IMG/VR virus record: IMGVR_UViG_3300017763_000003
DNA length: 64,000 nucleotides
Source: a virus
Reading direction: 5' to 3' (one strand)
The translations under genes and the position numbers were made by a program. Below are positions 1-64,000 of the stretch, in pieces (the first letter of the stretch is position 1; the number at the start of each line of letters is the position of its first letter). The notes under the pieces are model-generated. The model had not been told where the DNA came from. It was given only the letters and a program-made list of their open reading frames with translations, and ran no database searches.

Positions 1-162
1 GGCAACTCTGCTTATAAACAATTCATGGCAGGGACTGATGAAAAGCATCGTATGGAAACTGATATAGACAAATATCTCGAAGAAGAAGAGGAAAGAGAGA
101 AAAAATTGCGTGACCTTTTAGACGATGATGACGATGATTTATCAGTTGGACACAACAAATAA
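1..162 (+). CDS. 3' end of acidic hypothetical protein (partial)
   Basis: Open frame from window start to TAA at 160-162 (…DDDDDDLSVGHNK*). Confidence 0.6.
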   Translation, partial: GNSAYKQFMAGTDEKHRMETDIDKYLEEEEEREKKLRDLLDDDDDDLSVGHNK

Positions 163-293
163 TGGATTATCTTGCATTATATGAGTCCGAAAGGCAAAAA
201 GTACTAGAACTTGAAGGTAAAATTCGAGAACTAGAAAGTAAAATAGAACTAAATAATAGTAAATTCAACAATGAAGGAGAACGAAATGATTAA
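162..293 (+). CDS. small coiled-coil hypothetical protein (43 aa, not in ORF track)
   Basis: TAATG coupling; MDYLALYESERQKVLELEGKIRELESKIEL…. Confidence 0.5.
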   Translation: MDYLALYESERQKVLELEGKIRELESKIELNNSKFNNEGERND

Positions 294-528
294 TGAAGAT
301 GAGAAAGTGGCTGTAGAGAATGAAACTCCAGAAGCTACTCAGGAAACTGAAGCACCTGTAGAAACTCCAGCAGAAGAGCCAAAAGCTGAAACTCCAGCTG
401 AAGCACCTGCTGAAGAACCAAAAGCTGAGGAAACTCCTGCTGAAGAAAAACCAGCAGAGCAACCAAAAACTTATGGTGATAGACTACAAGCTGCAGCAGT
501 GAGAGAGCTAGACAATTTAATTAAGTAA
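286..528 (+). CDS. acidic Glu/Pro/Ala repeat protein (probable late/prohead protein)
   Basis: SD AAGGAG at 274-279 before ATG 286; ETPAEEPKA repeats; CTAAATA at 249-255. Confidence 0.7.
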   Translation: MINEDEKVAVENETPEATQETEAPVETPAEEPKAETPAEAPAEEPKAEETPAEEKPAEQPKTYGDRLQAAAVRELDNLIK

Positions 529-539
529 AGGGTACTAAT

Positions 540-2168
540 ATGTCAGAAGTTTTAGGATATCAAGAGTTTATGGAAGCATTGGATTCAGTGAATTCAAAAG
601 CTGTAAAGAAAAAATTTAAAGATAGAAAAGACAAGGATATCGACAACGATGGCGATGTCGATGCTTCTGACAAATATCTTCACAAAAGACGCAAAGCTGT
701 TTCTAAGGCTGTCAAAAACGAAGACATGATGAAACCTATGACCTCTGCTGAAAGAGCAAAGGAAATGCAAAAGAAAGCTAACAAAGTGAAAAGGGATGCG
801 GAAGCAAAACTTAAGAAAGCAAAAGGCATAACCATGGGAGAAAAACTTGACAATAAAGATAAGAAAGTTGTCAAAGATGTAGTAAAAGCATTAAAAGGTG
901 CAACTAAAGCACATTCAGGTCAAGCTAAAGAATTAGAAAAAGCTATGAAAACTGAAGGCAAGTATGCAAAATATTCAGACCTACTTCTAAAGAAGCAACG
1001 CATGAGAAAAATGGGTCAAAACACTATGGTGGTTGATAAAGAAATAGAAGCTGAAAAGAAAAAAATTCAAGCAGGTGGTATGAAAAAAGAATCGCTTGAT
1101 GAAACAATCAGAAACTATGGTGACTTGAGAAAAATGCTGGACCAAAAAGCTAGAATGAAAGCTATGGGACAGAATATTGATTCTATTAGTGACAAAATTA
1201 AAAAAGCCAGAATAGAATATGGCAAAATGCTCAACAAAGAATCACTTGATGAAGAAATGCCAGCAGCATTTAAAGCCATGCTTATCCAAAGAGATAAAAT
1301 GAGAAAAGCAGGAAAGAATATTGATGCCATTAGTGACAAAATTAAAAAAGCAAGGCATGAATATATGAGAATGGCTCCCAATGCATTCAAGAAAGAAGAA
1401 GCAATAGACGAGAAAGGTCCTGGTCTGTATCATAATATAAATATGAAAAGAAAACGAGGAGAAAAAATGCGTAAAAAAGGTGAGAAGGGTGCACCTACAG
1501 AAAAAGATTTCGCTAGTGCTGCAAAAACTGCTAACGAAGAAAGAGAAAACTGTCATTCAAAAGACCATGACTGTGCTACTGTCGTAGAACATATTGTATG
1601 GGGATTCGGAAAGCCAGTTTATGAAAGTCACGCAGTACCAACTGACGATGGCTATGTTTCTTGGTATGATGTAGAATTCGAACATGGTGTTGAAAAAGAA
1701 GTACCAACTGAGGATTTAAAAATTTATACTACAGAAGACCATTCTAAGTATATGAAACCGAAATCTAAAAAATCAGTAAACGCACAAAAGAAAAAAGATA
1801 AAGACGAAATGATTGATGAAGGAGAATTCTCCGATGCAGAAATCGCTAAAGCTGTCGACATCGCTAAGAAGATGGCTGGACATAACTACACTGGTGCTAC
1901 AAATGCAATTAATAAAATGAAAAAAGGATTAGCATCTAATGGAAAAGTTAAGTATGCTTTGAAAAAAGCAGCAGAAAGTTTTGAGACCTTTAATGGTCTA
2001 ACTATATCAGAAGTTGAAGAGATCGTTTCAGATCTTACCGACTCTGCCCATGACTACATTAAGTTGGTGGAAGATGGAGACTTAGAGTCCGTCAACGAGC
2101 CAAAAGTTGAGCCAGTCAAAGGGATGCCCTTATCATATAAACAATTTCAATCTAAAATAGGAGACTAA
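540..2168 (+). CDS. Lys-rich modular virion internal/head protein
   Basis: DKDIDNDGDVDASDKYL motif, three ~50-aa repeats, many L/I-x-E motifs typical of T4-like prohead-protease substrates. Confidence 0.6.
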   Translation: MSEVLGYQEFMEALDSVNSKAVKKKFKDRKDKDIDNDGDVDASDKYLHKRRKAVSKAVKNEDMMKPMTSAERAKEMQKKANKVKRDAEAKLKKAKGITMGEKLDNKDKKVVKDVVKALKGATKAHSGQAKELEKAMKTEGKYAKYSDLLLKKQRMRKMGQNTMVVDKEIEAEKKKIQAGGMKKESLDETIRNYGDLRKMLDQKARMKAMGQNIDSISDKIKKARIEYGKMLNKESLDEEMPAAFKAMLIQRDKMRKAGKNIDAISDKIKKARHEYMRMAPNAFKKEEAIDEKGPGLYHNINMKRKRGEKMRKKGEKGAPTEKDFASAAKTANEERENCHSKDHDCATVVEHIVWGFGKPVYESHAVPTDDGYVSWYDVEFEHGVEKEVPTEDLKIYTTEDHSKYMKPKSKKSVNAQKKKDKDEMIDEGEFSDAEIAKAVDIAKKMAGHNYTGATNAINKMKKGLASNGKVKYALKKAAESFETFNGLTISEVEEIVSDLTDSAHDYIKLVEDGDLESVNEPKVEPVKGMPLSYKQFQSKIGD

Positions 2169-2169
2169 T

Positions 2170-3285
2170 ATGGCAATGTGGGGAGACTCTGATTCGCATG
2201 TGAATCGACCAAACTGGCTAGAAGTTGGGCAAATTAAAAAATTAAATGTGACTACTTTAGGAAGTGGATATGGTTCCGCTCCTTCAGTCGCAATTGCTGC
2301 CCCAGCATCTGGCACTCAAGCAACTGGAACTGGAGTATTATCTGGTTCTACTCTTGCTTCAATTACAATTACAGATCCAGGAGACGGATATGTAGCAGGT
2401 GATGCTGCTGGTGTGACAATTGCTGCACCAACATCTAATACTGTTGCTACTTCTGCTGTCACTACTGCATCTGATACAATCACAACTGGAACGCATAACT
2501 TAAATACAGGTGATGCTGTTATATATGCTAATGGTGGTGGTACTGATATCACTGGATTAACTGGTGGTACAACTTACTTCGTAATTAAAGTTGACGCAAC
2601 TAATATTAAAGTTGCTACTAACAAAACTAATGCCGAAGCTGGAACTGCAATCGCAATTTCTGGTACAGGTAATAACGCACAAACTTTCGCTGGTGTACAA
2701 GCTGTCGCAAGTGTCGTAAAAGCAGGAAACAAATATGCTGCTGCGGACATTATGTTCGTTGATACTGACGAAGCACAACTTGCTCAAAACAAAGCAAGAG
2801 GTATTACTGGTGCTGGTTGGTGGACAATTAAATCTGGCAAACAAGACTCAGATGGTAATACAAGATACCAAGCTGAATGTATAGTTGCTATGGCTCGTAC
2901 TGCTGCTCAAGCAGGTGACGATGCTGCTGATGATGCTTCTGTATCTGATGCTGCTAACTCATTCGCTATAACAGTACAACCTGCTGCAATGACTACATCA
3001 AGTGGAAATGCAACAATTACTCTAACTACTGGATCAGTCGTAGGTACGATTGGTGCACTCAACTACAAATGGCAAAGACAAACTGCGTCAGGAACTCGTT
3101 GGGTTGACATCGCTGCTGGTACTGATGGTGGAATCTACGCAGACTTCGCTACTGCTACATTAGCAGTATCTGGTGTGACTGATACTACTCACAATGGTAA
3201 GAAGTACAGAGTAAAAGTGAACAGTGCTAATGGTGCACCAGAGCAAGTCTCTAATGGTGTAGCTACACTTACTTTCGGATCTTAA
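2170..3285 (+). CDS. virion structural/decoration protein with C-terminal Ig-like domain
   Basis: MAMWG N-terminus, Ala/Thr/Gly-rich beta repeats, C-terminal YKWQ…YRVKV Ig-like signature. Confidence 0.65.
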   Translation: MAMWGDSDSHVNRPNWLEVGQIKKLNVTTLGSGYGSAPSVAIAAPASGTQATGTGVLSGSTLASITITDPGDGYVAGDAAGVTIAAPTSNTVATSAVTTASDTITTGTHNLNTGDAVIYANGGGTDITGLTGGTTYFVIKVDATNIKVATNKTNAEAGTAIAISGTGNNAQTFAGVQAVASVVKAGNKYAAADIMFVDTDEAQLAQNKARGITGAGWWTIKSGKQDSDGNTRYQAECIVAMARTAAQAGDDAADDASVSDAANSFAITVQPAAMTTSSGNATITLTTGSVVGTIGALNYKWQRQTASGTRWVDIAAGTDGGIYADFATATLAVSGVTDTTHNGKKYRVKVNSANGAPEQVSNGVATLTFGS

Positions 3286-3313
3286 TAACCGAATAACATA
3301 AACCTAGAACTGT

Positions 3314-3337
3314 GGGAGGGTTGTAAAAAACCCTCCC
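3314..3337 (+). terminator. GC-rich hairpin (terminator-like, weak U tract)
   Basis: GGGAGGGTT-gtaaaa-AACCCTCCC. Confidence 0.5.
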
Positions 3338-3368
3338 TATTCTGCAAATATAAAATAGGAGTAAAATT

Positions 3369-3965
3369 ATGGCAGACCAAAAAATTTCAGAACTAGTCGC
3401 AGCAACCTCTGCTGCAGGTGCCGATCTCTTGAATATCGTTCAAGGTGGCTCTAATAAAAAACTAACAGTCGCAAATCTATTCGCAAACTTAGACACCCCA
3501 GTTATTATTAACGAATCTGGTGGTGACCAAGACACTCGTGTCGAAGGATTAAACGACAACAATCTATTATATGTAGATGCTTCAACTGACCGAGTTGGTG
3601 TAGGAGTAGCAACTCCAACACAGAAACTTGATGTAAATGGGGATGTAGCAATCAGTGGTGGTAGTTTATACCTATCGCAAACTGCTCAGTCTTCAACAGG
3701 AACATCTACTGCCGACTTAACTAAAGCTGTGACCGAACTTACTTTGTCATCTGGTTCAGATGCTGCGTCACTTGCTAATGGTACAGTTGGGCAAGTTAAA
3801 ATTTTTGTAGTAGTTGGTGGTTCAGGATCTTGTGTCCTTACACCTACAACATTAAATGGTGGTACTACTATAACATTCAATGCAGTTGGTGACGCAGTCA
3901 CTTTACTGTATGTTGCTACTGTAGGGTGGAGTGTTATTGGCTCTAACTCTGTAGTTGTAAACTAA
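3369..3965 (+). CDS. virion structural/fibre-like protein
   Basis: MADQKISEL N-terminus, RVGVGVATPTQKLDVNG fibre motif. Confidence 0.65.
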   Translation: MADQKISELVAATSAAGADLLNIVQGGSNKKLTVANLFANLDTPVIINESGGDQDTRVEGLNDNNLLYVDASTDRVGVGVATPTQKLDVNGDVAISGGSLYLSQTAQSSTGTSTADLTKAVTELTLSSGSDAASLANGTVGQVKIFVVVGGSGSCVLTPTTLNGGTTITFNAVGDAVTLLYVATVGWSVIGSNSVVVN

Positions 3966-3988
3966 TATATTATTTTTAGGAGATAATT

Positions 3989-4201
3989 ATGGCAGATTAT
4001 GATGTTAATGCGAAACTTGATGGATACAGAGATTCTCTAAAGAAAAAAGAAGAGATCCTTATTCAACTTAATCAAGGTGTGGTTAATACTCAAGCTGAGA
4101 TGAACATGTTGACTGGTGCGATTCAAGCATTAGAAGATATTGTAAAATTTCAAACTGAAGAACCAAAGAAGAGCAATGATAAAAAAACTGACAGAAAATA
4201 A
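3989..4201 (+). CDS. hypothetical coiled-coil protein
   Basis: ORF with SD AGGAG. Confidence 0.65.
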   Translation: MADYDVNAKLDGYRDSLKKKEEILIQLNQGVVNTQAEMNMLTGAIQALEDIVKFQTEEPKKSNDKKTDRK

Positions 4202-4553
4202 CTTTCTTCAGTTTGCTCTAAATAATTACGATAACCCTTCTTGTGCGACACTTGAAGAGTTTGAAAATGATTTAAAGAAGTTTTTATATCTTAACAAATT
4301 ATTTCAAAGATATAAAAAGAACAAAGATCTAAGAGAAAGATTAATTTTAAATCATATAATCGTAATTTATAATTTATGGGGAGAAGCTGCAACTGATATG
4401 CTATTCTTCAAAGTGGATGAAGAAAGCTGGAATGCACTTATTGTATTCCTAACATATCTAGGCAGACTTCCCGAATATATTCCAGGAACATCCACTCGTT
4501 CCACAAGTTTAAATCACGATGAAAGCATCGTAGATATACTAAGAGAGATATGA
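4176..4553 (+). CDS. conserved T4-like marine phage hypothetical protein
   Basis: NYDNPSC…EFENDLK…LRERLILNHIIVIYN motif. Confidence 0.7.
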   Translation: MIKKLTENNFLQFALNNYDNPSCATLEEFENDLKKFLYLNKLFQRYKKNKDLRERLILNHIIVIYNLWGEAATDMLFFKVDEESWNALIVFLTYLGRLPEYIPGTSTRSTSLNHDESIVDILREI

Positions 4554-5425
4554 GTAAAACAGTAGATAATATAATTGCTTATAGAATAATTTCTATGTTA
4601 GTAAAACCTTTTAAAGACACTGATGCTTTTAAAGAAGGTATTATTGACGAGAGAGGTAAGATCCTTAAGAAAGCTAACAAGCTGACTACTACTAAGGAAA
4701 AGAACGCATATACCTTTTTACATAGATTAATATTCAAACTAAAGCAGTTCGTAGAAAAAGCTCCTGGTGGTAAAACCAGACTGGGCTCACTTGCTGCAGC
4801 ATATTATCTAATTCGTGAAGCATATGAAGGACAAGAGTCAGTACATATATTGCGTGAAAAATATGAAGACTTAATATCAAAAGATATTTCTCTATTAGAA
4901 GAAGAATTATTAGTCGAAGAAGTTATTGAACATCTATATTGGAATATGTTTAATATCGAAGCAAAGTCGCCTGCACAACAAGCAGCAATCGCAATCTCTA
5001 TGAAAAAAGCTGGTAAAAAACCAAAAGACCAGACTGATGAAGAAGTTGCTGCAAACTCAGTGTCAGGTGGGGGAGTAGATTTATCCCCAACAGTTAGAAT
5101 GAAAAAGGGTAGAAAGTTTGCTACATTTCAAGTATCAGGCGATGTCCTTAAAAAGTTTAAATCAGGGAAAAAGAAATATTCTAAATGGAAAGAGTATCTG
5201 AATATGTCAGATGATACACAATCTGCCATATATAATTATGCTCGTAAAAATCCGAAAGGTGTCATAGTCTTACAAACAAAAGAGGGTGATACTAAAGCAA
5301 TAAGATTTAATAGAAATGGTGGAGGAAGTTGGAGACATATCAAAAGACCTGTAGCAAGGTCAGTTGGTAAAAGCACTATGCTTAACCAACCAAACGATAT
5401 CGTAGTATCAACTACAGCATTATAA
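4550..5425 (+). CDS. conserved T4-like virion/head-associated protein
   Basis: AFKEGIIDERGKILK…YTFLHRLIFKLK motif; internal AQQAAIAISMKKAGKKPK module. Confidence 0.6.
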   Translation: MSKTVDNIIAYRIISMLVKPFKDTDAFKEGIIDERGKILKKANKLTTTKEKNAYTFLHRLIFKLKQFVEKAPGGKTRLGSLAAAYYLIREAYEGQESVHILREKYEDLISKDISLLEEELLVEEVIEHLYWNMFNIEAKSPAQQAAIAISMKKAGKKPKDQTDEEVAANSVSGGGVDLSPTVRMKKGRKFATFQVSGDVLKKFKSGKKKYSKWKEYLNMSDDTQSAIYNYARKNPKGVIVLQTKEGDTKAIRFNRNGGGSWRHIKRPVARSVGKSTMLNQPNDIVVSTTAL

Positions 5426-6042
5426 TGTTTTCATTAATTACTATACTTGGGTGGATACCCACTTCAATTTATTTTGGTATTACAGCTGTTGGCTTAATAG
5501 GACTTGTAATAGTTTCTATTTTACCACTTATACCTAAAAGTTGGGGATTAGTTTTTGGATTATTATTTGGCGTCGGATCGTTTCTATTGGGTGCTGTTTG
5601 GACTAGTGGTCCGATTATCGAAGAGCTAAATAACATGAAAGAAGAAATGAAACTTATTGAAGCTGAAGCTGAAAAAGTTTCTAACGAGTTAGCTCAAGAA
5701 TATGAAGCAGACAGCAATAGAATAACAAGTAATGGAAATAAAATAAGTGAGAAGGTCAATGAACTACTTAATGAAAACGATGATGCTCAGTGTAGTATTC
5801 CTGACGATGTTAGGTTGCTCCACGACAGTGCCATTAAAAATGAAGTTCCCGACACCACCAGAAGTACTGATGGAGGAGGGGAAGAAAATGGAGACGATAG
5901 AGGAGAGGAAAAACTCCGACTCTCAGAATTAACAACGATAACTGTAGATAACTACACCTCTTGTAATGAAGTAAGAAGGCAACTTCAACAATTACAAAGA
6001 TGGGTAGGAGAAATGCAAAGGGTACACAACTATGGCGAGTGA
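5425..6042 (+). CDS. Rz-like inner-membrane spanin
   Basis: N-terminal TM helices, coiled coil, C..P..VRLLHDSA and LS…VDNY..C….LQ.WV segments typical of Rz with embedded Rz1. Confidence 0.65.
   Translation: MFSLITILGWIPTSIYFGITAVGLIGLVIVSILPLIPKSWGLVFGLLFGVGSFLLGAVWTSGPIIEELNNMKEEMKLIEAEAEKVSNELAQEYEADSNRITSNGNKISEKVNELLNENDDAQCSIPDDVRLLHDSAIKNEVPDTTRSTDGGGEENGDDRGEEKLRLSELTTITVDNYTSCNEVRRQLQQLQRWVGEMQRVHNYGE
5771..5932 (+). CDS. Rz1-like outer-membrane lipoprotein spanin embedded in +1 frame
   Basis: MKTMMLSVVFLTMLG-C lipobox then Pro-rich STTVPLKMKFPTPPEVLM, wholly inside Rz. Confidence 0.65.
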   Translation: MKTMMLSVVFLTMLGCSTTVPLKMKFPTPPEVLMEEGKKMETIEERKNSDSQN

Positions 6043-6448
6043 AGTCGAAATAGCAAAGAATCAAGTCGAAATATCTAACCTGAAGAATGATATTCAGAAG
6101 ATCGATGTATCTATTGAGAAGATAGGTGAAGCCACTTCTCAAATATCTAAGCTACTAGCTGTACATGACAGTAGATTAGATTCGGGAGAAGAAACCGATG
6201 AAGAAATTAAGAGAGATATTAAGGTACTGCATCAGCGAATTACCGAAGGTGCGAAAGAAGTCGTCACTGCTATCCATCAGTCAGAAAAGGCAATTAATGA
6301 TACTGCTAGTCGACAGCATGCCAAAATGTCTGAAGAAATAACGAATTTAGATAACAAAGTTGTAAAACTGGAGCAATATAAGTGGTATGTCATGGGCATA
6401 ATTGCTAGTATTGCAGGTGGTATGGGACTACTTGGTTATCTTATGTAA
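6032..6448 (+). CDS. coiled-coil protein with C-terminal TM helix
   Basis: Heptad pattern, hydrophobic C-terminus. Confidence 0.65.
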   Translation: MASEVEIAKNQVEISNLKNDIQKIDVSIEKIGEATSQISKLLAVHDSRLDSGEETDEEIKRDIKVLHQRITEGAKEVVTAIHQSEKAINDTASRQHAKMSEEITNLDNKVVKLEQYKWYVMGIIASIAGGMGLLGYLM

Positions 6449-6453
6449 GAAAC

Positions 6454-6482
6454 TTTACTTTTAAGTTTTTTTCAACTAATAT
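6454..6482 (+). promoter_or_regulatory. sigma70-type phage promoter
   Basis: TTTACT-17-TAATAT, 7 nt before primase ATG. Confidence 0.6.
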
Positions 6483-6489
6483 TATATCT

Positions 6490-7503
6490 ATGATTTATGT
6501 GGACGCAAAATATGCGAGTATGCTTGCACCTCGTGTAAGAAACTTTAAACAACAGAAGGATTATCTATGGAACTTTTCCTGTCCTCTCTGTGGAGACTCA
6601 CAAAAAAATCAATCAAAAGCTAGAGGATATATCTATAGAAAAGAGTCCTCGTTATTTTACAAGTGCCATAACTGTCAAGCTGGCAGTAGTCTAGGCAACT
6701 TGCTCAAGCAGGTTGACCAAAGAATCTATAATGAGTACTCCCTTGAAAAATTTGGTAGTACTAATAATAAACATATTACAGATAAACCTGATTTAGAAAT
6801 ATTCAAAACAGATACGAACTTGGCTTATACCTCGCTAAAACATGCCAACTTAGTATCTACTTTGGATAACTCGCACCCAATCAAGAAGTTCTTGTTAAGA
6901 CGACACATAAATCACGATCTTCATCAACACTTCTTTTGGGTGCCCAGATTTAAAGAATGGGTGAATAATAATATAGTCATGAAGTTTCATCAGATAGAAA
7001 GTGATGAGCCAAGATTAGTTATACCATTTTACAATGAAGAAAAAGAATTAATAGCGATACAAGGCAGATCTTTCGGAAATGAAACACCTAAGTATTATAC
7101 AATCAAAACAAATGAAAAAAATCATAAAGTATATGGTCTCGACCGAGTAGATAAAGATAGACATGTTTATGTTGTCGAAGGTCCAATCGATAGTTTGTTT
7201 CTAGATAATTGTATTGCTACAGCTGGTGCTGACTTTAATATACCACAAGTCAGTCAGTTTAAAGATAACTGTACTATCGTATTTGATAATGAACCAAGAA
7301 ACTCTGCCATAGTAAAGCAGATTGAGAAAATGATTAATCATGGGTTTCGTGTTTGTTTATGGAATGATAGTGTGAAAGAAAAAGATATTAATGAAATGAT
7401 TATGGCAGGTAAAACACCTCTAACAATACATGCTCTTATAGAACATAATAGTGTAGAGGGTGTTGATGCTGTGGCTAAATTTAACTTATGGAGAAAATGC
7501 TAA
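6490..7503 (+). CDS. gp61: DNA primase
   Basis: CPLCGDS…CHNC zinc finger, VVEGPIDSLF and FDNEPRN TOPRIM motifs. Confidence 0.95.
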   Translation: MIYVDAKYASMLAPRVRNFKQQKDYLWNFSCPLCGDSQKNQSKARGYIYRKESSLFYKCHNCQAGSSLGNLLKQVDQRIYNEYSLEKFGSTNNKHITDKPDLEIFKTDTNLAYTSLKHANLVSTLDNSHPIKKFLLRRHINHDLHQHFFWVPRFKEWVNNNIVMKFHQIESDEPRLVIPFYNEEKELIAIQGRSFGNETPKYYTIKTNEKNHKVYGLDRVDKDRHVYVVEGPIDSLFLDNCIATAGADFNIPQVSQFKDNCTIVFDNEPRNSAIVKQIEKMINHGFRVCLWNDSVKEKDINEMIMAGKTPLTIHALIEHNSVEGVDAVAKFNLWRKC

Positions 7504-8003
7504 TGAGCGAAGTTCCTTTTGATAGAGCAGACTTATTAAAAGATTATATTCATGATGTAGAAATTACTGAAGACTTGGTAAGAAACTTTTGTAAAATTAT
7601 TCAAGATGATAATCCTTTACACTTTGGTGATGAAGAGGGTAATGTTATGCCAGGAGCATTAATGATATCCTTATTGTATTCTAATCCTGTTCCTGGATTT
7701 TTTATTAGAAATTTTAAAATTAATTTCCTAGCACCAATACACTTTCCTACAACAGTAAAATGTTATCGAAAAGTATGGAAAGCTACAGATAGAAAAGCAG
7801 GTGAACTTGGTGAAGGTATATTCGCTATAAAAGACATGAGCGATGGCATCATAAAAGCTAAAGGCAGTGGTCAAGTATTTAGACCAACCAAAAGATTAAT
7901 GGAGACATTTGAACAAGGTGTCGATAGAAACTTTTTTAAATCAAGCGACCCAAACTTTGAAAGAAGACATTGGGTCAATCCCGAAGGGAAGGAGATAAAA
8001 TGA
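7488..8003 (+). CDS. MaoC-like hot-dog fold (R)-specific dehydratase
   Basis: F…QDDNPLH hydratase motif, PGALMISL, FLAPIHF. Confidence 0.65.
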   Translation: MEKMLMSEVPFDRADLLKDYIHDVEITEDLVRNFCKIIQDDNPLHFGDEEGNVMPGALMISLLYSNPVPGFFIRNFKINFLAPIHFPTTVKCYRKVWKATDRKAGELGEGIFAIKDMSDGIIKAKGSGQVFRPTKRLMETFEQGVDRNFFKSSDPNFERRHWVNPEGKEIK

Positions 8004-8482
8004 CAGACGATAAAGATAATATACAAGATGCTGAAATAGTTGATATCAACGAATATGCTGCGAAAAAATTTGATGCGGATAGGTTGGAGGAAGTTAGAAA
8101 GCAACATGAGTATGAGCAAAACTTTATTCTTACACCACTTTGGGAAGCACTAACAAGTATTAAAACTGGGAAGCAAGCAATAAGTGCATCAATGGGTATG
8201 TTAATTGCTGCGAAAGATATACTTGTGCTCGAGATGGGTAAAGAGCAAGCAAAGGTTATTATTGGAACCTTAGATTTTGATACCATCGATTTAGTTTCTA
8301 TTGAGAAAAGACCAATGGGAAGTAATGAGGAAGTAAATTATGATATACGAAGTGAAAATGATGAACCTCTTCAGATACCAGATTCGCCAGCTAATGACAA
8401 TATAGTTGACATAAATGAGAATACCAATTTAGAATTTACTAAAACTGAACGAGGAGATGATGATGAAGAAAGCACTGATTGA
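8000..8482 (+). CDS. hypothetical protein
   Basis: SD AAGGAG before ATG 8000. Confidence 0.65.
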   Translation: MTDDKDNIQDAEIVDINEYAAKKFDADRLEEVRKQHEYEQNFILTPLWEALTSIKTGKQAISASMGMLIAAKDILVLEMGKEQAKVIIGTLDFDTIDLVSIEKRPMGSNEEVNYDIRSENDEPLQIPDSPANDNIVDINENTNLEFTKTERGDDDEESTD

Positions 8483-8825
8483 AGAAAAGTGGGAAGATGA
8501 GGATTATATAGAAGAATCCAAACCCAAAAGGGTTGTCACTAATTTTGTTAATGGTGAGTGGATTGATAGGATTTATGGTGGTGGCTATGTTGCTGCACAA
8601 CGCAGATTACTACAAGGTGAGTTCGGTGAAGAATATAAAGATAAAATAGAAGAAAAAAAGTTTAGACGATATCGTACTGACCATATGAAAACCACTGGAG
8701 TTTATTATCAGAAGTATTTTCATACCTCTGATGGCAGGTGGTTTGATAATAGTGGGATGCCCTGTGAGAGACCCCACCATGAGCCCAAACAGGCTGATAT
8801 AGACGATAACGAGGATGATGAATAG
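8457..8825 (+). CDS. hypothetical protein
   Basis: ORF in operon. Confidence 0.6.
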   Translation: MMMKKALIEEKWEDEDYIEESKPKRVVTNFVNGEWIDRIYGGGYVAAQRRLLQGEFGEEYKDKIEEKKFRRYRTDHMKTTGVYYQKYFHTSDGRWFDNSGMPCERPHHEPKQADIDDNEDDE

Positions 8826-8836
8826 GGTAAGTATAT

Positions 8837-9391
8837 ATGGTTGAAGAACGACTCAGAAAGATCGATGGAAAGTCTCTGTGGTATTTTGATAATATCTTTA
8901 CTTTCGAAGAACGAGAAAGACTATATAGTTATTGCTTAAACAAAAAGTATTCGCTAAGTGGCTCTGATGTACAAAGATTGGAGACTAAAGGCGACTATAA
9001 CTTATATTGTAATCTCTCTCTCGTTGATGTGGAAAATATGGGGATAGAGGATATAAGCAATTACTCCCACATCAAACACCACTTAGATGACTATACAATA
9101 ACACAAGCTAGGATTAACCTTAGTACAATCCAGGATAAAAATCGTTTTCATTGCGATACTGGTGCTGAGCATAATTTAACCATGCTATATTATCCCAACA
9201 TGGAATGGGAAAAGTCTTGGGGTGGACAAACACTGTTTACTAACTCAACCAACGATACCCTAGACTGGGCATCGTTCTATATTCCAGGGAGGATAATTTT
9301 ATTCGATGGCACAATACCCCACACAATCAACCCACCAACAATCCACAGCCCAACGCACAGATTTTCAATCGTCATTCAGTATGGAAAATAA
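8837..9391 (+). CDS. 2OG-Fe(II) oxygenase (prolyl-4-hydroxylase-like)
   Basis: HCD…W..SWGGQT.F…PGRIILFDGTIPH…RFSI. Confidence 0.85.
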   Translation: MVEERLRKIDGKSLWYFDNIFTFEERERLYSYCLNKKYSLSGSDVQRLETKGDYNLYCNLSLVDVENMGIEDISNYSHIKHHLDDYTITQARINLSTIQDKNRFHCDTGAEHNLTMLYYPNMEWEKSWGGQTLFTNSTNDTLDWASFYIPGRIILFDGTIPHTINPPTIHSPTHRFSIVIQYGK

Positions 9392-11198
9392 AATGGAAGA
9401 TAAATTAATTTCAGAGATACATGGTATCACAATAGACTATACTAGAGATTCTCTACTAGATGATGCTGGTAAAATACGATTAAGAGAATCGTATATGAAA
9501 GATGATGAAACTTCTCCGCAAGAAAGATTCGCTTTTGTATCAAAAACTTTTTCATCTAATCCTGAACATGCTCAAAGGTTGTATGATTATTCATCTCAAC
9601 ATTGGCTAAGTTATGCCACTCCTATTTTATCTTATGGTAGAAGTAAAAGAGGATTGCCTATTAGTTGTTTCTTAAATTATATTGAAGATTCTTCTGAAGG
9701 ATTAGTACAAAATTTATCAGAAACTAACTGGTTGTCAATGTCAGGTGGTGGTGTAGGCATAGGATTCGGTATTCGTAGTGCCGATGATAAATCTACTGGT
9801 GTTATGCCACATATGAAAATGTATGACGCATCTTCATTAGCATATCGTCAAGGTCGTACAAGAAGAGGTAGCTATGCTGCGTACTTAAATATTGACCATC
9901 CTGATATTAAAGAATTTATTGAAATGAGAAAGCCGACTGGCGATCCTAACATGCGAGCATTAAATATGCACCATGGTATTAATATCCCACACAGCTTTAT
10001 GCAGATTATCGAAAACTGTATGAAGAATGAAAACTGTGATGATAAATGGGCACTCAAGGATCCGCATAATGGAAAAGTAAAAGAGTATGTATCGGCTAGA
10101 GAATTATGGCAAAGTATTTTAGAAACTCGTATGATGACTGGTGAGCCATATCTACACTTCATTGACACTAGCAACGAACAGATGCCAGAGTTCCTAAAAG
10201 AAAAGGGTTTGAAAATTCACCAAAGTAATTTATGTTCAGAGATTATACTTCCTACTAATGAGGAAAGAACTGCTGTATGTTGTTTATCATCTTTGAACTT
10301 AGAACACTATGATGAGTGGTCAAAAAATAAAACATTCCTGAAAGATGTAGCTGAAATGCTTGATAATGTTTTGCAGTATTTTATTGATAATGCTAGACCT
10401 GAATTATCTCGTGCCAAGTATTCAGCTGAGCAAGAAAGATCTATCGGGATAGGTGCTTTGGGTTTTCATGCTTACTTACAGAAAAATGGAATACCTTATG
10501 AAAGTGCCATAGCAGGAAATAGAAATGAAAAGATTTTTAAACATATTAGAACTGGACTGGATAAAGCAAACATTGAGATGGGTATTGAGCGAGGGGAAGC
10601 ACCTGATGCTACTGGTACTGGTCGGAGGTTTAGCCACATGCTTGCTATTGCTCCTAATGCTAGTAGTAGCATTATCATGGGTAATACTTCTCCTAGTATC
10701 GAGCCTTTTCGAGCTAATGCTTATCGTCAAGATACACTTTCTGGATCTCATACCAATAAGAATAAATTCCTTCAGAAACTACTGGAGAAAAAAAGTAAAG
10801 AGAGCAAGTTAAATCTAGATGATGAATGGTCAAGTATTATAGCAAATGATGGTTCAGTACAGCATCTAAAATACCTAACAGATTTAGAGAAAGATGTATA
10901 TAAAACATCTATGGAGATGAACCAACAATGGATTATAAACCATGCCAGTGAAAGACAAAAATATATTGACCAAGCACAGTCAGTTAATTTATTCTTTAGA
11001 CCTGACGCAGATATTAAGTATTTACATGCTGTTCACTTCTTAGCATGGAAGACTGGTCTAAAAACACTGTATTATTGTAGAAGTGAAAAGATCGGTAAAG
11101 CCGATAAAATTAGTCGAAGAATACAAAGGGAGATAATTAAAGAGTTAGACATATCAGCGATAGCCGATGGTGATGTCTGTCTCGCTTGTGAAGGATAA
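9381..11198 (+). CDS. nrdA: ribonucleotide reductase class Ia alpha subunit (no ATP cone)
   Basis: PISCFL, SNLCSEI, APNASSS, KTLYYCR, C-terminal CLACEG. Confidence 0.95.
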   Translation: MENKMEDKLISEIHGITIDYTRDSLLDDAGKIRLRESYMKDDETSPQERFAFVSKTFSSNPEHAQRLYDYSSQHWLSYATPILSYGRSKRGLPISCFLNYIEDSSEGLVQNLSETNWLSMSGGGVGIGFGIRSADDKSTGVMPHMKMYDASSLAYRQGRTRRGSYAAYLNIDHPDIKEFIEMRKPTGDPNMRALNMHHGINIPHSFMQIIENCMKNENCDDKWALKDPHNGKVKEYVSARELWQSILETRMMTGEPYLHFIDTSNEQMPEFLKEKGLKIHQSNLCSEIILPTNEERTAVCCLSSLNLEHYDEWSKNKTFLKDVAEMLDNVLQYFIDNARPELSRAKYSAEQERSIGIGALGFHAYLQKNGIPYESAIAGNRNEKIFKHIRTGLDKANIEMGIERGEAPDATGTGRRFSHMLAIAPNASSSIIMGNTSPSIEPFRANAYRQDTLSGSHTNKNKFLQKLLEKKSKESKLNLDDEWSSIIANDGSVQHLKYLTDLEKDVYKTSMEMNQQWIINHASERQKYIDQAQSVNLFFRPDADIKYLHAVHFLAWKTGLKTLYYCRSEKIGKADKISRRIQREIIKELDISAIADGDVCLACEG

Positions 11199-11203
11199 AA
11201 TAC

Positions 11204-12118
11204 ATGATAAACTTGCCAGAACATCTTAGTTATGACAAAGAAGCAATAGCCAAACTAAGAACACAAAAAATATTTCGTTATGGAGATGTAAAAAGATTTG
11301 ATGACGAGTTAGATTTCCTTATGGGTTTCGTACCTGATTTAACAAGGGATTTTTTAACAGAATATGAAGATATAGAAGATTGCCTAAAAAGAGGTACGAC
11401 TTCTGCATTAGAATCAATATACAGTCAGTTGAAACGATCTCGTGAAGGAAGTCCCGATAAGATTGCTAGAGCAAAGATGCAAGTGGGTATGGATGATAAT
11501 ATGCTAAAGGGTCAATCAACTGCAGGTGAATATAATAACGATGCTTGGCGAGTCTTAGTTATGAAATACCATAACCCAAATATTGTTGGGTCTGGTGCTG
11601 ATGAAAAGATTCAAAAGCGAATGTTAAACATCAAACAAAAGCAAGACGGATATAATCCTGAAGCATTCCCAACTATGAAAAAAATTGCTGAGCATTATAA
11701 AGAAAGATGCCCTATACTTGAATACAGTATATTACCTGCTCAAAGTATTATTGAAAGACACATAGGTATAGAAAATAAGAAAGGGGAAAATATTAGAATA
11801 CATATTCCTCTTATAGTACCTGAGGGAGATTTATTTTTAGAAGCACAGGGCGAGGAAGTTGATTGGCAACACCCATGGGGATTTAATAATCAATATATGC
11901 ATAGTGCTCATAACAATACTGATGAGCATAGATTGATTATGCTGATTGATTTAAAAAGAACTTATGTTGGTATCCCACCAGCAAAACATTTTAAGGATAT
12001 GACTTTAGATGAAATCGGTGATGTCCATTTTAAATACGCAAGAGATAATAAACGAGAGCAACCTGAAATCTCATCATCTCTTTCTAATAAATTCAGGAAA
12101 CAAGAGGATTATATATGA
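11204..12118 (+). CDS. aspartyl/asparaginyl beta-hydroxylase family oxygenase
   Basis: IERHIG…IRIHIPLIVP…FNNQYMHSAHN…RLIMLID. Confidence 0.8.
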   Translation: MINLPEHLSYDKEAIAKLRTQKIFRYGDVKRFDDELDFLMGFVPDLTRDFLTEYEDIEDCLKRGTTSALESIYSQLKRSREGSPDKIARAKMQVGMDDNMLKGQSTAGEYNNDAWRVLVMKYHNPNIVGSGADEKIQKRMLNIKQKQDGYNPEAFPTMKKIAEHYKERCPILEYSILPAQSIIERHIGIENKKGENIRIHIPLIVPEGDLFLEAQGEEVDWQHPWGFNNQYMHSAHNNTDEHRLIMLIDLKRTYVGIPPAKHFKDMTLDEIGDVHFKYARDNKREQPEISSSLSNKFRKQEDYI

Positions 12119-12834
12119 TAAGTACTACAAGTGAAAGAGAACAAGTGGCTGAAATAGTAAAGGATGAAACTTCTGGACTATTTTACAGACCAGATTTAGG
12201 AGAGTTGTTCGTTATTAAAGAGATGACTCAATATGCTAAATTAGATTTCAATGATAAAGTTGTAATGGATGTAGGTGGGCATATAGGATGCTTTACAGAC
12301 CTAGCACTAAAGAATGGTGCTAAGCATGTATATACTTATGAGCCAACACCTGAGAGTTTCGAAGTTATGGAGAAAAATGTAAGTAATGAAAAAACTACAT
12401 TATTCAATACTGCTCTCGTAGGAGATTCTAGAGATTCAGTAGATTTTTACTTATCTAAAAAGTATCCAACTTGTCATACTCATATGCCTGTTAAGGGAAG
12501 AGAGAAACTTACTGTAAACGCAGAAAACTTTTGGACTAAATTAAAAGAACATAAGCCAGAAGTATTAAAGGTAGATGTAGAGGGTGGCGAGTATGACTTT
12601 ATATTTCAAGAAGAGATGCCTGACTATGTTGAGCAAGTTGCTATTGAGTTGCATCTGGGTAAAAAAGGTTATAAAGAACTTGGTATCCAAGCAACTAGAT
12701 TATTTAATGAGTGGAATTATCATACTAAATTTAGATATAGTTGGCACATAACAACATTAATACTACATAGAACTGCTCCTGGACTGGGGTTAGTAAAAGA
12801 TAAATTAGAAGAGTTGGGGGTAGGATGCCAGTAA
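12115..12834 (+). CDS. FkbM-family SAM methyltransferase
   Basis: MDVGGHIG, YEP, LKVDVEGGEY. Confidence 0.8.
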   Translation: MISTTSEREQVAEIVKDETSGLFYRPDLGELFVIKEMTQYAKLDFNDKVVMDVGGHIGCFTDLALKNGAKHVYTYEPTPESFEVMEKNVSNEKTTLFNTALVGDSRDSVDFYLSKKYPTCHTHMPVKGREKLTVNAENFWTKLKEHKPEVLKVDVEGGEYDFIFQEEMPDYVEQVAIELHLGKKGYKELGIQATRLFNEWNYHTKFRYSWHITTLILHRTAPGLGLVKDKLEELGVGCQ

Positions 12835-13040
12835 AATATAAAAAAGATGAGATAGTCGTCAAAAGAGATAATAATGGAACTCAAACTAAAAGTCGTAAAA
12901 GACATTATATGAAGAATGAAAGTACAGAGTTCTTAATTAATCTTTTAAATGAGGAGAAAACTAAACCAAAGTTGAAAAGTAAAATTAGAAACTTTCTATA
13001 CCTTGCTAGAGGTGTTAAACTAGCAAAGAAGGCATCATGA
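12825..13040 (+). CDS. basic hypothetical protein
   Basis: ORF in operon. Confidence 0.6.
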   Translation: MPVKYKKDEIVVKRDNNGTQTKSRKRHYMKNESTEFLINLLNEEKTKPKLKSKIRNFLYLARGVKLAKKAS

Positions 13041-13441
13041 GTTGGCTTCGTAATACTGTATATGTTTTAATAGCATTAGTTGCTTTAACAGGTTGTGCTA
13101 GTTTAAAAGGATTAATTCCTTCTGGCTGGGACAGCAATGAAATGCTATGGATCGCAGAAATGCAGTATGACATTCGTAATATTGAATGTGAAGGCGATAA
13201 TAAACTAGCCAGTGTAGAAAAGGTTTGGCGAACAAAAGAAATTTTATGGTGGTATGCTCAAGCTAATAGACATCAAGATGTCATTGAGTTAATAAGACCA
13301 TTTAGTGAAAGTATGGAAGGAATATATAGATCTGCTAAAGCAGATAAGTTAAGGAAACCATACTGCGTAAATAAAGTTATCATATTGACTATACAGGTTG
13401 ATGAGATAGCTGAAGCATTAGCATCAAGGAGAAAAAGATGA
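13037..13441 (+). CDS. lipoprotein
   Basis: Signal peptide with LTG-C lipobox. Confidence 0.65.
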   Translation: MSWLRNTVYVLIALVALTGCASLKGLIPSGWDSNEMLWIAEMQYDIRNIECEGDNKLASVEKVWRTKEILWWYAQANRHQDVIELIRPFSESMEGIYRSAKADKLRKPYCVNKVIILTIQVDEIAEALASRRKR

Positions 13442-13692
13442 GATTAACAATTATGGGTAAAAATAATTGCCCTTACTGCGATTTAGCAAAAAGACATCTA
13501 GATGAACATAATATTCCATATGACTATATCAAAGTTGATGAAGATATGGAAGCATATGAAAAATTTAGAGAGCTCGGTGTTCGCTCAGTCCCACAAATAA
13601 TGCAAGAAGGAAAGATTGTTATTGAAGGTGGCTGGGAAGGACTAAAGAAAACACCAATCAATCACTTACAACAAATGGTCGGAGGAGAATAA
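13438..13692 (+). CDS. nrdC: glutaredoxin
   Basis: CPYC, SVPQI, GG. Confidence 0.9.
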   Translation: MRLTIMGKNNCPYCDLAKRHLDEHNIPYDYIKVDEDMEAYEKFRELGVRSVPQIMQEGKIVIEGGWEGLKKTPINHLQQMVGGE

Positions 13693-13916
13693 TGGACGCA
13701 TTTAAAGATCTTCGTAATGAAGAATGGGCAAACAAAAAAGTAGAACTTGCCGATAAATTTAGTAAACAATTAGAATCTGGTGAACTCAACGAGTGGGAAT
13801 ATAAAGACTTAATGCAAGATCTTACTCGTACTGATGAAATAATGGACAAAGCGAACGCAATGAAAATGAAAGCAGCAGTAGAGAAAGCTATTTCATTGGC
13901 ATTAAAGTTTGTATAG
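13692..13916 (+). CDS. hypothetical protein
   Basis: TAATG coupled ORF. Confidence 0.6.
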   Translation: MDAFKDLRNEEWANKKVELADKFSKQLESGELNEWEYKDLMQDLTRTDEIMDKANAMKMKAAVEKAISLALKFV

Positions 13917-14583
13917 ATTTTTATTTAAAGATTCAGAAGAGGTATTCGATCCTATAACTCGTCAAAAAATACTTGAAAAAGTAAACTACCACGAGAAATA
14001 TTGGAAACCACTATCTGACTATTTCAACAGTGCTTTGTTTGTGCAACCTGGAATGGAATATATGTATCTGTTTGGTGACGGATTATATGTATTACAGGAT
14101 AAAAACGACATAGACTGGGAGGTACAGGAACTATTAGATACTGAGTTTTCTGATATTATATATACACCTGTACTCAAAACACTGGAGGAAATTTTTGGGA
14201 TTGGAGTAAAAGAAGTTTCTTATTATAAGGACTTGCCACTTCCAGGATTTCATATCTATAAAGGTAATGATATTGGCTTAACTAAGAGCCGACCTTATCA
14301 TACCGATGATAATCTAAGATTTTACAAACCTGAACTCAATAGAGAACAAATATACTCTTTTGCGATACCGATTGAACTGCCAAAAGATGGGGCATGTTTA
14401 GATTGGTTAGGGGATTCTAGCGACTACTTTACTCATAATTATGAACTAGGAAAAATGTCTTTATGGCATGGGATGGTTAAACACCGATTGGGTGCCAAAC
14501 CACCAACTACTGAAAATAGAATAACTTTACAGGGTCATGTTTATGTTGATTATAAAACTGGCATACTTAAAACATATTTTTAG
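13909..14583 (+). CDS. Fe(II)/2OG-type oxygenase
   Basis: PGFHIY, HTD, distal H (VKHRLG), RITLQGH. Confidence 0.65.
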   Translation: MYRFLFKDSEEVFDPITRQKILEKVNYHEKYWKPLSDYFNSALFVQPGMEYMYLFGDGLYVLQDKNDIDWEVQELLDTEFSDIIYTPVLKTLEEIFGIGVKEVSYYKDLPLPGFHIYKGNDIGLTKSRPYHTDDNLRFYKPELNREQIYSFAIPIELPKDGACLDWLGDSSDYFTHNYELGKMSLWHGMVKHRLGAKPPTTENRITLQGHVYVDYKTGILKTYF

Positions 14584-14592
14584 GAGGATAAA

Positions 14593-14718
14593 ATGGATCT
14601 AAGTTTTTTAAATGCAGAACTACTTAATAATGTAAGCTGGGAAGATGGTTTAATTTATATTGGACTCGGACTGGCTGTTTACGCAATAATCAGATTAATT
14701 AACAAATACACACGATAG
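14593..14718 (+). CDS. small membrane protein (41 aa, not in ORF track)
   Basis: SD AGGAGG; MDLSFLNAELLNNVSWEDGLIYIGLGLAVYAIIRLINKYTR. Confidence 0.65.
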   Translation: MDLSFLNAELLNNVSWEDGLIYIGLGLAVYAIIRLINKYTR

Positions 14719-14727
14719 GAAATAACG

Positions 14728-15723
14728 ATGGCGAAAAAGCAACTCAAACTAACTGACGAAAGAACATTCTTCAAACCTTTTAACTACCCATGGGCATATG
14801 AAGCATGGCTCAAGCATGAGCAATCACATTGGCTTCATACTGAAGTGCCTATGATTGAAGATGTTAAAGATTGGAAGACTAAGATTACTGCTGAGCAGAA
14901 ATACTTTTTAACTAATATCTTTAGATTCTTTACTCAGGGAGATATTGATGTTGCTGGTGGTTATGTAAATAACTACTTGCCATATTTTCCACAACCAGAA
15001 ATCAGGATGATGTTAAGTGGGTTTGCAGCAAGAGAAGCACTTCATATTGCTGCTTACTCACATCTGATTGAAACTTTGGGTATGCCTGAAAATACATACC
15101 AAGAGTTTGCTGAATATCAAGAGATGTCTGATAAGCACGAATACTTTATTAAACTATCAGAATCTAATGGCAACAAAAGATCGGTTGCTACTAATATTGC
15201 TGCATTCTCAGCTTTCACTGAGGGTATGCAATTATTTTCTTCATTCATTATGCTACTAAATTTCCCAAGACATGGCATGATGAAAGGTATGGGTCAAATC
15301 GTAACATGGTCTATTGTAGATGAAACTCTACATGCTGAAAACATGATTAAACTTTTTAGAACTTATATTGAAGAAAACAAATCTATCTGGAATGATAAAA
15401 CTAAAAGCGATATCTATAAGATCGCTACAAAAATGACTGAACTCGAAGATAAATTTATTGACTTGTCTTTCGCTATGGGCAATATGCCTGACTTAACAGC
15501 TGAAGATGTAAAAAAATACATTAGATATATTTGCGATCGTAGATTAATTAGTCTAGGATTAAAGGGTATCTGGAAAGTCACTAGAAATCCACTACCATGG
15601 GTTGAGGAGATGATAAATGCTCCTACACATGGGAACTTCTTTGAGAATAGAGTCACTGATTATGCGAAAGGAGCACTCGCTGGGGACTGGCAAGAAGTTT
15701 GGGGTGTCAGTGCTACTGCCTGA
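14728..15723 (+). CDS. nrdB: ribonucleotide reductase class Ia beta subunit
   Basis: FFTQGD, EALH, EGMQLFSSF, DETLH, NFFENRVTDY. Confidence 0.95.
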   Translation: MAKKQLKLTDERTFFKPFNYPWAYEAWLKHEQSHWLHTEVPMIEDVKDWKTKITAEQKYFLTNIFRFFTQGDIDVAGGYVNNYLPYFPQPEIRMMLSGFAAREALHIAAYSHLIETLGMPENTYQEFAEYQEMSDKHEYFIKLSESNGNKRSVATNIAAFSAFTEGMQLFSSFIMLLNFPRHGMMKGMGQIVTWSIVDETLHAENMIKLFRTYIEENKSIWNDKTKSDIYKIATKMTELEDKFIDLSFAMGNMPDLTAEDVKKYIRYICDRRLISLGLKGIWKVTRNPLPWVEEMINAPTHGNFFENRVTDYAKGALAGDWQEVWGVSATA

Positions 15724-15725
15724 TT

Positions 15726-15896
15726 ATGAAGAAAAAATTTAAATTTGAATGTGAATCTTGTGGTGCTGAATACACCATCTCGTTTGAAGAAGATGAAGAT
15801 AATTTCATGGGGCAAGATATAACTTGTTGCCCATTCTGTGGGGATGATTGTGAAAGACCTGAGCAAGAGGAGGATTTAGATAAGGATCCGATATGA
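15726..15896 (+). CDS. small zinc-ribbon protein
   Basis: CESC…CPFC. Confidence 0.65.
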   Translation: MKKKFKFECESCGAEYTISFEEDEDNFMGQDITCCPFCGDDCERPEQEEDLDKDPI

Positions 15897-16675
15897 AAAT
15901 CTTAGTTGATGTTATTAGTCATGATGCTACTGACCAAGAAGTAAAAGCAGAATTATTAGAAGATTTAAAAGAATATGAAGTTGAAGTCGTAGAGACTATC
16001 AAAGTATTTGAGCCATCATTAACATGGCAAGGAATACAAGAAAATATAGATAGGAACAGATTTCTAACTAATCATAATGAAGACTTCTATATAAAACTGC
16101 GTGGTGCTTCAAAACTTTCCCGAGACTTTAAAACAGTAATAGAAGCTGTAAGCAATGAAGATATTGATGTATTATTTCATTCTGGTCGTAGAGAATTATT
16201 CGTTGATGATACTTTATATGAAGAAACACAACAATTACTTCGTGCTATCTTAGAAAGATATTGTGATGAAGGTAAGAATGTTATGTTTAAATATCCTGTA
16301 GAATATATCCAAAATATTATGCTATCAGTGTCACCTTTCATACAACAATATGTACCTTATACTAATGAGCAAGGTGCTCATAATGCTATTCTAGGATACT
16401 CCAGAAAGTTTGCAGAGTCTTTTGTATATAATGAAGGCATAAACCCTAACGAAATTGTCACCTGTCATGACGCACTTATGACAGCATCACGCAAGAATCT
16501 TATAGTTAAATATCTCAAATCTAATGCTTATGTCCAAGAGTTTATATCTATGGACGAAGTAGTAAATGCTGGAGTATGGGAAAACTATAACGACAACTGG
16601 AGAAAAGCTATGAAACACGCTATCCCTAAATTCTCTAAAAACATCTTAAATCGTAAGATTAAATTTATCAATTAA
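15893..16675 (+). CDS. hypothetical protein
   Basis: 260-aa ORF. Confidence 0.65.
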   Translation: MKILVDVISHDATDQEVKAELLEDLKEYEVEVVETIKVFEPSLTWQGIQENIDRNRFLTNHNEDFYIKLRGASKLSRDFKTVIEAVSNEDIDVLFHSGRRELFVDDTLYEETQQLLRAILERYCDEGKNVMFKYPVEYIQNIMLSVSPFIQQYVPYTNEQGAHNAILGYSRKFAESFVYNEGINPNEIVTCHDALMTASRKNLIVKYLKSNAYVQEFISMDEVVNAGVWENYNDNWRKAMKHAIPKFSKNILNRKIKFIN

Positions 16676-16690
16676 CCTAAATATATAGCA

Positions 16691-17110
16691 ATGACTTGGT
16701 TATATGAAGACAGAGTCTTCACTGATTATGAAGATTATTATGGTTTCATCTATGAGATTACCTGTAAAAAAACAGGTCGATCTTACATTGGTCGCAAATA
16801 TTTTACAAAAGCGAAAACTCTACAGCCATTGAAAGGCAGAGTCAACAAAAGACGAAGTAGAGTTGAGAGTGATTGGCAAAATTATTGGGGATCGTCAACA
16901 ATCCTACAAGAAGATATAATACGAAAAGGCGAAAGTAATTTCGAGAGAAAGATACTTCGTCTTTGTAAAACTCGTGGGGAGGTTAATTACTGGGAAGTTA
17001 AATATATGTTTGAATTTGATGTGCTAAACGCAAAACTTCCTAATGGTGAGTACAAATATTATAACGAGAATATTATGATTAAATTTACAAGATCTAATAT
17101 AGGAGGATAA
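16691..17110 (+). CDS. GIY-YIG family endonuclease-like protein
   Basis: GFIY…SYIGRK, SDWQNYWGSS; CTAAATA at 16677-16683. Confidence 0.8.
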   Translation: MTWLYEDRVFTDYEDYYGFIYEITCKKTGRSYIGRKYFTKAKTLQPLKGRVNKRRSRVESDWQNYWGSSTILQEDIIRKGESNFERKILRLCKTRGEVNYWEVKYMFEFDVLNAKLPNGEYKYYNENIMIKFTRSNIGG

Positions 17111-17113
17111 TAT

Positions 17114-17260
17114 ATGTGGAATCTTACTGATATAAAAGAATGGATAATTGACACTAAGGACAATATCGTTTGGAAGTGGCAAGATTTATCCAAAAAAAAT
17201 AAAATTGTTGTAGTCGGAATACTGGCTCTAGCAATATGGGTTATATGTACACTAATATAA
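17114..17260 (+). CDS. small membrane protein (48 aa, not in ORF track)
   Basis: SD AGGAGG; C-terminal hydrophobic helix. Confidence 0.6.
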   Translation: MWNLTDIKEWIIDTKDNIVWKWQDLSKKNKIVVVGILALAIWVICTLI

Positions 17261-17268
17261 CTAATAAT

Positions 17269-17290
17269 ACTGGGTGCTTCGGCACCCAGT
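17269..17290. promoter_or_regulatory. perfect cUUCGg hairpin before SD
   Basis: ACTGGGTGC-TTCG-GCACCCAGT; no U-tract. Confidence 0.55.
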
Positions 17291-17306
17291 GTAAAGGAGG
17301 GCAATT

Positions 17307-18551
17307 ATGTTCATGAAGATATTAATGTTGGGGACTGCCCTAACTATATCTGCCATTGCTGCATATTACTCGATTATCGGATTAGCAACTATTTTTGCTG
17401 CAGCAGTGATACCAGTTATAGTAATGGGATCCGCAATGGAAGTAGGAAAACTGGTCACAGTAGTTTATTTACATAGATACTGGGACGAATGTAAAATACT
17501 ACTCAAATCATATTTAATGTTCGCTGTGTTTTTCCTAATGTTTATTACCAGTATGGGAATATTTGGTTTTTTATCAAAGGCACATATCGAGCAAACTGCT
17601 CTATCAGATGAGCAGATAGCATTAGCCGAAAGTATTGATGATAAACTTGTTCGTTCACAAGTTAAAATCGACAGGTGGGATGCTGAAATCGATAGACTAT
17701 TACAACCAAATAATGAACGAGTTGATGTACAAATAGGAAACGAACAGGAAAGACTAGATGCATTATACGATAGGATTGCTGAAGAAAAGAAAGCAGCAAA
17801 CGATGCGTATAATCAAAAACTAAAAACAATTAATGAAACTGTCACTGGGTTTGGCTCAGGTGCTGCCAAAAGAGAACAAGTAGATGCAGCAAATGCTGAA
17901 CTTAAAAAAGAACTTACTGCTATCGACAGAAAATATAATACACAGATAGGAGAACTAGAAGAAGTAATAAAATCTTATCGTATTACTGCCGAATCTAAAA
18001 CTGATGATATAGATGGTAAGGTGGCAACACTTGAATCTAATGTAGAAACTGAGCAAGTTATTGTTGATGCACTAATCGAAGAAAAAATGGTTTATGAAAA
18101 AGAGTTTCGTAAACTTGAAGCTGAGGTTGGACCAGTCAAATATATTGCTGAGTTAGTATATGGGGAAGCCAATAAATCAGTACTCGAGGATGCTGTAAGA
18201 TGGGTAATTATTATTCTATGTATTGTATTTGACCCACTTGCTGTGGCTTTACTTATTGCTTGGAATGGTATGATTGCCCAACCAAGACGAAAAATTCCTG
18301 AGATTCCTGAGAGTATAATGAATGTCAGTGATGATGCAAGATATTACTGGCAAAAAATACAAGAAGATCGTAAGGTAAAGGCACATGTTGACAATCTACC
18401 AGAGAAAAGGGAAGATCGTCCTGGACCAAGTATAGCTGAAAAGCCAAAAGAAGTGGATCCAGACAATGAACCATACAATCCTGAAAGTTATGAATTAAGA
18501 TCTGATATTAAGGAAATTATCAAAAAGAAAGATACTGAGAACCCTAAATAG
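17307..18551 (+). CDS. multi-TM protein with long coiled coil
   Basis: AAYYSIIGLA…EVGKLV…TSMGIFGFLSKAH; EAEVGPVKYIA…FDPLAV. Confidence 0.75.
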   Translation: MFMKILMLGTALTISAIAAYYSIIGLATIFAAAVIPVIVMGSAMEVGKLVTVVYLHRYWDECKILLKSYLMFAVFFLMFITSMGIFGFLSKAHIEQTALSDEQIALAESIDDKLVRSQVKIDRWDAEIDRLLQPNNERVDVQIGNEQERLDALYDRIAEEKKAANDAYNQKLKTINETVTGFGSGAAKREQVDAANAELKKELTAIDRKYNTQIGELEEVIKSYRITAESKTDDIDGKVATLESNVETEQVIVDALIEEKMVYEKEFRKLEAEVGPVKYIAELVYGEANKSVLEDAVRWVIIILCIVFDPLAVALLIAWNGMIAQPRRKIPEIPESIMNVSDDARYYWQKIQEDRKVKAHVDNLPEKREDRPGPSIAEKPKEVDPDNEPYNPESYELRSDIKEIIKKKDTENPK

Positions 18552-18608
18552 TCGTCTAGAGTGAACTTTTTGTAATGATGTGTTTAATCATTAAAGGTGC
18601 ACTAAAAG

Positions 18609-18902
18609 ATGGCAAAAAAAGATTTTGATTTAGATGGCGATGGAATCACTTCGAAAGAAGAGATCGAAGCAGCCAAATTACTCAAAGAAGCAGAAGCAGC
18701 AGAAGAAAAAGCTGACACGCAGAAAGCTATGGCATGGGTCGCTATGATATCCATGCTTGGCTTTACTCTATTTTTATTCCTACCTTTTATGTCCAATGAA
18801 CGAGTCTCAGCACTCGGAGATCTGCTTGGTCTATTTTATATAGCACAAGCTGGAGTCGTTGGAGCATATATGGGTATGTCTGCTTACATGAGTAGAAAAT
18901 AA
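18609..18902 (+). CDS. small 2-TM protein with EF-hand-like loop (holin-like)
   Basis: DLDGDGITSKEE plus two TM helices. Confidence 0.6.
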   Translation: MAKKDFDLDGDGITSKEEIEAAKLLKEAEAAEEKADTQKAMAWVAMISMLGFTLFLFLPFMSNERVSALGDLLGLFYIAQAGVVGAYMGMSAYMSRK

Positions 18903-18915
18903 CAGACTCGGTTTT

Positions 18916-19197
18916 ATGGATGAGATATTTTTACTAATAGGAGAACTAGGACTGCCCATAGCAGGATGTATTGCTGGTGGGGCATTCATATACATTATCC
19001 TAAAATACATCCTATCAGGTGTCACTGACCAAGTGAAGACCATGCATGGGATTATATCCATGCTCGACAATCGTATCAAAAATATGAATAATGATATGAT
19101 AAAGCTCGACATACTTATTTCACATTCACTTAATTTAAAACCTGACGAGGAAAGAATTGCTCGTGCCGATGGGAAAGAAGATGCTCGGCGTGATTGA
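18916..19197 (+). CDS. small membrane protein, curli-operon associated (paralogue 1)
   Basis: ELGLPIA TM segment plus LDNRIKNMNNDMIKLD. Confidence 0.65.
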   Translation: MDEIFLLIGELGLPIAGCIAGGAFIYIILKYILSGVTDQVKTMHGIISMLDNRIKNMNNDMIKLDILISHSLNLKPDEERIARADGKEDARRD

Positions 19198-19453
19198 AAT
19201 AATAAATGAATATGGCTTCCCGATAGTGGCTGTGGTTGGTATGGGCTGGTTTATCTGGTTCATATATAACTACATTACCAACTTAATAGCTGAAAAGCTA
19301 GACCAAGCCAATGTAGTTTTAATAGCATTGATAGATAGGATTCGTATGTTAGATAATGATATTATAAGACTGAAGTCAAAGATTAATACAGTAATAGAAT
19401 TACAAGAATTACAGAAGAAACAGGATGAAAAAAAGGATGAAAAAACTAAATAA
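19181..19453 (+). CDS. small membrane protein, curli-operon associated (paralogue 2)
   Basis: EYGFPIV TM segment plus LIDRIRMLDNDIIRL. Confidence 0.65.
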   Translation: MLGVIEIINEYGFPIVAVVGMGWFIWFIYNYITNLIAEKLDQANVVLIALIDRIRMLDNDIIRLKSKINTVIELQELQKKQDEKKDEKTK

Positions 19454-19457
19454 TAGT

Positions 19458-19919
19458 ATGAAGATTCTAGCATTTTTGCTACTATTACCGAGCATAGCAT
19501 TAGCTGATGCTCTGGTTTTCGAGTTTGGGAACCCAGCTTTTTCTGGTTCAGGATACAGTTCCCATGTATTGAGTGTTGAGCAACTGCAATATTCAAGAGG
19601 ACAAGATGTAAAAGATGCAGCAAAAAGCGATGCTGCTAGATTAACAAGGGAACAAGAGAATACTACAGTTGCTAAGTTTATTAAAAATGTTGAATCCAGA
19701 ATTTATGCTAACTTGTCGAAGCAGTTAGTGGATAATATGTTCGGTACAAGTTGTGACAGTACAACTACGAACTGTCCGACAAGTGGTACTTCAGAGGTCG
19801 AGGGTGCTACTATCTATTGGGTAAAGGATACTACAACAGAAATTATAACTCTTACCATCACAGATGAAAATGGATCTGTGACAAGCATGAGCGTACCTAT
19901 CGGCGATTTTGTTTTTTAA
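19458..19919 (+). CDS. csgF: curli assembly protein CsgF
   Basis: Signal peptide then LVFEFGNPAFSG; FIKNVESRIYANLSKQL; CTAAATA at 19446-19452. Confidence 0.85.
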   Translation: MKILAFLLLLPSIALADALVFEFGNPAFSGSGYSSHVLSVEQLQYSRGQDVKDAAKSDAARLTREQENTTVAKFIKNVESRIYANLSKQLVDNMFGTSCDSTTTNCPTSGTSEVEGATIYWVKDTTTEIITLTITDENGSVTSMSVPIGDFVF

Positions 19920-19932
19920 AGGGAGTTGCTCA

Positions 19933-20766
19933 GTGCACAATTTATATAAAGGCATAGTATTGTTGGGTCTGTTCTTTTTAGCAGGTTGTGCTACCACACC
20001 TGAGAAAATAAATGACTACAAGGAGATGGGTGCTTTCCATCATGCTACTCCTACAAATAAATTACTGATTGATTTACCAGAACTAGACCAAGAAATTATG
20101 ACGATTGCTGTTTATAATTTTAGTGATAAAACTGGACAACGAAAACCAAGTCAAAAGTTTTCACAATTATCAACTGCTGTGACTCAAGGTCCAGAAGTTT
20201 GGGTGATACAAGCACTAAAAGAAGCTGGTAATGGTACATGGTTTAAAGTTGTTGAACGAGGTGGCTTAGATAACCTCGTAAAAGAAAGACAATTAATACG
20301 ATCCACTAGAGAATCGTATGAAGGAAACGAAGCAAATAAAAATAGTTTAAAGCCACTATTATTTGCTGGATTAATATTAGAAGGAGGAGTTGTTTCCTAT
20401 GACACTAATATTGATACAGGTGGCTTCGGTGTAAGATATTTTGGTATCGGTGCTCATGAAGAGTATCGAGTTGACCAAGTGACTGTCTCGATGAGAGTTG
20501 TAGCAGTACAAACAGGAGAAGTAATCCTAGCTGTAAATGGTACAAAAACTATCGCATCTCACAAGACAGGAGTTGATGCCTTTAGATTTATAGATATGGG
20601 CACAAGAGCGATAGAGGTTGAGAGTGGGGTAAGTGCAAACGAACCTGTAAATTATGCTATAAGATCTGCAGTAGAATACTGTATTATCGAAATAATAAAA
20701 CAGGGCGAGCAAAAGTCACTCTGGAAATTTAAACAGGAGAAAAAAGAAGATGAGGGAATACATTAA
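19933..20766 (+). CDS. csgG: curli secretion channel lipoprotein CsgG
   Basis: LAG-C lipobox, AVYNFSDKTGQRKP, STAVTQG, WFKVVERGGLDNLVKERQLIR. Confidence 0.92.
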   Translation: MHNLYKGIVLLGLFFLAGCATTPEKINDYKEMGAFHHATPTNKLLIDLPELDQEIMTIAVYNFSDKTGQRKPSQKFSQLSTAVTQGPEVWVIQALKEAGNGTWFKVVERGGLDNLVKERQLIRSTRESYEGNEANKNSLKPLLFAGLILEGGVVSYDTNIDTGGFGVRYFGIGAHEEYRVDQVTVSMRVVAVQTGEVILAVNGTKTIASHKTGVDAFRFIDMGTRAIEVESGVSANEPVNYAIRSAVEYCIIEIIKQGEQKSLWKFKQEKKEDEGIH

Positions 20767-21445
20767 AACAGCTATATTATTTGTCCCTTTGTTATTTGCT
20801 GGTAGTTTTTTGATGGCGAATGATGTCTATGTCACGCAAAGTGGTGATACACTTGACTTAGATATTACTCAAGATGGTCAAAATAACACTATTGGTAATT
20901 CTACGACTGCTTCCAGTTCGACAGGTGCCACCACTACATTAAACATTGACCAAATAGGAAACTCGAATGTTATTACTTACCAGATTAATGGTGCTACTTA
21001 TAGTGGTGTTATTAATTTAGTTGGTAATTCAAACAATGTTGATTTAAACTGTGATAGCCAAGGAAACAATAGTTCTTGTGGTACTGCTAATGCAGTAATT
21101 AATTTTACAGGTAATTCAAACGACATCGATTTAGATATTGGTCAAACTGCAGCAGCAGGTAATGCTGATGTAGATATAGTTGGTCAGTCTGGTTCCGACA
21201 GTAATGTCGTTGCAGCAACAGTAGATGGTACAAGTGCCATCCTGACAATAACTGTGAATGGTGACACTAACAACTGGTTGATAGACATGGATGGCAATGG
21301 TGATGTTAATGGACATACTCTGATACATACTCATACTGGCGGAATCGCTGATGTGGATATAGTACAAAGTGGTATTAATGACCAAATGATTACACTAACG
21401 ACTAGTGGTGATAATCATGACATCGATATTAGCCAAACTGATTAA
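20750..21445 (+). CDS. secreted curlin-repeat beta-solenoid protein
   Basis: Signal peptide; repeated I-x-Q-x-G-x-x-N units. Confidence 0.7.
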   Translation: MREYIKTAILFVPLLFAGSFLMANDVYVTQSGDTLDLDITQDGQNNTIGNSTTASSSTGATTTLNIDQIGNSNVITYQINGATYSGVINLVGNSNNVDLNCDSQGNNSSCGTANAVINFTGNSNDIDLDIGQTAAAGNADVDIVGQSGSDSNVVAATVDGTSAILTITVNGDTNNWLIDMDGNGDVNGHTLIHTHTGGIADVDIVQSGINDQMITLTTSGDNHDIDISQTD

Positions 21446-21461
21446 TTCGTAAAGGTTTGTT

Positions 21462-22583
21462 ATGAGTTTGAAACTCGCTATACCAATGACGATATTTGGC
21501 ATGCTTCTACTATGCTCACAAGAAGCTAAAGCCGATATTGGTAAAGTCACTATCCATCAAGGAAGTGGGTTTATTGAAAGAAAAGCTGATGGCGAGTCAG
21601 TAAACACTACAGAAGATTTAGATGTTTTCAGCTATGACACTGTAAAGACTGGTGATGGTAAAACTTCTATAGACTTCGTAGATGATACAAGGGTAGATGT
21701 CACAGAACATTCTAAACTAATCATTGATGAATTCGTTTACGATCCTAAAGCTAAGACAGGAAAACTGTCATTGAAAGCAAGTTTAGGAACAATCAGATAT
21801 GCTTCAGGTCAGATAGCAAAGAACTCAAGGCAAGATGTTAATATCACTACACCTACAGCAACTATCGCTGTAAGGGGAACTGACTTTAGCATGACTGTTG
21901 ATGAGATTGGTGGTTCTACAATTATATTACTACCAAGTTGCGACTCTACTGGTGCTTGCTTTGTAGGTGAGATATCAGTAGAATCAGATATAGGTCAAGT
22001 AATACTTAACCAAGCATTTCAAGCAACAGTAGTTAGTACTGTATCATCACAGCCGATGAAACCAGTATTACTAAATTTAGATGAGGATATGATAGGCAAT
22101 TTACTTATCGTGTCAAAGCCGAAAGAAATAGAAGAAGGTGAAGCGAGAGAAGCAGCATATAATAAAGTAGCATCGGCATTAGATATTGACTTCCTACAGT
22201 TTGACGATTTAGAGGTAGATTATTTAGAGGAAGAAGAAGACCAGTGGGCAACTGGATTAGATATAGATTTTTTAGAGCAAAACTTTTTGGTAGATATTTT
22301 GGCTCAAATTAATAAAGAACTTGCTAAAGCTATGCGAAGTGAGTTTGATAAACAAAAATCTACAGGCGATATAAGATTAGGTAAAGATCCTGAAACTGGC
22401 ATTATAATTCTAGATGAAGATCCACATTGGGTTTATTCTAGAGAGGGAGCAGGAAACTTTTTTGAACTTAGATTAGATAAAGAATATGGTTATGTAATTT
22501 CATTTACACAAAATGACTTTGCCATATTTGATTACGAACTAGGAGGAAATGACAATGTCATCAATATTTTACAAAATCAGTAG
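21462..22583 (+). CDS. FecR-domain periplasmic protein
   Basis: Signal peptide; DTVKTG…F.D.T…ITTPTATIAVRGTDF. Confidence 0.8.
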   Translation: MSLKLAIPMTIFGMLLLCSQEAKADIGKVTIHQGSGFIERKADGESVNTTEDLDVFSYDTVKTGDGKTSIDFVDDTRVDVTEHSKLIIDEFVYDPKAKTGKLSLKASLGTIRYASGQIAKNSRQDVNITTPTATIAVRGTDFSMTVDEIGGSTIILLPSCDSTGACFVGEISVESDIGQVILNQAFQATVVSTVSSQPMKPVLLNLDEDMIGNLLIVSKPKEIEEGEAREAAYNKVASALDIDFLQFDDLEVDYLEEEEDQWATGLDIDFLEQNFLVDILAQINKELAKAMRSEFDKQKSTGDIRLGKDPETGIIILDEDPHWVYSREGAGNFFELRLDKEYGYVISFTQNDFAIFDYELGGNDNVINILQNQ

Positions 22584-23274
22584 TATTATATTTTTTGTTT
22601 TATTTGCGACCGAAGCATTCGGTAGCGAACTTTATATAAACCAATCAGGAAATAATTTTAATCTAGAAGTAATTCAAGATGGTACTGGTAATAATTTAAT
22701 TAGAGGATATCATAATCAAACTGCTAGTATCGTTGGTAATAATAACTCCCTAAAGATTACACAAAAACAAACTGTTTCAACTTCTACCTTCTCAACAGCA
22801 CATGTTGATATTAATGGTCATAGTAATGATATATTCATGGGTATGGGTGTAGGCACTACAAACTTTACAAACTTTACACAAACAGATAATCAAGAAGCTG
22901 GCAATCACAATCAAAAGTTATATCTACAAGGAGATAATAACGATGTCTATATGGCTCAAAGAAATGGTTCACCAAGTCAAATATATAGTGCGCATTCAAT
23001 AGATTTAAAAATATACAGTGATGGTAATAATGTTGGAATAATGCAAGGTCACGATGGGTCAAAAACATTTAACCTAACTATAAATAATGATAATAATAAT
23101 GTAGTTGCTTATCAGATGGGTTATAACTCTGCTCATACTGCTACCATAACTCTAGATGGCAACTATCCGACTAACTTAGATCTCAACCAGAATAATGGAT
23201 ATAGCAACAGTTCGTACTCGCTTAATCAGTTTTGTAATTCTAGTAATGGGTGTAATGTCACAGTGGCAGATTAA
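22549..23274 (+). CDS. second secreted curlin-repeat protein
   Basis: Signal peptide; Asn/Gln-rich Q-x-G-N-N repeats. Confidence 0.7.
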   Translation: MTMSSIFYKISSIIFFVLFATEAFGSELYINQSGNNFNLEVIQDGTGNNLIRGYHNQTASIVGNNNSLKITQKQTVSTSTFSTAHVDINGHSNDIFMGMGVGTTNFTNFTQTDNQEAGNHNQKLYLQGDNNDVYMAQRNGSPSQIYSAHSIDLKIYSDGNNVGIMQGHDGSKTFNLTINNDNNNVVAYQMGYNSAHTATITLDGNYPTNLDLNQNNGYSNSSYSLNQFCNSSNGCNVTVAD

Positions 23275-23301
23275 AGAAAAAATAAATAACTAAATAATAT
23301 T

Positions 23302-23730
23302 GTGGCTTATTCTAAAGAAGTCGTAGAAAGATTTGAAAGTGTTCTACGCAATCCTGAAAAGCATGCGGTTGGTAAATTCAATCCGCAGGATTCAGATATA
23401 GCCACTGGTATGGTTGGTGCCCCATCATGTGGGGATGTCATGAAACTTCAACTAAAACTTGACCAAGCTAACGATCCTGATAAAGCCAAGATATTAGATG
23501 TCAAGTTTAAAACATATGGGTGTGGTTCTGCTATTGCATCCTCTACAATGTTCGTAGATATGTTAAAAGGTAAAACTATTGAACAAGCTATGGCGATTAC
23601 AAACGATGAGATAGCTGAAGCATTAGATTTACCACCAATTAAAATTCACTGTTCAGTATTAGCAGAAGAAGGAATAAAGAAAGCGATATCAAATTGGTAT
23701 GATAAAAAAGATTCTAACACACTGGACTAG
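23302..23730 (+). CDS. iscU: Fe-S cluster scaffold IscU
   Basis: GAPSCGDVMKLQ, FKTYGCGSAIASS, LPPIKIHCSVLAE; CTAAATA at 23290-23296. Confidence 0.93.
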   Translation: MAYSKEVVERFESVLRNPEKHAVGKFNPQDSDIATGMVGAPSCGDVMKLQLKLDQANDPDKAKILDVKFKTYGCGSAIASSTMFVDMLKGKTIEQAMAITNDEIAEALDLPPIKIHCSVLAEEGIKKAISNWYDKKDSNTLD

Positions 23731-25540
23731 TGCGTTCATAACACTTGCCATTCTGGCAGGTATCGGATTATACAATCCTGACTTCAAAGAAATAATTAAA
23801 TTAAAATCTTTTGATTTTCTATTAGCATCAGAAGAAAAAACTTTTTCTGAAGATATAGTTATAGTTGAAATAGACGAAGCTACATTAGATGTCAAAGGTC
23901 AATACCCATTCTCTAGAGTACACTACAGTTTCCTTATAGAAAAATTAAGAGAAGCTGGAGCAGGTGTAATAGTATTCCCAATATTATTCTCAGAAAAAGA
24001 TAGAGAGGATGGCGACTGGGTGTTTGAATCTACACTAAAAGCAGGAACTGTTATCGCTCAGTTAGGAACTAATGATATTAATAAGAATGGTGTGCCTAGA
24101 GGTGTGGCTAAAATAGGTGACCCATTACCATACTTATTTGAGTGGGGTGGTATGCTTGGTCCAATACCACAACTTGGTCAGGCAGCAAATGGTGTAGGTG
24201 TTGTAAATACTGCACCTGAAATAGATGGTGTTGTTCGTAGAGTTCCTCTACTTATGAAAATAGATAATGACATATATCCTAGTATAGCCATAGAAGTTAT
24301 TAGAGTCGCAGTGGGCGACCCATCCTATCAAGTAAAAGCAGGTGATGGTGGCATACAAGCTATGAGAGTTCCAGGATTCGCTACTATTGAAACTGATGCG
24401 AATGCTAGAATATGGTTAAGGCACGATAAAGAATATCATACTATATCAATGATGGATGTAGAAAATGGGATAAATGATTTATTATTATTTGGTAAAACTA
24501 TAATCGTATCTCCAACTGCTGCTGGTATATCTAATATAATTGCTACACCAAGAGGTGAACAGTATTCACATTATATAACTGCTTCTACATTACAAACTGT
24601 TTTATCAGGCGAACAAATAACTAGAGTAGATTGGTTGCCATTAGCAGAAATAATGCTAATGATGTTTTGGTGTATTATTACTATCTTTGCTTGTAGGTTT
24701 TTACCTTATGCTTGGTTGGCAATTTATCTAGGTGTGGTTGTATCTGCTGCCATCGCGAAAGCATACTTCGCATTTACTTATTATGGTTGGCTAGTAGATG
24801 TATCTTGGTTTGTAATAGCTACATTCCTTGTAGGTTTTCATGCTACCTTTACTAGATTTATCCTAGAGTTTAATTTAAAACAACAAATAAGAAAACAGTT
24901 TGAAAGATATCTAGATCCAAGACAAGTTGCTATATTACAAAAAGATCCAAGTAAATTAAAACTGGGTGGTGAGAAAAGAGAGATGAGTTTCTTATTTATG
25001 GATATAGTTGGCTTTACTCCTATATCTGAGTATTTTAAAAATAAAGATGACCCAGAAGGATTAGTTGAACTCATTAATGATTACTTAAATCGTATGACTA
25101 AAATTGTATTGGCTAATGGTGGGTGTGTCGATAAATATATGGGCGACTGTATTATGGCATTCTGGAATGCTCCACTTGATTGTGATAATCACGCAGAGTT
25201 GGCAGTCAAAACTTCTATAGAGTGTGCTGAAGAAACACAAAAATTAAAGAAAGAATATAAAGAAGCAGGATTACCTGAGATTAATATTGGCTCAGGTGTA
25301 AATACTGGTACATGTATTGTAGGAAATATGGGTAGTGAAATGAGATTTGATTACTCAGTAATCGGTGACGCAGTAAACCTTGCTGCCAGATTAGAAGCTC
25401 AAACTAGAAACTATAAAAACTGTCATACTCTATATTCTCAGTACACCAAAGATGCCCTAAATAGTATTGAATCCAAAGAACTTGATAAAATCAAGGTGAA
25501 GGGAAAAGAAGAACTTATAACAATATACGAACCAAAATGA
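23699..25540 (+). CDS. CHASE2-domain class III adenylate cyclase
   Basis: CHASE2 (IVIVEIDE, DGVVRRVPL), TM helices, FMDIVGFT, DKYMGDCIMAFWNAP, DYSVIGDAVNLAARLE. Confidence 0.9.
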   Translation: MIKKILTHWTSAFITLAILAGIGLYNPDFKEIIKLKSFDFLLASEEKTFSEDIVIVEIDEATLDVKGQYPFSRVHYSFLIEKLREAGAGVIVFPILFSEKDREDGDWVFESTLKAGTVIAQLGTNDINKNGVPRGVAKIGDPLPYLFEWGGMLGPIPQLGQAANGVGVVNTAPEIDGVVRRVPLLMKIDNDIYPSIAIEVIRVAVGDPSYQVKAGDGGIQAMRVPGFATIETDANARIWLRHDKEYHTISMMDVENGINDLLLFGKTIIVSPTAAGISNIIATPRGEQYSHYITASTLQTVLSGEQITRVDWLPLAEIMLMMFWCIITIFACRFLPYAWLAIYLGVVVSAAIAKAYFAFTYYGWLVDVSWFVIATFLVGFHATFTRFILEFNLKQQIRKQFERYLDPRQVAILQKDPSKLKLGGEKREMSFLFMDIVGFTPISEYFKNKDDPEGLVELINDYLNRMTKIVLANGGCVDKYMGDCIMAFWNAPLDCDNHAELAVKTSIECAEETQKLKKEYKEAGLPEINIGSGVNTGTCIVGNMGSEMRFDYSVIGDAVNLAARLEAQTRNYKNCHTLYSQYTKDALNSIESKELDKIKVKGKEELITIYEPK

Positions 25541-25836
25541 TGCCAGATATTTTCATAGATACTATTTTTTACATAGTGCTTACTGCATTTGTAGGCAGTG
25601 GAGACACTCTTCATTCCAACTGGACTATACCATTTGAAAATAGAAACGAGTGTGCTTATTTTTTAAAGAATAATATAAAAGAATACCCATTACCATTTCA
25701 AAAGGATGAGACAGGAAACTACACTATATCTCATGGGGAAACTACTTACTATGTAGAATTTTGGTCACACTCATGTCAGGAATTTTACTATGACCAAGAA
25801 AGTGGTAAGTGGAAACAAGTCCCTTATTCAATCTAA
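25537..25836 (+). CDS. hypothetical exported protein
   Basis: N-terminal hydrophobic segment. Confidence 0.55.
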   Translation: MMPDIFIDTIFYIVLTAFVGSGDTLHSNWTIPFENRNECAYFLKNNIKEYPLPFQKDETGNYTISHGETTYYVEFWSHSCQEFYYDQESGKWKQVPYSI

Positions 25837-26536
25837 ATACTTAATCCCATTAAACATCCCTAAAATAGAAAGACCTAATCTTTGGTCAACTGATAAGAAA
25901 ACAATTACAGTTATCAATCTTACAAAGGATGGGGAACAAACTACTGGTCTTCAACATGAAGATATTAATCTATTAGACCAAGAGATGCATTTTAATGTTG
26001 GTGAATATGCAGATAGTCATGAACATGGTGGTCAATGGAAACAAAACTCTTTTCCTTGGGAACTTCGCCCAGAGGTAATACCTGAAGTTGTACATAGATA
26101 TCTTAATTGGATTCCTGGAGGTTGGTATTGTATTGTTCTAACCACACCACCTAATTCTAAGATGGCATTACATTGTCATTCTCGCCAGCATGGAGACTCG
26201 TGGGCGATAAACATGACTTGGGGAGAAGGAGAACATCATACAGACTTCTACTCTCACCCAACATGGGATTTTAATTTCCAAGAATCTATTGCTCAAAGAG
26301 ATAAAGAAAAATTTAAGCATAGGGAAGATATCTATGCTATCTTAACTGAGAAAGAACAGGCAGAATGCACCAGAGTATTCACTCATCAGAATAATGGAAC
26401 CTGCCTTATCAACCTATCTACTATTCATGGTGTTAGAAACCATAGTAATAAACCACGCACAACCCTCCAATTTGCCCCATATATACCTTTAAAGCTAGAA
26501 ACAGCTCTTAAAAACCTTAAAAACAGGGTAAAATAA
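25790..26536 (+). CDS. cupin/2OG-oxygenase-like protein
   Basis: LHCH…IHGVRN…RTTLQF. Confidence 0.55.
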   Translation: MTKKVVSGNKSLIQSKYLIPLNIPKIERPNLWSTDKKTITVINLTKDGEQTTGLQHEDINLLDQEMHFNVGEYADSHEHGGQWKQNSFPWELRPEVIPEVVHRYLNWIPGGWYCIVLTTPPNSKMALHCHSRQHGDSWAINMTWGEGEHHTDFYSHPTWDFNFQESIAQRDKEKFKHREDIYAILTEKEQAECTRVFTHQNNGTCLINLSTIHGVRNHSNKPRTTLQFAPYIPLKLETALKNLKNRVK

Positions 26537-26693
26537 GGGCATTTCAAATATAGAGCTTCTCACAGCTCACTGGAAAGCACATCTTTTTTCCTGGTATAAA
26601 CCCTTATGCTCATCGACTTTCACCACTCCAGAGCGAAATGGAGAGTCCGTTTTTATCTAATGGGGGCTGAAAACACTGGTTTTAATAGTTTTG

Positions 26694-26733
26694 GACGATT
26701 TTACTTTACTTTTAAGTTTTTTTAGAGTAGAAT
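26694..26733 (+). promoter_or_regulatory. sigma70-type early promoter
   Basis: GACGATTTTAC-TTTACT-17-TAGAAT. Confidence 0.7.
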
Positions 26734-26790
26734 GATAATACTGTGTAAAAGCAGATATACAACAATTACCAAACTATCTAAGGAGGATAT

Positions 26791-27051
26791 ATGGCTAATG
26801 TTAAAATGACGCAAGAAGCAAGGTTGCTTCGTGCTTTACAAAATGGCAGTGAGTTTACTGCTAATCAAATCAGTAGCAGATTTGGGATTAAGAATCCATA
26901 TGCTACTGTGCAAAACTTGAAATTGAAAGGTTTTGCAATCTATCTGAACAATAGAACTAATTCTATGGGTCAGACCTATAAGAAGTATCGTATCGGTACA
27001 CCTACAAGGGCAGTAGTTGCTGCTGGATATAGAGCACTCATTGGTGCGTAA
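26791..27051 (+). CDS. winged-HTH phage protein
   Basis: LLRALQNGSEFTANQISSRFGIKNP…YRIGTPTR; SD AAGGAGG. Confidence 0.7.
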   Translation: MANVKMTQEARLLRALQNGSEFTANQISSRFGIKNPYATVQNLKLKGFAIYLNNRTNSMGQTYKKYRIGTPTRAVVAAGYRALIGA

Positions 27052-27073
27052 TCACATCGTCCTGATATGATTA

Positions 27074-27114
27074 TAAAGGGGAGTCGGTCATCAGTATCAC
27101 TCCCCTTTACTTTT
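27074..27114 (+). terminator. intrinsic terminator overlapping next -35
   Basis: TAAAGGGGAGT…ACTCCCCTTTA then CTTTT. Confidence 0.65.
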
Positions 27115-27134
27115 AAGTTTTTAAGAACTAGAAT
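27106..27134 (+). promoter_or_regulatory. sigma70-type promoter (leaderless)
   Basis: TTTACT-17-TAGAAT, ATG 6 nt downstream. Confidence 0.65.
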
Positions 27135-27140
27135 ATAACT

Positions 27141-27326
27141 ATGGCGATATTTTTGACCCAGTTCGATGTAACACTAAGTGATGGCTCTCGTAAGACTTAT
27201 GCTTCTGAAGATATAGAAGCTAATACATTAGAGGAAGCCCAAGAGATTGCTAAGGACATGAGTCCTACATTATATGTGTGCGGAGAATGGGTAGATAATG
27301 TTATGCCTTATCGATTAACTTTATAA
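27141..27326 (+). CDS. hypothetical protein
   Basis: ORF after promoter. Confidence 0.6.
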   Translation: MAIFLTQFDVTLSDGSRKTYASEDIEANTLEEAQEIAKDMSPTLYVCGEWVDNVMPYRLTL

Positions 27327-27339
27327 TGGAGATGTTTGT

Positions 27340-27663
27340 ATGACTGATGAATATGATGACCGAAAGTTTGATTTGAATATGAAAACTCAAATGCGACAAC
27401 AACTAGGTGAGTCTGTGTGTACTGTTAAATTTAAAAAGGAAGATGGTACTGAAAGGGAAGGAAAGTTTACAACTAATAGTAGATGGATCCCTGAAGAAAA
27501 AATGCCTAAAAGCGATAAAGCAAATAATAATATGGATTTATTTGTAGTTTTTGACACTGAGATAAATGAATGGCGATCCTTTAAATATGATAGGATGATT
27601 TCATTTTATTATCCTGGGCATACTGCTACTAACAACCCACCAACGAGAAGAGTTTTTCCATGA
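27340..27663 (+). CDS. SH3/WYL-like beta-barrel protein
   Basis: VKFKKEDGTER…VFDTEINEWRSF. Confidence 0.7.
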   Translation: MTDEYDDRKFDLNMKTQMRQQLGESVCTVKFKKEDGTEREGKFTTNSRWIPEEKMPKSDKANNNMDLFVVFDTEINEWRSFKYDRMISFYYPGHTATNNPPTRRVFP

Positions 27664-28550
27664 TATTAATTGATTATAGCCAAGTAGCAATATCTAACAT
27701 TATGTCTTTCAGGCAAGACCTGATTGCTGCAGATAATTCAGGTGACGAAAAAGGTGTAGAGAATATTATTCGTCACTGTATTTTATCTTCGCTTAAAATG
27801 TACAAGAAGAGGTACGGAAAAGAATATGGTGATTTAGTTGTTTGTTGCGACAGCTTTAATTATTGGAGAAAAGATTATCATCCTTACTATAAATCTAAAC
27901 GAGCAGGATCTAGGGAACAGGATGACATGCCATGGGATATTTTATTTACCATAATGAGTAAAGTAAGGGATGAGATAGATGAAAACTCTCCTTACAAAGT
28001 TATGCGTATAGAAAGATGTGAAGCTGATGATGTTATTGGTGCTCTCGTAAATCATACCGATACATTCGGTAATAATGAACCAGTAATAATCATATCATCG
28101 GATAAAGATTTTAAACAGCTTCAAAAATATTCACATGTAAAACAGTTTTCCCCTATGCAGAAAAAGTTTGTCACTCTAGCTAAAGGGGAAACTATTAAAG
28201 AATTTACTACTATGCACATAGTAAAAGGTGACACTGGTGATGGTGTACCAAACATATTTTCGCCTGATGATATCTTTCATCAGGAGGGTGTCAGGCAGAA
28301 ACCTGTCACCAAGAAAATCCTAGAGGAGTTCTATGCTTTTGGTAGAGATGCCTGTAGAACTGACGAAGAAAGGGAAAGGTGGGATAGGAATGAAAGGGTT
28401 ATATCGCTTGACCATATACCTGAAGAATATTCAAAAGCTATCGTGGACGAGTACCTAAATAATAAAGCGAAGGGAGATAAGATGAAACTATACAATTATC
28501 TTATGGAAAATCGCTGTAATTTATTATTAGAAGAAATTGAGGACTTTTAA
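27660..28550 (+). CDS. rnh: T4 RNase H / 5'-3' exonuclease
   Basis: MILIDYSQ, YWRK..YK, EADD, SSDKDF, GDTGDGVPN. Confidence 0.93.
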   Translation: MILIDYSQVAISNIMSFRQDLIAADNSGDEKGVENIIRHCILSSLKMYKKRYGKEYGDLVVCCDSFNYWRKDYHPYYKSKRAGSREQDDMPWDILFTIMSKVRDEIDENSPYKVMRIERCEADDVIGALVNHTDTFGNNEPVIIISSDKDFKQLQKYSHVKQFSPMQKKFVTLAKGETIKEFTTMHIVKGDTGDGVPNIFSPDDIFHQEGVRQKPVTKKILEEFYAFGRDACRTDEERERWDRNERVISLDHIPEEYSKAIVDEYLNNKAKGDKMKLYNYLMENRCNLLLEEIEDF

Positions 28551-28552
28551 AT

Positions 28553-29071
28553 ATGGCTGTGAAATATATAGAAAAGATTCTTCAGGACATTAATGACACT
28601 GGAGAAGTTGAAAAATACAAGGATGACGCATTAGTAAGAATTATTTTTGAGAATGCATTTAATCCTGCGAATAAATGGATTTTACCAGAAGGCAACCCAC
28701 CTTTTAAAGAAGCTGACGAGCCAGATGGTGCAACTCCAACAAATATGTATCTTGAAGCAAGACGCATAGGTTATATCTTTAAACGAGAAGATCTTTCTCC
28801 TGTAAAAAGAGAAGGTTTATTTATTGAGATGCTTGAAAGTGTCCCACCTGCAGAAGCTAAAATACTTCTAGCAATTAAAGACCAAAGGTTGGATAAGATA
28901 TACCCTAAAATCACACCAGCTGTAGCAAGTAAAATTGCTGAGATTAATACTAACGAAGCTGATAAAATGATTGCGGAAGCAAAAGATGCTGAAGAAAAAG
29001 CAAAAAAACCACATCAGAGTACCCAACAAAAACGAGGACCTGATGGAAAATTTATCAAGAAGGCAAAGTAA
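28553..29071 (+). CDS. conserved T4-like hypothetical protein after rnh
   Basis: LPEGNPPF…KREGLFIEMLESV..EA. Confidence 0.7.
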   Translation: MAVKYIEKILQDINDTGEVEKYKDDALVRIIFENAFNPANKWILPEGNPPFKEADEPDGATPTNMYLEARRIGYIFKREDLSPVKREGLFIEMLESVPPAEAKILLAIKDQRLDKIYPKITPAVASKIAEINTNEADKMIAEAKDAEEKAKKPHQSTQQKRGPDGKFIKKAK

Positions 29072-29338
29072 ATGGTAAAACCACTAGAAGAAAGAATCAC
29101 AACTCTGAAAGATTTAGAGAATGGTATCGAGTATGCTGGTGAAGTTCGTGTATGTACCGAAGATAGATTAGTAGTAGCATATAGAGAAGGAACTACTGCT
29201 GAAAAGAAAGAGGTACAGTTTGATGTTTATGATTCGGCTACAGATAAATGGACAAGAGAAGATTGGGAGTGTACTTATCCTAACATAGATAAGTTAAACG
29301 CAACTGATATTACTGTTCGTGTAAGCAATCATAGATGA
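29072..29338 (+). CDS. hypothetical protein
   Basis: ORF in operon. Confidence 0.6.
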   Translation: MVKPLEERITTLKDLENGIEYAGEVRVCTEDRLVVAYREGTTAEKKEVQFDVYDSATDKWTREDWECTYPNIDKLNATDITVRVSNHR

Positions 29339-30096
29339 AAGTAGCTGTTGTTATGGGAGTGGCGAACGATCGCTCCATCGCATGGGGTATCGCCAACAAG
29401 TTAATAGATGAAGGATATACTTGTGTCTTCACTTATCCAAACGATTCCATAAAGAAAAGAATTACTAGACTATCGCCTATGGCTCATACTATTAAGTGCG
29501 ATGTATCTAATAGTATGGATGTAAGGAATGCTTTTCTTGCTGTCAAACACCATTATCCTAAGATTGATTATGTTGTTCACGCAATGAGTATGACTGACTT
29601 TCGTGAGTTAGATGGTAAGATGATGGATATATCAAAGGAAAACTTCAGTGAGTCGCTACTCGTAGGATGTTATTCGTTGATAGATATAGTAAGAAACAGT
29701 ATCGAATTTATGAACACAGGTGGGGCATATCTCACACTTAGTTATGATGGAGCTCGTAGAGTTTACGACAACTATAATGTAATGGGATTAGTAAAAGCAT
29801 CACTTGAGTCAGCAACTAGATACTTAGCGAAAGACTGTGCGGAAAAGGGAGTACGCATAAATTGTATATCGGCAGGTGTAATAAAAACATCATCTGCTAT
29901 GGCTGTAAAAGGCAGTAAGGGTATGTTGGCTTATGCCGAAGGAGTGAACCCTATGAAACGAAATATCACTCTACAGGATTTAGCAGGAAGTGCATATTAC
30001 TTCCTATCTGATTTATCTTCAGGTGTGACAGGTGAAACACATTATGTAGATTGCGGATATAATATTATTGGGGCACCGAGTATAGATGACTTATAA
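29335..30096 (+). CDS. fabI: enoyl-ACP reductase
   Basis: GVANDRSIAWGIA, LSY, YNVMGLVKASLE (Tyr-x6-Lys), ISAGVIKT, GVTGETHYVDCG. Confidence 0.92.
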   Translation: MKVAVVMGVANDRSIAWGIANKLIDEGYTCVFTYPNDSIKKRITRLSPMAHTIKCDVSNSMDVRNAFLAVKHHYPKIDYVVHAMSMTDFRELDGKMMDISKENFSESLLVGCYSLIDIVRNSIEFMNTGGAYLTLSYDGARRVYDNYNVMGLVKASLESATRYLAKDCAEKGVRINCISAGVIKTSSAMAVKGSKGMLAYAEGVNPMKRNITLQDLAGSAYYFLSDLSSGVTGETHYVDCGYNIIGAPSIDDL

Positions 30097-30559
30097 TGTA
30101 ATTAATCGTAAATGGGCAACCATGAAAGACGAAAAACTAAAGATGCAACTGAATGGTTTTGTAATGAATACTTCGGTTGATAAGATTGATGAGTTGTTTG
30201 ATGAAGGTATTATTCGTTATGTAGTCAATCATCAATTATTTGAACTTGACCATGAGCGACAAATATTTTTTGAAGAAGGTGATAAACGAGTACCAGTAGC
30301 GAAAGCAAATACAGCAACCATAGGCGAACATAAAGTATATTGCGAGATAGTATTAGAGGGAGAAGAGTTTCCTGAATTCTGTCAGAAAAATGTAAGAGGT
30401 ACTGCTTGGGATTGGCATCAAAAAGCCAATAAAACTATGGACGAAATTAATGAGCATAAATACTATATAGATCCCGATAAAGGCGAACTAACTATATTAG
30501 AGGAGAGAAAAAGTGATGAAGAGATTAAGCAGGACAGAGCGAAGTCAACTAATAGTTGA
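30086..30559 (+). CDS. hypothetical protein
   Basis: ORF between fabI and acpS. Confidence 0.6.
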   Translation: MTYNVINRKWATMKDEKLKMQLNGFVMNTSVDKIDELFDEGIIRYVVNHQLFELDHERQIFFEEGDKRVPVAKANTATIGEHKVYCEIVLEGEEFPEFCQKNVRGTAWDWHQKANKTMDEINEHKYYIDPDKGELTILEERKSDEEIKQDRAKSTNS

Positions 30560-30758
30560 TGCTCTAGTCAAAAAATATGAAGGTGATATTGCTGAAGCAA
30601 ATGCTAATATGCAAGTCTATATATCCAACTCAGTTGGTATAGGTGAGCATTCAGAAGTCATGGTTGAAATAGATAAACAACTAGAAAAGATTTCTGCTGC
30701 TGAAGAAAAACTAGAAACATTGAAGAAGTACACTTCAAGAGAGTACTACCAAACATGA
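30513..30758 (+). CDS. conserved phage hypothetical protein
   Basis: YEGDIAEA.AN..VY..NSVGIGEH. Confidence 0.65.
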   Translation: MMKRLSRTERSQLIVDALVKKYEGDIAEANANMQVYISNSVGIGEHSEVMVEIDKQLEKISAAEEKLETLKKYTSREYYQT

Positions 30759-31108
30759 TTTTAGGACACGGAATTGATATGGTTCTTGAGTCTAGATTTG
30801 ATAGACGCAGGGATAAATGGTCGGAAACTATATTGTCGCCGACTGAAAAAGAAATATATGATGGACTGTTAGATAGGCAGAAATGTAATTATCTAGCAAA
30901 GGTATGGGTGTTAAAAGAAGCATTTGTGAAAGCAAGACAACACCCAATCGTTGGTATGAAAGAAGCTAAAATGTTTTCCTATATCTCACCGAACTTAGTA
31001 CCGAGTGACGAGATGAGGAAAAAATTAACAGGGGTAAACATACATTGTTCACTATCGGATTTCAAAGGTTGCGTGATTGGCTCAGTAATTTTAGAGAGCA
31101 ACACTTAA
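30755..31108 (+). CDS. acpS: holo-ACP synthase (4'-phosphopantetheinyl transferase)
   Basis: MILGHGIDMV, ILSPTE, WVLKEAFVKA, HCSLSD. Confidence 0.8.
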   Translation: MILGHGIDMVLESRFDRRRDKWSETILSPTEKEIYDGLLDRQKCNYLAKVWVLKEAFVKARQHPIVGMKEAKMFSYISPNLVPSDEMRKKLTGVNIHCSLSDFKGCVIGSVILESNT

Positions 31109-31992
31109 CCACATATAAAATTAATTTTCGTATCAGATACTGGTGGTTCACCCAGTTGTGTCTGCTAGGAATCATTGTATTTGGAAGATGGGATCTAATA
31201 CCCTATGTTTTGGCATGGTGGTTTTTCGGAGCAATGGCTATCACAATATATGCGCACAGAAGTTTATCACATAATAGTATTACTGTAAAATGGAAATGGC
31301 TCGAACACTTCTTCTGCTCTCTTTGTATAGTAAGCAACATCGGAAGTCCACTAGCTTGGGCAGTAATACATCGGATGCACCATGTATATCTAGACGAGGA
31401 AAGGGATCCGCACAGTCCACATCAAATTGGTTTTTTAAGATCTTTAACTCATAGGTGGGATGTACCCTTTGAAAATGTACCACTAAGATTTACAAGAGGA
31501 TTACTGAGAAATAAAACTGCTAGATGGTATCACGATAATAGTTTTAAATCTATGTGTATTACTATATTTGGTGCTTACTTATTAATGTTGTTATGGGGAA
31601 TCATTGTAGAAACATATACAAATGGATTAGCAGTTATGCTACCAGAGTTGGGGTATTACTTAACACATTTTTATTGGTACGATGGTCCATACTTATACAT
31701 TCAAGAGTGGGGTATTAATTTTGCATGGGCAGCATTTGCTGGTGCAGGTCTCGGTCAATGGTCTATGGGTATAACTAACGCATGGCAACATAGTGACAAA
31801 CGAGGAAAACAACATATTCGTAATGTCCCATGGTATTTAAGTTTCATAAACTGGGGAGAAGGATCCCACGATTATCATCATTCTTATCCAAAGGACTTTA
31901 GTTTTGGTAAAGGATTAAACGATCCGACACAATATTTTATTCTTTTCTTAGAAAAGATTGGAGCAGTGAATATAAATAAAGTTAGAGGTTAA
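31045..31992 (+). CDS. membrane-bound fatty acid desaturase (delta-9 type); start uncertain
   Basis: His boxes HRSLSH, HRMHH, HDYHH; DPHSP; GEGSH; TM helices. Confidence 0.85.
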   Translation: MFTIGFQRLRDWLSNFREQHLTTYKINFRIRYWWFTQLCLLGIIVFGRWDLIPYVLAWWFFGAMAITIYAHRSLSHNSITVKWKWLEHFFCSLCIVSNIGSPLAWAVIHRMHHVYLDEERDPHSPHQIGFLRSLTHRWDVPFENVPLRFTRGLLRNKTARWYHDNSFKSMCITIFGAYLLMLLWGIIVETYTNGLAVMLPELGYYLTHFYWYDGPYLYIQEWGINFAWAAFAGAGLGQWSMGITNAWQHSDKRGKQHIRNVPWYLSFINWGEGSHDYHHSYPKDFSFGKGLNDPTQYFILFLEKIGAVNINKVRG

Positions 31993-32130
31993 GATTCGCA
32001 TGGTGAAAGCTACACATATTAGAAAATAAAGTAGCCACTTCACTGAGTTGCTTATTTCATAAGTTTAACTCCTCTATCTGAGAGTCATGCGTTCGGTTTT
32101 GGTAGTTTCCGAATTAACAAAAAACTACCA
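31983..32130 (+). ncRNA. candidate structured RNA with 3' H-type pseudoknot
   Basis: TATAAATA at 31971-31978; helices GTGAA/TTCAC, GCTAC/GTAGC, CTTAT/ATAAG, CGCATG/CATGCG; pseudoknot TTCGG/CCGAA plus TGGTAGTTT/AAACTACCA. Confidence 0.55.
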
Positions 32131-32162
32131 CTTGACTAACTTCCAATATGAAAGGATACACA

Positions 32163-32462
32163 ATGGAAGAATTGGTTTTTGAAATGGAAAGTGGCTTGGT
32201 TAATTATATCATAATTCTTACTTTTTCACTTTTATTTTTTATACTAGGATGGGCAATGCCAAGAGGTAGTGCCTTAAAAAGACTCCAAGGTAAAATCTTC
32301 AAAAGGTTTTATAATTGGACAGGAGCAGTAATGGTTAAGTTCCATAATTTCTTCGCTGATGAAGAATTTTATTTGGAGCATGTATGGCAAGATACTAAGG
32401 ACTATGTGCGTAAAAAATATGGATACGAAAAGAAAAAAACTAAAACTACGAAAAAGAAATAA
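32163..32462 (+). CDS. membrane-anchored hypothetical protein
   Basis: SD AAAGGA; one TM helix. Confidence 0.6.
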   Translation: MEELVFEMESGLVNYIIILTFSLLFFILGWAMPRGSALKRLQGKIFKRFYNWTGAVMVKFHNFFADEEFYLEHVWQDTKDYVRKKYGYEKKKTKTTKKK

Positions 32463-33250
32463 TGTTTAGACCACCATATCATGTAGAGTTGAAGGATGTT
32501 CCATTCCCATTGACTGAAGCAGAACTTGCTAAACAGATAGCAAGGTATGATAAAGAAAGTGGCGACTGGGCAAAACGCAGAGAAGATTTAATACCTGACC
32601 AATGGTACACTGATAAATCTTCATACTCATACGCAGCATATGGTTTCGTAGCAAATCTATGGATTAAACATTTTAACTTCAATCCTGAGTTTCTAAAATG
32701 GTTAGATAGAAATATGATGGCACCTGCTTTGGTGGGTACTATATTTGTATCTCCTCCAGGATATTCACTCAGACCACACATAGATTATGTCGATTATAAT
32801 ATCAATTATTATTGGCGATTAAACTTCCCTGTAAATTTAGATGAAAACGCAGATAAAAGTATGGCATTCTGGGATCCTCGTGACTGTAATATGGAACGCA
32901 GGAATAAAATCAGACACCCAAAGATGCCATATACTGAAATAAATTTAATAGAGTTTGATGACGAAACTAGACCTAAAGTAAAGAAACACTTTGATACCCA
33001 GATGGGTAAATGCTCACTTATATGTGTGGGTGGACCTGACTGTGCTCATAGTATGATTTATGATGGCGAAAAAGAATCCTATACTATTTCTATTGACTTT
33101 AGAGATAAACGAACTGGTTCAAGGATACATGATTGGAAAGCGATAGAAAAAAGAATGGGACATTTATTTGTAAAAGATGACAAACCATCTCCTATCTCAG
33201 CATGGGTAAAAGAAGATGGTGAGTTTGGATGGAGTAGAGATATAACATGA
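32462..33250 (+). CDS. Fe/2OG-type (cupin) oxygenase-like protein
   Basis: SPPGYSLRPHID…WRLNFP…AHS. Confidence 0.55.
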   Translation: MFRPPYHVELKDVPFPLTEAELAKQIARYDKESGDWAKRREDLIPDQWYTDKSSYSYAAYGFVANLWIKHFNFNPEFLKWLDRNMMAPALVGTIFVSPPGYSLRPHIDYVDYNINYYWRLNFPVNLDENADKSMAFWDPRDCNMERRNKIRHPKMPYTEINLIEFDDETRPKVKKHFDTQMGKCSLICVGGPDCAHSMIYDGEKESYTISIDFRDKRTGSRIHDWKAIEKRMGHLFVKDDKPSPISAWVKEDGEFGWSRDIT

Positions 33251-34275
33251 AACACGAACCTTACTACATGTCGTTGAAGGATACACTTGAACGACCTATT
33301 ACTAACGAAGACCTACATCAAATATTAGCACCACTAAGAGAAAATCCAGCACGAGGTAATATATGTGTAAGGAATAGTTGGTTTCGTATTGAGATGATGA
33401 AACAATGGAGAGACATGATGCTTATGCCATATGGCTGTAGTATATTTCGTGCTCATCCATATTATCGTATGTCTCCCCACTGCGATTCTCCAGCAAGACC
33501 GAACTGGGGAAGAGTGACTTGGGCATTCGAAGAGGTAAGTCCTGGAATATATGAACCATGGCGACCTGATGAAGAAGAAACTTCTATCATGACATACTGG
33601 GATGCGAGTGAAGCTGAACAGTGGGACTCTGATATGTGTAATGTATCAGGCGATCCTGAAAAAGATTTAACTTATATTATACCAAGAGAAAGAATACTTC
33701 CTGGATATCAAGGCAATCTAAAAGAAGAATTAAGTTTTCAAATGTCATATCCTGGATTAATTAATGTGGGACAACCACACTCAGTATGGCATAACTCTCC
33801 TAAAACTAGAATCGCAATATCTATTGAATTTATGAATAGAAAAGGTGAGTTTGAAGGATGGGATAAATTAGCTAAAACTTTAGATCGATTCGGTTATGCT
33901 GATATGGAAACTGATAATAGAACAGTAAAATATGGGTCACGATTACATAATGGTTTATTTTCGTGCCTATATAATAAAGAGACTAATGAAGATGTTCCCG
34001 AAACTGTATTTGATGGAGAGCAACTAAAAGATAAATTAGAAAAACATCTAGGCACTAATGCTAAAGGTATGTCTTGGGATGAAGCAGAAGATGTTTATCT
34101 ATCAAATCGATTACTTGGTAGAGGACAAGAGCAAGGAAAGATGTTGAAGGAACAAGGACTAGGTTATGATGACTTCTTAGAAAAACCTGGAGTTCCTTTT
34201 AAATTAGTATTCGGTAATGTAATGCAAAGTCTAATAAACATAGAGGATGAGTACAGAAAAAAATATCCTAAATGA
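33247..34275 (+). CDS. Fe/2OG-type (cupin) oxygenase-like protein
   Basis: PHCD…LINVGQPHSVWHNSPKTRIAISI. Confidence 0.55.
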   Translation: MKHEPYYMSLKDTLERPITNEDLHQILAPLRENPARGNICVRNSWFRIEMMKQWRDMMLMPYGCSIFRAHPYYRMSPHCDSPARPNWGRVTWAFEEVSPGIYEPWRPDEEETSIMTYWDASEAEQWDSDMCNVSGDPEKDLTYIIPRERILPGYQGNLKEELSFQMSYPGLINVGQPHSVWHNSPKTRIAISIEFMNRKGEFEGWDKLAKTLDRFGYADMETDNRTVKYGSRLHNGLFSCLYNKETNEDVPETVFDGEQLKDKLEKHLGTNAKGMSWDEAEDVYLSNRLLGRGQEQGKMLKEQGLGYDDFLEKPGVPFKLVFGNVMQSLINIEDEYRKKYPK

Positions 34276-34553
34276 AAACATTTATAATTTTGACAGCACT
34301 GTTATGGTATGAAGGCATTGGTACAGTACAAACTGACTTTACCTCTATATCATTTTCTAGTCATGAAGAGTGTCAAGAATATGTGTTTAATAACAAAGTA
34401 GATCTCATAGATGGATTATTAGAAAAGCATCGTATGAAAAATGATAAAGTATTCGGTATGGTAGAACTTAGAAGTTTCGAGTTATTTTGCGAGACTAAGT
34501 ATATACTAGAGGAAGAAGATAAAGAAGAATCTAAATATTTAATGGAGTTATAA
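34272..34553 (+). CDS. hypothetical exported protein
   Basis: Hydrophobic N-terminus, F.S.EEC motif. Confidence 0.55.
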   Translation: MKTFIILTALLWYEGIGTVQTDFTSISFSSHEECQEYVFNNKVDLIDGLLEKHRMKNDKVFGMVELRSFELFCETKYILEEEDKEESKYLMEL

Positions 34554-34554
34554 T

Positions 34555-35757
34555 ATGAAACCTGTGCATGTAGTTGGTTATGGTATGAGCGATGCTCTCG
34601 GCATCACTCCCGAAGAATGTTTCACAAAAATGCTAGACGAGAATGATTACTCTCGTGAAATCCCTGGCATGGCAAAACAAGTAGAAGAAATTTTCCACTT
34701 AGTAATTCATCGTGGTGCTATGCATGATGAAGATCGTATAGTTATGCCTGAAGGGTTTGACAAAAAGATGTGGCGAAGTATGACCAATGCTCAAAAGATG
34801 ATGAGTAGTACTACTGAGTCAGCTATGCAGATGGCTGGTATAGAACGCAGTCCTAAAGTAGCAACCCTTGCCAGTACAGTTTCAAATGATACTGAAGGAA
34901 TCGATGTGTACTTTGAATATATTAAGTACATGAAACGAGGTAATGCTCGTAGAGCAGTAAATAGGATTCCTGATATGGGATGTATGCATATTACATCTTA
35001 CTATGGCTTCAAAGGTTTATCAACTGCTACATTCGCATCTTGTGCTACTGGTATGGTCAATATAGATTATGCTATGAGATTAGTAGATGAGTATGACTAT
35101 GTTATCTGTACTGCTGGTGACTGTGCTAACTTCCCTATGGGTATTAAATACTTTGCTTGTTTAGGAGCATTAGCAAACTGGTCAATGCCCTTTGATGATA
35201 GACGACAAGGTTTCTTGATGGGCGATGGTGGAGCATGTATGATTTTACAATCAGAAGAAAAGATGAAAGAGTTTGGAAGTAAATCATATGCTAAATTACA
35301 CAAAGCAGGTATGGCAAGTGACGCAGTAGATATGGTAAACCCAGAAGGAACTGGTACTCGTACTTCTATGCAAGATGCTTTAAGTCATGCTGGTTTAGAT
35401 AAAGTTGATTATGTATGTACTCATGGTACAAGTACTATCGCTGGTGACCCAATCGAATATGAAGCAGTCACTGAAATTATGCCAGGAACTAAAATGTGGG
35501 CACCGAAAAGTAAAATCGGTCATACACTTGCAGCATCTGGTATTCTTGAAGGATGTTATGCTATTGAAAGTATGAGACAAGGCTGGGTTCCACATATTCA
35601 AAATTTAGAACAATCAAGTATAGATGTACATGGTACTCTAGTTCGTGAGAATGAAATGTACTCAAACCAACTTCGTACTCGTACGATGCTAAATAATTCG
35701 TTTGGCTTTGGTGGTAAATGTATGTCGCAAGTAATAGAGGTGAACTTAGATGACTGA
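34555..35757 (+). CDS. fabF: beta-ketoacyl-ACP synthase (FabF/FabB family)
   Basis: ASCATG (Cys), THGTST (His), KIGHTLAASG (His), PFDDRRQGF, NSFGFGG. Confidence 0.88.
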   Translation: MKPVHVVGYGMSDALGITPEECFTKMLDENDYSREIPGMAKQVEEIFHLVIHRGAMHDEDRIVMPEGFDKKMWRSMTNAQKMMSSTTESAMQMAGIERSPKVATLASTVSNDTEGIDVYFEYIKYMKRGNARRAVNRIPDMGCMHITSYYGFKGLSTATFASCATGMVNIDYAMRLVDEYDYVICTAGDCANFPMGIKYFACLGALANWSMPFDDRRQGFLMGDGGACMILQSEEKMKEFGSKSYAKLHKAGMASDAVDMVNPEGTGTRTSMQDALSHAGLDKVDYVCTHGTSTIAGDPIEYEAVTEIMPGTKMWAPKSKIGHTLAASGILEGCYAIESMRQGWVPHIQNLEQSSIDVHGTLVRENEMYSNQLRTRTMLNNSFGFGGKCMSQVIEVNLDD

Positions 35758-36040
35758 AGAACAAATGGATATGTTTGGCGATCCTACTGATAAGAAAAGG
35801 ATATTGGAACTTGAAGCAGAAGTAAAAAACTTGAGACAGGCATACGATGTATTGGCTCAAGAATATGAGAAACTATCAGACCAAGTACCAACTGCAATGA
35901 AAGATATACGAACTGAACCACTTTACACAAACGAAGTGGTTAATGCTGAAACTGGACAACGAAGAAGAGTCCCCACTAGAAAACTGGCAGACTGGGAAGA
36001 AGCTGGTGTACCAAAGGAGCAAATACATGGCTGGGATTGA
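35750..36040 (+). CDS. hypothetical protein
   Basis: ORF in operon. Confidence 0.6.
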   Translation: MTEEQMDMFGDPTDKKRILELEAEVKNLRQAYDVLAQEYEKLSDQVPTAMKDIRTEPLYTNEVVNAETGQRRRVPTRKLADWEEAGVPKEQIHGWD

Positions 36041-36446
36041 TAACATGGCTGGAATAAGTAAATTATTTGAAAGTAAAAAACCATTTGATATGGTAAAGGA
36101 ATGGATGGAAATAGCAGGTCAACAAGCACCATCTGAAGAACTTGCCGATACTGGTTTTAATCAACAAGCAGAACTATATGCTAATCTAATTGATGAAGAA
36201 TTTAATGAATTCATGGCAGCATATGGAATGAAAGATGAAGTCGAACAGCTTGATGCTGTATGCGACTTAATCTGGGTTGCTGCTGGATATGCTCACTCGA
36301 AAGGGTGGGATTTAACTAAAGCATTCGCAGAAGTTGGTCGTTCCAACTACTCAAAAACACCCTTCACAAAGGATGAATCTACAGGAAAAGTGACTAAAAG
36401 TAAGAATTTTTCACCACCTAATCTTAAAAAGTTTATAAGTAATTGA
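36027..36446 (+). CDS. MazG-like NTP pyrophosphohydrolase
   Basis: LIDEEFNE…EQLDAVCDLIWV…EVGRSNYSK…GKVTK; SD AAGGAG before ATG 36027. Confidence 0.85.
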   Translation: MAGIDNMAGISKLFESKKPFDMVKEWMEIAGQQAPSEELADTGFNQQAELYANLIDEEFNEFMAAYGMKDEVEQLDAVCDLIWVAAGYAHSKGWDLTKAFAEVGRSNYSKTPFTKDESTGKVTKSKNFSPPNLKKFISN

Positions 36447-36516
36447 TTTTTAATAACTTTTTAATCTAAAAAAATAGACGATTTTACTTGACATTTGTCT
36501 AAAAATGGAGTAGAAT
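36436..36516 (+). promoter_or_regulatory. early promoter with upstream IHF-like box
   Basis: TAAGTAATTGATT (reverse WATCAANNNNTTR), GACGATTTTAC, TTGACA-17-TAGAAT. Confidence 0.75.
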
Positions 36517-36522
36517 TACTGT

Positions 36523-37047
36523 ATGATTAAAGATAATAAAATAATATATGTCGATATGGATGGTGTATTAGCCAACTTTGACGACTATTACTTCAGAAAT
36601 GGAAGGCACTCTTTTATATATGAAGAGTTCCGTGATGAAGTTATGCAGAATAAACTATTTACCAAACTTCCTAGAATGGTAAACATGGATGAATTGATGG
36701 ATTCTACTAGACAGATTGCTGAAAAGCATGGTTATGAAATCCAAATTTTATCTAGTGTTCATACATTATATGATGACCAGTTTGCTGAAAGTTGCAAACA
36801 AAAAAGGTTATGGTTGTTAGAAAATGGTTTGGGTGACTTGGTCACTAATTTCGTGAAAGGTAGAACTGAAAAAGGAACTTTCGGTAAAGATGGTGACATC
36901 TTAATTGATGACCAACTTACTTGTGTTCATTACTTTAACGATAATGGTGGTGTTGGTATCGGTCATAAAAATGTACTTGATACTCTCACTTTATTACAAA
37001 AGGTTATCGCCGATAGACATTTACAAGAGGTGGCAGTTGCCAGTTAA
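36523..37047 (+). CDS. HAD-family 5'(3')-deoxyribonucleotidase
   Basis: YVDMDGVLANF, ILSS, K..WL, ILIDD. Confidence 0.85.
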   Translation: MIKDNKIIYVDMDGVLANFDDYYFRNGRHSFIYEEFRDEVMQNKLFTKLPRMVNMDELMDSTRQIAEKHGYEIQILSSVHTLYDDQFAESCKQKRLWLLENGLGDLVTNFVKGRTEKGTFGKDGDILIDDQLTCVHYFNDNGGVGIGHKNVLDTLTLLQKVIADRHLQEVAVAS

Positions 37048-37585
37048 AAAGCACGACGGAAATTTGTTTAAAGGCATATTTTCCCCAAGAATAAATCTCG
37101 CTGGTACTTATGCGAAGAATGCTCATATTGGGCAAAAGAGAAAGTACACTGGCGAGCCATACATCACACATCCTACAGCAGTTGCTGAATTATTAAGAAT
37201 TAATTACAAAGATACTACTGAGGATATGTACATGGCAGCATTATTGCATGATGTAGTTGAAGATACACCTGCATCACATGAAGAAATAGCACGATTCTTT
37301 GGCGACAAAGTTAGCGAACTGGTTAGAGGTTTGACTGATGTATCAAAGCCAGAAGATGGGAATCGTGCTACTAGAAAAGCAATGGATCGTGACCATCTTG
37401 CTCAAGGTAGTAAGGAAGTACAAACGATAAAAGTTTTTGACCTTATACATAATACTGAGTCTATAAAAGAACACGATCCTGAATTCTACAAAGTGTTCAA
37501 GTTAGAGAAACAAGATTTACTTAATGTGATGACTAAAGTAGATCCAGAAATTAAACAACTCGGATGGGAGAGTATAACCCCATAG
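37037..37585 (+). CDS. HD-domain (p)ppGpp hydrolase-like protein (small alarmone hydrolase/Mesh1-type)
   Basis: AHIGQKRKYTGEPYITHP, AALLHDVVEDT, IK..D..HN; TTG start after GAGG. Confidence 0.8.
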   Translation: MPVKKHDGNLFKGIFSPRINLAGTYAKNAHIGQKRKYTGEPYITHPTAVAELLRINYKDTTEDMYMAALLHDVVEDTPASHEEIARFFGDKVSELVRGLTDVSKPEDGNRATRKAMDRDHLAQGSKEVQTIKVFDLIHNTESIKEHDPEFYKVFKLEKQDLLNVMTKVDPEIKQLGWESITP

Positions 37586-37591
37586 GATAAA

Positions 37592-38029
37592 ATGAGAGAA
37601 GGAATAACTGCTTTCCTAGTCGGAAGTATAGGATTGTTTTGGATATTGAACTTAGCATACGCCAACGCAGATGTCAAAGGATATACTGATGTTCATGGAT
37701 GCCAAGGTGAGTGTCTTGAAGAATACCATAATAAGTTTGGTACATTTACTGAGCAACTTGAAGCAAAGCGAGTAGCGATGCAATCAGAAACACCAGCTGA
37801 TAGAGGTGCTAAGAAATATGTTAATTGTAATATGTGTCATGGTATGAATGGCGAGGGTGGTATTGGTCCAAAATTATCTGGATCTACATCGATTGTTAAG
37901 ATGCTAGAGCAATATAAAGCTGGGGAAACTAGAGGTGCCCAGTCAGCATTAATGTGGGGACAGGCAGCAAACCTGTCAACTCAGGATATGGAAGACTTAC
38001 AGGCATATATTGATGGATTTGACATTTAA
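37592..38029 (+). CDS. membrane-anchored class I cytochrome c
   Basis: CNMCH haem motif, GPKL, distal Met (LMWGQA). Confidence 0.85.
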   Translation: MREGITAFLVGSIGLFWILNLAYANADVKGYTDVHGCQGECLEEYHNKFGTFTEQLEAKRVAMQSETPADRGAKKYVNCNMCHGMNGEGGIGPKLSGSTSIVKMLEQYKAGETRGAQSALMWGQAANLSTQDMEDLQAYIDGFDI

Positions 38030-38047
38030 GTTTTTATTAATTAGAAT
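38019..38047 (+). promoter_or_regulatory. sigma70 promoter (leaderless)
   Basis: TTGACA-17-TAGAAT, ATG at 38054. Confidence 0.7.
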
Positions 38048-38053
38048 TATAAC

Positions 38054-38215
38054 ATGATTATGACTATATTAGATAGTTTAATAGTTATCGGATTGATTAC
38101 TATTTGTGGTGCTATCGCTTGGGTAGATGTTGAAATGCGTCTAGATAAACGAAAGAAACGCAAAGAAGCTAGAAAACAATTTGAAGAATCTATTGATATA
38201 TCTACAGATGAATAG
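38054..38215 (+). CDS. small membrane protein (not in ORF track)
   Basis: MIMTILDSLIVIGLITICGAIAWV then basic tail. Confidence 0.6.
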   Translation: MIMTILDSLIVIGLITICGAIAWVDVEMRLDKRKKRKEARKQFEESIDISTDE

Positions 38216-38223
38216 GTGAAACT

Positions 38224-38436
38224 ATGAGTATTGAAGAAATACAAGGATATCTTGTAATACTAACCCCATTGGCTATGGCGATAGTTGCTATGAGCATTTT
38301 TACATTACAAGATAAAAGGATAAAAACTTATAGACTTGGTGAGATCGTAAAAGATAAAAACGCACCACCAAAAAAACAGAAAGGTGTGTTTGATATGCAG
38401 AAAACTGCGTCTTACACGGAAGGAGATAATACATGA
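38224..38436 (+). CDS. small membrane protein
   Basis: N-terminal TM. Confidence 0.55.
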   Translation: MSIEEIQGYLVILTPLAMAIVAMSIFTLQDKRIKTYRLGEIVKDKNAPPKKQKGVFDMQKTASYTEGDNT

Positions 38437-39005
38437 ATATCTTTGCATTACATCAGCATCCTGTGGTTGCTGCGAAACAACATTGTGACAAACATGTTGT
38501 TAAAATGATACTAGAAACTGCCCAACTACTTTCTACTGCCCATCGTATGCTTGATGGCGAACTAACTAAACGACCATCGGTATCAGGTAAAACAGAAACT
38601 AAGTATTGGCTCATGGAAAATAGTAATATGGAAAATGTACTTTATCGTGCTACCATGATGAACCATCCTTGTGCTATATGGGTACGAGAAACTGATGCTA
38701 ATTATATGTGGGCATACAATTTATTTACTGCACTCTGCGATGAATATACGCATCGCTATGGTAGAGTACACAAAACTGATACACTACTGCGTGAAGCATT
38801 GATGTTTACACCCATAGCTATTAAACGACAGGGTCTAACACCATTTCCTCAAGCGATGCCTGAGGATGTGAAACATAATGATAGCATAGTTGCTTATCGT
38901 CAATACTATATTAAATACAAAGCAGACTTCGCTAAATGGACTAAGAGGGATGTTCCTACATGGTACGATGAAGTACACGGAACAAATGCTTGTTATGCCA
39001 GTTAA
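38433..39005 (+). CDS. pyrimidine-dimer DNA glycosylase family protein
   Basis: MNIF.L, HCDKHVVKMILETAQLLSTAH, NHPCAIWVR, AYRQYY. Confidence 0.8.
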   Translation: MNIFALHQHPVVAAKQHCDKHVVKMILETAQLLSTAHRMLDGELTKRPSVSGKTETKYWLMENSNMENVLYRATMMNHPCAIWVRETDANYMWAYNLFTALCDEYTHRYGRVHKTDTLLREALMFTPIAIKRQGLTPFPQAMPEDVKHNDSIVAYRQYYIKYKADFAKWTKRDVPTWYDEVHGTNACYAS

Positions 39006-39642
39006 ATTAATATCATACTCGAAAGGACAAAATGGAGATTTATTACAGGAAGTTGCATATTGCGCAAGAGTATCTAATCCATCGAACCAAGCGAATGAAG
39101 AAACTTCTGAAAAGCTACTCAAATATTTGATGAAGCATAAACACTGGTCACCATTTGAAATGGTATCAGTATGTTTAGAAATTAAAACTACAAGAGATAT
39201 CGCTAGACAAATATTGAGACATAGAAGTTTTTCTTTCCAGGAATTTAGTCAAAGATATGCTGAAGCAAATGATTACACTACTCGTAAAGCTAGAGAGCAA
39301 GATAAAAAGAACAGACAAAACTCTACAGAGTTTGAAGATCGTGAGATTGTAGAATGGTTTAATATGCAACAGATGAAACTTATTAGAGGAGTAAAGGAAT
39401 TATATACAGAAGCACTCGGCAAAGGTATAGCCAAAGAACAAGCTAGAGCCATATTGCCTGAGGGTATGACTGAAAGTACCCTATATATGAATGGAACATT
39501 GCGTTCATGGATGCATTATATAGATCTAAGAACTGCAAATGGTACTCAAAAAGAACACATGGATATAGCTAGTGAATGTGCTGATGCTATTGAAGAAGTT
39601 TTTCCTATGATACAGGACTTTAATCATGATGAAGAAAATTAG
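38995..39642 (+). CDS. thyX: FAD-dependent thymidylate synthase
   Basis: HWSPFE, RHRSFSFQEFSQRY, EQARAILP. Confidence 0.95.
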   Translation: MPVKLISYSKGQNGDLLQEVAYCARVSNPSNQANEETSEKLLKYLMKHKHWSPFEMVSVCLEIKTTRDIARQILRHRSFSFQEFSQRYAEANDYTTRKAREQDKKNRQNSTEFEDREIVEWFNMQQMKLIRGVKELYTEALGKGIAKEQARAILPEGMTESTLYMNGTLRSWMHYIDLRTANGTQKEHMDIASECADAIEEVFPMIQDFNHDEEN

Positions 39643-39769
39643 TGAACAAATAGAAATATGTAAATGCCATTGGAAAACTATTTTTGTTGGTAGTTTTATC
39701 ATGCACTTTATGTTTGACTGGCTCATATTTGGATTTGGGGTATTACTAGGGATGCATATAGGACATTAA
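39626..39769 (+). CDS. small membrane protein (not in ORF track)
   Basis: CKCHWKTIFVGSFIMHFMFDWLIFGFGVLLGMH. Confidence 0.55.
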   Translation: MMKKISEQIEICKCHWKTIFVGSFIMHFMFDWLIFGFGVLLGMHIGH

Positions 39770-39773
39770 ATGA

Positions 39774-40349
39774 ATGGGGGAAATAATTAAAGATAAGTTT
39801 GCGAAGAGCATGACTATGTTCTTTCGTTTCATAGCCGATACTTTTTTTGCTAAAAGGTATGGGCATCGTGCAGTCGTATTAGAAACTGTTGCTGCAGTTC
39901 CTGGAATGGTTGCTGGTGTTTGGCTACATATGAAATCTCTTCGTAAGATGAAGAGTGGCTTGGGTCCAAAGATTCGCGAGATGATGGATGAAGCTGAGAA
40001 TGAAAGAATGCATCTAATGATTTTTATTGATATCGCAAAACCATCATGGTTAGAACGATACATAGTTTTATTTGCTCAGTTTATTTTTATTATTTTTTAT
40101 TTACTACTATATATTTTCTTTCCTAAAACTGCTCATCGTATGACACATTATTTTGAAGAGGAAGCAGTAAAAAGTTATACACAATATTTACATATGGTAG
40201 AGTCTGGACAAACTGAAAATGTCGATGCACCACAGATAGCGATAGATTATTACAAATTAAAAAAGAGTGCGAAACTAACAGATGTAATTAAAAAGGTAAG
40301 GGCAGATGAAGAAAAACACTCGCAAGTCAATAAAAGATATTCGGAGTAG
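39774..40349 (+). CDS. aox: alternative oxidase (ubiquinol oxidase)
   Basis: LETVAAVPGMV, EAENERMHL, FEEEAVKSY, VRADEEKH. Confidence 0.92.
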   Translation: MGEIIKDKFAKSMTMFFRFIADTFFAKRYGHRAVVLETVAAVPGMVAGVWLHMKSLRKMKSGLGPKIREMMDEAENERMHLMIFIDIAKPSWLERYIVLFAQFIFIIFYLLLYIFFPKTAHRMTHYFEEEAVKSYTQYLHMVESGQTENVDAPQIAIDYYKLKKSAKLTDVIKKVRADEEKHSQVNKRYSE

Positions 40350-40443
40350 AGACCCTGTTGCCAAAGAACTACGCACACCCAAGTATAGAAGTCAGGTTGT
40401 GCCTAATAAAAAGAAACACTTACCACCGATAGAAGAGTTATAA
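40306..40443 (+). CDS. 45-aa basic micro-protein, ArfA-like (not in ORF track)
   Basis: RDPVAKELRTPKYRSQVVPNKKK. Confidence 0.5.
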   Translation: MKKNTRKSIKDIRSRDPVAKELRTPKYRSQVVPNKKKHLPPIEEL

Positions 40444-40451
40444 ATATAGTA

Positions 40452-41531
40452 ATGAAAATTATAAAGACTACCACACCCAAAGAAGTTCGTGATTTCGATG
40501 GTGAATATCCAAAAAAACTAGAACCAACTGATGTTGTCGAGATATTTCAGACTCCACTGACTGGCTCATATAACTGGGATTATACAGTACAAGATAATCG
40601 CATTCGTAAGTTGTATGAATTAGGCAAGGAGTTAAACTGGAATGTAGAGGTTGATGTTGATTGGTCGCCAGAGTTTGAAGGTATCACTGATGAAGAGTTT
40701 GAGTTTGAAGATAATCAATGGACTGAACATGAAATGTATAAAGGCTGGGATACAAAGAAACGAAAAGCATTTTTACATGACCAAAACGCATGGGCACTTA
40801 GTCAGTTTTTACATGGTGAGCAAGGTGCTTTACTTGTAGCAAGTCAGTTAGCATCCTGTGCTCCAACATTCAACGCAAAGTTGTATGCAGCAAGTCAAAC
40901 CTTTGACGAAGCAAGACATGTAGAAGCATTTAACAAATATTTACAGACAAGAATTAAAACGAGTTGGCCAATAGGAACTGGTCTGAAAACTTTACTAGAT
41001 AAAATACTTACTGACCCAAGATGGGATTTAAAGTTTATCGGAATGCAAGTAATTATTGAAGGACTCGCACTCGCAGCATTTAATGCTTCAAAAGAATCAA
41101 GTCGTGACCCAGTATATAAAGAGATGATTGGATTAATTATTAGAGATGAAGCTAGGCATGTGACTTTTGGTATTAATTATTTACATGAGTTTGTTAAAAC
41201 TTTATCAGAAGAAGAAGTATTAGATCGTGCTAAGTTTGCACTTGAAGCATGTACAGTATCAAGAAATAGATTAAGACCTTTTGAAGTATGGAAAAAATAT
41301 GGATTAGATTTAGTAGCAACTGAAGAATATTCAAAAGAAAATTTATTTCAAACACAGTTTCAAGAAGTATTGTTCAGTAGAATAATGCCTAACCTGAAAA
41401 AAATTGGATTACTTCCTGAAGAAGTTATTCCTGGATATGAAAAACTAGGAGTGCTGAAATACAGTGAAAGTGATAGTGATTATGAATTAGACTGGGATGA
41501 ACTCAGTAAACCTTTAAAGGAAGCAGTATAA
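40452..41531 (+). CDS. ferritin-like diiron oxygenase (AurF-like)
   Basis: FLHGEQGAL, two DEARH motifs, IIEGLA; TATAAATA at 40439-40446. Confidence 0.8.
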   Translation: MKIIKTTTPKEVRDFDGEYPKKLEPTDVVEIFQTPLTGSYNWDYTVQDNRIRKLYELGKELNWNVEVDVDWSPEFEGITDEEFEFEDNQWTEHEMYKGWDTKKRKAFLHDQNAWALSQFLHGEQGALLVASQLASCAPTFNAKLYAASQTFDEARHVEAFNKYLQTRIKTSWPIGTGLKTLLDKILTDPRWDLKFIGMQVIIEGLALAAFNASKESSRDPVYKEMIGLIIRDEARHVTFGINYLHEFVKTLSEEEVLDRAKFALEACTVSRNRLRPFEVWKKYGLDLVATEEYSKENLFQTQFQEVLFSRIMPNLKKIGLLPEEVIPGYEKLGVLKYSESDSDYELDWDELSKPLKEAV

Positions 41532-41532
41532 T

Positions 41533-41781
41533 ATGCCTTTATATAATGTAAAAAATAAAAAGACTGGCGAAGTAAAAGAATTATTTTGTAGTTATGATGA
41601 CAAAGTAAAGTATTTAGAAACCAATAAAGATTGGGAATCTATGATATCTGCACCAAATATCGGAGAAGCAGGTATCCTAGCAGGAACAGATGCTAGAAAA
41701 AAAGCAACAGGATTTAGAGATGTACTTGAAAGAGTAAGAACTAAAAATCCTGGAAGTAAGATAAACACAGAAGTATTTTAA
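41533..41781 (+). CDS. conserved small protein upstream of phoH
   Basis: MPLY…TGEV…GFRDVL…NPGS. Confidence 0.65.
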   Translation: MPLYNVKNKKTGEVKELFCSYDDKVKYLETNKDWESMISAPNIGEAGILAGTDARKKATGFRDVLERVRTKNPGSKINTEVF

Positions 41782-41782
41782 T

Positions 41783-42538
41783 ATGCCCAGAGCGAAAAAA
41801 GCAGATGCTCCATCTGCTAAAGCAAAGTTGAAGATCGCCGATCTCAAACGAGTCGATCCTCTCAACGATAGTCAGAAAAAGTTTTTTGACTTCTATAATG
41901 ATAAAAGTAAACAAATCATTATGGCTCATGGTGTAGCTGGTACAGGTAAAACTTATATTGCGATGTATAAAGCATTAGAGTCTGTACTGAATAAAGAGTT
42001 TGAGAAAGTTTTGATTATTCGATCTGCTGTACAAAGTAGAGAGATTGGTCATTTGCCAGGAGATCTAGAAGAAAAGCTAGAACAATATCAACTGCCATAT
42101 AAACATATAGCATCGGCATTGTTCGCTAAGAAAGTAGATAATCTGGTTTATCCTGACCCATACGATAGGTTGATGACGCAACACAATTTAGATTTTGCTT
42201 CAACATCTTTCGTCAGGGGATTAACATTTGATGACACTGTAGTAATAGTGGACGAATGTCAAAATCTAAACTGGGAGGAACTTGACACAATTATTACAAG
42301 GGTGGGCGACCATTCTCGTATTGTGTTTTGTGGCGACTATCGCCAAACTGATTTAAGAAAGGGCACCGAAAGGGAAGGTCTTTTTAATTTCATGGAGATA
42401 GTAAGGCATATGAATAGTTATGCTCGTGTCGAGTTTACAGTAAACGACATCGTCAGAAGTGACTTAGTAAAAGAATATATCATTGCTAAGATTAAATCTG
42501 AAGATGCTAAACCTAAACAAACAAGGAGTAAACGATAA
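41783..42538 (+). CDS. phoH: PhoH-family ATPase
   Basis: GVAGTGKT, IGHLPG, FVRGLTF, DECQN, GDYRQTD, IVRS. Confidence 0.95.
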   Translation: MPRAKKADAPSAKAKLKIADLKRVDPLNDSQKKFFDFYNDKSKQIIMAHGVAGTGKTYIAMYKALESVLNKEFEKVLIIRSAVQSREIGHLPGDLEEKLEQYQLPYKHIASALFAKKVDNLVYPDPYDRLMTQHNLDFASTSFVRGLTFDDTVVIVDECQNLNWEELDTIITRVGDHSRIVFCGDYRQTDLRKGTEREGLFNFMEIVRHMNSYARVEFTVNDIVRSDLVKEYIIAKIKSEDAKPKQTRSKR

Positions 42539-42663
42539 TGTTAGATATTCTATTCTGGATTGCAGTTGGTGCTTTCATCGGCTGGAATTTTCCACAACCC
42601 TTTTGGGCGAGTTGGATTGAAACAACTGTAAAAGGTTGGCTTTCAAAAATTAATACAAAATAA
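42538..42663 (+). CDS. small membrane protein (not in ORF track)
   Basis: TAATG coupling; MLDILFWIAVGAFIGWNFPQPFWA. Confidence 0.6.
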   Translation: MLDILFWIAVGAFIGWNFPQPFWASWIETTVKGWLSKINTK

Positions 42664-42678
42664 CTAAAAGGAGATATT

Positions 42679-42909
42679 ATGCAAAAAGTTATTGATTGGT
42701 TGAAATGTGTAGGAGCAAAATTGTTTCCTGTTCTTGATACAAACAAAGATGGTGTTCTTGATAAAGAAGACTTTAAGTATCTTGAAAAGAAAACTAAAGA
42801 CGAGCTCGAAGCACTTGGTCGTAAGATTGGTGTTGAACTAGACAAAAGACAAACCAAAGCAAAGTTAATTGCTGCAATTAAAAAAGCAAAAAAGAAATTA
42901 AAGGTGTAA
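42679..42909 (+). CDS. small EF-hand-like/basic helical protein
   Basis: DTNKDGVLDKED; TKDELEALGR..GVELDKR.TK. Confidence 0.65.
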   Translation: MQKVIDWLKCVGAKLFPVLDTNKDGVLDKEDFKYLEKKTKDELEALGRKIGVELDKRQTKAKLIAAIKKAKKKLKV

Positions 42910-43035
42910 GTGGAGCAGTAAATGGTAAACAACCTCTTCGTTTTCGTAAGAGGAATGCTATTCGCAGGAATGCGAAAGTTGTACCATTTCATCCCTGGCA
43001 CCTTTATAAAGATTTTACAACAAAGGAGTAAATCA

Positions 43036-43482
43036 ATGTCATTTGACAGAGAGAAACTAAGAGAAGAACTCATTCGCGATGAAGGAGTTAAATTCGAAAT
43101 ATACAACGACCATCTCGGTTATCCTACATTTGGTATCGGACACCTCGTCACAGAAGATGACGAAGAACATGGTAAAGCTGTAGGAACTGCTGTATCTGAA
43201 GATCGTTGCTGGGAAGTATTCGATACTGATGTAGAAAAGTTCGTCACGGAAGTGAAGAAAGTATATCCTGATATCGAAAGCTATCCTGATACTGTACAGA
43301 GAGTCCTAATCAACATGTGTTTTAACATGGGAGCACCAAGACTTGGTAAGTTCAAAAACATGAAAAAAGCAGTTGAAGCAGGTGACTGGAAACAGGCAGC
43401 AATTGAAGGAAGAGATAGTCGTTGGCACAAACAGGTACCAAATCGTGCTGAAAGACTTATGGTTGCACTTGAAGAAGTATAA
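43036..43482 (+). CDS. T4-type lysozyme (GH24 endolysin)
   Basis: E-x8-D-x5-T (DEGVKFEIYNDHLGYPT), NMCFNMG, SRWHKQVPNRA; SD AAGGAG. Confidence 0.9.
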   Translation: MSFDREKLREELIRDEGVKFEIYNDHLGYPTFGIGHLVTEDDEEHGKAVGTAVSEDRCWEVFDTDVEKFVTEVKKVYPDIESYPDTVQRVLINMCFNMGAPRLGKFKNMKKAVEAGDWKQAAIEGRDSRWHKQVPNRAERLMVALEEV

Positions 43483-43605
43483 GGATTTGCTTTTTAAGAA
43501 AGTAAAGACTATCATATACAAATATCGACGAAACCAGTCCAAGTGGGATGATAGATTTCATAAGGACAAAAACGGAAAGCCGATTGATATTAAGAAGTAA
43601 ATATT

Positions 43606-44256
43606 ATGTTTAATCATGTACCAATTGAAGTGGGTAAACTGAAGCAGGTAAATGCTGAAGGTGGGAGATATTATGAAACTCCCACTGGTGCTAAGTATCC
43701 TTCAGTGACATCTATTACTAGACTACAAAACATGGAATCTATCCAAGCATGGAAAGATAAAGTGGGTGAAGTAGAAGCTAGTAAAATATCTAGACGAGCA
43801 CTCGCTCGTGGTAATAAGATACATCACTTAGCTGAGAAGTATTTACTCAACGAGGGTGATTTATCTGACGATTTCAGCAAACAAGATTTCGGTCAGATGA
43901 TACCATATCTCGATAAAATTAATAACATTCACTGTTTAGAAACTCAATTATATTCAGACCATCTTGAAACTGCAGGTACTGTAGATTGTATAGCTGAATA
44001 TGAAGGGAAACTAACAGTAATTGACTTCAAGACCTCTGCTAAAATGAAGAAGAGGGAATGGGTCAAAGATTATTTTATGCAGTGTTCAGCTTATGCTGTC
44101 ATGTATGAAGAAAGGACTGGCACTCCTATTGAAAGAATGCTACTAATCATTAATGTTGAAGACCAAGGCATACAATTACTAGATGCTAAAAGGGATGACT
44201 ACATTGAGGATTTTTTAGATCTAAGAAAAACTTATAGAAAAATGAAGGAGAACTAA
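43606..44256 (+). CDS. PD-(D/E)XK exonuclease
   Basis: YPSVTS, RGNKIH, AGTVDC, IDFKTS, YFMQCSAY. Confidence 0.85.
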   Translation: MFNHVPIEVGKLKQVNAEGGRYYETPTGAKYPSVTSITRLQNMESIQAWKDKVGEVEASKISRRALARGNKIHHLAEKYLLNEGDLSDDFSKQDFGQMIPYLDKINNIHCLETQLYSDHLETAGTVDCIAEYEGKLTVIDFKTSAKMKKREWVKDYFMQCSAYAVMYEERTGTPIERMLLIINVEDQGIQLLDAKRDDYIEDFLDLRKTYRKMKEN

Positions 44257-44257
44257 A

Positions 44258-44770
44258 ATGGAAGGAACTCGTTTAACCGACCAAGTGTTCTATATGCGTG
44301 AAGATAATGATTGGGTTTTGAAAAGAACTCAAGACTTGTTTAATGACAAGGATGTGGTAGTTTTTGGATTGCCTGGAGCATTTACACCTACATGTTCAGC
44401 TTTTCAGTTGCCAAAGTTTGAGGAGTTATATGATAACTTCAAGGACTTGGGTATGGATGAAGTTTATTGTACAGCTGTAAATGATTCTTTCGTAATGAAT
44501 GCGTGGTTTGACCAACAAGGGATTACCAAAGTAAAACCTTTGCCTGATGGCAATGCTGACTTTGCTAGAAGTACAGGTATGCTGAATGACTTTACTAATA
44601 GAGGATTCGGTGAAAGGTCTTGGCGATACAGTATGTATGTTAAGAATGGGGAGATTAAATTACGATATGCCGAGTGGGGATACCCAGAAGCATGTCCAAT
44701 TCAAGATCCTTTTGAAGTATCTGGTGCTGAAAAAATGCTTGAAGCACTTAAACATATAAAGGCAAATTAA
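44258..44770 (+). CDS. peroxiredoxin (Prx5 type)
   Basis: LPGAFTPTCS, VNDSFVMNAW, RSWRYSM. Confidence 0.92.
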   Translation: MEGTRLTDQVFYMREDNDWVLKRTQDLFNDKDVVVFGLPGAFTPTCSAFQLPKFEELYDNFKDLGMDEVYCTAVNDSFVMNAWFDQQGITKVKPLPDGNADFARSTGMLNDFTNRGFGERSWRYSMYVKNGEIKLRYAEWGYPEACPIQDPFEVSGAEKMLEALKHIKAN

Positions 44771-44771
44771 C

Positions 44772-44942
44772 ATGGAGTATGGATATTTACAAGCAGGTCT
44801 AGTTGACTTTGCTATGGTATTCCTAGTCCTTGTTTTTTTAATTAACACTGGCTGGTTTACCCTATGGGGATTATCAGGTGGACTTAAAAAATTCTTCTCT
44901 TTCAAAAAGAAGAACAAAGAAATGGATGATGGGGGATGGTAG
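44772..44942 (+). CDS. small membrane protein (not in ORF track)
   Basis: TM helix plus basic tail. Confidence 0.5.
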   Translation: MEYGYLQAGLVDFAMVFLVLVFLINTGWFTLWGLSGGLKKFFSFKKKNKEMDDGGW

Positions 44943-45454
44943 AAGATAACTGGAAACTCGGAGAAGAGGGCGATATTATTGACCAATTAAACAGTCCAGA
45001 ACATAAGATTGATGAATGGTTTATGAACTATTCGGTTGGTTGTCCACATTTTGCTGATGAAGTAAGAGAAGAACTAATCGCACTCAGGGATGAAGAAAGA
45101 TCGTTAAGGGATGTATATTGTTTGGCAGCAGCATTAACTATTAATGCTCGTGACCTCGTACATGATATCACTCAATCTATTATGGACTTTAATAAGTTAG
45201 GATTGAACGATGAACGAGATAATATACTAAAGCTGGTTCATAAAGCTATCAAAGACTTCACAGAGCATGGAGATGGTGACATGTATGGTGCACCAGAACT
45301 TAACTTAGTTAATGAAGGCAAGCACTTTATGGAGGGTGATGTGCGTCAAGCAGTCGCCATAGCTATGGGTGTACACCTAAATGACAGACATCCTGATATT
45401 GTAAGAATTAGAGAATTAGTGTCACTGATAAAGAGAGTGCATATTTTAATTTAA
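44936..45454 (+). CDS. hypothetical protein
   Basis: 172-aa helical ORF. Confidence 0.6.
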   Translation: MVEDNWKLGEEGDIIDQLNSPEHKIDEWFMNYSVGCPHFADEVREELIALRDEERSLRDVYCLAAALTINARDLVHDITQSIMDFNKLGLNDERDNILKLVHKAIKDFTEHGDGDMYGAPELNLVNEGKHFMEGDVRQAVAIAMGVHLNDRHPDIVRIRELVSLIKRVHILI

Positions 45455-45487
45455 TAAATACTCTTTACATCACGAAAGGAGGTCACT

Positions 45488-46042
45488 ATGAAAGTAGCGA
45501 AACAAATCCTTATAATGATAACTCTGTTATTTATGGGAGTAGCAGTATCAATGGCAACTCAAGCATATGCCAGCTGGTCTTACCCCACAATAGTAAATAC
45601 AGATAAGAAGGCATTTATAGTTTCAATGTCTCTGTGTGTTGACAGTATATACAGGCAAGAACCCAATCATCGTCATTTCCCAAAAGAACTAATTATAGCA
45701 CAAGCCATACTAGAATCTGGTTATGGTACATCTCGCTTCGCACATGAAGCAAACAATCTATTTGGTATTCGTACATGGAATGAACAAACTCCTCATGTAA
45801 AACCAGTCACCCATCATAATGAATGGCATGGCTGGGGTGTCAAAGCATATCAGACTAAATGTCATAGTGCCTTTGACTTAGTAAGGATACTGAACGATTT
45901 ACACTTTTATGAAAAGCTGAGGGATGCTAGGGATCGAGGTGAGGATGCACATATACTGGTACACTATCTAGAATCATTCTCAACTAACCCAGCATATGGT
46001 AAGTTGCTTGAGTCTATTATTAAAAACGACCTGAAATCTTAA
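45488..46042 (+). CDS. GH73 glucosaminidase (Bax-like) with signal/TM
   Basis: IAQAILESGYGTSRFA.EANNLFGIR, FSTNPAY. Confidence 0.85.
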   Translation: MKVAKQILIMITLLFMGVAVSMATQAYASWSYPTIVNTDKKAFIVSMSLCVDSIYRQEPNHRHFPKELIIAQAILESGYGTSRFAHEANNLFGIRTWNEQTPHVKPVTHHNEWHGWGVKAYQTKCHSAFDLVRILNDLHFYEKLRDARDRGEDAHILVHYLESFSTNPAYGKLLESIIKNDLKS

Positions 46043-46143
46043 TAACACTAAATAGTTGTGTCGCAACTGAGAAATGGGTATATATCTCTTCTCAACTTAA
46101 CTAAATAATAGTATCATAAACAAAGTAAACTAGGAGATACATA

Positions 46144-46761
46144 ATGGCTATAGAAGTCGAAAAGATGGGAGTAGATCCCAACGCAAATTTGAAGACTCAA
46201 ACTGCAGCAGAAGTAAGAATGCAGAAAGAGTTAGAAAGACAACTGAATAATGACGCAGGTCGAGCAAAAATAATTGAGACCTTTGCGGAAATCCAAGAAG
46301 CAGAAGCTAAAGGTGAAACTGTACCATCATGGGAAACAGATGAGAACCAAGAGGAATACAACTTTATCTTTAGAAATGGACAAGAATTTAATGTAATCGC
46401 ACCAACACTTGAGTTTGCTAAAAAGCAATGCGAGTTATGGCTACAAGATTTTAAACATGTCGGTGAAGACTGGGAAGTTTTTGATGTTGAGATTACAGAT
46501 CTAGAAGAAATAAAAGACAGATTTTACAAAGCACCAGTAATGAATGGTGGAAACTCTGAAACTGTTGTCGCTACTTTGCCGAATGAAAGTGAAGATTTCG
46601 TCAAGGCATTTGAAGCAGAAGATGAAGAGGATAAGAAACATTACTTCAAAATCTTAGAAGATAGTGAAGGCAATGTAATAGGCGAGGTTGAAGTCGATGC
46701 GCAAGGCAACGAATTAAAGGCAAAACCTGCTAAGAAAAAGGCAGCAAAAAAGTCTAAATAA
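46144..46761 (+). CDS. acidic hypothetical late protein
   Basis: CTAAATA at 46101, SD AGGAG. Confidence 0.65.
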   Translation: MAIEVEKMGVDPNANLKTQTAAEVRMQKELERQLNNDAGRAKIIETFAEIQEAEAKGETVPSWETDENQEEYNFIFRNGQEFNVIAPTLEFAKKQCELWLQDFKHVGEDWEVFDVEITDLEEIKDRFYKAPVMNGGNSETVVATLPNESEDFVKAFEAEDEEDKKHYFKILEDSEGNVIGEVEVDAQGNELKAKPAKKKAAKKSK

Positions 46762-46783
46762 CACAAAAAAAGACCTAGTTTAC

Positions 46784-46814
46784 AAAGGGGAGTCCGCAAT
46801 GGCTCCCCTTTTTT
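46784..46814 (+). terminator. intrinsic terminator
   Basis: AAAGGGGAGTC-cgcaat-GGCTCCCCTTT then TTT. Confidence 0.8.
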
Positions 46815-46818
46815 GTTA

Positions 46819-46899
46819 TAAGTCATTGATTTCATATAACTAATTAATCTAAAAAAAGAGACGATTTTACTTGACTTTTGGAGTCAATTAGGATACAAT
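46819..46899 (+). promoter_or_regulatory. early promoter with upstream IHF-like box
   Basis: TAAGTCATTGATT, GACGATTTTAC, TTGACT-17-TACAAT. Confidence 0.75.
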
Positions 46900-46929
46900 T
46901 GCTGTATAATTAAATAAAGAGGTAAATAT

Positions 46930-47205
46930 ATGACAATTAATATAACTAATAACTACGAATATTCAGGTGTAAATGCTGATGCGTGTGGGGATATTGAAAG
47001 AGTTTGTACTTTTAAACAAGGTATTAAACACTATGGTGTTCCAGGGTCTGCTTTTAAGGGTATGACTAAGGTTGCGTCTCTTATGAGAATGCGTGTGTCT
47101 GAGGATAAAGATGGTAAAGAGGTCAAAAGACCTACTTATTTCGCTGTTTTTGATGCTGATGAAATGCAGTCTAGAGCGAGAGCGTTTAAAAAGGGTGCTG
47201 CATAA
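46930..47205 (+). CDS. ArdC N-terminal-like small early protein
   Basis: N.T…YSGVN…TFKQ…GV.G…YFAVFD. Confidence 0.55.
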   Translation: MTINITNNYEYSGVNADACGDIERVCTFKQGIKHYGVPGSAFKGMTKVASLMRMRVSEDKDGKEVKRPTYFAVFDADEMQSRARAFKKGAA

Positions 47206-47264
47206 GCACCCTCTAAGTGGTTGTATTCATTATGATAAATCTTCAAAAAAAAGTAAAAAAGTTC

Positions 47265-47293
47265 TTGACTTTTGGTCGTAAATGGAGTACAAT
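47265..47293 (+). promoter_or_regulatory. sigma70 early promoter
   Basis: TTGACT-17-TACAAT with A-tract UP element. Confidence 0.7.
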
Positions 47294-47327
47294 CAACTTA
47301 ATGATTAACAAAAAAAAGGAAAAAAAT

Positions 47328-47636
47328 ATGACTTTTAATTATGCTGAATATCGTGATATAATCGAAAATACTTGTGAAGCTGAAAATTCTGAAGGCGATC
47401 GATTCGACGCTTATGATAAACTGAGTGGTAAAACTGTATTTGACTTTGACCCAAAAGCTGGTCTTGGTCAATCTATATCTTTCTATAATGATGGTACTAA
47501 TACTTATTTTGAAATTGGTGGTGCTTATATGAATGCTGGATTGATGATACTTCATGATATGTTATTTGATAATGCTGAGTATAAAAGTATTGTTGATAAT
47601 ATGGTTCGCGAATCTATTGAAGGTCTTAACGATTAA
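47328..47636 (+). CDS. early hypothetical protein
   Basis: SD AAGGA before ATG 47328. Confidence 0.6.
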   Translation: MTFNYAEYRDIIENTCEAENSEGDRFDAYDKLSGKTVFDFDPKAGLGQSISFYNDGTNTYFEIGGAYMNAGLMILHDMLFDNAEYKSIVDNMVRESIEGLND

Positions 47637-47657
47637 TAATAATAAAGGAGAAAAATT

Positions 47658-47846
47658 ATGAGTAAAATGGGTAATTTATATTTAGAGCTGACTGAAAGAG
47701 CTCAGGACTTTATCGCTGATTATGCCGATAAAAAATATTTAACATTACTAGATGCTAAAGATGCATTCTTAAATGAAAAAGGTGAGGATGCTGCTGGTGT
47801 ATTTGATACTGAAGCTGAAGTTGCTTCTGAGTTAGGTATCATATAA
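47658..47846 (+). CDS. early hypothetical protein
   Basis: SD AAGGAG; MSKMGNL. Confidence 0.65.
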   Translation: MSKMGNLYLELTERAQDFIADYADKKYLTLLDAKDAFLNEKGEDAAGVFDTEAEVASELGII

Positions 47847-48034
47847 TGTTAGAAGCAATTCTATACTGGTTGATATTTCCTACACTAGGATTTACAATCT
47901 ACTGTGCATGCGTGGCTTTATACCTGCATGCCAAAGAAACTTTCGGAGATAATATATGATGAAATATATCGTCACTATTGTTATCGTGTTAAGTTTCTTT
48001 TTATATCTAATGTCAAAAATCGGAGGTCTATAAG

Positions 48035-48460
48035 ATGGCAATATTAGTAATAACAACTCAATACATGGAGAACTATGATGTTGACGAGGTATCTGAAGAA
48101 GGATACTGGAAATATAAAGGTGGTCATGACTTCATTGTTAATGATGTTGATGTTAATAATATTGCGTCAGTGGTGGACGAGATTAGTCCTTTGATTACAT
48201 ATTCTAATAGCATGTCTAGAGAATATGTGATTGACTGGTCAGTAAAATCTGACGACTTCGTACCACAATATGAGAAATCACAAAAAGAATGGTATGATGG
48301 TACATTGTACCATGAGCCAAGACTCTTTAAGAATGAAGATGGTCATTGGATCAAGATCAGGAAATTTGATGGTGATCGTGGTGGATATGAATACCATGAT
48401 AACCTTAACACTGAAGAGGTTATTCACAAATATGAATATAAAAAGGAGAATGCTGCATGA
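48035..48460 (+). CDS. conserved phage hypothetical protein
   Basis: LVITTQYMENY…YWKYKGG. Confidence 0.65.
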   Translation: MAILVITTQYMENYDVDEVSEEGYWKYKGGHDFIVNDVDVNNIASVVDEISPLITYSNSMSREYVIDWSVKSDDFVPQYEKSQKEWYDGTLYHEPRLFKNEDGHWIKIRKFDGDRGGYEYHDNLNTEEVIHKYEYKKENAA

Positions 48461-48702
48461 TTGATGTACTTGATGAAATAAGATTTTGTAAATCTTTGCT
48501 TGGGAAAGACACCCCAATTGATATAGCGAAAAAGCTAAAGGCAAGGATTGCCGAGAAGGAACTGGAAATCCTAGCATTTGAACAGGCTCACATGAGTGAA
48601 ATGGATGCTAAGATATTACTAGAATCTAAGAGGATATTCACTGATACAGTGATAAGGGACTTGGCACCAAGCAGGAAAAAAGTTGCTAAATTGGCAAATT
48701 AG
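48457..48702 (+). CDS. hypothetical protein
   Basis: ATGA coupling. Confidence 0.55.
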   Translation: MIDVLDEIRFCKSLLGKDTPIDIAKKLKARIAEKELEILAFEQAHMSEMDAKILLESKRIFTDTVIRDLAPSRKKVAKLAN

Positions 48703-48705
48703 TGC

Positions 48706-48734
48706 TTGACTTTTAACTTAAAATAGGATAGAAT
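48706..48734 (+). promoter_or_regulatory. sigma70 promoter
   Basis: TTGACT-17-TAGAAT. Confidence 0.7.
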
Positions 48735-48744
48735 CACTTATATT

Positions 48745-49134
48745 ATGGCATTATTACCAGCATTTTACACCACTACTCGCATGAGTGGTAAATCTAAAGT
48801 AAAGAAAAAACCAGGATGGAAACAGCGACAAGCCAAGCATGATGCTTGGTTGCGTGAAAATGGTGTTCATCCTGACCAGCTAAAAGCTAGGAAAAAGGAG
48901 TTTGTACCATTGAAGATATCACAGGCTGAACAGGAAAGAGCGAAAGCTAGGGAAGATTATGATAAGAAGTATCCTTCAGTTTCTAATGGTATGCGTGGTA
49001 ATACAGCTAAGAAAGAGCCAATGGTATATACAGGTACATTGGTGAAAGGTATTGCTCAGATGCATAAATCTAATGCTGTACCGATTATTAATAAGGAGCA
49101 GGCAATTGATGTTGCCAAGATGAGACGAGGATGA
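48745..49134 (+). CDS. conserved T4-like basic protein
   Basis: YTGTLVKGIAQMHKSNAVP…AKMRR. Confidence 0.7.
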   Translation: MALLPAFYTTTRMSGKSKVKKKPGWKQRQAKHDAWLRENGVHPDQLKARKKEFVPLKISQAEQERAKAREDYDKKYPSVSNGMRGNTAKKEPMVYTGTLVKGIAQMHKSNAVPIINKEQAIDVAKMRRG

Positions 49135-49358
49135 ATACCGAAACTACAATATTACAGGTTCTATTGTATTCTGGGATATTATTATATCTTGGCTATACGA
49201 TGGGTAAACAAAACCACAGAGAGATTATCCGCAAAACAATTGATGGGTTAGCAAATAGTGGTTTTTTAAAATGGTATTGGAAGGATGGCGAAAAGGAGTT
49301 CGTAAAATGGAGGGATCCATATCCTGAAGATATGAAAATCGAGAATGAAAATGATTAA
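49131..49358 (+). CDS. small membrane protein
   Basis: N-terminal TM. Confidence 0.55.
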   Translation: MNTETTILQVLLYSGILLYLGYTMGKQNHREIIRKTIDGLANSGFLKWYWKDGEKEFVKWRDPYPEDMKIENEND

Positions 49359-49554
49359 AAAGTTTTTCACAACACTATGGGGACAACCAGATAAAGGCAT
49401 ACATAACGAGCCAGATCCAGATCCAGCTGAATTGTCCATTGATAACGCATATAAAACAAGATGGATCTGGTATCATACTATTTTAGGAATTGAATTGTTT
49501 TTGGTAAATGTATTGCTGATTGCTATTCTTGTCGTATTGGCTGTTAAATTATAA
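49345..49554 (+). CDS. small membrane protein
   Basis: IDNAYKTRWIWYHTILG plus TM. Confidence 0.6.
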   Translation: MKMIKKFFTTLWGQPDKGIHNEPDPDPAELSIDNAYKTRWIWYHTILGIELFLVNVLLIAILVVLAVKL

Positions 49555-49566
49555 AAGGAGTAAATT

Positions 49567-49890
49567 ATGGACCATGTTAAACTACAAAATCGTATCGCTC
49601 ACTGTGCTGTTCGTAGAGATATCGCAGGACTGAACGATGTTAAGCAGGATATGCTTACTGAACAAGAACGACTAGATCGTTGGTTCAACAAATATCTTCA
49701 TGTGGCAGGTGACCACTTGAATCCTGATAATCCAAATACCAAAGCATGGTCTTTGTATAATCTAAAAATGTCGGAGTATGGTAAGGTTGAGGATAGACTA
49801 ACAACTATCAACCATTATCTAAATAAATATAACAATAAAGAGAGAGTATATGAGCGAATCAGCAACGACGGATTTTCCTACTCTATTTGA
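49567..49890 (+). CDS. hypothetical protein
   Basis: SD AAGGAG. Confidence 0.6.
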   Translation: MDHVKLQNRIAHCAVRRDIAGLNDVKQDMLTEQERLDRWFNKYLHVAGDHLNPDNPNTKAWSLYNLKMSEYGKVEDRLTTINHYLNKYNNKERVYERISNDGFSYSI

Positions 49891-50101
49891 GAATAGTAAA
49901 TCTTTCTCTATGTATATAGAGAAAATGGTAAAGGAGAAAGCTGGGATATCTCATCTTGATGCTATACTTGAATATTGTAGCAAAGCAGAGATTGACCCAA
50001 AAGAATTAAAAGGATTAATTAGAGGTGCACTCAAAGACAAGTTAGAAGCCAACTATCAGGATTTAAATTTCTTGCCTAGAACTGCAAAGTTGGATGTATA
50101 A
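49850..50101 (+). CDS. gp33: late-transcription coactivator
   Basis: FS..IEK.V…LDAILEYC…LKDKLEA…LNFLP; synteny with gp59-gp32. Confidence 0.85.
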   Translation: MSESATTDFPTLFENSKSFSMYIEKMVKEKAGISHLDAILEYCSKAEIDPKELKGLIRGALKDKLEANYQDLNFLPRTAKLDV

Positions 50102-50719
50102 ATGGATGGATATCGTGTATATAAATTGTACATGGCACTTAAACTACACTTCCACAATAAGAAGTATGATGTTTTTACAAACCATGGAAGCATTCGTGGG
50201 TCTCGTGAAAAGTTTTACACGAGGAATGATGTTAAATTATTTGAGAGGTTAGGAGATGCGTATAAATCCGATCGTGATATTGTTGACTATTTTGTTTCTA
50301 ATTTCAGTTATGGTCATGACGCAACTCTATATTCCCGAATCACATCTGATTCCTATTATACCAACTGGTGTAGAGTCCGTGAAGCATTACATAGTACATT
50401 CAAGTCCGACCTTGATACTATTACATTACATTTAGAAAAGGAAAAGATGTCGGAAAAAGATTTATATAATTTTAATGGGATTATTCCTGAGTTGATGAAG
50501 ATGGTTCTTGGTGAACATGTTCATGTACAAACAGTTTGTATCCTAGATAAATTTAAAGGATTCTTTGAGAACTGGCACGACAAAGCAGGAGTTGCTTTTG
50601 AAGAAGATGTTCTCAGGATAACGAAGACGAAAGGATTCGTTAAGTTTGAAAAAAACAGATTTGCTGAGACATATAAGTCTTTCAATGATGATTTAATTGA
50701 ACTAAATACTAATGCTTGA
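50102..50719 (+). CDS. gp59: helicase loader
   Basis: YKLYMALKLHF…YD.F…F..RND. Confidence 0.88.
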   Translation: MDGYRVYKLYMALKLHFHNKKYDVFTNHGSIRGSREKFYTRNDVKLFERLGDAYKSDRDIVDYFVSNFSYGHDATLYSRITSDSYYTNWCRVREALHSTFKSDLDTITLHLEKEKMSEKDLYNFNGIIPELMKMVLGEHVHVQTVCILDKFKGFFENWHDKAGVAFEEDVLRITKTKGFVKFEKNRFAETYKSFNDDLIELNTNA

Positions 50720-50720
50720 T

Positions 50721-50749
50721 TTTACTTTTAAGAAAATATCAAGTAATAT
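50721..50749 (+). promoter_or_regulatory. sigma70-type promoter for gene 32
   Basis: TTTACT-17-TAATAT; CTAAATA also at 50702-50708. Confidence 0.6.
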
Positions 50750-50793
50750 TAAAACATACAACGCATATAAAGCATATTTAAGGAGTAAAAATT

Positions 50794-51717
50794 ATGGTTG
50801 ATTTAAACAGCTTGAAGTCGTCGTCTATGGCAGACTTCTCAAAAATATCTGGAGAGTTCGATAAAATCGCAAATCCCCAGACATCCCAAAAGCAAGGTCC
50901 AGATGAAAGATACTGGAAACTTGACCCAGATAAAGCAGGAAACGCAACAGCAGTTATTCGTTTTCTACCTCGTGTAGAAGGTGATGAGTTGCCTTGGATT
51001 CGTGTTTTTTCTCATGGCTTTCAGGGTCCAACTGGTAAATGGTATATTGAAAACAGTTTAACTACATTGGGTGAGAAAGACCCTGTGGGTGAATTGAATT
51101 CAAAGCTATGGAACAGTGGTTCTGAAGCTAATAAAGATATCGCTCGTAAACAAAAAAGACGATTGTCATATATTACTAATGTCTTGATTGTCAGCGATCC
51201 AAAACATCCCGAGAATGAAGGACAGGTCAGACTGTACAGGTTTGGTAAAAAAATCTTTGATAAAATCATGGAGAAAGCTAGACCTACATTTGAAGATGAA
51301 AAACCAGTAAATGTATTTGACTTATGGCAAGGAGCAGACTTCCGACTTCGTATGAAGAAAGTTGCTGGCTTCCCTAATTATGATGAAAGTCAATTTACTG
51401 ATGTGAAAGCAGTTCCAGGGTCTGATGAAGAGTTGGTTGGCATTGTTGAAAAACAGCATAAGCTATCTGAGTTCGTCGCACCAGACCAGTTCAAATCTTT
51501 TGAAGCACTTTCAAAAAGATTGATGGAAGTTCTTGAGGATGAAAACGCAGGATTGGGAACAGCAGAAGATGCAATTCTTGAAACTGTGGCAGCAGCACCT
51601 GCACCTAAGAGTGCTCCTGCACCTGAGCCAGTCGCAAAGGCTGAGCCAGCAGCACCTAGTGCTGAACAGGAAGAAGATGTAATGTCTTACTTCCAAAAAA
51701 TAGCAGACTCTGAGTAA
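50794..51717 (+). CDS. gp32: single-stranded DNA-binding protein
   Basis: AVIRFLP, HGFQGPTGKWYIENSLTT, FGKKIFDKI, NYDES, acidic tail. Confidence 0.96.
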   Translation: MVDLNSLKSSSMADFSKISGEFDKIANPQTSQKQGPDERYWKLDPDKAGNATAVIRFLPRVEGDELPWIRVFSHGFQGPTGKWYIENSLTTLGEKDPVGELNSKLWNSGSEANKDIARKQKRRLSYITNVLIVSDPKHPENEGQVRLYRFGKKIFDKIMEKARPTFEDEKPVNVFDLWQGADFRLRMKKVAGFPNYDESQFTDVKAVPGSDEELVGIVEKQHKLSEFVAPDQFKSFEALSKRLMEVLEDENAGLGTAEDAILETVAAAPAPKSAPAPEPVAKAEPAAPSAEQEEDVMSYFQKIADSE

Positions 51718-51735
51718 TACATTCAAAATCTGCGG

Positions 51736-51768
51736 AAAGGGGGACTTCGGTTCCCCTTTTCTTTTTTT
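51736..51768 (+). terminator. intrinsic terminator
   Basis: AAAGGGGGAC-TTCG-GTTCCCCTTT plus T-run. Confidence 0.85.
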
Positions 51769-51782
51769 ATGAAAGGAAAAAT

Positions 51783-52058
51783 ATGAAAGAATGGTTTGAT
51801 GTAATTATGGATCCCACAAAGAATGCTCTATCAGGATTAAATTTTCAAGTTAAGTTTATGTCTATGCAGATATTAGCTTGGTTATGGTCAGCAGTGTTTG
51901 GTATCTATATAATAGAAAGCATATATGCCTTTGGTATATCTGCTGCAGCACACGCATTACTAATTACAGCGACTGTATTGACTGCAATTTATTTTAAAGA
52001 AGTAAATAAAGAAAGGTACAGTCAAAGTCTAAGAGGTAAAGGTGGAGAACATGAGTAA
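51783..52058 (+). CDS. small 2-TM membrane protein
   Basis: MDPTKNAL…MQILAWLWSAVF. Confidence 0.65.
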   Translation: MKEWFDVIMDPTKNALSGLNFQVKFMSMQILAWLWSAVFGIYIIESIYAFGISAAAHALLITATVLTAIYFKEVNKERYSQSLRGKGGEHE

Positions 52059-52132
52059 GAAGGAAAGAATATTTTGGTTTATAATTGGACTCTTACCCTT
52101 TGTGGGTCTTTTTATAGCTTGGTACTTAGGAT

Positions 52133-52348
52133 ATGTCCCACTATAAAGACGACTTACATGTATTCACTGTATCTTTTATAGTGCTTCCTGATACTAAAAT
52201 GCAATACCAAGATGTTCATGAACATACTTATGGTGGTGCTGGAGAATTTATTAGAACACACTCAAAACAACACCAAGTAAAAAGTATTGCCTACAAAGAA
52301 TATTGGGGACCGAGTGGTTTGATTAATGGGGAGAGGAAGTTTCCTTAA
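52133..52348 (+). CDS. hypothetical protein
   Basis: Last + strand ORF before convergent gene. Confidence 0.45.
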   Translation: MSHYKDDLHVFTVSFIVLPDTKMQYQDVHEHTYGGAGEFIRTHSKQHQVKSIAYKEYWGPSGLINGERKFP

Positions 52349-54048
52349 CTTGCGTATTTCTGTCCAAACTGATACAGGTTATCGCCATTCTTAGTACTCT
52401 TAGGAAATTGTAAGCCAGTACTATTAGAATTGGTATTATTTGATACATTAGTATTATTCACAACAGTAGTATTACCACCACCACCAGCTAATCCTTCAGG
52501 AGTTAAATCTAACAATGGTCTACCATCCAGTGCCATGTCATTCTCAATACCTTTCCCCATGTCTTCTATACTGACACCATTAACAGTACTAATAGGTGTG
52601 AAGTTTAGTGCATCTGCATTTCTCTCATCGAAATCTTTTATCTTCTGTTCTGCGGAAGTTCCTTCACCAGCTGGTGCACCTTCACCACCTTCTACTTCTG
52701 TTTCGCCATCTCTGAATGGGAAAAATCCACCAAAGGATACTTCTGTACCAATAATTGGAATCTTAAATGAGAAAGCAGGAATACCAAAATTATCCATGAT
52801 AGTATCAAAGAAACTGTAAACCTTTTCTTTCAAACCATCAAAGCCAAATAATCCAGCTACAGCATCAAGTATATTCAAGAAGAACTTCGGTATGATTAAT
52901 ATTAAATCAAAGAAGAAGTCAGATATATTTTTGAATAATCCTTCGCCATCGGTATTGGTAAATATATTCATTAATGAATTAAATAATTCTAGGATGGGTC
53001 GTATTGGTGCCATGATTATATTTGTCATAAACTCTACAATATGAGATATGAAACCTGCTATACCATCTATTAGTTTACTGAACATACTGGCGAATGAGAA
53101 ACTATTAAGCATCTCTGCTGCTTTATCAAACCCAAACATACCAAGTACCCAAGCAACTGCTCCTTTAAGCATATCAAGTGGACCAAATATTAATGAGTTG
53201 AATAAACCTTTAACAGCTCCAGCGATACCACCTATAATACCACCTTCAGCGAAACCTGCTAATGCTCCTTTGATTGTATCAAATAAAGTGATAATAATTA
53301 ATAGTGGTAAAAATACCTTTGAAGCAACTTTGGCTACAGCACCAATCGCCTTACCAAAGGTTGATATTGATGTCATGATACCTCTGAAGAAACCACTTAT
53401 TCTACCAAAGATACTTACACCTGTTGAAACTGATTTGATTGCTCCCTTTAACATCTTACCCAACGCAATAAATGGTTGGAATAAAATAGATAAACCTTTC
53501 ATAAAGTTTTTTAATGCCTGAGGAGTTTTTCCTAATGCACTTGCACCACCTGATGATTTGAATAACCCAGTTAGTGGTTTAAGTAAATTAGAAAAACCTG
53601 TTCGTATGGCTGTACCGAAACCTTTAACAGTTCCAGTTAAACCTCTGAATAATGCTCTTATTTGTACTTGAAGTCTTGCAGGTGTGAATGCTTTTGCGAA
53701 TAGACCAATAGTTTTAAGTTGAGCAGCAATAAGACCGATTAGTGAACCAATAACAACAGCAAGGACTTTACCAAACTTGCCTAATTTACTGAACGCAGAT
53801 TCTTCTCCACCACCACCACCATCATCTTTCTCGGCTTTACCTGCCAATATTTCTAGATAACCAGCCATAGCTGTAAAGACTTTCATCTGCTCGCCAGTTT
53901 CTTCTTTACTGGGCATCATCTCTGCTATTTTATCACCAATAAGATTAGCCAACTCCTCGTTCTTAGGAGTAGCTTTCCTTCTATCTGGTAATGCGTCCTT
54001 ATCGGATGGAGTCTTTTTTACTCCTTTATCTTCTTGTGGTAGTGCCAT
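52345..54048 (-). CDS. tape-measure-like / baseplate hub protein
   Basis: Long Gly/Phe amphipathic helical repeats, Asn-rich C-terminus, position after gp26/gp51. Confidence 0.65.
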   Translation of the reverse strand: MALPQEDKGVKKTPSDKDALPDRRKATPKNEELANLIGDKIAEMMPSKEETGEQMKVFTAMAGYLEILAGKAEKDDGGGGGEESAFSKLGKFGKVLAVVIGSLIGLIAAQLKTIGLFAKAFTPARLQVQIRALFRGLTGTVKGFGTAIRTGFSNLLKPLTGLFKSSGGASALGKTPQALKNFMKGLSILFQPFIALGKMLKGAIKSVSTGVSIFGRISGFFRGIMTSISTFGKAIGAVAKVASKVFLPLLIIITLFDTIKGALAGFAEGGIIGGIAGAVKGLFNSLIFGPLDMLKGAVAWVLGMFGFDKAAEMLNSFSFASMFSKLIDGIAGFISHIVEFMTNIIMAPIRPILELFNSLMNIFTNTDGEGLFKNISDFFFDLILIIPKFFLNILDAVAGLFGFDGLKEKVYSFFDTIMDNFGIPAFSFKIPIIGTEVSFGGFFPFRDGETEVEGGEGAPAGEGTSAEQKIKDFDERNADALNFTPISTVNGVSIEDMGKGIENDMALDGRPLLDLTPEGLAGGGGNTTVVNNTNVSNNTNSNSTGLQFPKSTKNGDNLYQFGQKYAS

Positions 54049-54240
54049 CTAGTTTCTCATCTTTAACTTTTGTTGTTCGTGTTTAGCTTTTTCTTCCTCT
54101 AAGTGTTTATGAAGCATAGTCGTATATATCTCTCGCTCGAATGGATACATATTTTCCAGCTCAGTCAAGGAATATTTGTGATGTTGCATTAAAGCGAAGT
54201 TCGTCTTATAATGGTTCATCAACGACTCATGGCTGAGCAT
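54049..54240 (-). CDS. gp51: baseplate hub assembly protein (gp51-like)
   Basis: YKTNFALMQHHKYSLTELENM.PFEREIY. Confidence 0.8.
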   Translation of the reverse strand: MLSHESLMNHYKTNFALMQHHKYSLTELENMYPFEREIYTTMLHKHLEEEKAKHEQQKLKMRN

Positions 54241-54974
54241 TATCCAAAAAAATTCTGTAAACCCTCCAAAGTTCTCTGATGAACTTTGCCACAATTAGGA
54301 CAAGTATATTCAATTTTATGAGTCATCTTTGGCATATGCTCAAAGAAATCTCTTATCTTAGAAAACTGGTCAGAAGTAAGATTGTTAATAAAATCATTTA
54401 CTTCTTCAACAGATTGTTCTTGAATATAATGGAGTTCGTCTCCTTCATAAATAACTTCCATTGAATCCATTATAATATCAAATACTTTATCAGGATCGCT
54501 ATCTTGATTTAATCCTTGATATTTAATAATAGTTTCCAATGTAGGATACTTCATTACAACTCCTACATCTCCCCATAAGTCTATTCTTTTATTGTGTCCT
54601 TCTGGGAAAGTGACAGGTATCGAGGTAATATCTACCGATAATTTTACTTGAGCTTTGGGGTTGTCAACACAACCAGCTTCTTCATTATCGCATTTACCGA
54701 TTATCTCAACTATCTCACCTACAGATTTTCCTCTCATCTGAGCGAAACAATATTCTAGGTCGAAAGTTGCTAATCGTTTAACTTCTATTTCTTCTTGTAC
54801 ACAATTAGTAATTAATTCACGCAAGGTATTAACCATTGTCGTTTCATTTTCTGATTGCATAGCAAGCATCAATGCCTTTTCGTCTTTAACAACGAATGGT
54901 CTAAATTTTACTTCTTGACCAGTAGAAGGAATTGTGAGTGGATGTAAAGCACTCGCATGTTTAGGTAAAGCCAT
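54240..54974 (-). CDS. gp26: baseplate hub assembly chaperone (gp26-like)
   Basis: MALPK, FRPFVVKDEK, FDLEY…RGKSVGE, CPNCG, LEGLQNFF. Confidence 0.85.
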   Translation of the reverse strand: MALPKHASALHPLTIPSTGQEVKFRPFVVKDEKALMLAMQSENETTMVNTLRELITNCVQEEIEVKRLATFDLEYCFAQMRGKSVGEIVEIIGKCDNEEAGCVDNPKAQVKLSVDITSIPVTFPEGHNKRIDLWGDVGVVMKYPTLETIIKYQGLNQDSDPDKVFDIIMDSMEVIYEGDELHYIQEQSVEEVNDFINNLTSDQFSKIRDFFEHMPKMTHKIEYTCPNCGKVHQRTLEGLQNFFG

Positions 54975-55498
54975 TATTTGTCTCCTTCAATCGGGACATT
55001 CTTCATGTCCTTAATTAGTTTATTCAATTCAGTTGTTGAGCCAACATAGATAGAATTATTTTGAACTCCTGGAGCTCTCTCTTCTTTCTTGCCTTCTAAC
55101 TTCTGTTTTTGCTGATGTAAATCTAATAGCTGTTGATTTATGTCAGCTTGTTGTTTCATGAGATTGCCTACAACTTCAAACGCACGAGGGTGTTCTGATT
55201 GTTTAGCTATCTCTAATGCATGATTAAGTGCTTCTTGACCTTTGTTTAAAATCGTTAATAGATTTAAACGAGTAGTATCATAATCACTCTCAATCTTTGC
55301 TTCTTTCGGGTCATATCCCGACATTACATTTGCTGCATCATCTACAGCAGATGGTAATTCATTTGCCTTAGCAATTATATCTTGATGCCCAGGAAGTATA
55401 TCAGTTGGGCATGCTGCATCAGGATTATATACTGGTGTCCCATCAAATCCTGCTGGAAGGTCAAATACCTTGCCTAGTCCTTTATCAATTTTACTCAT
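54974..55498 (-). CDS. gp16: terminase small subunit
   Basis: DYDTTR.NL…SEHPRAFEV…NNSIYVGSTTEL. Confidence 0.8.
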   Translation of the reverse strand: MSKIDKGLGKVFDLPAGFDGTPVYNPDAACPTDILPGHQDIIAKANELPSAVDDAANVMSGYDPKEAKIESDYDTTRLNLLTILNKGQEALNHALEIAKQSEHPRAFEVVGNLMKQQADINQQLLDLHQQKQKLEGKKEERAPGVQNNSIYVGSTTELNKLIKDMKNVPIEGDK

Positions 55499-56238
55499 TA
55501 GTTCCTCTTACCAAATTTTCTTCGACCTCTGGCATTATTACCACCATAAGTCACATAGCCACCTGAATGGGTGACTGGGTTGCCTTTGCCATCTGTTACA
55601 ACATTTTGAGGTATATCCTCTTCAATTCTATCAATAATTCTTGGCTCTTGTCTAACACCTGTTGGTGGATCGCCAACTTCTGCTGGCAATTTACTCTTAG
55701 CATACTGAGCACCTCTCCAATATCTGTAGGAAAGTGAAACTCCAATCTTCATTGCATCTTTACCTTCAGCAGTTAGCTGTATAGGATTTAATGTTTTAGG
55801 ATATGCTTCATATAAAGTACATCCATAAATTTGTTTATCTGCTTTATCTAAAACAAATATAGTAATATCTTTTGTGTAGTTTTTATAATAGTTAAACTTT
55901 CTTGTGACTGGATCTATAATTTGTGATGTCCAGTTATCCCAATATGTTTTTACTTTCATTGGGCGATCTACATAAAACTCTAAGTTGATTGCTTCAAATA
56001 ATCTTTCATAAGGCATCTCTCTATATTCACCAAATGTTCTTGCTGGAGTGGTAGAGTTATTGATTCCTGGAAGTTGTGCTTGAGAGCAATACATTAATAA
56101 CATGCGTGACATGTCTGGACCTTCAAAATTAGGAAGGACAACAGCATATCTGTTTACTACAGCTAATCCCTCTTTCTTAACTTGAGAGGTAAAATCGTTG
56201 AGTGTAGTCTTTGGTGCTTCTTGAAAATTATCAGCCAT
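55498..56238 (-). CDS. tail tube-like protein (gp54/gp19 family)
   Basis: GLA..NRY.V, C..AQLPG, LYEAYPK; late promoter on minus strand at 56244-56250. Confidence 0.7.
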   Translation of the reverse strand: MADNFQEAPKTTLNDFTSQVKKEGLAVVNRYAVVLPNFEGPDMSRMLLMYCSQAQLPGINNSTTPARTFGEYREMPYERLFEAINLEFYVDRPMKVKTYWDNWTSQIIDPVTRKFNYYKNYTKDITIFVLDKADKQIYGCTLYEAYPKTLNPIQLTAEGKDAMKIGVSLSYRYWRGAQYAKSKLPAEVGDPPTGVRQEPRIIDRIEEDIPQNVVTDGKGNPVTHSGGYVTYGGNNARGRRKFGKRN

Positions 56239-56250
56239 ATAACTATTTAG

Positions 56251-57000
56251 TTAGATTCTTTTATATTCTATGTTGGGATCGCCAGTTATTTGCTCCATTT
56301 TATCGTAAGCAAGTCCTGGAGGGATGTCTAAATATCTCCTATCAAAGTCAATCAGGAGTATTAGTCGGTGTTCGAAGGAATAATTATGAGCAGAATGAGT
56401 ATATTGATTATTAAAACCGAAGCAATCAGACCAATCCACCTCTGAACCATTTACCTCTAAGAATATATCTCCCTTGGGTATATGTAGTGGTATATGTACT
56501 CTCAGGTGATGTCCACGACGATTCTCAGGTCCAGTATGCCTATGTATTACCGAATCCTTTACTAATATGCTATAATTAGCGATAGGAACGACTTCTTCAT
56601 ACTGCTTTAATATCTTATTTGCTGTAGGATACTGGGGTCTGGCTTTCTCTCCTTCTGTATCACGATATATTGTAGAGGGTGGTTGGTATTTTAAATATAC
56701 ATTTTGCCATGCGTCTAGCTTTGCTGGTTTCTTATCTTTACTACCTGAAGCATGACCCATACTATCCCTACTCATTACAGGCACAGCTTTATTATCTAAC
56801 ACCCATTGTAATTTTTTATCCATGCTCCACTTTTCATCTAAGTGACCAACGAGGTCATTTATTAGATTATCTTTCTGAGCAGATAACTCATCAAATATAT
56901 TATCTAACTTAGGATACTCTCCTCGTTTAAATATCTTTTGTTCTTGTATTTCTCGTAGTCTTTGTTTTGGTATTTCTGACCACCATGGCAAATTAATCAT
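56251..57000 (-). CDS. aspartyl/asparaginyl beta-hydroxylase family oxygenase
   Basis: IHRHTGPEN…LRVHIPL…FNNQYTHSAHN…RLILLID. Confidence 0.8.
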   Translation of the reverse strand: MINLPWWSEIPKQRLREIQEQKIFKRGEYPKLDNIFDELSAQKDNLINDLVGHLDEKWSMDKKLQWVLDNKAVPVMSRDSMGHASGSKDKKPAKLDAWQNVYLKYQPPSTIYRDTEGEKARPQYPTANKILKQYEEVVPIANYSILVKDSVIHRHTGPENRRGHHLRVHIPLHIPKGDIFLEVNGSEVDWSDCFGFNNQYTHSAHNYSFEHRLILLIDFDRRYLDIPPGLAYDKMEQITGDPNIEYKRI

Positions 57001-57814
57001 TATCTATTGCTCCTGACTTCCAACTTGGATTTAATACTTCCCCATCTCGTTCGTAGTCAACCAGATATTTATCTGTACAACCAGTGAGGTCTTGTAGTTT
57101 AGTTATGTAATAAGATGTGGGTATGCCAAGGAATGGTCTATATAAATCTAGTATCATGACCAATCTATGTTTACCTGTTCTGTTGTGTGCTGAATGTACG
57201 ATTTGATTATTAAATGCGAAAGGTGCTTCGCTAAATTGTATCTCCTCGTCATTTACCTCTAGGAATATATCACCTTCAGGAATATGGAGAGGAAAGTGTA
57301 ATCTTAAATACTTACCATCTTTATTTTCATGACCAGTATGACGCAGTACAACTGAGTTTGGGGCAATCATTGAGTAAGTAATTACATTTATCCATTGTTC
57401 ATATTTTTCTAAAATAGATCTTAACACTGGTAATCTATCACGATTCTTTTTCATTCGCTTTTCCATTACACCTTTACCAGCTTCTCCTGGATTCCAAATT
57501 AAATTAAAAGCATGCCAACTATCGAGGTTTCTCTTACCTAACTGTTTATTTCCTACATTGGCTTCTTTCGCCACCTTATACCCAGCAGTTTCAAATACAG
57601 GTAAAGTATCCTCTTCATACATTTTATTTAATCGTTGTTGTATATTGTCTCCTTCATAGGGAAGTAATACTTCTTCTAGTAAGGCAGGGCAGAGGGGGAG
57701 TATGTGGTCAAAGACTTCATCTAACATAGGGTATTCGCCATGTCGGAATATTCCCTGTATTTTTGAGTTGTGTAATTTTTCTCTAGACCACTCTGCGTAT
57801 TCTGGCAGTTTCAT
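56993..57814 (-). CDS. aspartyl/asparaginyl beta-hydroxylase family oxygenase
   Basis: LRHTGHEN…LRLHFPL…FNNQIVHSAHN…RLVMILD. Confidence 0.8.
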   Translation of the reverse strand: MKLPEYAEWSREKLHNSKIQGIFRHGEYPMLDEVFDHILPLCPALLEEVLLPYEGDNIQQRLNKMYEEDTLPVFETAGYKVAKEANVGNKQLGKRNLDSWHAFNLIWNPGEAGKGVMEKRMKKNRDRLPVLRSILEKYEQWINVITYSMIAPNSVVLRHTGHENKDGKYLRLHFPLHIPEGDIFLEVNDEEIQFSEAPFAFNNQIVHSAHNRTGKHRLVMILDLYRPFLGIPTSYYITKLQDLTGCTDKYLVDYERDGEVLNPSWKSGAIDND

Positions 57815-57820
57815 ATAATA

Positions 57821-58408
57821 TTATCCTTGTGCTATTTCTAAACTTTCTCTCCAAACACGATCCCTAGTAGCACCTGAAAATCTTTCAACTGGTAGCATCA
57901 TAGCAGTATTCCAGTTGGCTGAGTTTACTTGTAAGAATTGTGATTTTACTTGTGTCTTTAAATATTTTTTTACAGCAGGTCTGCCGAGTGCTAACCTTGA
58001 CGATCCTCGTATAGTGTTCCATTGAAACTTCAATCGTGTAGTATCGTCCATCTTTTTGTTTGATGCGTATGTCATCAATCTATCTAACAATCTAATGCGT
58101 AATAGGTATGGTAGATAATGCATGTTTAAACCTAAGAAATACTCTGATTGTATTTCAAAAGGAAACACCAAAGGGAATCTATCAAAGTATGGTAATGTAT
58201 CAGCACCTTTGGCTTCATATTGAAACATATACATCCTGCCAGGAAGTAATCGTGTAGAACGACCTGCTTGTTTCATTATTGCCTTTGGCTGAGGTCGCAG
58301 TTGACGCAACCTTACAACTTCTTTATTAAACCATCCTCTGCTTTTCTTAGCAATGTCTGGGTCAGTTGCTGCCTTATCGAAAAAAGTTTGTGTTGGTGTT
58401 TTAGCCAC
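57821..58408 (-). CDS. gp2: DNA end protector protein
   Basis: GRMYMFQYEAK..TLPYFDRFPLV, GLNMHYLP. Confidence 0.88.
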   Translation of the reverse strand: MAKTPTQTFFDKAATDPDIAKKSRGWFNKEVVRLRQLRPQPKAIMKQAGRSTRLLPGRMYMFQYEAKGADTLPYFDRFPLVFPFEIQSEYFLGLNMHYLPYLLRIRLLDRLMTYASNKKMDDTTRLKFQWNTIRGSSRLALGRPAVKKYLKTQVKSQFLQVNSANWNTAMMLPVERFSGATRDRVWRESLEIAQG

Positions 58409-58850
58409 TTATCTTTCCTAGTCGTTGAAGCATAAGTTTGTTTGCTTCATGTAGTTTTTCTATTGCTTCTTTTGACTGACCACGATATGGTACAGCCATA
58501 AACTCTTTAATCATTTGAGCATTGATAGACTTACCATCTATCCATACATCGCCAAGTATTCTACCGAACTTACCAGTCTCGTAATCCTTGTATGTTTTGA
58601 TTGAAAGATTCTTACCTTTTTTTAATGCTTCAGTCAAATATTTCTTAGCTAAAAGACCTCGGATCTTTTCTTCTTTATTTCTTGTTCTTGATTCGGGTGT
58701 ATCGATACCAAACATTCTCACTCTAGACTTATACATTATATCAAATCCTATATCAATAATAACATCAATGGTATCACCATCGACTATCTTTGTGACTTTA
58801 TGTATTCTGTATGAAAAATCAGTTGGATCTCCCAGTTTTGGTTGGGGCAT
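58401..58850 (-). CDS. thermonuclease (SNase) family nuclease
   Basis: IVDGDTID, RVRMFGIDTPES, GKFGRILG. Confidence 0.85.
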   Translation of the reverse strand: MPQPKLGDPTDFSYRIHKVTKIVDGDTIDVIIDIGFDIMYKSRVRMFGIDTPESRTRNKEEKIRGLLAKKYLTEALKKGKNLSIKTYKDYETGKFGRILGDVWIDGKSINAQMIKEFMAVPYRGQSKEAIEKLHEANKLMLQRLGKISG

Positions 58851-58870
58851 AATATCTCCTTTTTATTCTA

Positions 58871-59338
58871 CTATTTAGTCTTTTTATCTAGACCAGTCTT
58901 CCATGTAAGACCTAATTCATCTTCAGTCAATATAATGAACTTTTGACCACGATCTAATGCGTATTGTTCTGCTGCTTTCCACTTGGCTGCATTTACAGTA
59001 TATGCTTTTGACTCAGCCAAATACTTTTTTGTCCTTCTTCCAGTAAATTTAGGAGGTGAGCATTGTACTTTTGGTTTTATTTCAACTAAATAGGTGTGTA
59101 TCTGGTCATGTTTATTTTTGACTTTTATTGTAAAGTCTATAAAGTATCGATGCAATCGGTTATCTACTGGCGATCTATAAGGCACAACTGTTTCTTCAGA
59201 TCTCCATTTTAACACATGATTAGATCTATCGCACCAAGAAGCGAAACGAGTTTCCCAACTAGAACGCATAATAATGTTCGTTGGGTTTCCTTCGTACTTC
59301 TCGGGATTTAATGGGGTGTATTTTCTTTTGTGAAACAT
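58871..59338 (-). CDS. gp4: head completion nuclease
   Basis: P.NPEKY.G, RSSWE, HRYFIDF, VEIKP, NAAKWKAA. Confidence 0.88.
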   Translation of the reverse strand: MFHKRKYTPLNPEKYEGNPTNIIMRSSWETRFASWCDRSNHVLKWRSEETVVPYRSPVDNRLHRYFIDFTIKVKNKHDQIHTYLVEIKPKVQCSPPKFTGRRTKKYLAESKAYTVNAAKWKAAEQYALDRGQKFIILTEDELGLTWKTGLDKKTK

Positions 59339-59340
59339 AA

Positions 59341-59370
59341 CTAAATATATCCTATACAACTACTATTTAG
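59341..59370. promoter_or_regulatory. divergent pair of T4-type late promoters
   Basis: CTAAATA (59341-59347) and TATTTAG (59364-59370) between gp4 and gp48. Confidence 0.65.
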
Positions 59371-59383
59371 GGGTCAAATATAC

Positions 59384-60667
59384 ATGTCATCAGCAAGGGG
59401 TGCATCATTAAAAAACGCTGGGTCGGTCACGCACTCACATCACAGTTCCACATCATCAACAACTACTACTCGTACAAGTCAAGCAGTAGTATCTGATGAG
59501 GATCTAAATGATGCAGTAGAAGAAACGAATAAGAGTCCTTCTTATGCAGTCACGCACTTATCATATCCAGAAGATATACTAAATGTCCCAGATTATGGTG
59601 GCAATTATGTTATGTTCTTTATTAATGAAAGGCAAGAATCTAAGATAGCACAAGACACATCAAGAGTACTTGAGGATGTAGATCCAGGTGTTGGTCGTGC
59701 TATTAATGGTGCTGGCTTCAGTAATTTTGCTGCCATAGGAAGTAGTTTCCTAACAGGAGCAGGTGCTGGTGCTTTACTTGGTGGATTATTTTCAGGTGCT
59801 GCTGGTGGGATTTCAAAAGGTGCTGCTTCACTTGGAGCAGCAGGTGCTGTATCAACAGGAGCATTAGGAAACTTTGACAGTTTAAATCCTTCAGCACTCG
59901 GTAAGAAGTTTTCCAAACCACTAAAAAGAATGAAGCATGCTATCGCTTTACACATGCCTAACAACTTTGCTATTCGTTCTGGTGCTCAGTATGAAGAAGC
60001 AGAAACATTTATGACTCAAGCATTTATGCAAGGTGCTGATGTACTTGCTGCAGGTGCAACTGACTTGGTAAAAAACTTGTCAAGTAAAAAACCTGCATCA
60101 GAATCTATAGCAGGTCTAGTAAATGATTTAACAGCAGGATCTGCTGGTGTTGCTCAAGCAGCAGCATTACAAAATATTCCAGGAAGTGAAGCAATACAAG
60201 CCATGGCAGGTGTTGCTCCTAACCCGAAAAAAGAACAAATATTCAAGAACATGGACTTTCGTACCTTTCAGTATGACTACCAGTTCTTCCCTCGCTCTGG
60301 CGAAGAGTCAAACAATATACGAAATATTGTAAACACATTTAAATATCACATGCATCCTGAGTTTAAAGATGATGATGGTTTCTTATACCTATATCCAGGA
60401 GAGTTTGAGATATTCTACTATATTGGTGACTCTATAAACCCATATATACACAAACATACATCAGCTGTATTAAAAGAAGTGAATGTAAACTATACACCAC
60501 AGGGTCAGTTTACTTCGTTCGATAATGGAGCTCCTACACAAATTAACATGACATTATCCTTTCAAGAACTATCTATCCTTACTAAAGGGCATCTTGGGGC
60601 GATGGGTGAAACTCCTCCAAAAGAGCAAACCCCAGCAGATGGTGTTGAACCAGATATGAGTCAATAA
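59384..60667 (+). CDS. gp48: baseplate tail-tube cap
   Basis: IALHMP, NPKKEQIFKNMDFRTF.Y…FKYHMHP, LSFQEL. Confidence 0.85.
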   Translation: MSSARGASLKNAGSVTHSHHSSTSSTTTTRTSQAVVSDEDLNDAVEETNKSPSYAVTHLSYPEDILNVPDYGGNYVMFFINERQESKIAQDTSRVLEDVDPGVGRAINGAGFSNFAAIGSSFLTGAGAGALLGGLFSGAAGGISKGAASLGAAGAVSTGALGNFDSLNPSALGKKFSKPLKRMKHAIALHMPNNFAIRSGAQYEEAETFMTQAFMQGADVLAAGATDLVKNLSSKKPASESIAGLVNDLTAGSAGVAQAAALQNIPGSEAIQAMAGVAPNPKKEQIFKNMDFRTFQYDYQFFPRSGEESNNIRNIVNTFKYHMHPEFKDDDGFLYLYPGEFEIFYYIGDSINPYIHKHTSAVLKEVNVNYTPQGQFTSFDNGAPTQINMTLSFQELSILTKGHLGAMGETPPKEQTPADGVEPDMSQ

Positions 60668-61164
60668 TGGCTGATACATATTTCAAAAAATTCAACGAGA
60701 TATACTACATTACACGAGAAGGTAATGAAGAGAAGCTCAAAGTACTTACTGATATCACAACCAATGTAAGACTTAGGAAACAAATACTACAAAACATAAC
60801 TGCTTATGAGTTTTATGACATAAAGCAGTATGAAACAATCGAAAACTTAGCTGAGAGACTTTATGGGGATCCTAATTTACACTGGATCCTTATGCTCATC
60901 AATAATCGCTATGACTATGTAAATGACTTCCCACTGGAGCATGATGCTCTAACTGCTATGATAACTGCTAACTATGCATCGCCTGATACTGTCAAATGGT
61001 ATAAGAAAGATGGGTTGGTAGTTGATTCTTCAGTAGCAGGGTCGATTGGTCAAACACATCGTGAATATGAGATGGAAAGAAACGAAGCCAAGAGGAGAAT
61101 AAAGATCGTCACTCCCACACTAGCTATGCAGATAGTGCGTGAGTTTAAAAAAATGGAAATATAG
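60667..61164 (+). CDS. gp53: baseplate wedge protein
   Basis: YFKKF, E.LAERLYGDP.LHWILML.N, EYE..RNEAKRRIKI. Confidence 0.88.
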   Translation: MADTYFKKFNEIYYITREGNEEKLKVLTDITTNVRLRKQILQNITAYEFYDIKQYETIENLAERLYGDPNLHWILMLINNRYDYVNDFPLEHDALTAMITANYASPDTVKWYKKDGLVVDSSVAGSIGQTHREYEMERNEAKRRIKIVTPTLAMQIVREFKKMEI

Positions 61165-61167
61165 ATT

Positions 61168-62424
61168 ATGGCACAGGCAGGAGTCGCATTCGCTGGTGAT
61201 GTAACAATTAATGCAATTGAGTTAGTCGCTGGTGGTTCAAAAATAGATATAAGAGAGCAGGTTCTAAGTATTGAGCTGTTCGAAGATATCTTTTCCCCAT
61301 TCATCACAGGTAAAGTAGCAATTACTGATTCGCAAGATCTAATCAATCGTATGCCACTTATCGGTCAAGAACTGATACAGATAGATATACAAACACCTGA
61401 GATGGATAAAAGTAAATTCAAAGGTACATTCTACATATTCAAACTGACTGAGAGAATAAGTCTTGGTGATACTGAGACTGGGTATGTGCTTCACTTCATT
61501 AACAGTGATGCCGTGAAAGATAGAAACAACAGTATCGATGCTGCCAAAAAAGGTTTCTGTAGCAATATCATACAGGACTTGGTAGCTGAAGATGCACAAG
61601 GATTAAAGAGTACGAAGCAACTGAACATGACACCGACTGTAAATGGTACTCGCTTTATATGTAATGGTTGGTCACCGACAAGAGCCATCGATTTCGTCAC
61701 GGAACGAGCAATAAATAAAGAAGGACACGCTGACTATATCTTCTTTGAAAATAGAGATGGCTATAACTTCCTTGGCTTATCAGAACTGTACAATGGACCA
61801 GTGATACAAGAATTTATTGAAGATAACCAGTCACCTGATGGGTCAGATGCGGATGAGTCTTACAAAAGAATCAGTAAGATGTTTATGCATGAAGGATTTA
61901 ATTTCTTTGAACGACTTCGACAGGGTGTGTTTATCAACAAACTGAGAAACTATGATATGACAACCAAAACCTATACCAAATCCAATTACAGCAGTTTGGC
62001 TCAGTTTAAAGAACGCAGTCATCTAAACAAATATCCACTGAGTACTCCTGATGTTATCGCCAACGAAAATGCATCCAGCTTTCAACTACTCACTCATGAG
62101 AATATGCATAAAGGTTTCGGTGATACATCGGTAGAGCGTTCACTCCTACAAAGAACATCAGCCATCGCCAATACTCGTGCTTTCGTACTGAATATCGAGG
62201 TTCCAGGCAGAATGGACTATACTGCTGGTCGAGTGGTGAATTTATCTACATTTAGAAAAGAAGCCACGGATAAGGATACTGATATGCTCGATCCTATGTT
62301 CTCAGGGAATTATCTCATTGGCAGTATCGGTCATGAAATCACTTCCAAAGCTCATACCTGCTCGATGGAGATCTTTAAAGACAGTATGCTAGTTGACCTA
62401 GCAAAACTGCGGGAGAGTGCTTAA
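61168..62424 (+). CDS. baseplate hub protein (gp27-like)
   Basis: FEDIFSPFITG…G.E, FFENRDGYNF, VPG…AG, SGNYLI; position before gp5. Confidence 0.7.
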   Translation: MAQAGVAFAGDVTINAIELVAGGSKIDIREQVLSIELFEDIFSPFITGKVAITDSQDLINRMPLIGQELIQIDIQTPEMDKSKFKGTFYIFKLTERISLGDTETGYVLHFINSDAVKDRNNSIDAAKKGFCSNIIQDLVAEDAQGLKSTKQLNMTPTVNGTRFICNGWSPTRAIDFVTERAINKEGHADYIFFENRDGYNFLGLSELYNGPVIQEFIEDNQSPDGSDADESYKRISKMFMHEGFNFFERLRQGVFINKLRNYDMTTKTYTKSNYSSLAQFKERSHLNKYPLSTPDVIANENASSFQLLTHENMHKGFGDTSVERSLLQRTSAIANTRAFVLNIEVPGRMDYTAGRVVNLSTFRKEATDKDTDMLDPMFSGNYLIGSIGHEITSKAHTCSMEIFKDSMLVDLAKLRESA

Positions 62425-62425
62425 A

Positions 62426-64000
62426 ATGGCTAAAATGAGTCTTTATACAGGTGTTGTAGAGAATAGAAACGATCCTCTCAAGCTGGGTCGAGTCAAAGTA
62501 AGAGTCCACGGAGTACATAATACCGATATTGCTATACTGCCTACTGAAGATTTGCCGTGGGCGATCGTTATCCAGCCTACTTCCAGTGCTGGTATCTCTG
62601 GGGTTGGCTATAATCCTGGACTGGTTATCGGAAGTATTGTAGCAGTTTGTTTCACGGATCCAGATGAGCAAATGCCGATTGTACTCGGGAGTGTTCCTGG
62701 AGTACCGCAAGATCCAGTCGAAAAAGAGGGTCTCTCATATAAAAAGAACAGTAAAGCACTCGACTTCCTCAACAATATCACGGAGGGCGAAGATGGGGAA
62801 CTCGTAGAGAGCTCGGCACCCGAAGGTTCTAGCAATAGCGAAACCACACTCGAAGAAGCTCGTCCAGTCACGGCACATAAGGTCTCAACAGAGGGACTCG
62901 AAGAGGTTAAGAAGAATTATCCATTCAGTTCAGCTCCATATAAAGACTCAGATGGCAAGTTTACTATCGGTCATGGACAACAGACATGGAAAGGCAGTCC
63001 AGTCACATTAACTTATCCAGGAGCAGTATCTGCAACTGAAGCTGCATCTGAGCTCGAAAGACATATCAACGCACCCAGCGAACTCAAAGGATTACTCGCA
63101 AAGAATATTCGTAAACCTGTCACATCGTCTATGTATGACGCATTGGCTTCATTCGCACATAATCTCACTCCTGAACAGCTTCGTACTGCATCTCCCATAG
63201 CACAATTAAACAGTGGTAAATTCGAATCTGCAGCCAATTTATTGGCAAATTATAGTAAAAAATCGGGAGATTTAACTGGTATTTTGAACACTCGACGAGC
63301 ATCGGAAGCGACCAGTTTTCTTTCAAAAGGCATACCAACTAATCTCGGTATCAATAAGCTGAGTGACACCGCACTAAGTGTAGGTGATGCGAATATCGAC
63401 GGCAGTGTGTTTACAGGCAAAGCTGGAAACCTTTTGCAGTATAAGGGTTTCGGACTGGCTACGCAAAAATACAGTTATCCCAAATATACTAATGAGAGTG
63501 ACTTGAGTCGGCTGGTAAGAGCTGAAGAACTGGATAAGACCTCCGTGTATGTGAAGGAAGCGTCGCGATTTGTGGGGGTTCAAAAAGCAGTGTCTGCGTT
63601 GTTGTCTTCATCTGATGAAACAAATTCAAGCAGAGAGACTTGGGACACGACTGATGTGCCATATAATGCTGAGTATCCTTACAACAAGGTGCTACAATCA
63701 GAGACAGGTCACAGCATAGAACTCGACGATACTCCAGAAGCTGAGCGACTTTCGTTGTTCTCTGCTCCAGGATCCTTTCTTGAATACGACCATAATGGGA
63801 CACTCGTCGACCATGTAGTGGGCGATCGCTATATGCAGTCATCTAGGAATCTATACAGTATAGTGTCTGGAAACGAGACGCAGTATATAGGAGGGGATGC
63901 TAACCTGTATGTCAAGGCTGGTTCCACTGTCAATATCGAAGGCGAATGTAATGTGATAGTCAACAATAATGTAAACTTGACTATTGCGGGAAATTATAGT
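62426..64000 (+). CDS. gp5: baseplate hub/needle protein with lysozyme-like domain (partial, runs off window)
   Basis: Hand translation: GVVENRNDPLKLGRVKVRVHG, LPWA, GH24-like domain, YPYNKV..SETGH..ELDDTP, beta-helix start. Confidence 0.92.
   Translation, partial: MAKMSLYTGVVENRNDPLKLGRVKVRVHGVHNTDIAILPTEDLPWAIVIQPTSSAGISGVGYNPGLVIGSIVAVCFTDPDEQMPIVLGSVPGVPQDPVEKEGLSYKKNSKALDFLNNITEGEDGELVESSAPEGSSNSETTLEEARPVTAHKVSTEGLEEVKKNYPFSSAPYKDSDGKFTIGHGQQTWKGSPVTLTYPGAVSATEAASELERHINAPSELKGLLAKNIRKPVTSSMYDALASFAHNLTPEQLRTASPIAQLNSGKFESAANLLANYSKKSGDLTGILNTRRASEATSFLSKGIPTNLGINKLSDTALSVGDANIDGSVFTGKAGNLLQYKGFGLATQKYSYPKYTNESDLSRLVRAEELDKTSVYVKEASRFVGVQKAVSALLSSSDETNSSRETWDTTDVPYNAEYPYNKVLQSETGHSIELDDTPEAERLSLFSAPGSFLEYDHNGTLVDHVVGDRYMQSSRNLYSIVSGNETQYIGGDANLYVKAGSTVNIEGECNVIVNNNVNLTIAGNYS

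Follow-up and report, generated by a model that had tools for sequence, protein, structure and literature searches.

Do the fatty-acid genes carried by a marine T4-like phage act together as one set, and would such a set serve the host's own synthesis or a product of the phage? We addressed this question in a stretch of 64,000 nucleotides (IMG/VR record IMGVR_UViG_3300017763_000003; hereafter the window), whose source is an uncultured marine T4-like pelagimyophage, probably infecting SAR11 bacteria. The original prediction had placed FabI, AcpS, a desaturase, FabF and two oxygenases within positions 29335-35757, and family matches, motifs and folds bore out each of these; all named genes of this block lie on the plus strand, at the coordinates first given. 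By their sequences, these genes and two distant loci appear to form a conserved fatty-acid-building set with a ketosynthase (KAS), a dehydratase-like protein, an enoyl reductase, a carrier activator, a desaturase and two oxygenases. The features are:

1..159, + strand, ACP-domain protein, C-terminal 53 codons (75% identity to L040:10278-11270, E 2e-12)
7488..8003, + strand, MaoC/PhaJ-like hotdog-fold protein (DDNPLH motif, language-model neighbours, fold matches)
29335..30096, + strand, FabI-type enoyl-ACP reductase (PF13561, 229.7 bits, full length)
30086..30559, + strand, conserved 157-aa protein, family unassigned (no Pfam or PHROG match)
30513..30758, + strand, 81-aa ORF (63-77% conserved in marine relatives)
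30755..31108, + strand, AcpS-type 4'-phosphopantetheinyl transferase (PF01648, 40 bits, cut-off 25)
31045..31992, + strand, membrane-bound stearoyl-CoA (delta-9) type desaturase (PF00487, 34.3 bits, cut-off 29.7)
32148..32462, + strand, 104-aa protein, basic tail, one predicted transmembrane helix (read from sequence)
32462..33250, + strand, DSBH Fe(II)/2OG-type oxygenase, paralogue 1, 262 aa (invariant residues, fold matches)
33247..34275, + strand, DSBH oxygenase, paralogue 2, 342 aa, with an extra C-terminal region (paralogy, family HMM E 1.9e-86)
34272..34553, + strand, 93-aa ORF with a hydrophobic N-terminus (poorly conserved)
34555..35757, + strand, FabF-like elongating beta-ketoacyl synthase of a phage-specific clade (PF00109 and PF02801)

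Enzymes of the FabI-to-ketosynthase block

Phage FabI shares about 50% identity (218 bits) with solved alphaproteobacterial FabIs, and its Y137, Y147 and K154 (Tyr-x6-Lys) as well as the N-terminal SIAWGIA motif are invariant. The closest cellular FabIs come from marine Alphaproteobacteria, with Pelagibacteraceae at the top (44-49% identity). In the tree, the phage sequences form their own clade, attached beside Pelagibacteraceae FabI, whose stem is very long (2.28 changes per site for the phage clade), and this position fits a host-derived enzyme that may still serve host-type chemistry. AcpS carries Asp8 and the KEAFVKA motif, and its score against TIGR00516 was 38 bits, under the cut-off. 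All His boxes (HRSLSH, HRMHH, NAWQH and HDYHH) were identified in the desaturase, for which SCD1 provides the only solved relatives; its start is uncertain, being a TTG inside the overlap with AcpS, and the homologue in the freshwater lineage is 38% identical.

The two DSBH proteins gave no Pfam match even at E 10. They are paralogues of each other, in which the HxD...H motif is represented by the invariant H106, D108 and H196, and the model of paralogue 1 (pLDDT 72.6) matched almost only Fe(II)/2OG oxygenases, with a best Z of 9.7. When paralogue 2 was compared with 1.8 billion representatives, only short fragments and one weak match were found outside its own cluster. The best fold matches of the family are protein and amino-acid hydroxylases (prolyl and asparaginyl), and by this modelled resemblance the oxygenases may act on something other than lipids. 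Further 2OG/AspH-type oxygenases are encoded in the window at 11204-12118 and 56251-57000.

KAS aligned with E. coli FabF at about 30% identity over residues 89-391, and its first ~90 residues are divergent. C163, H303, K335, H340 and F400 of E. coli FabF correspond to C163, H290, K318, H323 and F383 of KAS, which are at least 97% invariant among 121 relatives. The phage KAS clade is monophyletic with respect to host KAS, to which it is only 28-35% identical, in agreement with the divergence noted in the original prediction, and this large clade was found in phage contexts only (6/6 checked). KAS, FabI and AcpS all scored far under the NCBIfam equivalog cut-offs; given these scores, the long FabI stem and the low identity of KAS to host KAS, altered substrates are plausible.

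Four small ORFs are interspersed in the block. The 157-aa protein has a freshwater homologue (32-35% identity) at the same backbone position. The 81-aa ORF was considered as an ACP and rejected, with no significant Pfam match. The 104-aa protein is 66-77% conserved in marine relatives, while the 93-aa ORF reaches only 50-63% identity and several relatives lack it. All block genes are under purifying selection: dN/dS ranged from 0.05 to 0.16 across the block (FabI, 0.15; desaturase, 0.06; 81-aa ORF, 0.05-0.14; 104-aa protein, 0.11-0.16), the same as in the adjacent core gene rnh.

Carrier, dehydratase-like protein and co-inheritance

An ACP had been reported as missing from the window together with FabG and FabD. 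We found no second SDR, FabD or intact ACP domain there, but the tail of an ACP-domain gene lies at positions 1-159, the rest of the gene falling outside the window on its left side. The protein measures ~325 aa in relatives, where it matches PF00550 and carries the DSL serine motif. This carrier is an unusual ~325-aa acidic protein, unlike a plain ACP, and its combination with a phage AcpS is a hint that the system may be orthogonal to host synthesis and not just a means of boosting it.

The protein at 7488-8003 is a probable (R)-3-hydroxyacyl dehydratase/hydratase, judging from its motif and modelled fold, and may alternatively be a thioesterase. It contains the DxNPxH hydratase motif as DDNPLH, its language-model (Atlas) neighbours are MaoC clusters (0.92), and all of the best 50 fold matches of its low-confidence model (pLDDT 49.7) are hotdog proteins, among them HadAB and HTD2, with the PhaJ (R)-hydratase on top (Z 8.6 for this model). 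Thus, the motif and the fold support the proposed MaoC dehydratase, but the model is weak and the Pfam MaoC model gave no match, the sole Pfam match being 4HBT at E 0.036.

We then compared the relatives. The FabI-to-KAS block is syntenic in contigs from many different metagenomes, and its named enzymes retain 74-100% amino-acid identity across them, the small ORFs less. The marine genomes G001 and G002 both encode FabI, AcpS, an ACP domain and a MaoC-like protein, the last of these 89-92% conserved; AcpS was found in neither G003 nor G004. The complete freshwater genome G003 keeps only the desaturase, the oxygenase paralogues and KAS; none of the four parts shared by G001 and G002 was found in it. 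Moreover, wherever a contig is long enough to cover the MaoC-like locus as well as the FabI block, it contains the MaoC-like gene. The four marine-only parts occupy three separate loci, yet are gained or lost together. This co-occurrence lends support to the earlier idea of one linked toolkit.

It is extremely improbable that the fab genes represent bacterial DNA fused to a phage contig. Most FabI and FabF matches in GenBank 'phage' records do look like host DNA; here, however, the junctions from rnh through DUF6433 and orf88 to FabI, and from KAS to the MazG-like gene, recur in contigs from many metagenomes, and this synteny across independent assemblies excludes a chimera or host contamination. 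G+C and skew are uniform across the block, the closest cellular FabI and host KAS reach only 44-49% and 28-35% identity, and both phage enzymes fall in phage-only clades.

Possible roles during infection

What we infer here, namely enzymatic activities, the order of steps, oxygenase substrates and the benefit to the phage, builds on observed gene identities, catalytic residues, conservation, co-occurrence and phage-specific clades. Most likely, with about an even chance of being right, the genes represent a co-inherited type II fatty-acid-synthase module that, during infection, would plug into the type II synthase of the host. The phage would supply the ACP-domain protein, encoded just left of the window, as a carrier pool, and AcpS would convert it to the holo form. 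The FabF-like Cys-His-His ketosynthase would condense acyl chains with malonyl-ACP, the MaoC/PhaJ-type hotdog protein would dehydrate 3-hydroxyacyl thioesters, and FabI would perform the enoyl reduction; the delta-9-type desaturase and the two DSBH oxygenases would carry out oxygen-dependent tailoring, namely desaturation and probably hydroxylation. Malonyl-CoA, FabD, FabG, FabH and acyltransferases would come from the host, and the effect would be to sustain or reshape the supply of acyl chains for envelope lipids. The functions first proposed, remodelling of membrane or lipid A and a dedicated tailored product, are likewise possible roles. Host enzymes would be needed since neither the window nor G001-G004 yielded FabD, FabA/Z, a second SDR or a PlsC-type acyltransferase; FabG and FabH were likewise not found, and as G001 and G002 are only 65-73% complete, the apparent lack of FabG and FabD is provisional. 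Many other T4-like phages have KAS but neither FabI nor AcpS nor ACP. The enzyme can therefore presumably work with host ACP, a point in favour of a module tied to host synthesis and against a pathway that is fully autonomous.

Alternatively, the phage may run a dedicated, semi-autonomous pathway, in which its own carrier, AcpS, ketosynthase, MaoC-like protein and FabI, followed by desaturation and hydroxylation, would yield a specialised acyl compound, such as a superinfection-blocking envelope lipid, a signal or an acylated phage protein, instead of bulk membrane fatty acid. The unusual carrier architecture with its own PPTase, the deep KAS clade restricted to phage contexts and far from host KAS, and a dehydratase of MaoC type, not FabZ, as in mycobacterial FAS-II and mitochondrial FAS (HTD2), all argue for such a pathway. 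So does the oxygenase family lying directly upstream of KAS in three divergent lineages, with 2, 3 and at least 6 copies, and a phage contig (L030) in which an 80-aa ACP is followed, ~7.5 kb downstream, by consecutive genes for 2OG oxygenases, P450, two AspH, KAS, a soluble acyl-ACP desaturase and PhyH, with abutting or overlapping ends among the final five. Nevertheless, we consider this reading unlikely: a phage ketoreductase, malonyl transferase, starter enzyme and off-loading acyltransferase were not found, KAS stands alone in other phages, FabI is clearly host-derived, and the ACP gene is 29 kb distant from the block and next to a gene that scores as a head protein.

It is likewise rather unlikely that the genes are unlinked metabolic cargo of a hyperplastic hot spot between rnh and MazG/HD, with FabI, AcpS, the desaturase and KAS acting separately and the DSBH proteins hydroxylating proteins, amino acids or nucleic acids. 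The content between the conserved backbone genes does vary by lineage, FabI being inserted exactly between orf88 and orf157; pelagimyophages and cyanomyophages are rich in 2OG/AspH-type oxygenases elsewhere, as at the two further window loci and in Pelagibacter phage Mosig; the prolyl and asparaginyl hydroxylase fold matches point the same way; and in L122 KAS stands alone amid replication genes. However, the four marine-only parts (FabI, AcpS, ACP and the MaoC-like protein) come and go together although they lie at three loci, and biochemically they follow one another as steps around a single carrier. In addition, neighbouring genes of the block overlap at their start and stop codons, and the oxygenase-KAS adjacency recurs in divergent phages. 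The module plugging into host synthesis is thus the reading we prefer.

Relation to known systems

Compared with bacterial type II FAS (E. coli/alphaproteobacterial), the phage keeps the Tyr/Tyr/Lys of FabI, the FabF catalytic set of KAS, the Asp and Glu/Lys motifs of AcpS and the DSL serine of the ACP domain. It differs in that FabD, FabG, FabH and FabA/Z were not found and the candidate dehydratase is of MaoC type, not FabZ. Mycobacterial FAS-II consists of KasA/B, HadAB/BC, InhA and AcpM, and mitochondrial FAS of OXSM, HTD2, MECR, ACP and a PPTase. The phage has the same mix of a FabF-like ketosynthase, a MaoC-type hotdog dehydratase, a FabI/InhA-type reductase and a dedicated carrier, a likeness of the parts list only, with no specific sequence relationship beyond superfamilies; unlike mycobacterial FAS-II, it shows no MabA/FabG-equivalent ketoreductase.

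Cyanophages encode lipid desaturases. Marine virome surveys have reported fabG, fabF, fabZ and desC (PMC10653327). These are likewise marine phage lipid genes, read as membrane-remodelling metabolic genes, but they are single genes or read-level counts, whereas here five to six consecutive functions co-vary in one genome. Among GenBank phages, a relative of the desaturase was detectable only in Pelagibacter phage Mosig EXVC030M (MT647606.1), whose FA_desaturase-domain protein is 27% identical (E 4e-10) and also lies beside an AspH-type oxygenase. Unlike the block studied here, it sits in a sugar/LPS-modification-like cluster, and Mosig gave no match for KAS, FabI, the DSBH family or the ACP-domain protein.

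The closest precedent comes from pelagimyophages of the same group by hallmark genes (AspH-like), whose metabolic genes (Table S5) include fabF, stearoyl-CoA desaturase and acpP, the same three gene families (Zaragoza-Solas et al. 2020, mSystems, PMC7029224); the original suggestion of a multi-step set without precedent thus does not hold. In that study fabF and the desaturase were annotated at list level only, called unique to the freshwater group, and described with speH for group PMP-D, which our freshwater contigs (L008-L015, G003 and L149) match. Here, in contrast, the marine lineage also has fabF and the desaturase, plus FabI, AcpS and the MaoC-like protein, which are absent from the text of that paper; the 'acpP' corresponds to the ~325-aa ACP-domain protein, and the parts co-vary as a set. 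Taken together, the sequence comparisons indicate that the phage set is a fuller version of the fabF, desaturase and acpP combination already known in pelagimyophages (PMC7029224).

Enzymes of the FabI-to-ketosynthase block

The most abundant bacteria of the ocean belong to SAR11, a group whose myophages have hardly been brought into culture. Here, we identify the window as a marine pelagimyophage from its gene content including AspH-like genes, the AMG list in PMC7029224 and the relative of its desaturase in Pelagibacter phage Mosig, and we infer that its host is SAR11. PHROG matches in the window include a T4-type primase, NrdA, a head protein, a baseplate tail-tube cap and tail proteins, and the tail-protein relatives belong to T4-like cyanophages and the Methylophilales myophage Melnitz (26-32% identity). 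All large ORFs around the block (29335-35757) are on the + strand, with a uniform G+C of 34-37% and a positive GC skew, and no close relative of the block or of 20 kb of the window was found at the DNA level among GenBank phages. Promoter-like sites (37 against 41.6 expected in a promoter/terminator scan of the window) and TATAAATA (4 occurrences against 9.1) did not exceed expectation, and therefore we claim no expression class. Elsewhere in the window, 11204-12118 (+) and 56251-57000 (-) scored above the threshold of Pfam Asp_Arg_Hydrox, with 51 and 64 bits. These two and 56993-57814 are paralogues of one another (30-34% identity), a family of three that is separate from the oxygenases adjoining the ketosynthase (KAS). 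The enzymes of the block are as follows.

29335-30096, + strand: FabI enoyl-ACP reductase (SDR); PF13561 229.7 bits, residues 8-243 of 253 aa
30755-31108, + strand: AcpS-type phosphopantetheinyl transferase, 117 aa; PF01648 40 bits (cut-off 25)
31045-31992, + strand: stearoyl-CoA (delta-9) type membrane desaturase; PF00487 34.3 bits (cut-off 29.7)
32462-33250 and 33247-34275, + strand: DSBH oxygenase paralogues; HxD...H triad, fold match for the first
34555-35757, + strand: FabF/FabB-type elongating beta-ketoacyl-ACP synthase (KAS); PF00109 75.6 bits, PF02801 78.1 bits

The original prediction had assigned FabI, AcpS, a three-His-box desaturase and a FabF/B with an intact Cys-His-His triad to this block, and all four assignments were borne out. 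FabI matched the solved FabI 4nk4 with 218 bits over residues 4-250 and is about 50% identical to the solved alphaproteobacterial FabIs of Liberibacter, Brucella, Bartonella and Anaplasma. The N-terminal dinucleotide-binding motif (G8/A10/S14-A20) and Y137, Y147 and K154, which include the Tyr-x6-Lys motif, are invariant in the alignment with Pelagibacterales FabIs, as expected from the claim that both motifs are intact. Apart from phage orthologues (78-92% identity), the closest FabIs come from marine environmental samples (45-49%) and include one with the label Pelagibacterales, and among species genomes the top matches come from Pelagibacteraceae and other Alphaproteobacteria (39-45%). In a quick maximum-likelihood tree the phage FabIs were monophyletic on a stem of 2.28 changes per site, and the clade joined the tree at the node that it has in common with the Pelagibacteraceae sequences. 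This points to a host-derived phage FabI, a direction of transfer that we infer because the tree search was quick and rooted at the midpoint. The best score against the NCBIfam FabI equivalogs (262.9 bits, cut-off 446) is consistent with the long phage stem.

AcpS passed the Pfam ACPS threshold, and its size fits a single domain of about 120 aa; its predicted activity is the transfer of phosphopantetheine to the ACP serine. In the desaturase all His boxes (HRSLSH, HRMHH, HDYHH) and the Asn-x3-His element NAWQH are present, and boxes 1, 2 and 3 align to those of mammalian SCD1 (E 1e-3), the only solved relatives. Its score against NCBIfam DesA was 41.8 against 400, and both the delta-9-type regiospecificity and the acyl substrate class are predictions. 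Where the gene starts is uncertain, as a TTG overlapping AcpS is the sole in-frame start upstream. The single GenBank relative is found in the cultured pelagimyophage Mosig EXVC030M (MT647606.1; L150:6318-7594), directly after an AspH-domain gene; the cluster around it, with aminotransferase, TauD, radical-SAM/MoaA-like and methylase genes, resembles a sugar or envelope modification island. We rejected the idea that SAR11 lacks membrane desaturases, as PF00487 proteins occur in four of five Pelagibacterales-like genomes; none of these host proteins resembles the phage desaturase.

KAS is about 30% identical to E. coli FabF over residues 89-391 and carries both ketosynthase domains. The counterparts of E. 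coli C163, H303, K335, H340 and F400 (the triad, the Lys and the gating Phe) are in place, and across 121 members of the clade the catalytic residues show at least 97% invariance. The suspicion that this FabF is divergent was well founded: KAS scored 183.5 bits against the FabF equivalog TIGR03150 (cut-off 493.75) and shares only 28-35% identity with KAS genes from five Pelagibacterales-like genomes. FabI, AcpS (TIGR00516, 38.2 against 59.8) and KAS all fall well under the NCBIfam equivalog cut-offs; they are family members rather than orthologue-grade copies.

A carrier protein at the window edge and a MaoC-like protein

The original prediction had found no ACP. However, a PF00550 PP-binding domain (24-27 bits, cut-off 20.8) with the DSL-serine motif DLDIDSLDAIELIM was detected in two long marine relatives (G001 and G002), and the tail of the corresponding gene lies in the window itself. 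The protein around the domain is strongly acidic and extends far to both its N- and C-terminal sides; it is conserved over its whole length in both relatives (L040:10278-11270 and contig L028) and is about 325 aa long, in contrast to the approximately 80 aa of AcpP. Window positions 1-159 encode the last 53 residues of this protein (75% identity, E 2e-12), and synteny places the end of the gene at the left window edge; therefore, the carrier gene is almost certainly present in the genome of the window phage, just outside the window. Its architecture and location are unusual for a carrier protein. Beside the gene are a 1,289-aa ORF, a gene for a DUF6267 protein and one whose product scores as a head protein. 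Among GenBank phages the ACP-domain protein had no match. Four small ORFs (29072-29338, 30513-30758, 34272-34553 and 35750-36040) were tried as ACPs and are not ACPs.

A MaoC-type dehydratase had been proposed at 7488-8003. No PF01575 match was obtained even at E 10, the only Pfam hit being 4HBT (E 0.036), and no solved relative was found by sequence; an hhalign comparison with SAR11 MaoC domains was weak (E 0.011, probability 3.9%), though in the right register. On the other hand, the protein carries DDNPLH at residues 40-45, in keeping with the hydratase-2 motif D-x-N-P-[LIV]-H, and its Atlas language-model neighbours are MaoC clusters (0.92). In a low-confidence model (pLDDT 49.7), all 50 of the best 50 fold matches were hotdog proteins, with the PhaJ (R)-hydratase in first place (Z 8.6) and MaoC-like 3exz (Z 8.1), Rv0130, human HTD2 and HadAB among the others. 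These results suggest a probable MaoC-type dehydratase/hydratase, with a hotdog thioesterase as the alternative.

Ketosynthase and oxygenases in aquatic phages

Neither DSBH ORF matched Pfam even at E 10. The two proteins (262 and 342 aa) are paralogous to each other and to three tandem genes of a freshwater relative, and H106, D108 and H196 are invariant across ten paralogues and orthologues. The AlphaFold model of the 32462-33250 protein (pLDDT 72.6) matched proline 3-hydroxylase best (Z 9.7), followed by PHD2, AspH, FIH, the CurA halogenase domain and PhyH. Fe(II)/2OG oxygenases made up almost the whole of the top 50 (Z 9.7 to 6.5), and Foldseek gave E 3e-4. The DSBH fold and the HxD...H metal triad thus support the earlier description as Fe/2OG-like oxygenases, and we regard both as candidate enzymes of the Fe(II)/2-oxoglutarate oxygenase superfamily. 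An Atlas lead from a DSBH protein to Asp_Arg_Hydrox was weak (27% of one cluster). An exhaustive phmmer search of 1.8 billion representatives with the 342-aa protein returned, outside its own cluster, no more than three short fragments and a single weak match. A word-indexed search with the 262-aa paralogue returned only close orthologues, and the GenBank phages gave no match to the DSBH protein. The 248-aa product of 25790-26536 (+) matched the HxD...H oxygenase-family profile weakly (E 5.6e-5); this gene, upstream of the block, may thus encode a distant third paralogue.

KAS had 1,420 relatives at E <1e-10, and the best 120 of the 1,420 were unnamed environmental proteins (44-99% identity). 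In the KAS tree the phage clade was monophyletic on a stem of 1.5, beside a host FabF-like group; phage-only clades were thus recovered for both KAS and FabI. All six contexts that we examined were phage (L013, L029, L030, L121, L122 and L149). With the oxygenase-family profile, two copies were counted upstream of KAS in the window, three in the freshwater contig L013 and at least six in tandem in L121. Given that KAS accompanies oxygenase arrays in several phages and stands alone among replication genes in L122, KAS is the widespread core, and oxygenases are its usual though not constant companions.

Several of these contigs deserve a description of their own. In the 161-kb L121 (ENA ERZ28593899 scaffold_8), from a T4-like phage encoding ribosomal protein S21 and Cpn10, at least six tandem HxD...H paralogues of about 190-220 aa each lie directly upstream of KAS (L121:922-6905). 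In the 65.9-kb L030 (ENA ERZ27263776 contig k141_751769; cluster at L030:2553-12777), KAS is followed by a soluble acyl-ACP desaturase (FA_desaturase_2) and a PhyH-type dioxygenase (PhyH); two AspH-like genes, KAS, the desaturase and PhyH abut or overlap one another, four 2OG-Fe(II) oxygenases and a cytochrome P450 precede the AspH pair, and an 80-aa ACP is encoded about 7.5 kb upstream. This oxygenase-plus-KAS cluster is richer than that of the window. The 56-kb L149 (NCBI GCA_009919195.1, RGCK01000001.1) is filed under a bacterial MAG ('bacterium' / Candidatus Elulimicrobium); its gene order is that of a freshwater pelagimyophage (DUF6433, paralogue array, KAS, AdoMet decarboxylase, DenV-like), and it is probably a mis-binned phage contig.

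Co-occurrence in relatives and possible functions

The IMG/VR relatives of the block fall into two groups, marine and freshwater. In the marine group the block is syntenic (rnh-FabI-orf157-AcpS-desaturase-both oxygenases-KAS-MazG-like) in contigs of many different metagenomes, and its enzymes are 74-100% identical at the amino acid level, with lower values for the small ORFs. Contigs of 148-153 kb also encode the same proteins. Because of this synteny, a host-phage assembly chimera, the artefact on which the original prediction would have foundered, is excluded with near certainty. Most FabI and KAS matches in GenBank 'phage' records look like host DNA. Across all genes of the block dN/dS is 0.05-0.16, on a par with the core gene rnh; constraint is strongest in the desaturase. 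The freshwater group, which includes a complete 145-kb genome with terminal repeats (G003), keeps the backbone (rnh, DUF6433, orf88, orf157), the desaturase (38%), three oxygenase paralogues and KAS (57%), and matches the freshwater PMP-D of PMC7029224 with fabF, desaturase and speH.

The freshwater group, the complete G003 included, yielded no FabI, AcpS, ACP domain or MaoC-like gene. Since all four are present in the marine relatives, these parts, located at three separate loci, are gained or lost together; they co-vary across the related genomes, a check that the original prediction had asked for, and the MaoC-like gene is present in every contig reaching both its own locus and the FabI block. 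FabI sits exactly between the backbone genes orf88 and orf157, which are adjacent in the freshwater lineage (window 29072-30096 versus L013:3123-3852), and its start and stop overlap both neighbours. The backbone is otherwise conserved here, and one gene has been cleanly gained or lost.

Between them, the parts span the carrier and its activation, condensation, dehydration, enoyl reduction and desaturation. For ketoreduction, malonyl transfer and off-loading, neither the window nor the relative genomes G001-G004 gave a candidate. The earlier statement that FabG and FabD were not found in the window fits our searches: a scan of the window ORFs with the FabI profile and motif gave no second SDR, and in G001-G004, of which G001 and G002 are only 65-73% complete, we found no FabD (PF00698), FabA/Z (PF07977), second SDR (PF00106), PanD (PF02261) or PlsC (PF01553). 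Judged by its genes, the window phage does not appear to encode a complete type II fatty acid synthase.

We weighed three readings. The best, which we hold with middling confidence, is that the gene set would act as a module plugging into the type II synthase of the host, whose enzymes would be needed to complete each elongation cycle; it is favoured because KAS occurs in many phages without a phage carrier, because FabI appears host-derived and because of this need for host enzymes. It is rather unlikely that unlinked genes were simply gathered in a hot spot, a reading that loses weight because parts at three loci are gained or lost jointly. A pathway to a dedicated product, which we also rate as unlikely, would accommodate the odd carrier with its own phosphopantetheinyl transferase, the deep divergence of KAS and FabI, and the MaoC-type dehydratase together with the faithful oxygenase neighbours. 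A version of it, which we consider doubtful, is that a SAR11 myophage lineage runs its own orthogonal acyl-assembly line making a dedicated oxygenated lipid or acylated protein, not bulk fatty acid. The phage AcpS would charge the phage-specific ACP-domain protein, on which the phage-only KAS clade, the MaoC-type dehydratase and the diverged FabI would build chains; these would then be desaturated, and hydroxylated by the oxygenase paralogues that travel with KAS across aquatic T4-like phages, and the product might serve envelope remodelling, superinfection exclusion or signalling during infection.

A phage with functions from carrier to desaturation would hold one of the most complete lipid-synthesis sets in a tailed phage, and if so, acyl-chain supply or envelope lipid composition would limit or shape the infection of the tiny, streamlined SAR11 cells. 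The wider result may matter more: a large KAS clade, seen in phage contexts only, extends across the aquatic T4-like phages and is joined in operons, time and again, to arrays from an oxygenase family that lacks annotation, a testable and widespread viral function that current annotation pipelines label 'fabF' or miss altogether. The enzymes are small, soluble or easily expressed and have standard assays, both by complementation and in vitro, and therefore the question can be tested without phage culture.

As for known systems, Zaragoza-Solas et al. 2020 (PMC7029224) already counted fabF, stearoyl-CoA desaturase and acpP among the metabolic genes of pelagimyophages, and marine virome surveys contain fab genes (PMC10653327). 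The former study called fabF and stearoyl-CoA desaturase unique to the freshwater group; since the marine contigs L001-L007 and the window carry both, this statement needs revising. Our literature search turned up no pelagimyophage described with FabI, AcpS or a MaoC-type protein. AcpS, the MaoC-like protein and the oxygenases are without a PHROGs family, and FabI and KAS match PHROGs only weakly. Taken together, the gene set is a fuller version of already known viral metabolic genes, and the widespread, unannotated association of KAS with oxygenases is the most interesting lead.

Follow-up and report, generated by a model that had tools for sequence, protein, structure and literature searches.

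Within the window analysed here (the whole 64,000-nucleotide stretch from the IMG/VR virus record IMGVR_UViG_3300017763_000003), a membrane fatty-acid desaturase gene is separated from a small ORF by 170 nt, and this gap holds a structured RNA element. The element sits midway in an unusual phage module for fatty-acid synthesis and modification, whose flanking genes, encoding a FabI-like reductase, AcpS, the desaturase and, further on, a ketosynthase, are all on the + strand. The genes located 3' of the element encode a 99-aa membrane protein, two oxygenase-like proteins, a 93-aa protein and the ketosynthase. An initial annotation of this DNA had placed the RNA inside a lipid module, and the desaturase upstream and lipid-tailoring genes downstream bear this out. 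The landmarks around the element are:

31971..31978, + strand: TATAAATA box, a candidate T4-type late promoter, inside the last desaturase codons
31990-92, + strand: desaturase stop codon TAA
32131..32165, + strand: variable spacer, SD and start, with the conserved SD GAAAGGA at 32150-56 and ATG at 32163
32163-32462, + strand: gene for the 99-aa membrane protein, with its real start at ATG 32163

The 99-aa protein belongs to a family of 91-108 aa that has an N-terminal TM helix, then a strongly basic conserved domain (reading ..GWxMPRG..LKRIQGKIFKRFYNW..FFADEEFYLEH..) and a poly-Lys tail. Searches with it against Pfam, PHROG and Atlas matched no family. The family is small, with 8 clusters among 5.8 billion proteins, and all examined contigs that carry it show the context of this phage lineage (the desaturase and/or the downstream oxygenase-like gene). 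The source phage is an uncultured, distant T4-like marine myovirus that may be related to pelagimyophages. Its tail protein shares 32% identity with its counterpart in a Synechococcus phage and 26% with the one in the OM43 phage Melnitz. The desaturase matches the distant desaturase of Pelagibacter phage Mosig at 27% identity, and the intergenic RNA is absent from Mosig.

The element is ~135 nt long and is organized as a four-way junction followed by a pseudoknot, giving five helical elements plus the pseudoknot. The coordinates given for the helices and the box in the initial annotation all proved correct against the sequence. The parts of the RNA are:

31984..31996, + strand: single-stranded 5' lead, 13 nt in the window and 13-24 nt in homologues
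31997..32091, + strand: four-way junction domain, closed by P1
31997-32002/32086-32091, + strand: P1, 6 bp in the window and 7 bp in homologues
32003..32043, + strand: P2 arm, with P2 at 32003-08/32038-43 (6 bp) and P2i at 32009-13/32031-35 (5 bp)
32045..32071, + strand: P3 arm, with the outer helix GAGUU/AACUC at 32045-49/32067-71 and an inner hairpin at 32050-66
32072..32084, + strand: P4 hairpin, CTCT/AGAG at 32072-75/32081-84 (4 bp), with its loop at 32076-80
32092..32130, + strand: H-type pseudoknot, with S1 at 32092-96/32109-13 and S2 at 32100-08/32122-30
32097-99 and 32114-21, + strand: pseudoknot loops L1 (UUU) and A-rich L3

The 5' lead is partly conserved and AGAG(A)UU-like, and the junction linkers measure 0, 1 (U32044), 0 and 1 (U32085) nt. 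In the P2 arm, where the first reading had taken P2 as 32003-07/32039-43, the P2i strands are GCTAC/GTAGC, and a bulge of 2-3 nt on the 3' side ends in A in homologues and reads CA in the window. The terminal loop of this arm (32014-30) is 17-22 nt long across sequences and purine-rich. It reads ..AGAGAGCAAGCAA in 10 of 11 sequences; the window's version retains all helices and has this conserved loop swapped for an A/U-rich one.

In an H-type pseudoknot the 3' strand of S1 lies inside the loop of S2, the two stems stack coaxially and the loops span the grooves. The predicted geometry here is that of a classical H-type pseudoknot, and it recurs in all eleven sequences analysed, with S1 of 4-5 bp, S2 of 8-9 bp, L1 of 2-3 nt, L2 of 0-1 nt and an A-rich L3 of 7-8 nt. 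The spacing from P1 to S1 is 0-2 nt. The length of L1 tracks that of S2, being 2 nt where S2 has 8 bp (L006, L001 and L008) and 3 nt where it has 9 bp, a coupling consistent with the steric constraints on a loop that crosses the deep groove. RNAfold reproduced the multibranch fold and the S2 hairpin on the window RNA (MFE -35.6 kcal/mol, z = -2.4), and 4 of 200 shuffles folded as well. The minus strand gave z = -3.2 and an MFE equal to or slightly lower than that of the plus strand. With this z-score, and with a minus strand that folds at least as well, the thermodynamic evidence alone is modest.

The initial annotation had proposed a + strand structured RNA with an H-type pseudoknot at its 3' end, to be checked by covariation among homologues and by an Rfam search. 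Homologues were sought by a search anchored on proteins, with the desaturase and the downstream genes as queries against IMG/VR, JGI and ENA metagenomes and Logan assemblies. The related marine phage contigs recovered carry twelve distinct versions of the element, all in the same position and with flanks identical in kind (the desaturase gene and the 99-aa membrane-protein gene). Eleven of the twelve, parsed by segment lengths, were analysed in detail. Folded singly, the homologues share one architecture. Two independent samples contain the window's version without a single difference, so it is not an assembly artefact.

Compensatory double changes were found at 20 of the 41 helix positions in the eleven marine phage sequences, with both pseudoknot stems included. 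A total of 447 helix cells carry letters: 430 (96%) are Watson-Crick pairs, 4 are G-U, 1 is A-C, and the remaining 12 lie at terminal positions of P4 and S1. P1 is compensatory at 6 of 7 positions with no mismatch, and three lineages have replaced 4, 6 and 2-3 of its positions. Compensatory changes also affect P2 (5 of 6 positions, in eight different complementary versions), P4 (3 of 4) and P2i (1 of 5). The outer helix of P3 has the same letters in 11 of 11 sequences, and the inner hairpin totals 10-11 bp in every sequence, with differing letters and 13 G-U pairs. S2 shows two independent compensatory positions, one changing from G-C to A-U in L008 and the other from A-U to G-C in L035 and L001; apart from this last change L035 is nearly identical to L002. 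The letters of S1 are UUCGG/CCGAA in the window against (A)GCAG/CUGC(U) in all others; 3 of 5 pairs are changed on both sides, and the strands stay complementary throughout. These changes reflect one lineage split only, which makes S1 the helix with the weakest support.

In an alignment fitted to the structural model, 93.8% of cells are paired compared with 81.7% in shuffles, and 24 pairs are changed on both sides compared with 10.8 expected; none of 500 shuffles reached the observed values, and pairing fell to 32-50% when partners were slid. Since this first alignment was fitted to the structure, we added RNAalifold on a plain, structure-blind MAFFT alignment, which recovered P1, P2, P2i, P4 and S2 with 17 compensatory pairs. 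Together, the results confirm that the element is a genuine, conserved structured RNA. Adding the 4 G-U pairs of the main helices to the 13 in the P3 hairpins, G-U outnumbers A-C by 17 to 1. The plus strand is favoured by this asymmetry, as G-U pairs would be mismatches on the other strand, and the orientation of the neighbouring genes and the upstream box agree; the lower minus-strand MFE carries little weight against it. The strand assignment of the initial annotation is thus upheld, as is its 3' pseudoknot, in which both stems covary.

Three further features of that annotation fared less well. A helix proposed to compete with the fold (31983-92/32065-76) does occur in the window, but the homologues retain no counterpart at a constant position, and the full-leader MFE keeps the core fold in 10 of 12 homologues. 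The suggestion of a tRNA-like mimic or tmRNA piece was not borne out: an ARAGORN scan of the window found no tRNA and no tmRNA, the terminal ACCA is paired within S2, and it reads AUCA in one lineage (L008). The ATG of the 9-codon ORF, at 32000, falls within a fast-changing P1 strand that is rewritten in every other lineage, and so this ORF is confined to the window.

The Rfam search matched no family. Rfam 15 at gathering thresholds gave no match in the window, and relaxing the cutoff to E <= 10 gave only two snoRNA chance matches; six homologue loci searched at E <= 5 produced one chance match to a frameshift element (17 bits against a threshold of 70). The models manA (RF01745) and wcaG (RF01761) matched neither the window nor the homologue loci even at permissive E-values. 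Nucleotide searches of GenBank phages with the window version and the commonest version found nothing similar. A covariance model finds a single copy per related phage genome, and a strict motif pattern run on IMG/VR returned the same contigs only. A loose pattern (P3 plus pseudoknot) picked up 12 extra stretches in IMG/VR and 45 from 185,579 prokaryotic genomes; all were negative with the covariance model and are therefore chance matches. The view that the element is a new, narrowly distributed orphan RNA family is well supported. It may be among the 8,495 unnamed automatic candidate structured RNAs drawn from IMG/VR intergenic regions on covariation evidence (PMC10690425), a catalogue that shares both source and type of evidence with the present analysis and whose main text mentions neither desaturase nor fatty acids.

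The region around the RNA is a recombination mosaic with breakpoints flanking the element (window positions 31500-32460 compared with L001, L002, L004, L007 and L031). Nucleotide identities of the desaturase 3' part, the RNA and the small ORF are 91/71/75 between the window and L001, 68/69/92 between L001 and L031, and 98/90/54 between L002 and L004. In the commonest RNA type, the RNA shows 82-92% nt identity compared with mostly 46-78% for flanking coding DNA, the flanking genes reaching 90-98% in the closest pairs only. There are thus four deep lineages of the RNA, and within a lineage the RNA is under stronger sequence constraint than the neighbouring genes.

The late-promoter box that the initial annotation had seen ahead of the RNA also survives comparison: the late-promoter-like TATAAATA is invariant in 11 of 11 homologues, whereas the overlapping C-terminal codons of the desaturase vary, as does its stop codon (TAA, TAG or TGA). 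The predicted +1 of this box lies near 31984. The box is not enriched in the window (4 found versus 9.1 expected), and its support comes from invariance across homologues, not from frequency. A T4-type late promoter works with the phage gp55 sigma factor and the gp45 sliding clamp. Homologues of both occur in the related contigs G001 (131 kb) and G002 (117 kb), with E-values of 2e-22 and 8e-21 for gp55 and 3e-29 and 1e-30 for gp45; the window lies outside these genes. Their positions are:

gp55 homologue: G001:C1 ~50106 (orientation used here); G002:C1 ~35094
gp45 homologue: G001 ~61408; G002 ~46973

The presence of both genes confirms that this uncultured lineage has T4-type late transcription machinery, and, with gp55 and gp45 encoded by relatives, late transcription from 31971-78 is plausible. 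Methods developed for cyanophage late promoters failed on pelagimyophages (PMC7029224).

A related box, CTAAATA (or ATAAATA), is ~7-fold enriched just upstream of gene starts in the window, with 11 of 27 occurrences within 60 nt of a gene start compared with 5.6% expected. Such boxes lie at:

16677, 19446, 23290, 34531, 40440 and 59341, + strand: CTAAATA/ATAAATA boxes
56250, 58878 and 59370, - strand: CTAAATA/ATAAATA boxes

Most are 4-7 nt before an ATG, and the pattern is repeated in G001 and G002. If these are T4-type late promoters, with +1 about 6 nt after the box, the corresponding late mRNAs would be leaderless or nearly leaderless. A ~180-nt structured leader with a canonical SD would then stand apart from the other apparent late transcripts of this phage, and it is probably purposeful, given that the other late-type boxes stand only 4-7 nt before ATG.

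We examined the region between the box and the start codon for switch elements. No intrinsic terminator was found between the pseudoknot and the downstream gene, and the homologue leaders contain no expression platform in the form of a terminator or a conserved SD-sequestering or alternative helix. The SD is mostly unpaired in predicted ensembles, and the spacer from pseudoknot to SD is 7-20 nt among homologues. P3, S2, L1 and L3 count as invariant, and the P2 loop is invariant in 10 of 11 sequences. Judged by its sequence, the element thus appears to combine the aptamer-like fold of a riboswitch with the lack of an expression platform.

Between the desaturase stop and P1 the lead is conserved as ..AUGUUCCAG(AGAUUG/UUUA), for example at L004:3940-3959. 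Pairing of the lead with the SD was rejected as a platform, as it is seen in one lead/RBS combination, is broken in mosaic combinations and lacks covariation. In four lineages only, the lead AGAGAUUG can pair with GCAGUUUU (S1a plus L1) to form a helix, P0. This pairing would exclude the pseudoknot since it occupies S1a plus L1. P0 was likewise discarded as a platform, on account of its restriction to four lineages and pairing without covariation. Two tertiary motifs were also rejected: a kissing interaction between the P3 and P4 loops (UCGG/CCGA), available in a subset of sequences only, and a K-turn in P2, where no G-A pairs follow the bulge.

What the element does we infer only from its position, its conservation, the absent terminator and the leader length. 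Our preferred reading, held tentatively, is that it acts in cis, as a structured leader through which late expression of the lipid-tailoring operon downstream is controlled. Transcription would start at the conserved TATAAATA box, probably alongside read-through transcripts, and the element would form the first ~150 nt of the operon mRNA. The end of the pseudoknot, 7-20 nt before the SD, would lie inside the 30S landing zone. A ligand, protein or physical cue would modulate the folded state of the pseudoknot or junction, and this state may set the translation efficiency of the operon or the lifetime of its mRNA.

A cis-acting leader fits best because of the fixed position 5' of the SD, the absence of a terminator, a pseudoknot in the ribosome zone, the leader length and the aptamer-like conservation. 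The fold is proven by covariation and has the orientation of the neighbouring genes, with the + strand favoured. It always stands immediately 5' of the same gene and is followed by a conserved SD, although this synteny says little, as all copies come from one phage lineage. The box is invariant across variable codons in a lineage whose relatives encode gp55 and gp45, and the leader is exceptionally long compared with the usual 4-7 nt. Within the main sequence type the RNA is better conserved than flanking coding DNA, and the invariance of P3, S2 and the P2 loop suggests constraint beyond base pairing, as in aptamers and protein-binding sites. A precedent exists in manA and wcaG of T4-like marine phages (PMC2864571). 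Against this reading stand the missing conserved expression platform, a junction almost without unpaired nucleotides for a ligand pocket, and the loss of the conserved purine-loop sequence from the window's copy.

The absent platform and the few junction nucleotides disfavour a conventional riboswitch, and they keep alive the main rival, a processed stable RNA that acts in trans or is bound by protein, which we consider somewhat unlikely. Cleavage within the A/U-rich spacer would free such an RNA from the late transcript; its 3' pseudoknot would block 3' exonucleases and its 20-nt purine-rich P2 loop would offer a binding surface. One possibility is that it forms an RNP with the small basic membrane protein encoded next to it, like OLE RNA with OapA. 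The fold is compact and autonomous and carries a pseudoknot at the 3' edge, which suits this role, as do the conserved large single-stranded loop and a neighbouring protein in which a TM helix precedes a strongly basic domain and tail. However, terminator and conserved processing signal are both absent, the SD of the next gene is just 7 nt away in several lineages, and the loop sequence is absent from the window's version. A search for duplexes between the P2 loop and trans targets, covering both strands of three genomes that between them carry three variants of the loop, also found no sense-strand site at orthologous positions; the best matches were antisense to purine-rich coding DNA. Rather less probable is a passive module for intercistronic processing or stability that involves no sensing and would protect the 3' end of the desaturase message after endonuclease cleavage, or form a decay barrier between the halves of the lipid module. 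Pseudoknots and multi-helix junctions do impede exonucleases, the element lies between two cistrons in a long same-strand gene array, and switch elements were not found. Yet a simple hairpin would suffice for such a purpose, the invariance of P3, S2 and the loops and the above-flank conservation point to specific recognition, and an unpaired 5' lead of 13-24 nt argues against a role as 5'-end protector.

A self-cleaving ribozyme or other catalytic RNA that separates the cistrons is very improbable. Phage and marine metagenomes commonly contain several ribozyme classes, and the size and complexity of the element fall within the range of small ribozymes; but no Rfam ribozyme model matched even at E <= 10, inspection revealed no hammerhead, twister, pistol or hatchet core sequence, and the bulge and junction sequences are not conserved. 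Least credible of all, to the point of being negligible, is a DNA-level element (a cruciform, or a recombination or replication site) or a chance fold. The equal or slightly better folding of the minus strand and the mosaic breakpoints around the element would agree with it, against which stand the excess of G-U over A-C and a pseudoknot with covarying stems, which is an RNA-level feature; the compensatory changes, together with the failure of any of the 500 shuffles to reach the observed values, exclude a chance fold.

The element has parallels among known RNAs, each of them partial. The pseudoknot in the T4 gene 32 mRNA leader is an operator of translational autoregulation, in which the folded pseudoknot nucleates protein binding. 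Like it, the present element places an H-type pseudoknot shortly 5' of a ribosome-binding site in a T4-type phage; unlike it, the pseudoknot is fused to a 95-nt four-way junction, and the downstream gene encodes a small membrane protein rather than an ssDNA-binding protein. EAR (eps-associated RNA), a Bacillales element that acts on the host RNA polymerase, is similar in several ways: it is ~120 nt long, combines multiple helices with a pseudoknot, and lies between genes within a long biosynthetic operon, not at the operon's start. In contrast, the present element has no Rfam match, and downstream terminators that would need read-through were not identified. OLE RNA, which is ~600 nt long, occurs in Firmicutes and has the membrane protein OapA as its partner, shares with our locus a structured RNA beside a small membrane protein with basic cytoplasmic residues. 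It differs in size and fold, and the association here is one of adjacency only.

In concept the element resembles both the gene 32 operator and manA and wcaG, which are riboswitch candidates found in the 5' UTRs of auxiliary metabolic genes that T4-like marine phages carry (PMC2864571). These two are orphan, covariation-supported RNAs that are nearly confined to marine metagenomes and have no known ligand (PMC2864571, Weinberg et al. 2010). In pelagimyophage genomes, Riboswitch Scanner found no known riboswitches (PMC7029224). The likeness to manA and wcaG is that of an orphan structured RNA located 5' of auxiliary metabolic genes in marine T4-like phage; the differences lie in sequence, structure, architecture, host group and gene class (here lipid tailoring), and in a far narrower distribution of the present element, with 12 distinct sequences in one phage lineage.

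Structured RNAs this complex and covariation-supported usually have a specific biochemical job. That the job here is that of a sensor RNA (a riboswitch or protein-responsive leader) gating a late phage lipid-tailoring operon, or of a membrane RNP that would be a miniature counterpart of OLE/OapA, is doubtful. We know of no earlier RNA regulator tied to lipid metabolism, and streamlined marine bacteria are thought to rely on RNA-based regulation; if the sensor reading is true, the element would be the first such regulator, and one from phages of streamlined marine bacteria. Unless a new effector emerges, the narrow distribution of the element restricts its general importance. The element is a defined RNA with which to probe ligands and partners in lipid remodelling during infection, and it offers a testable conserved promoter-like box and a small, well-delimited fold for structural work.
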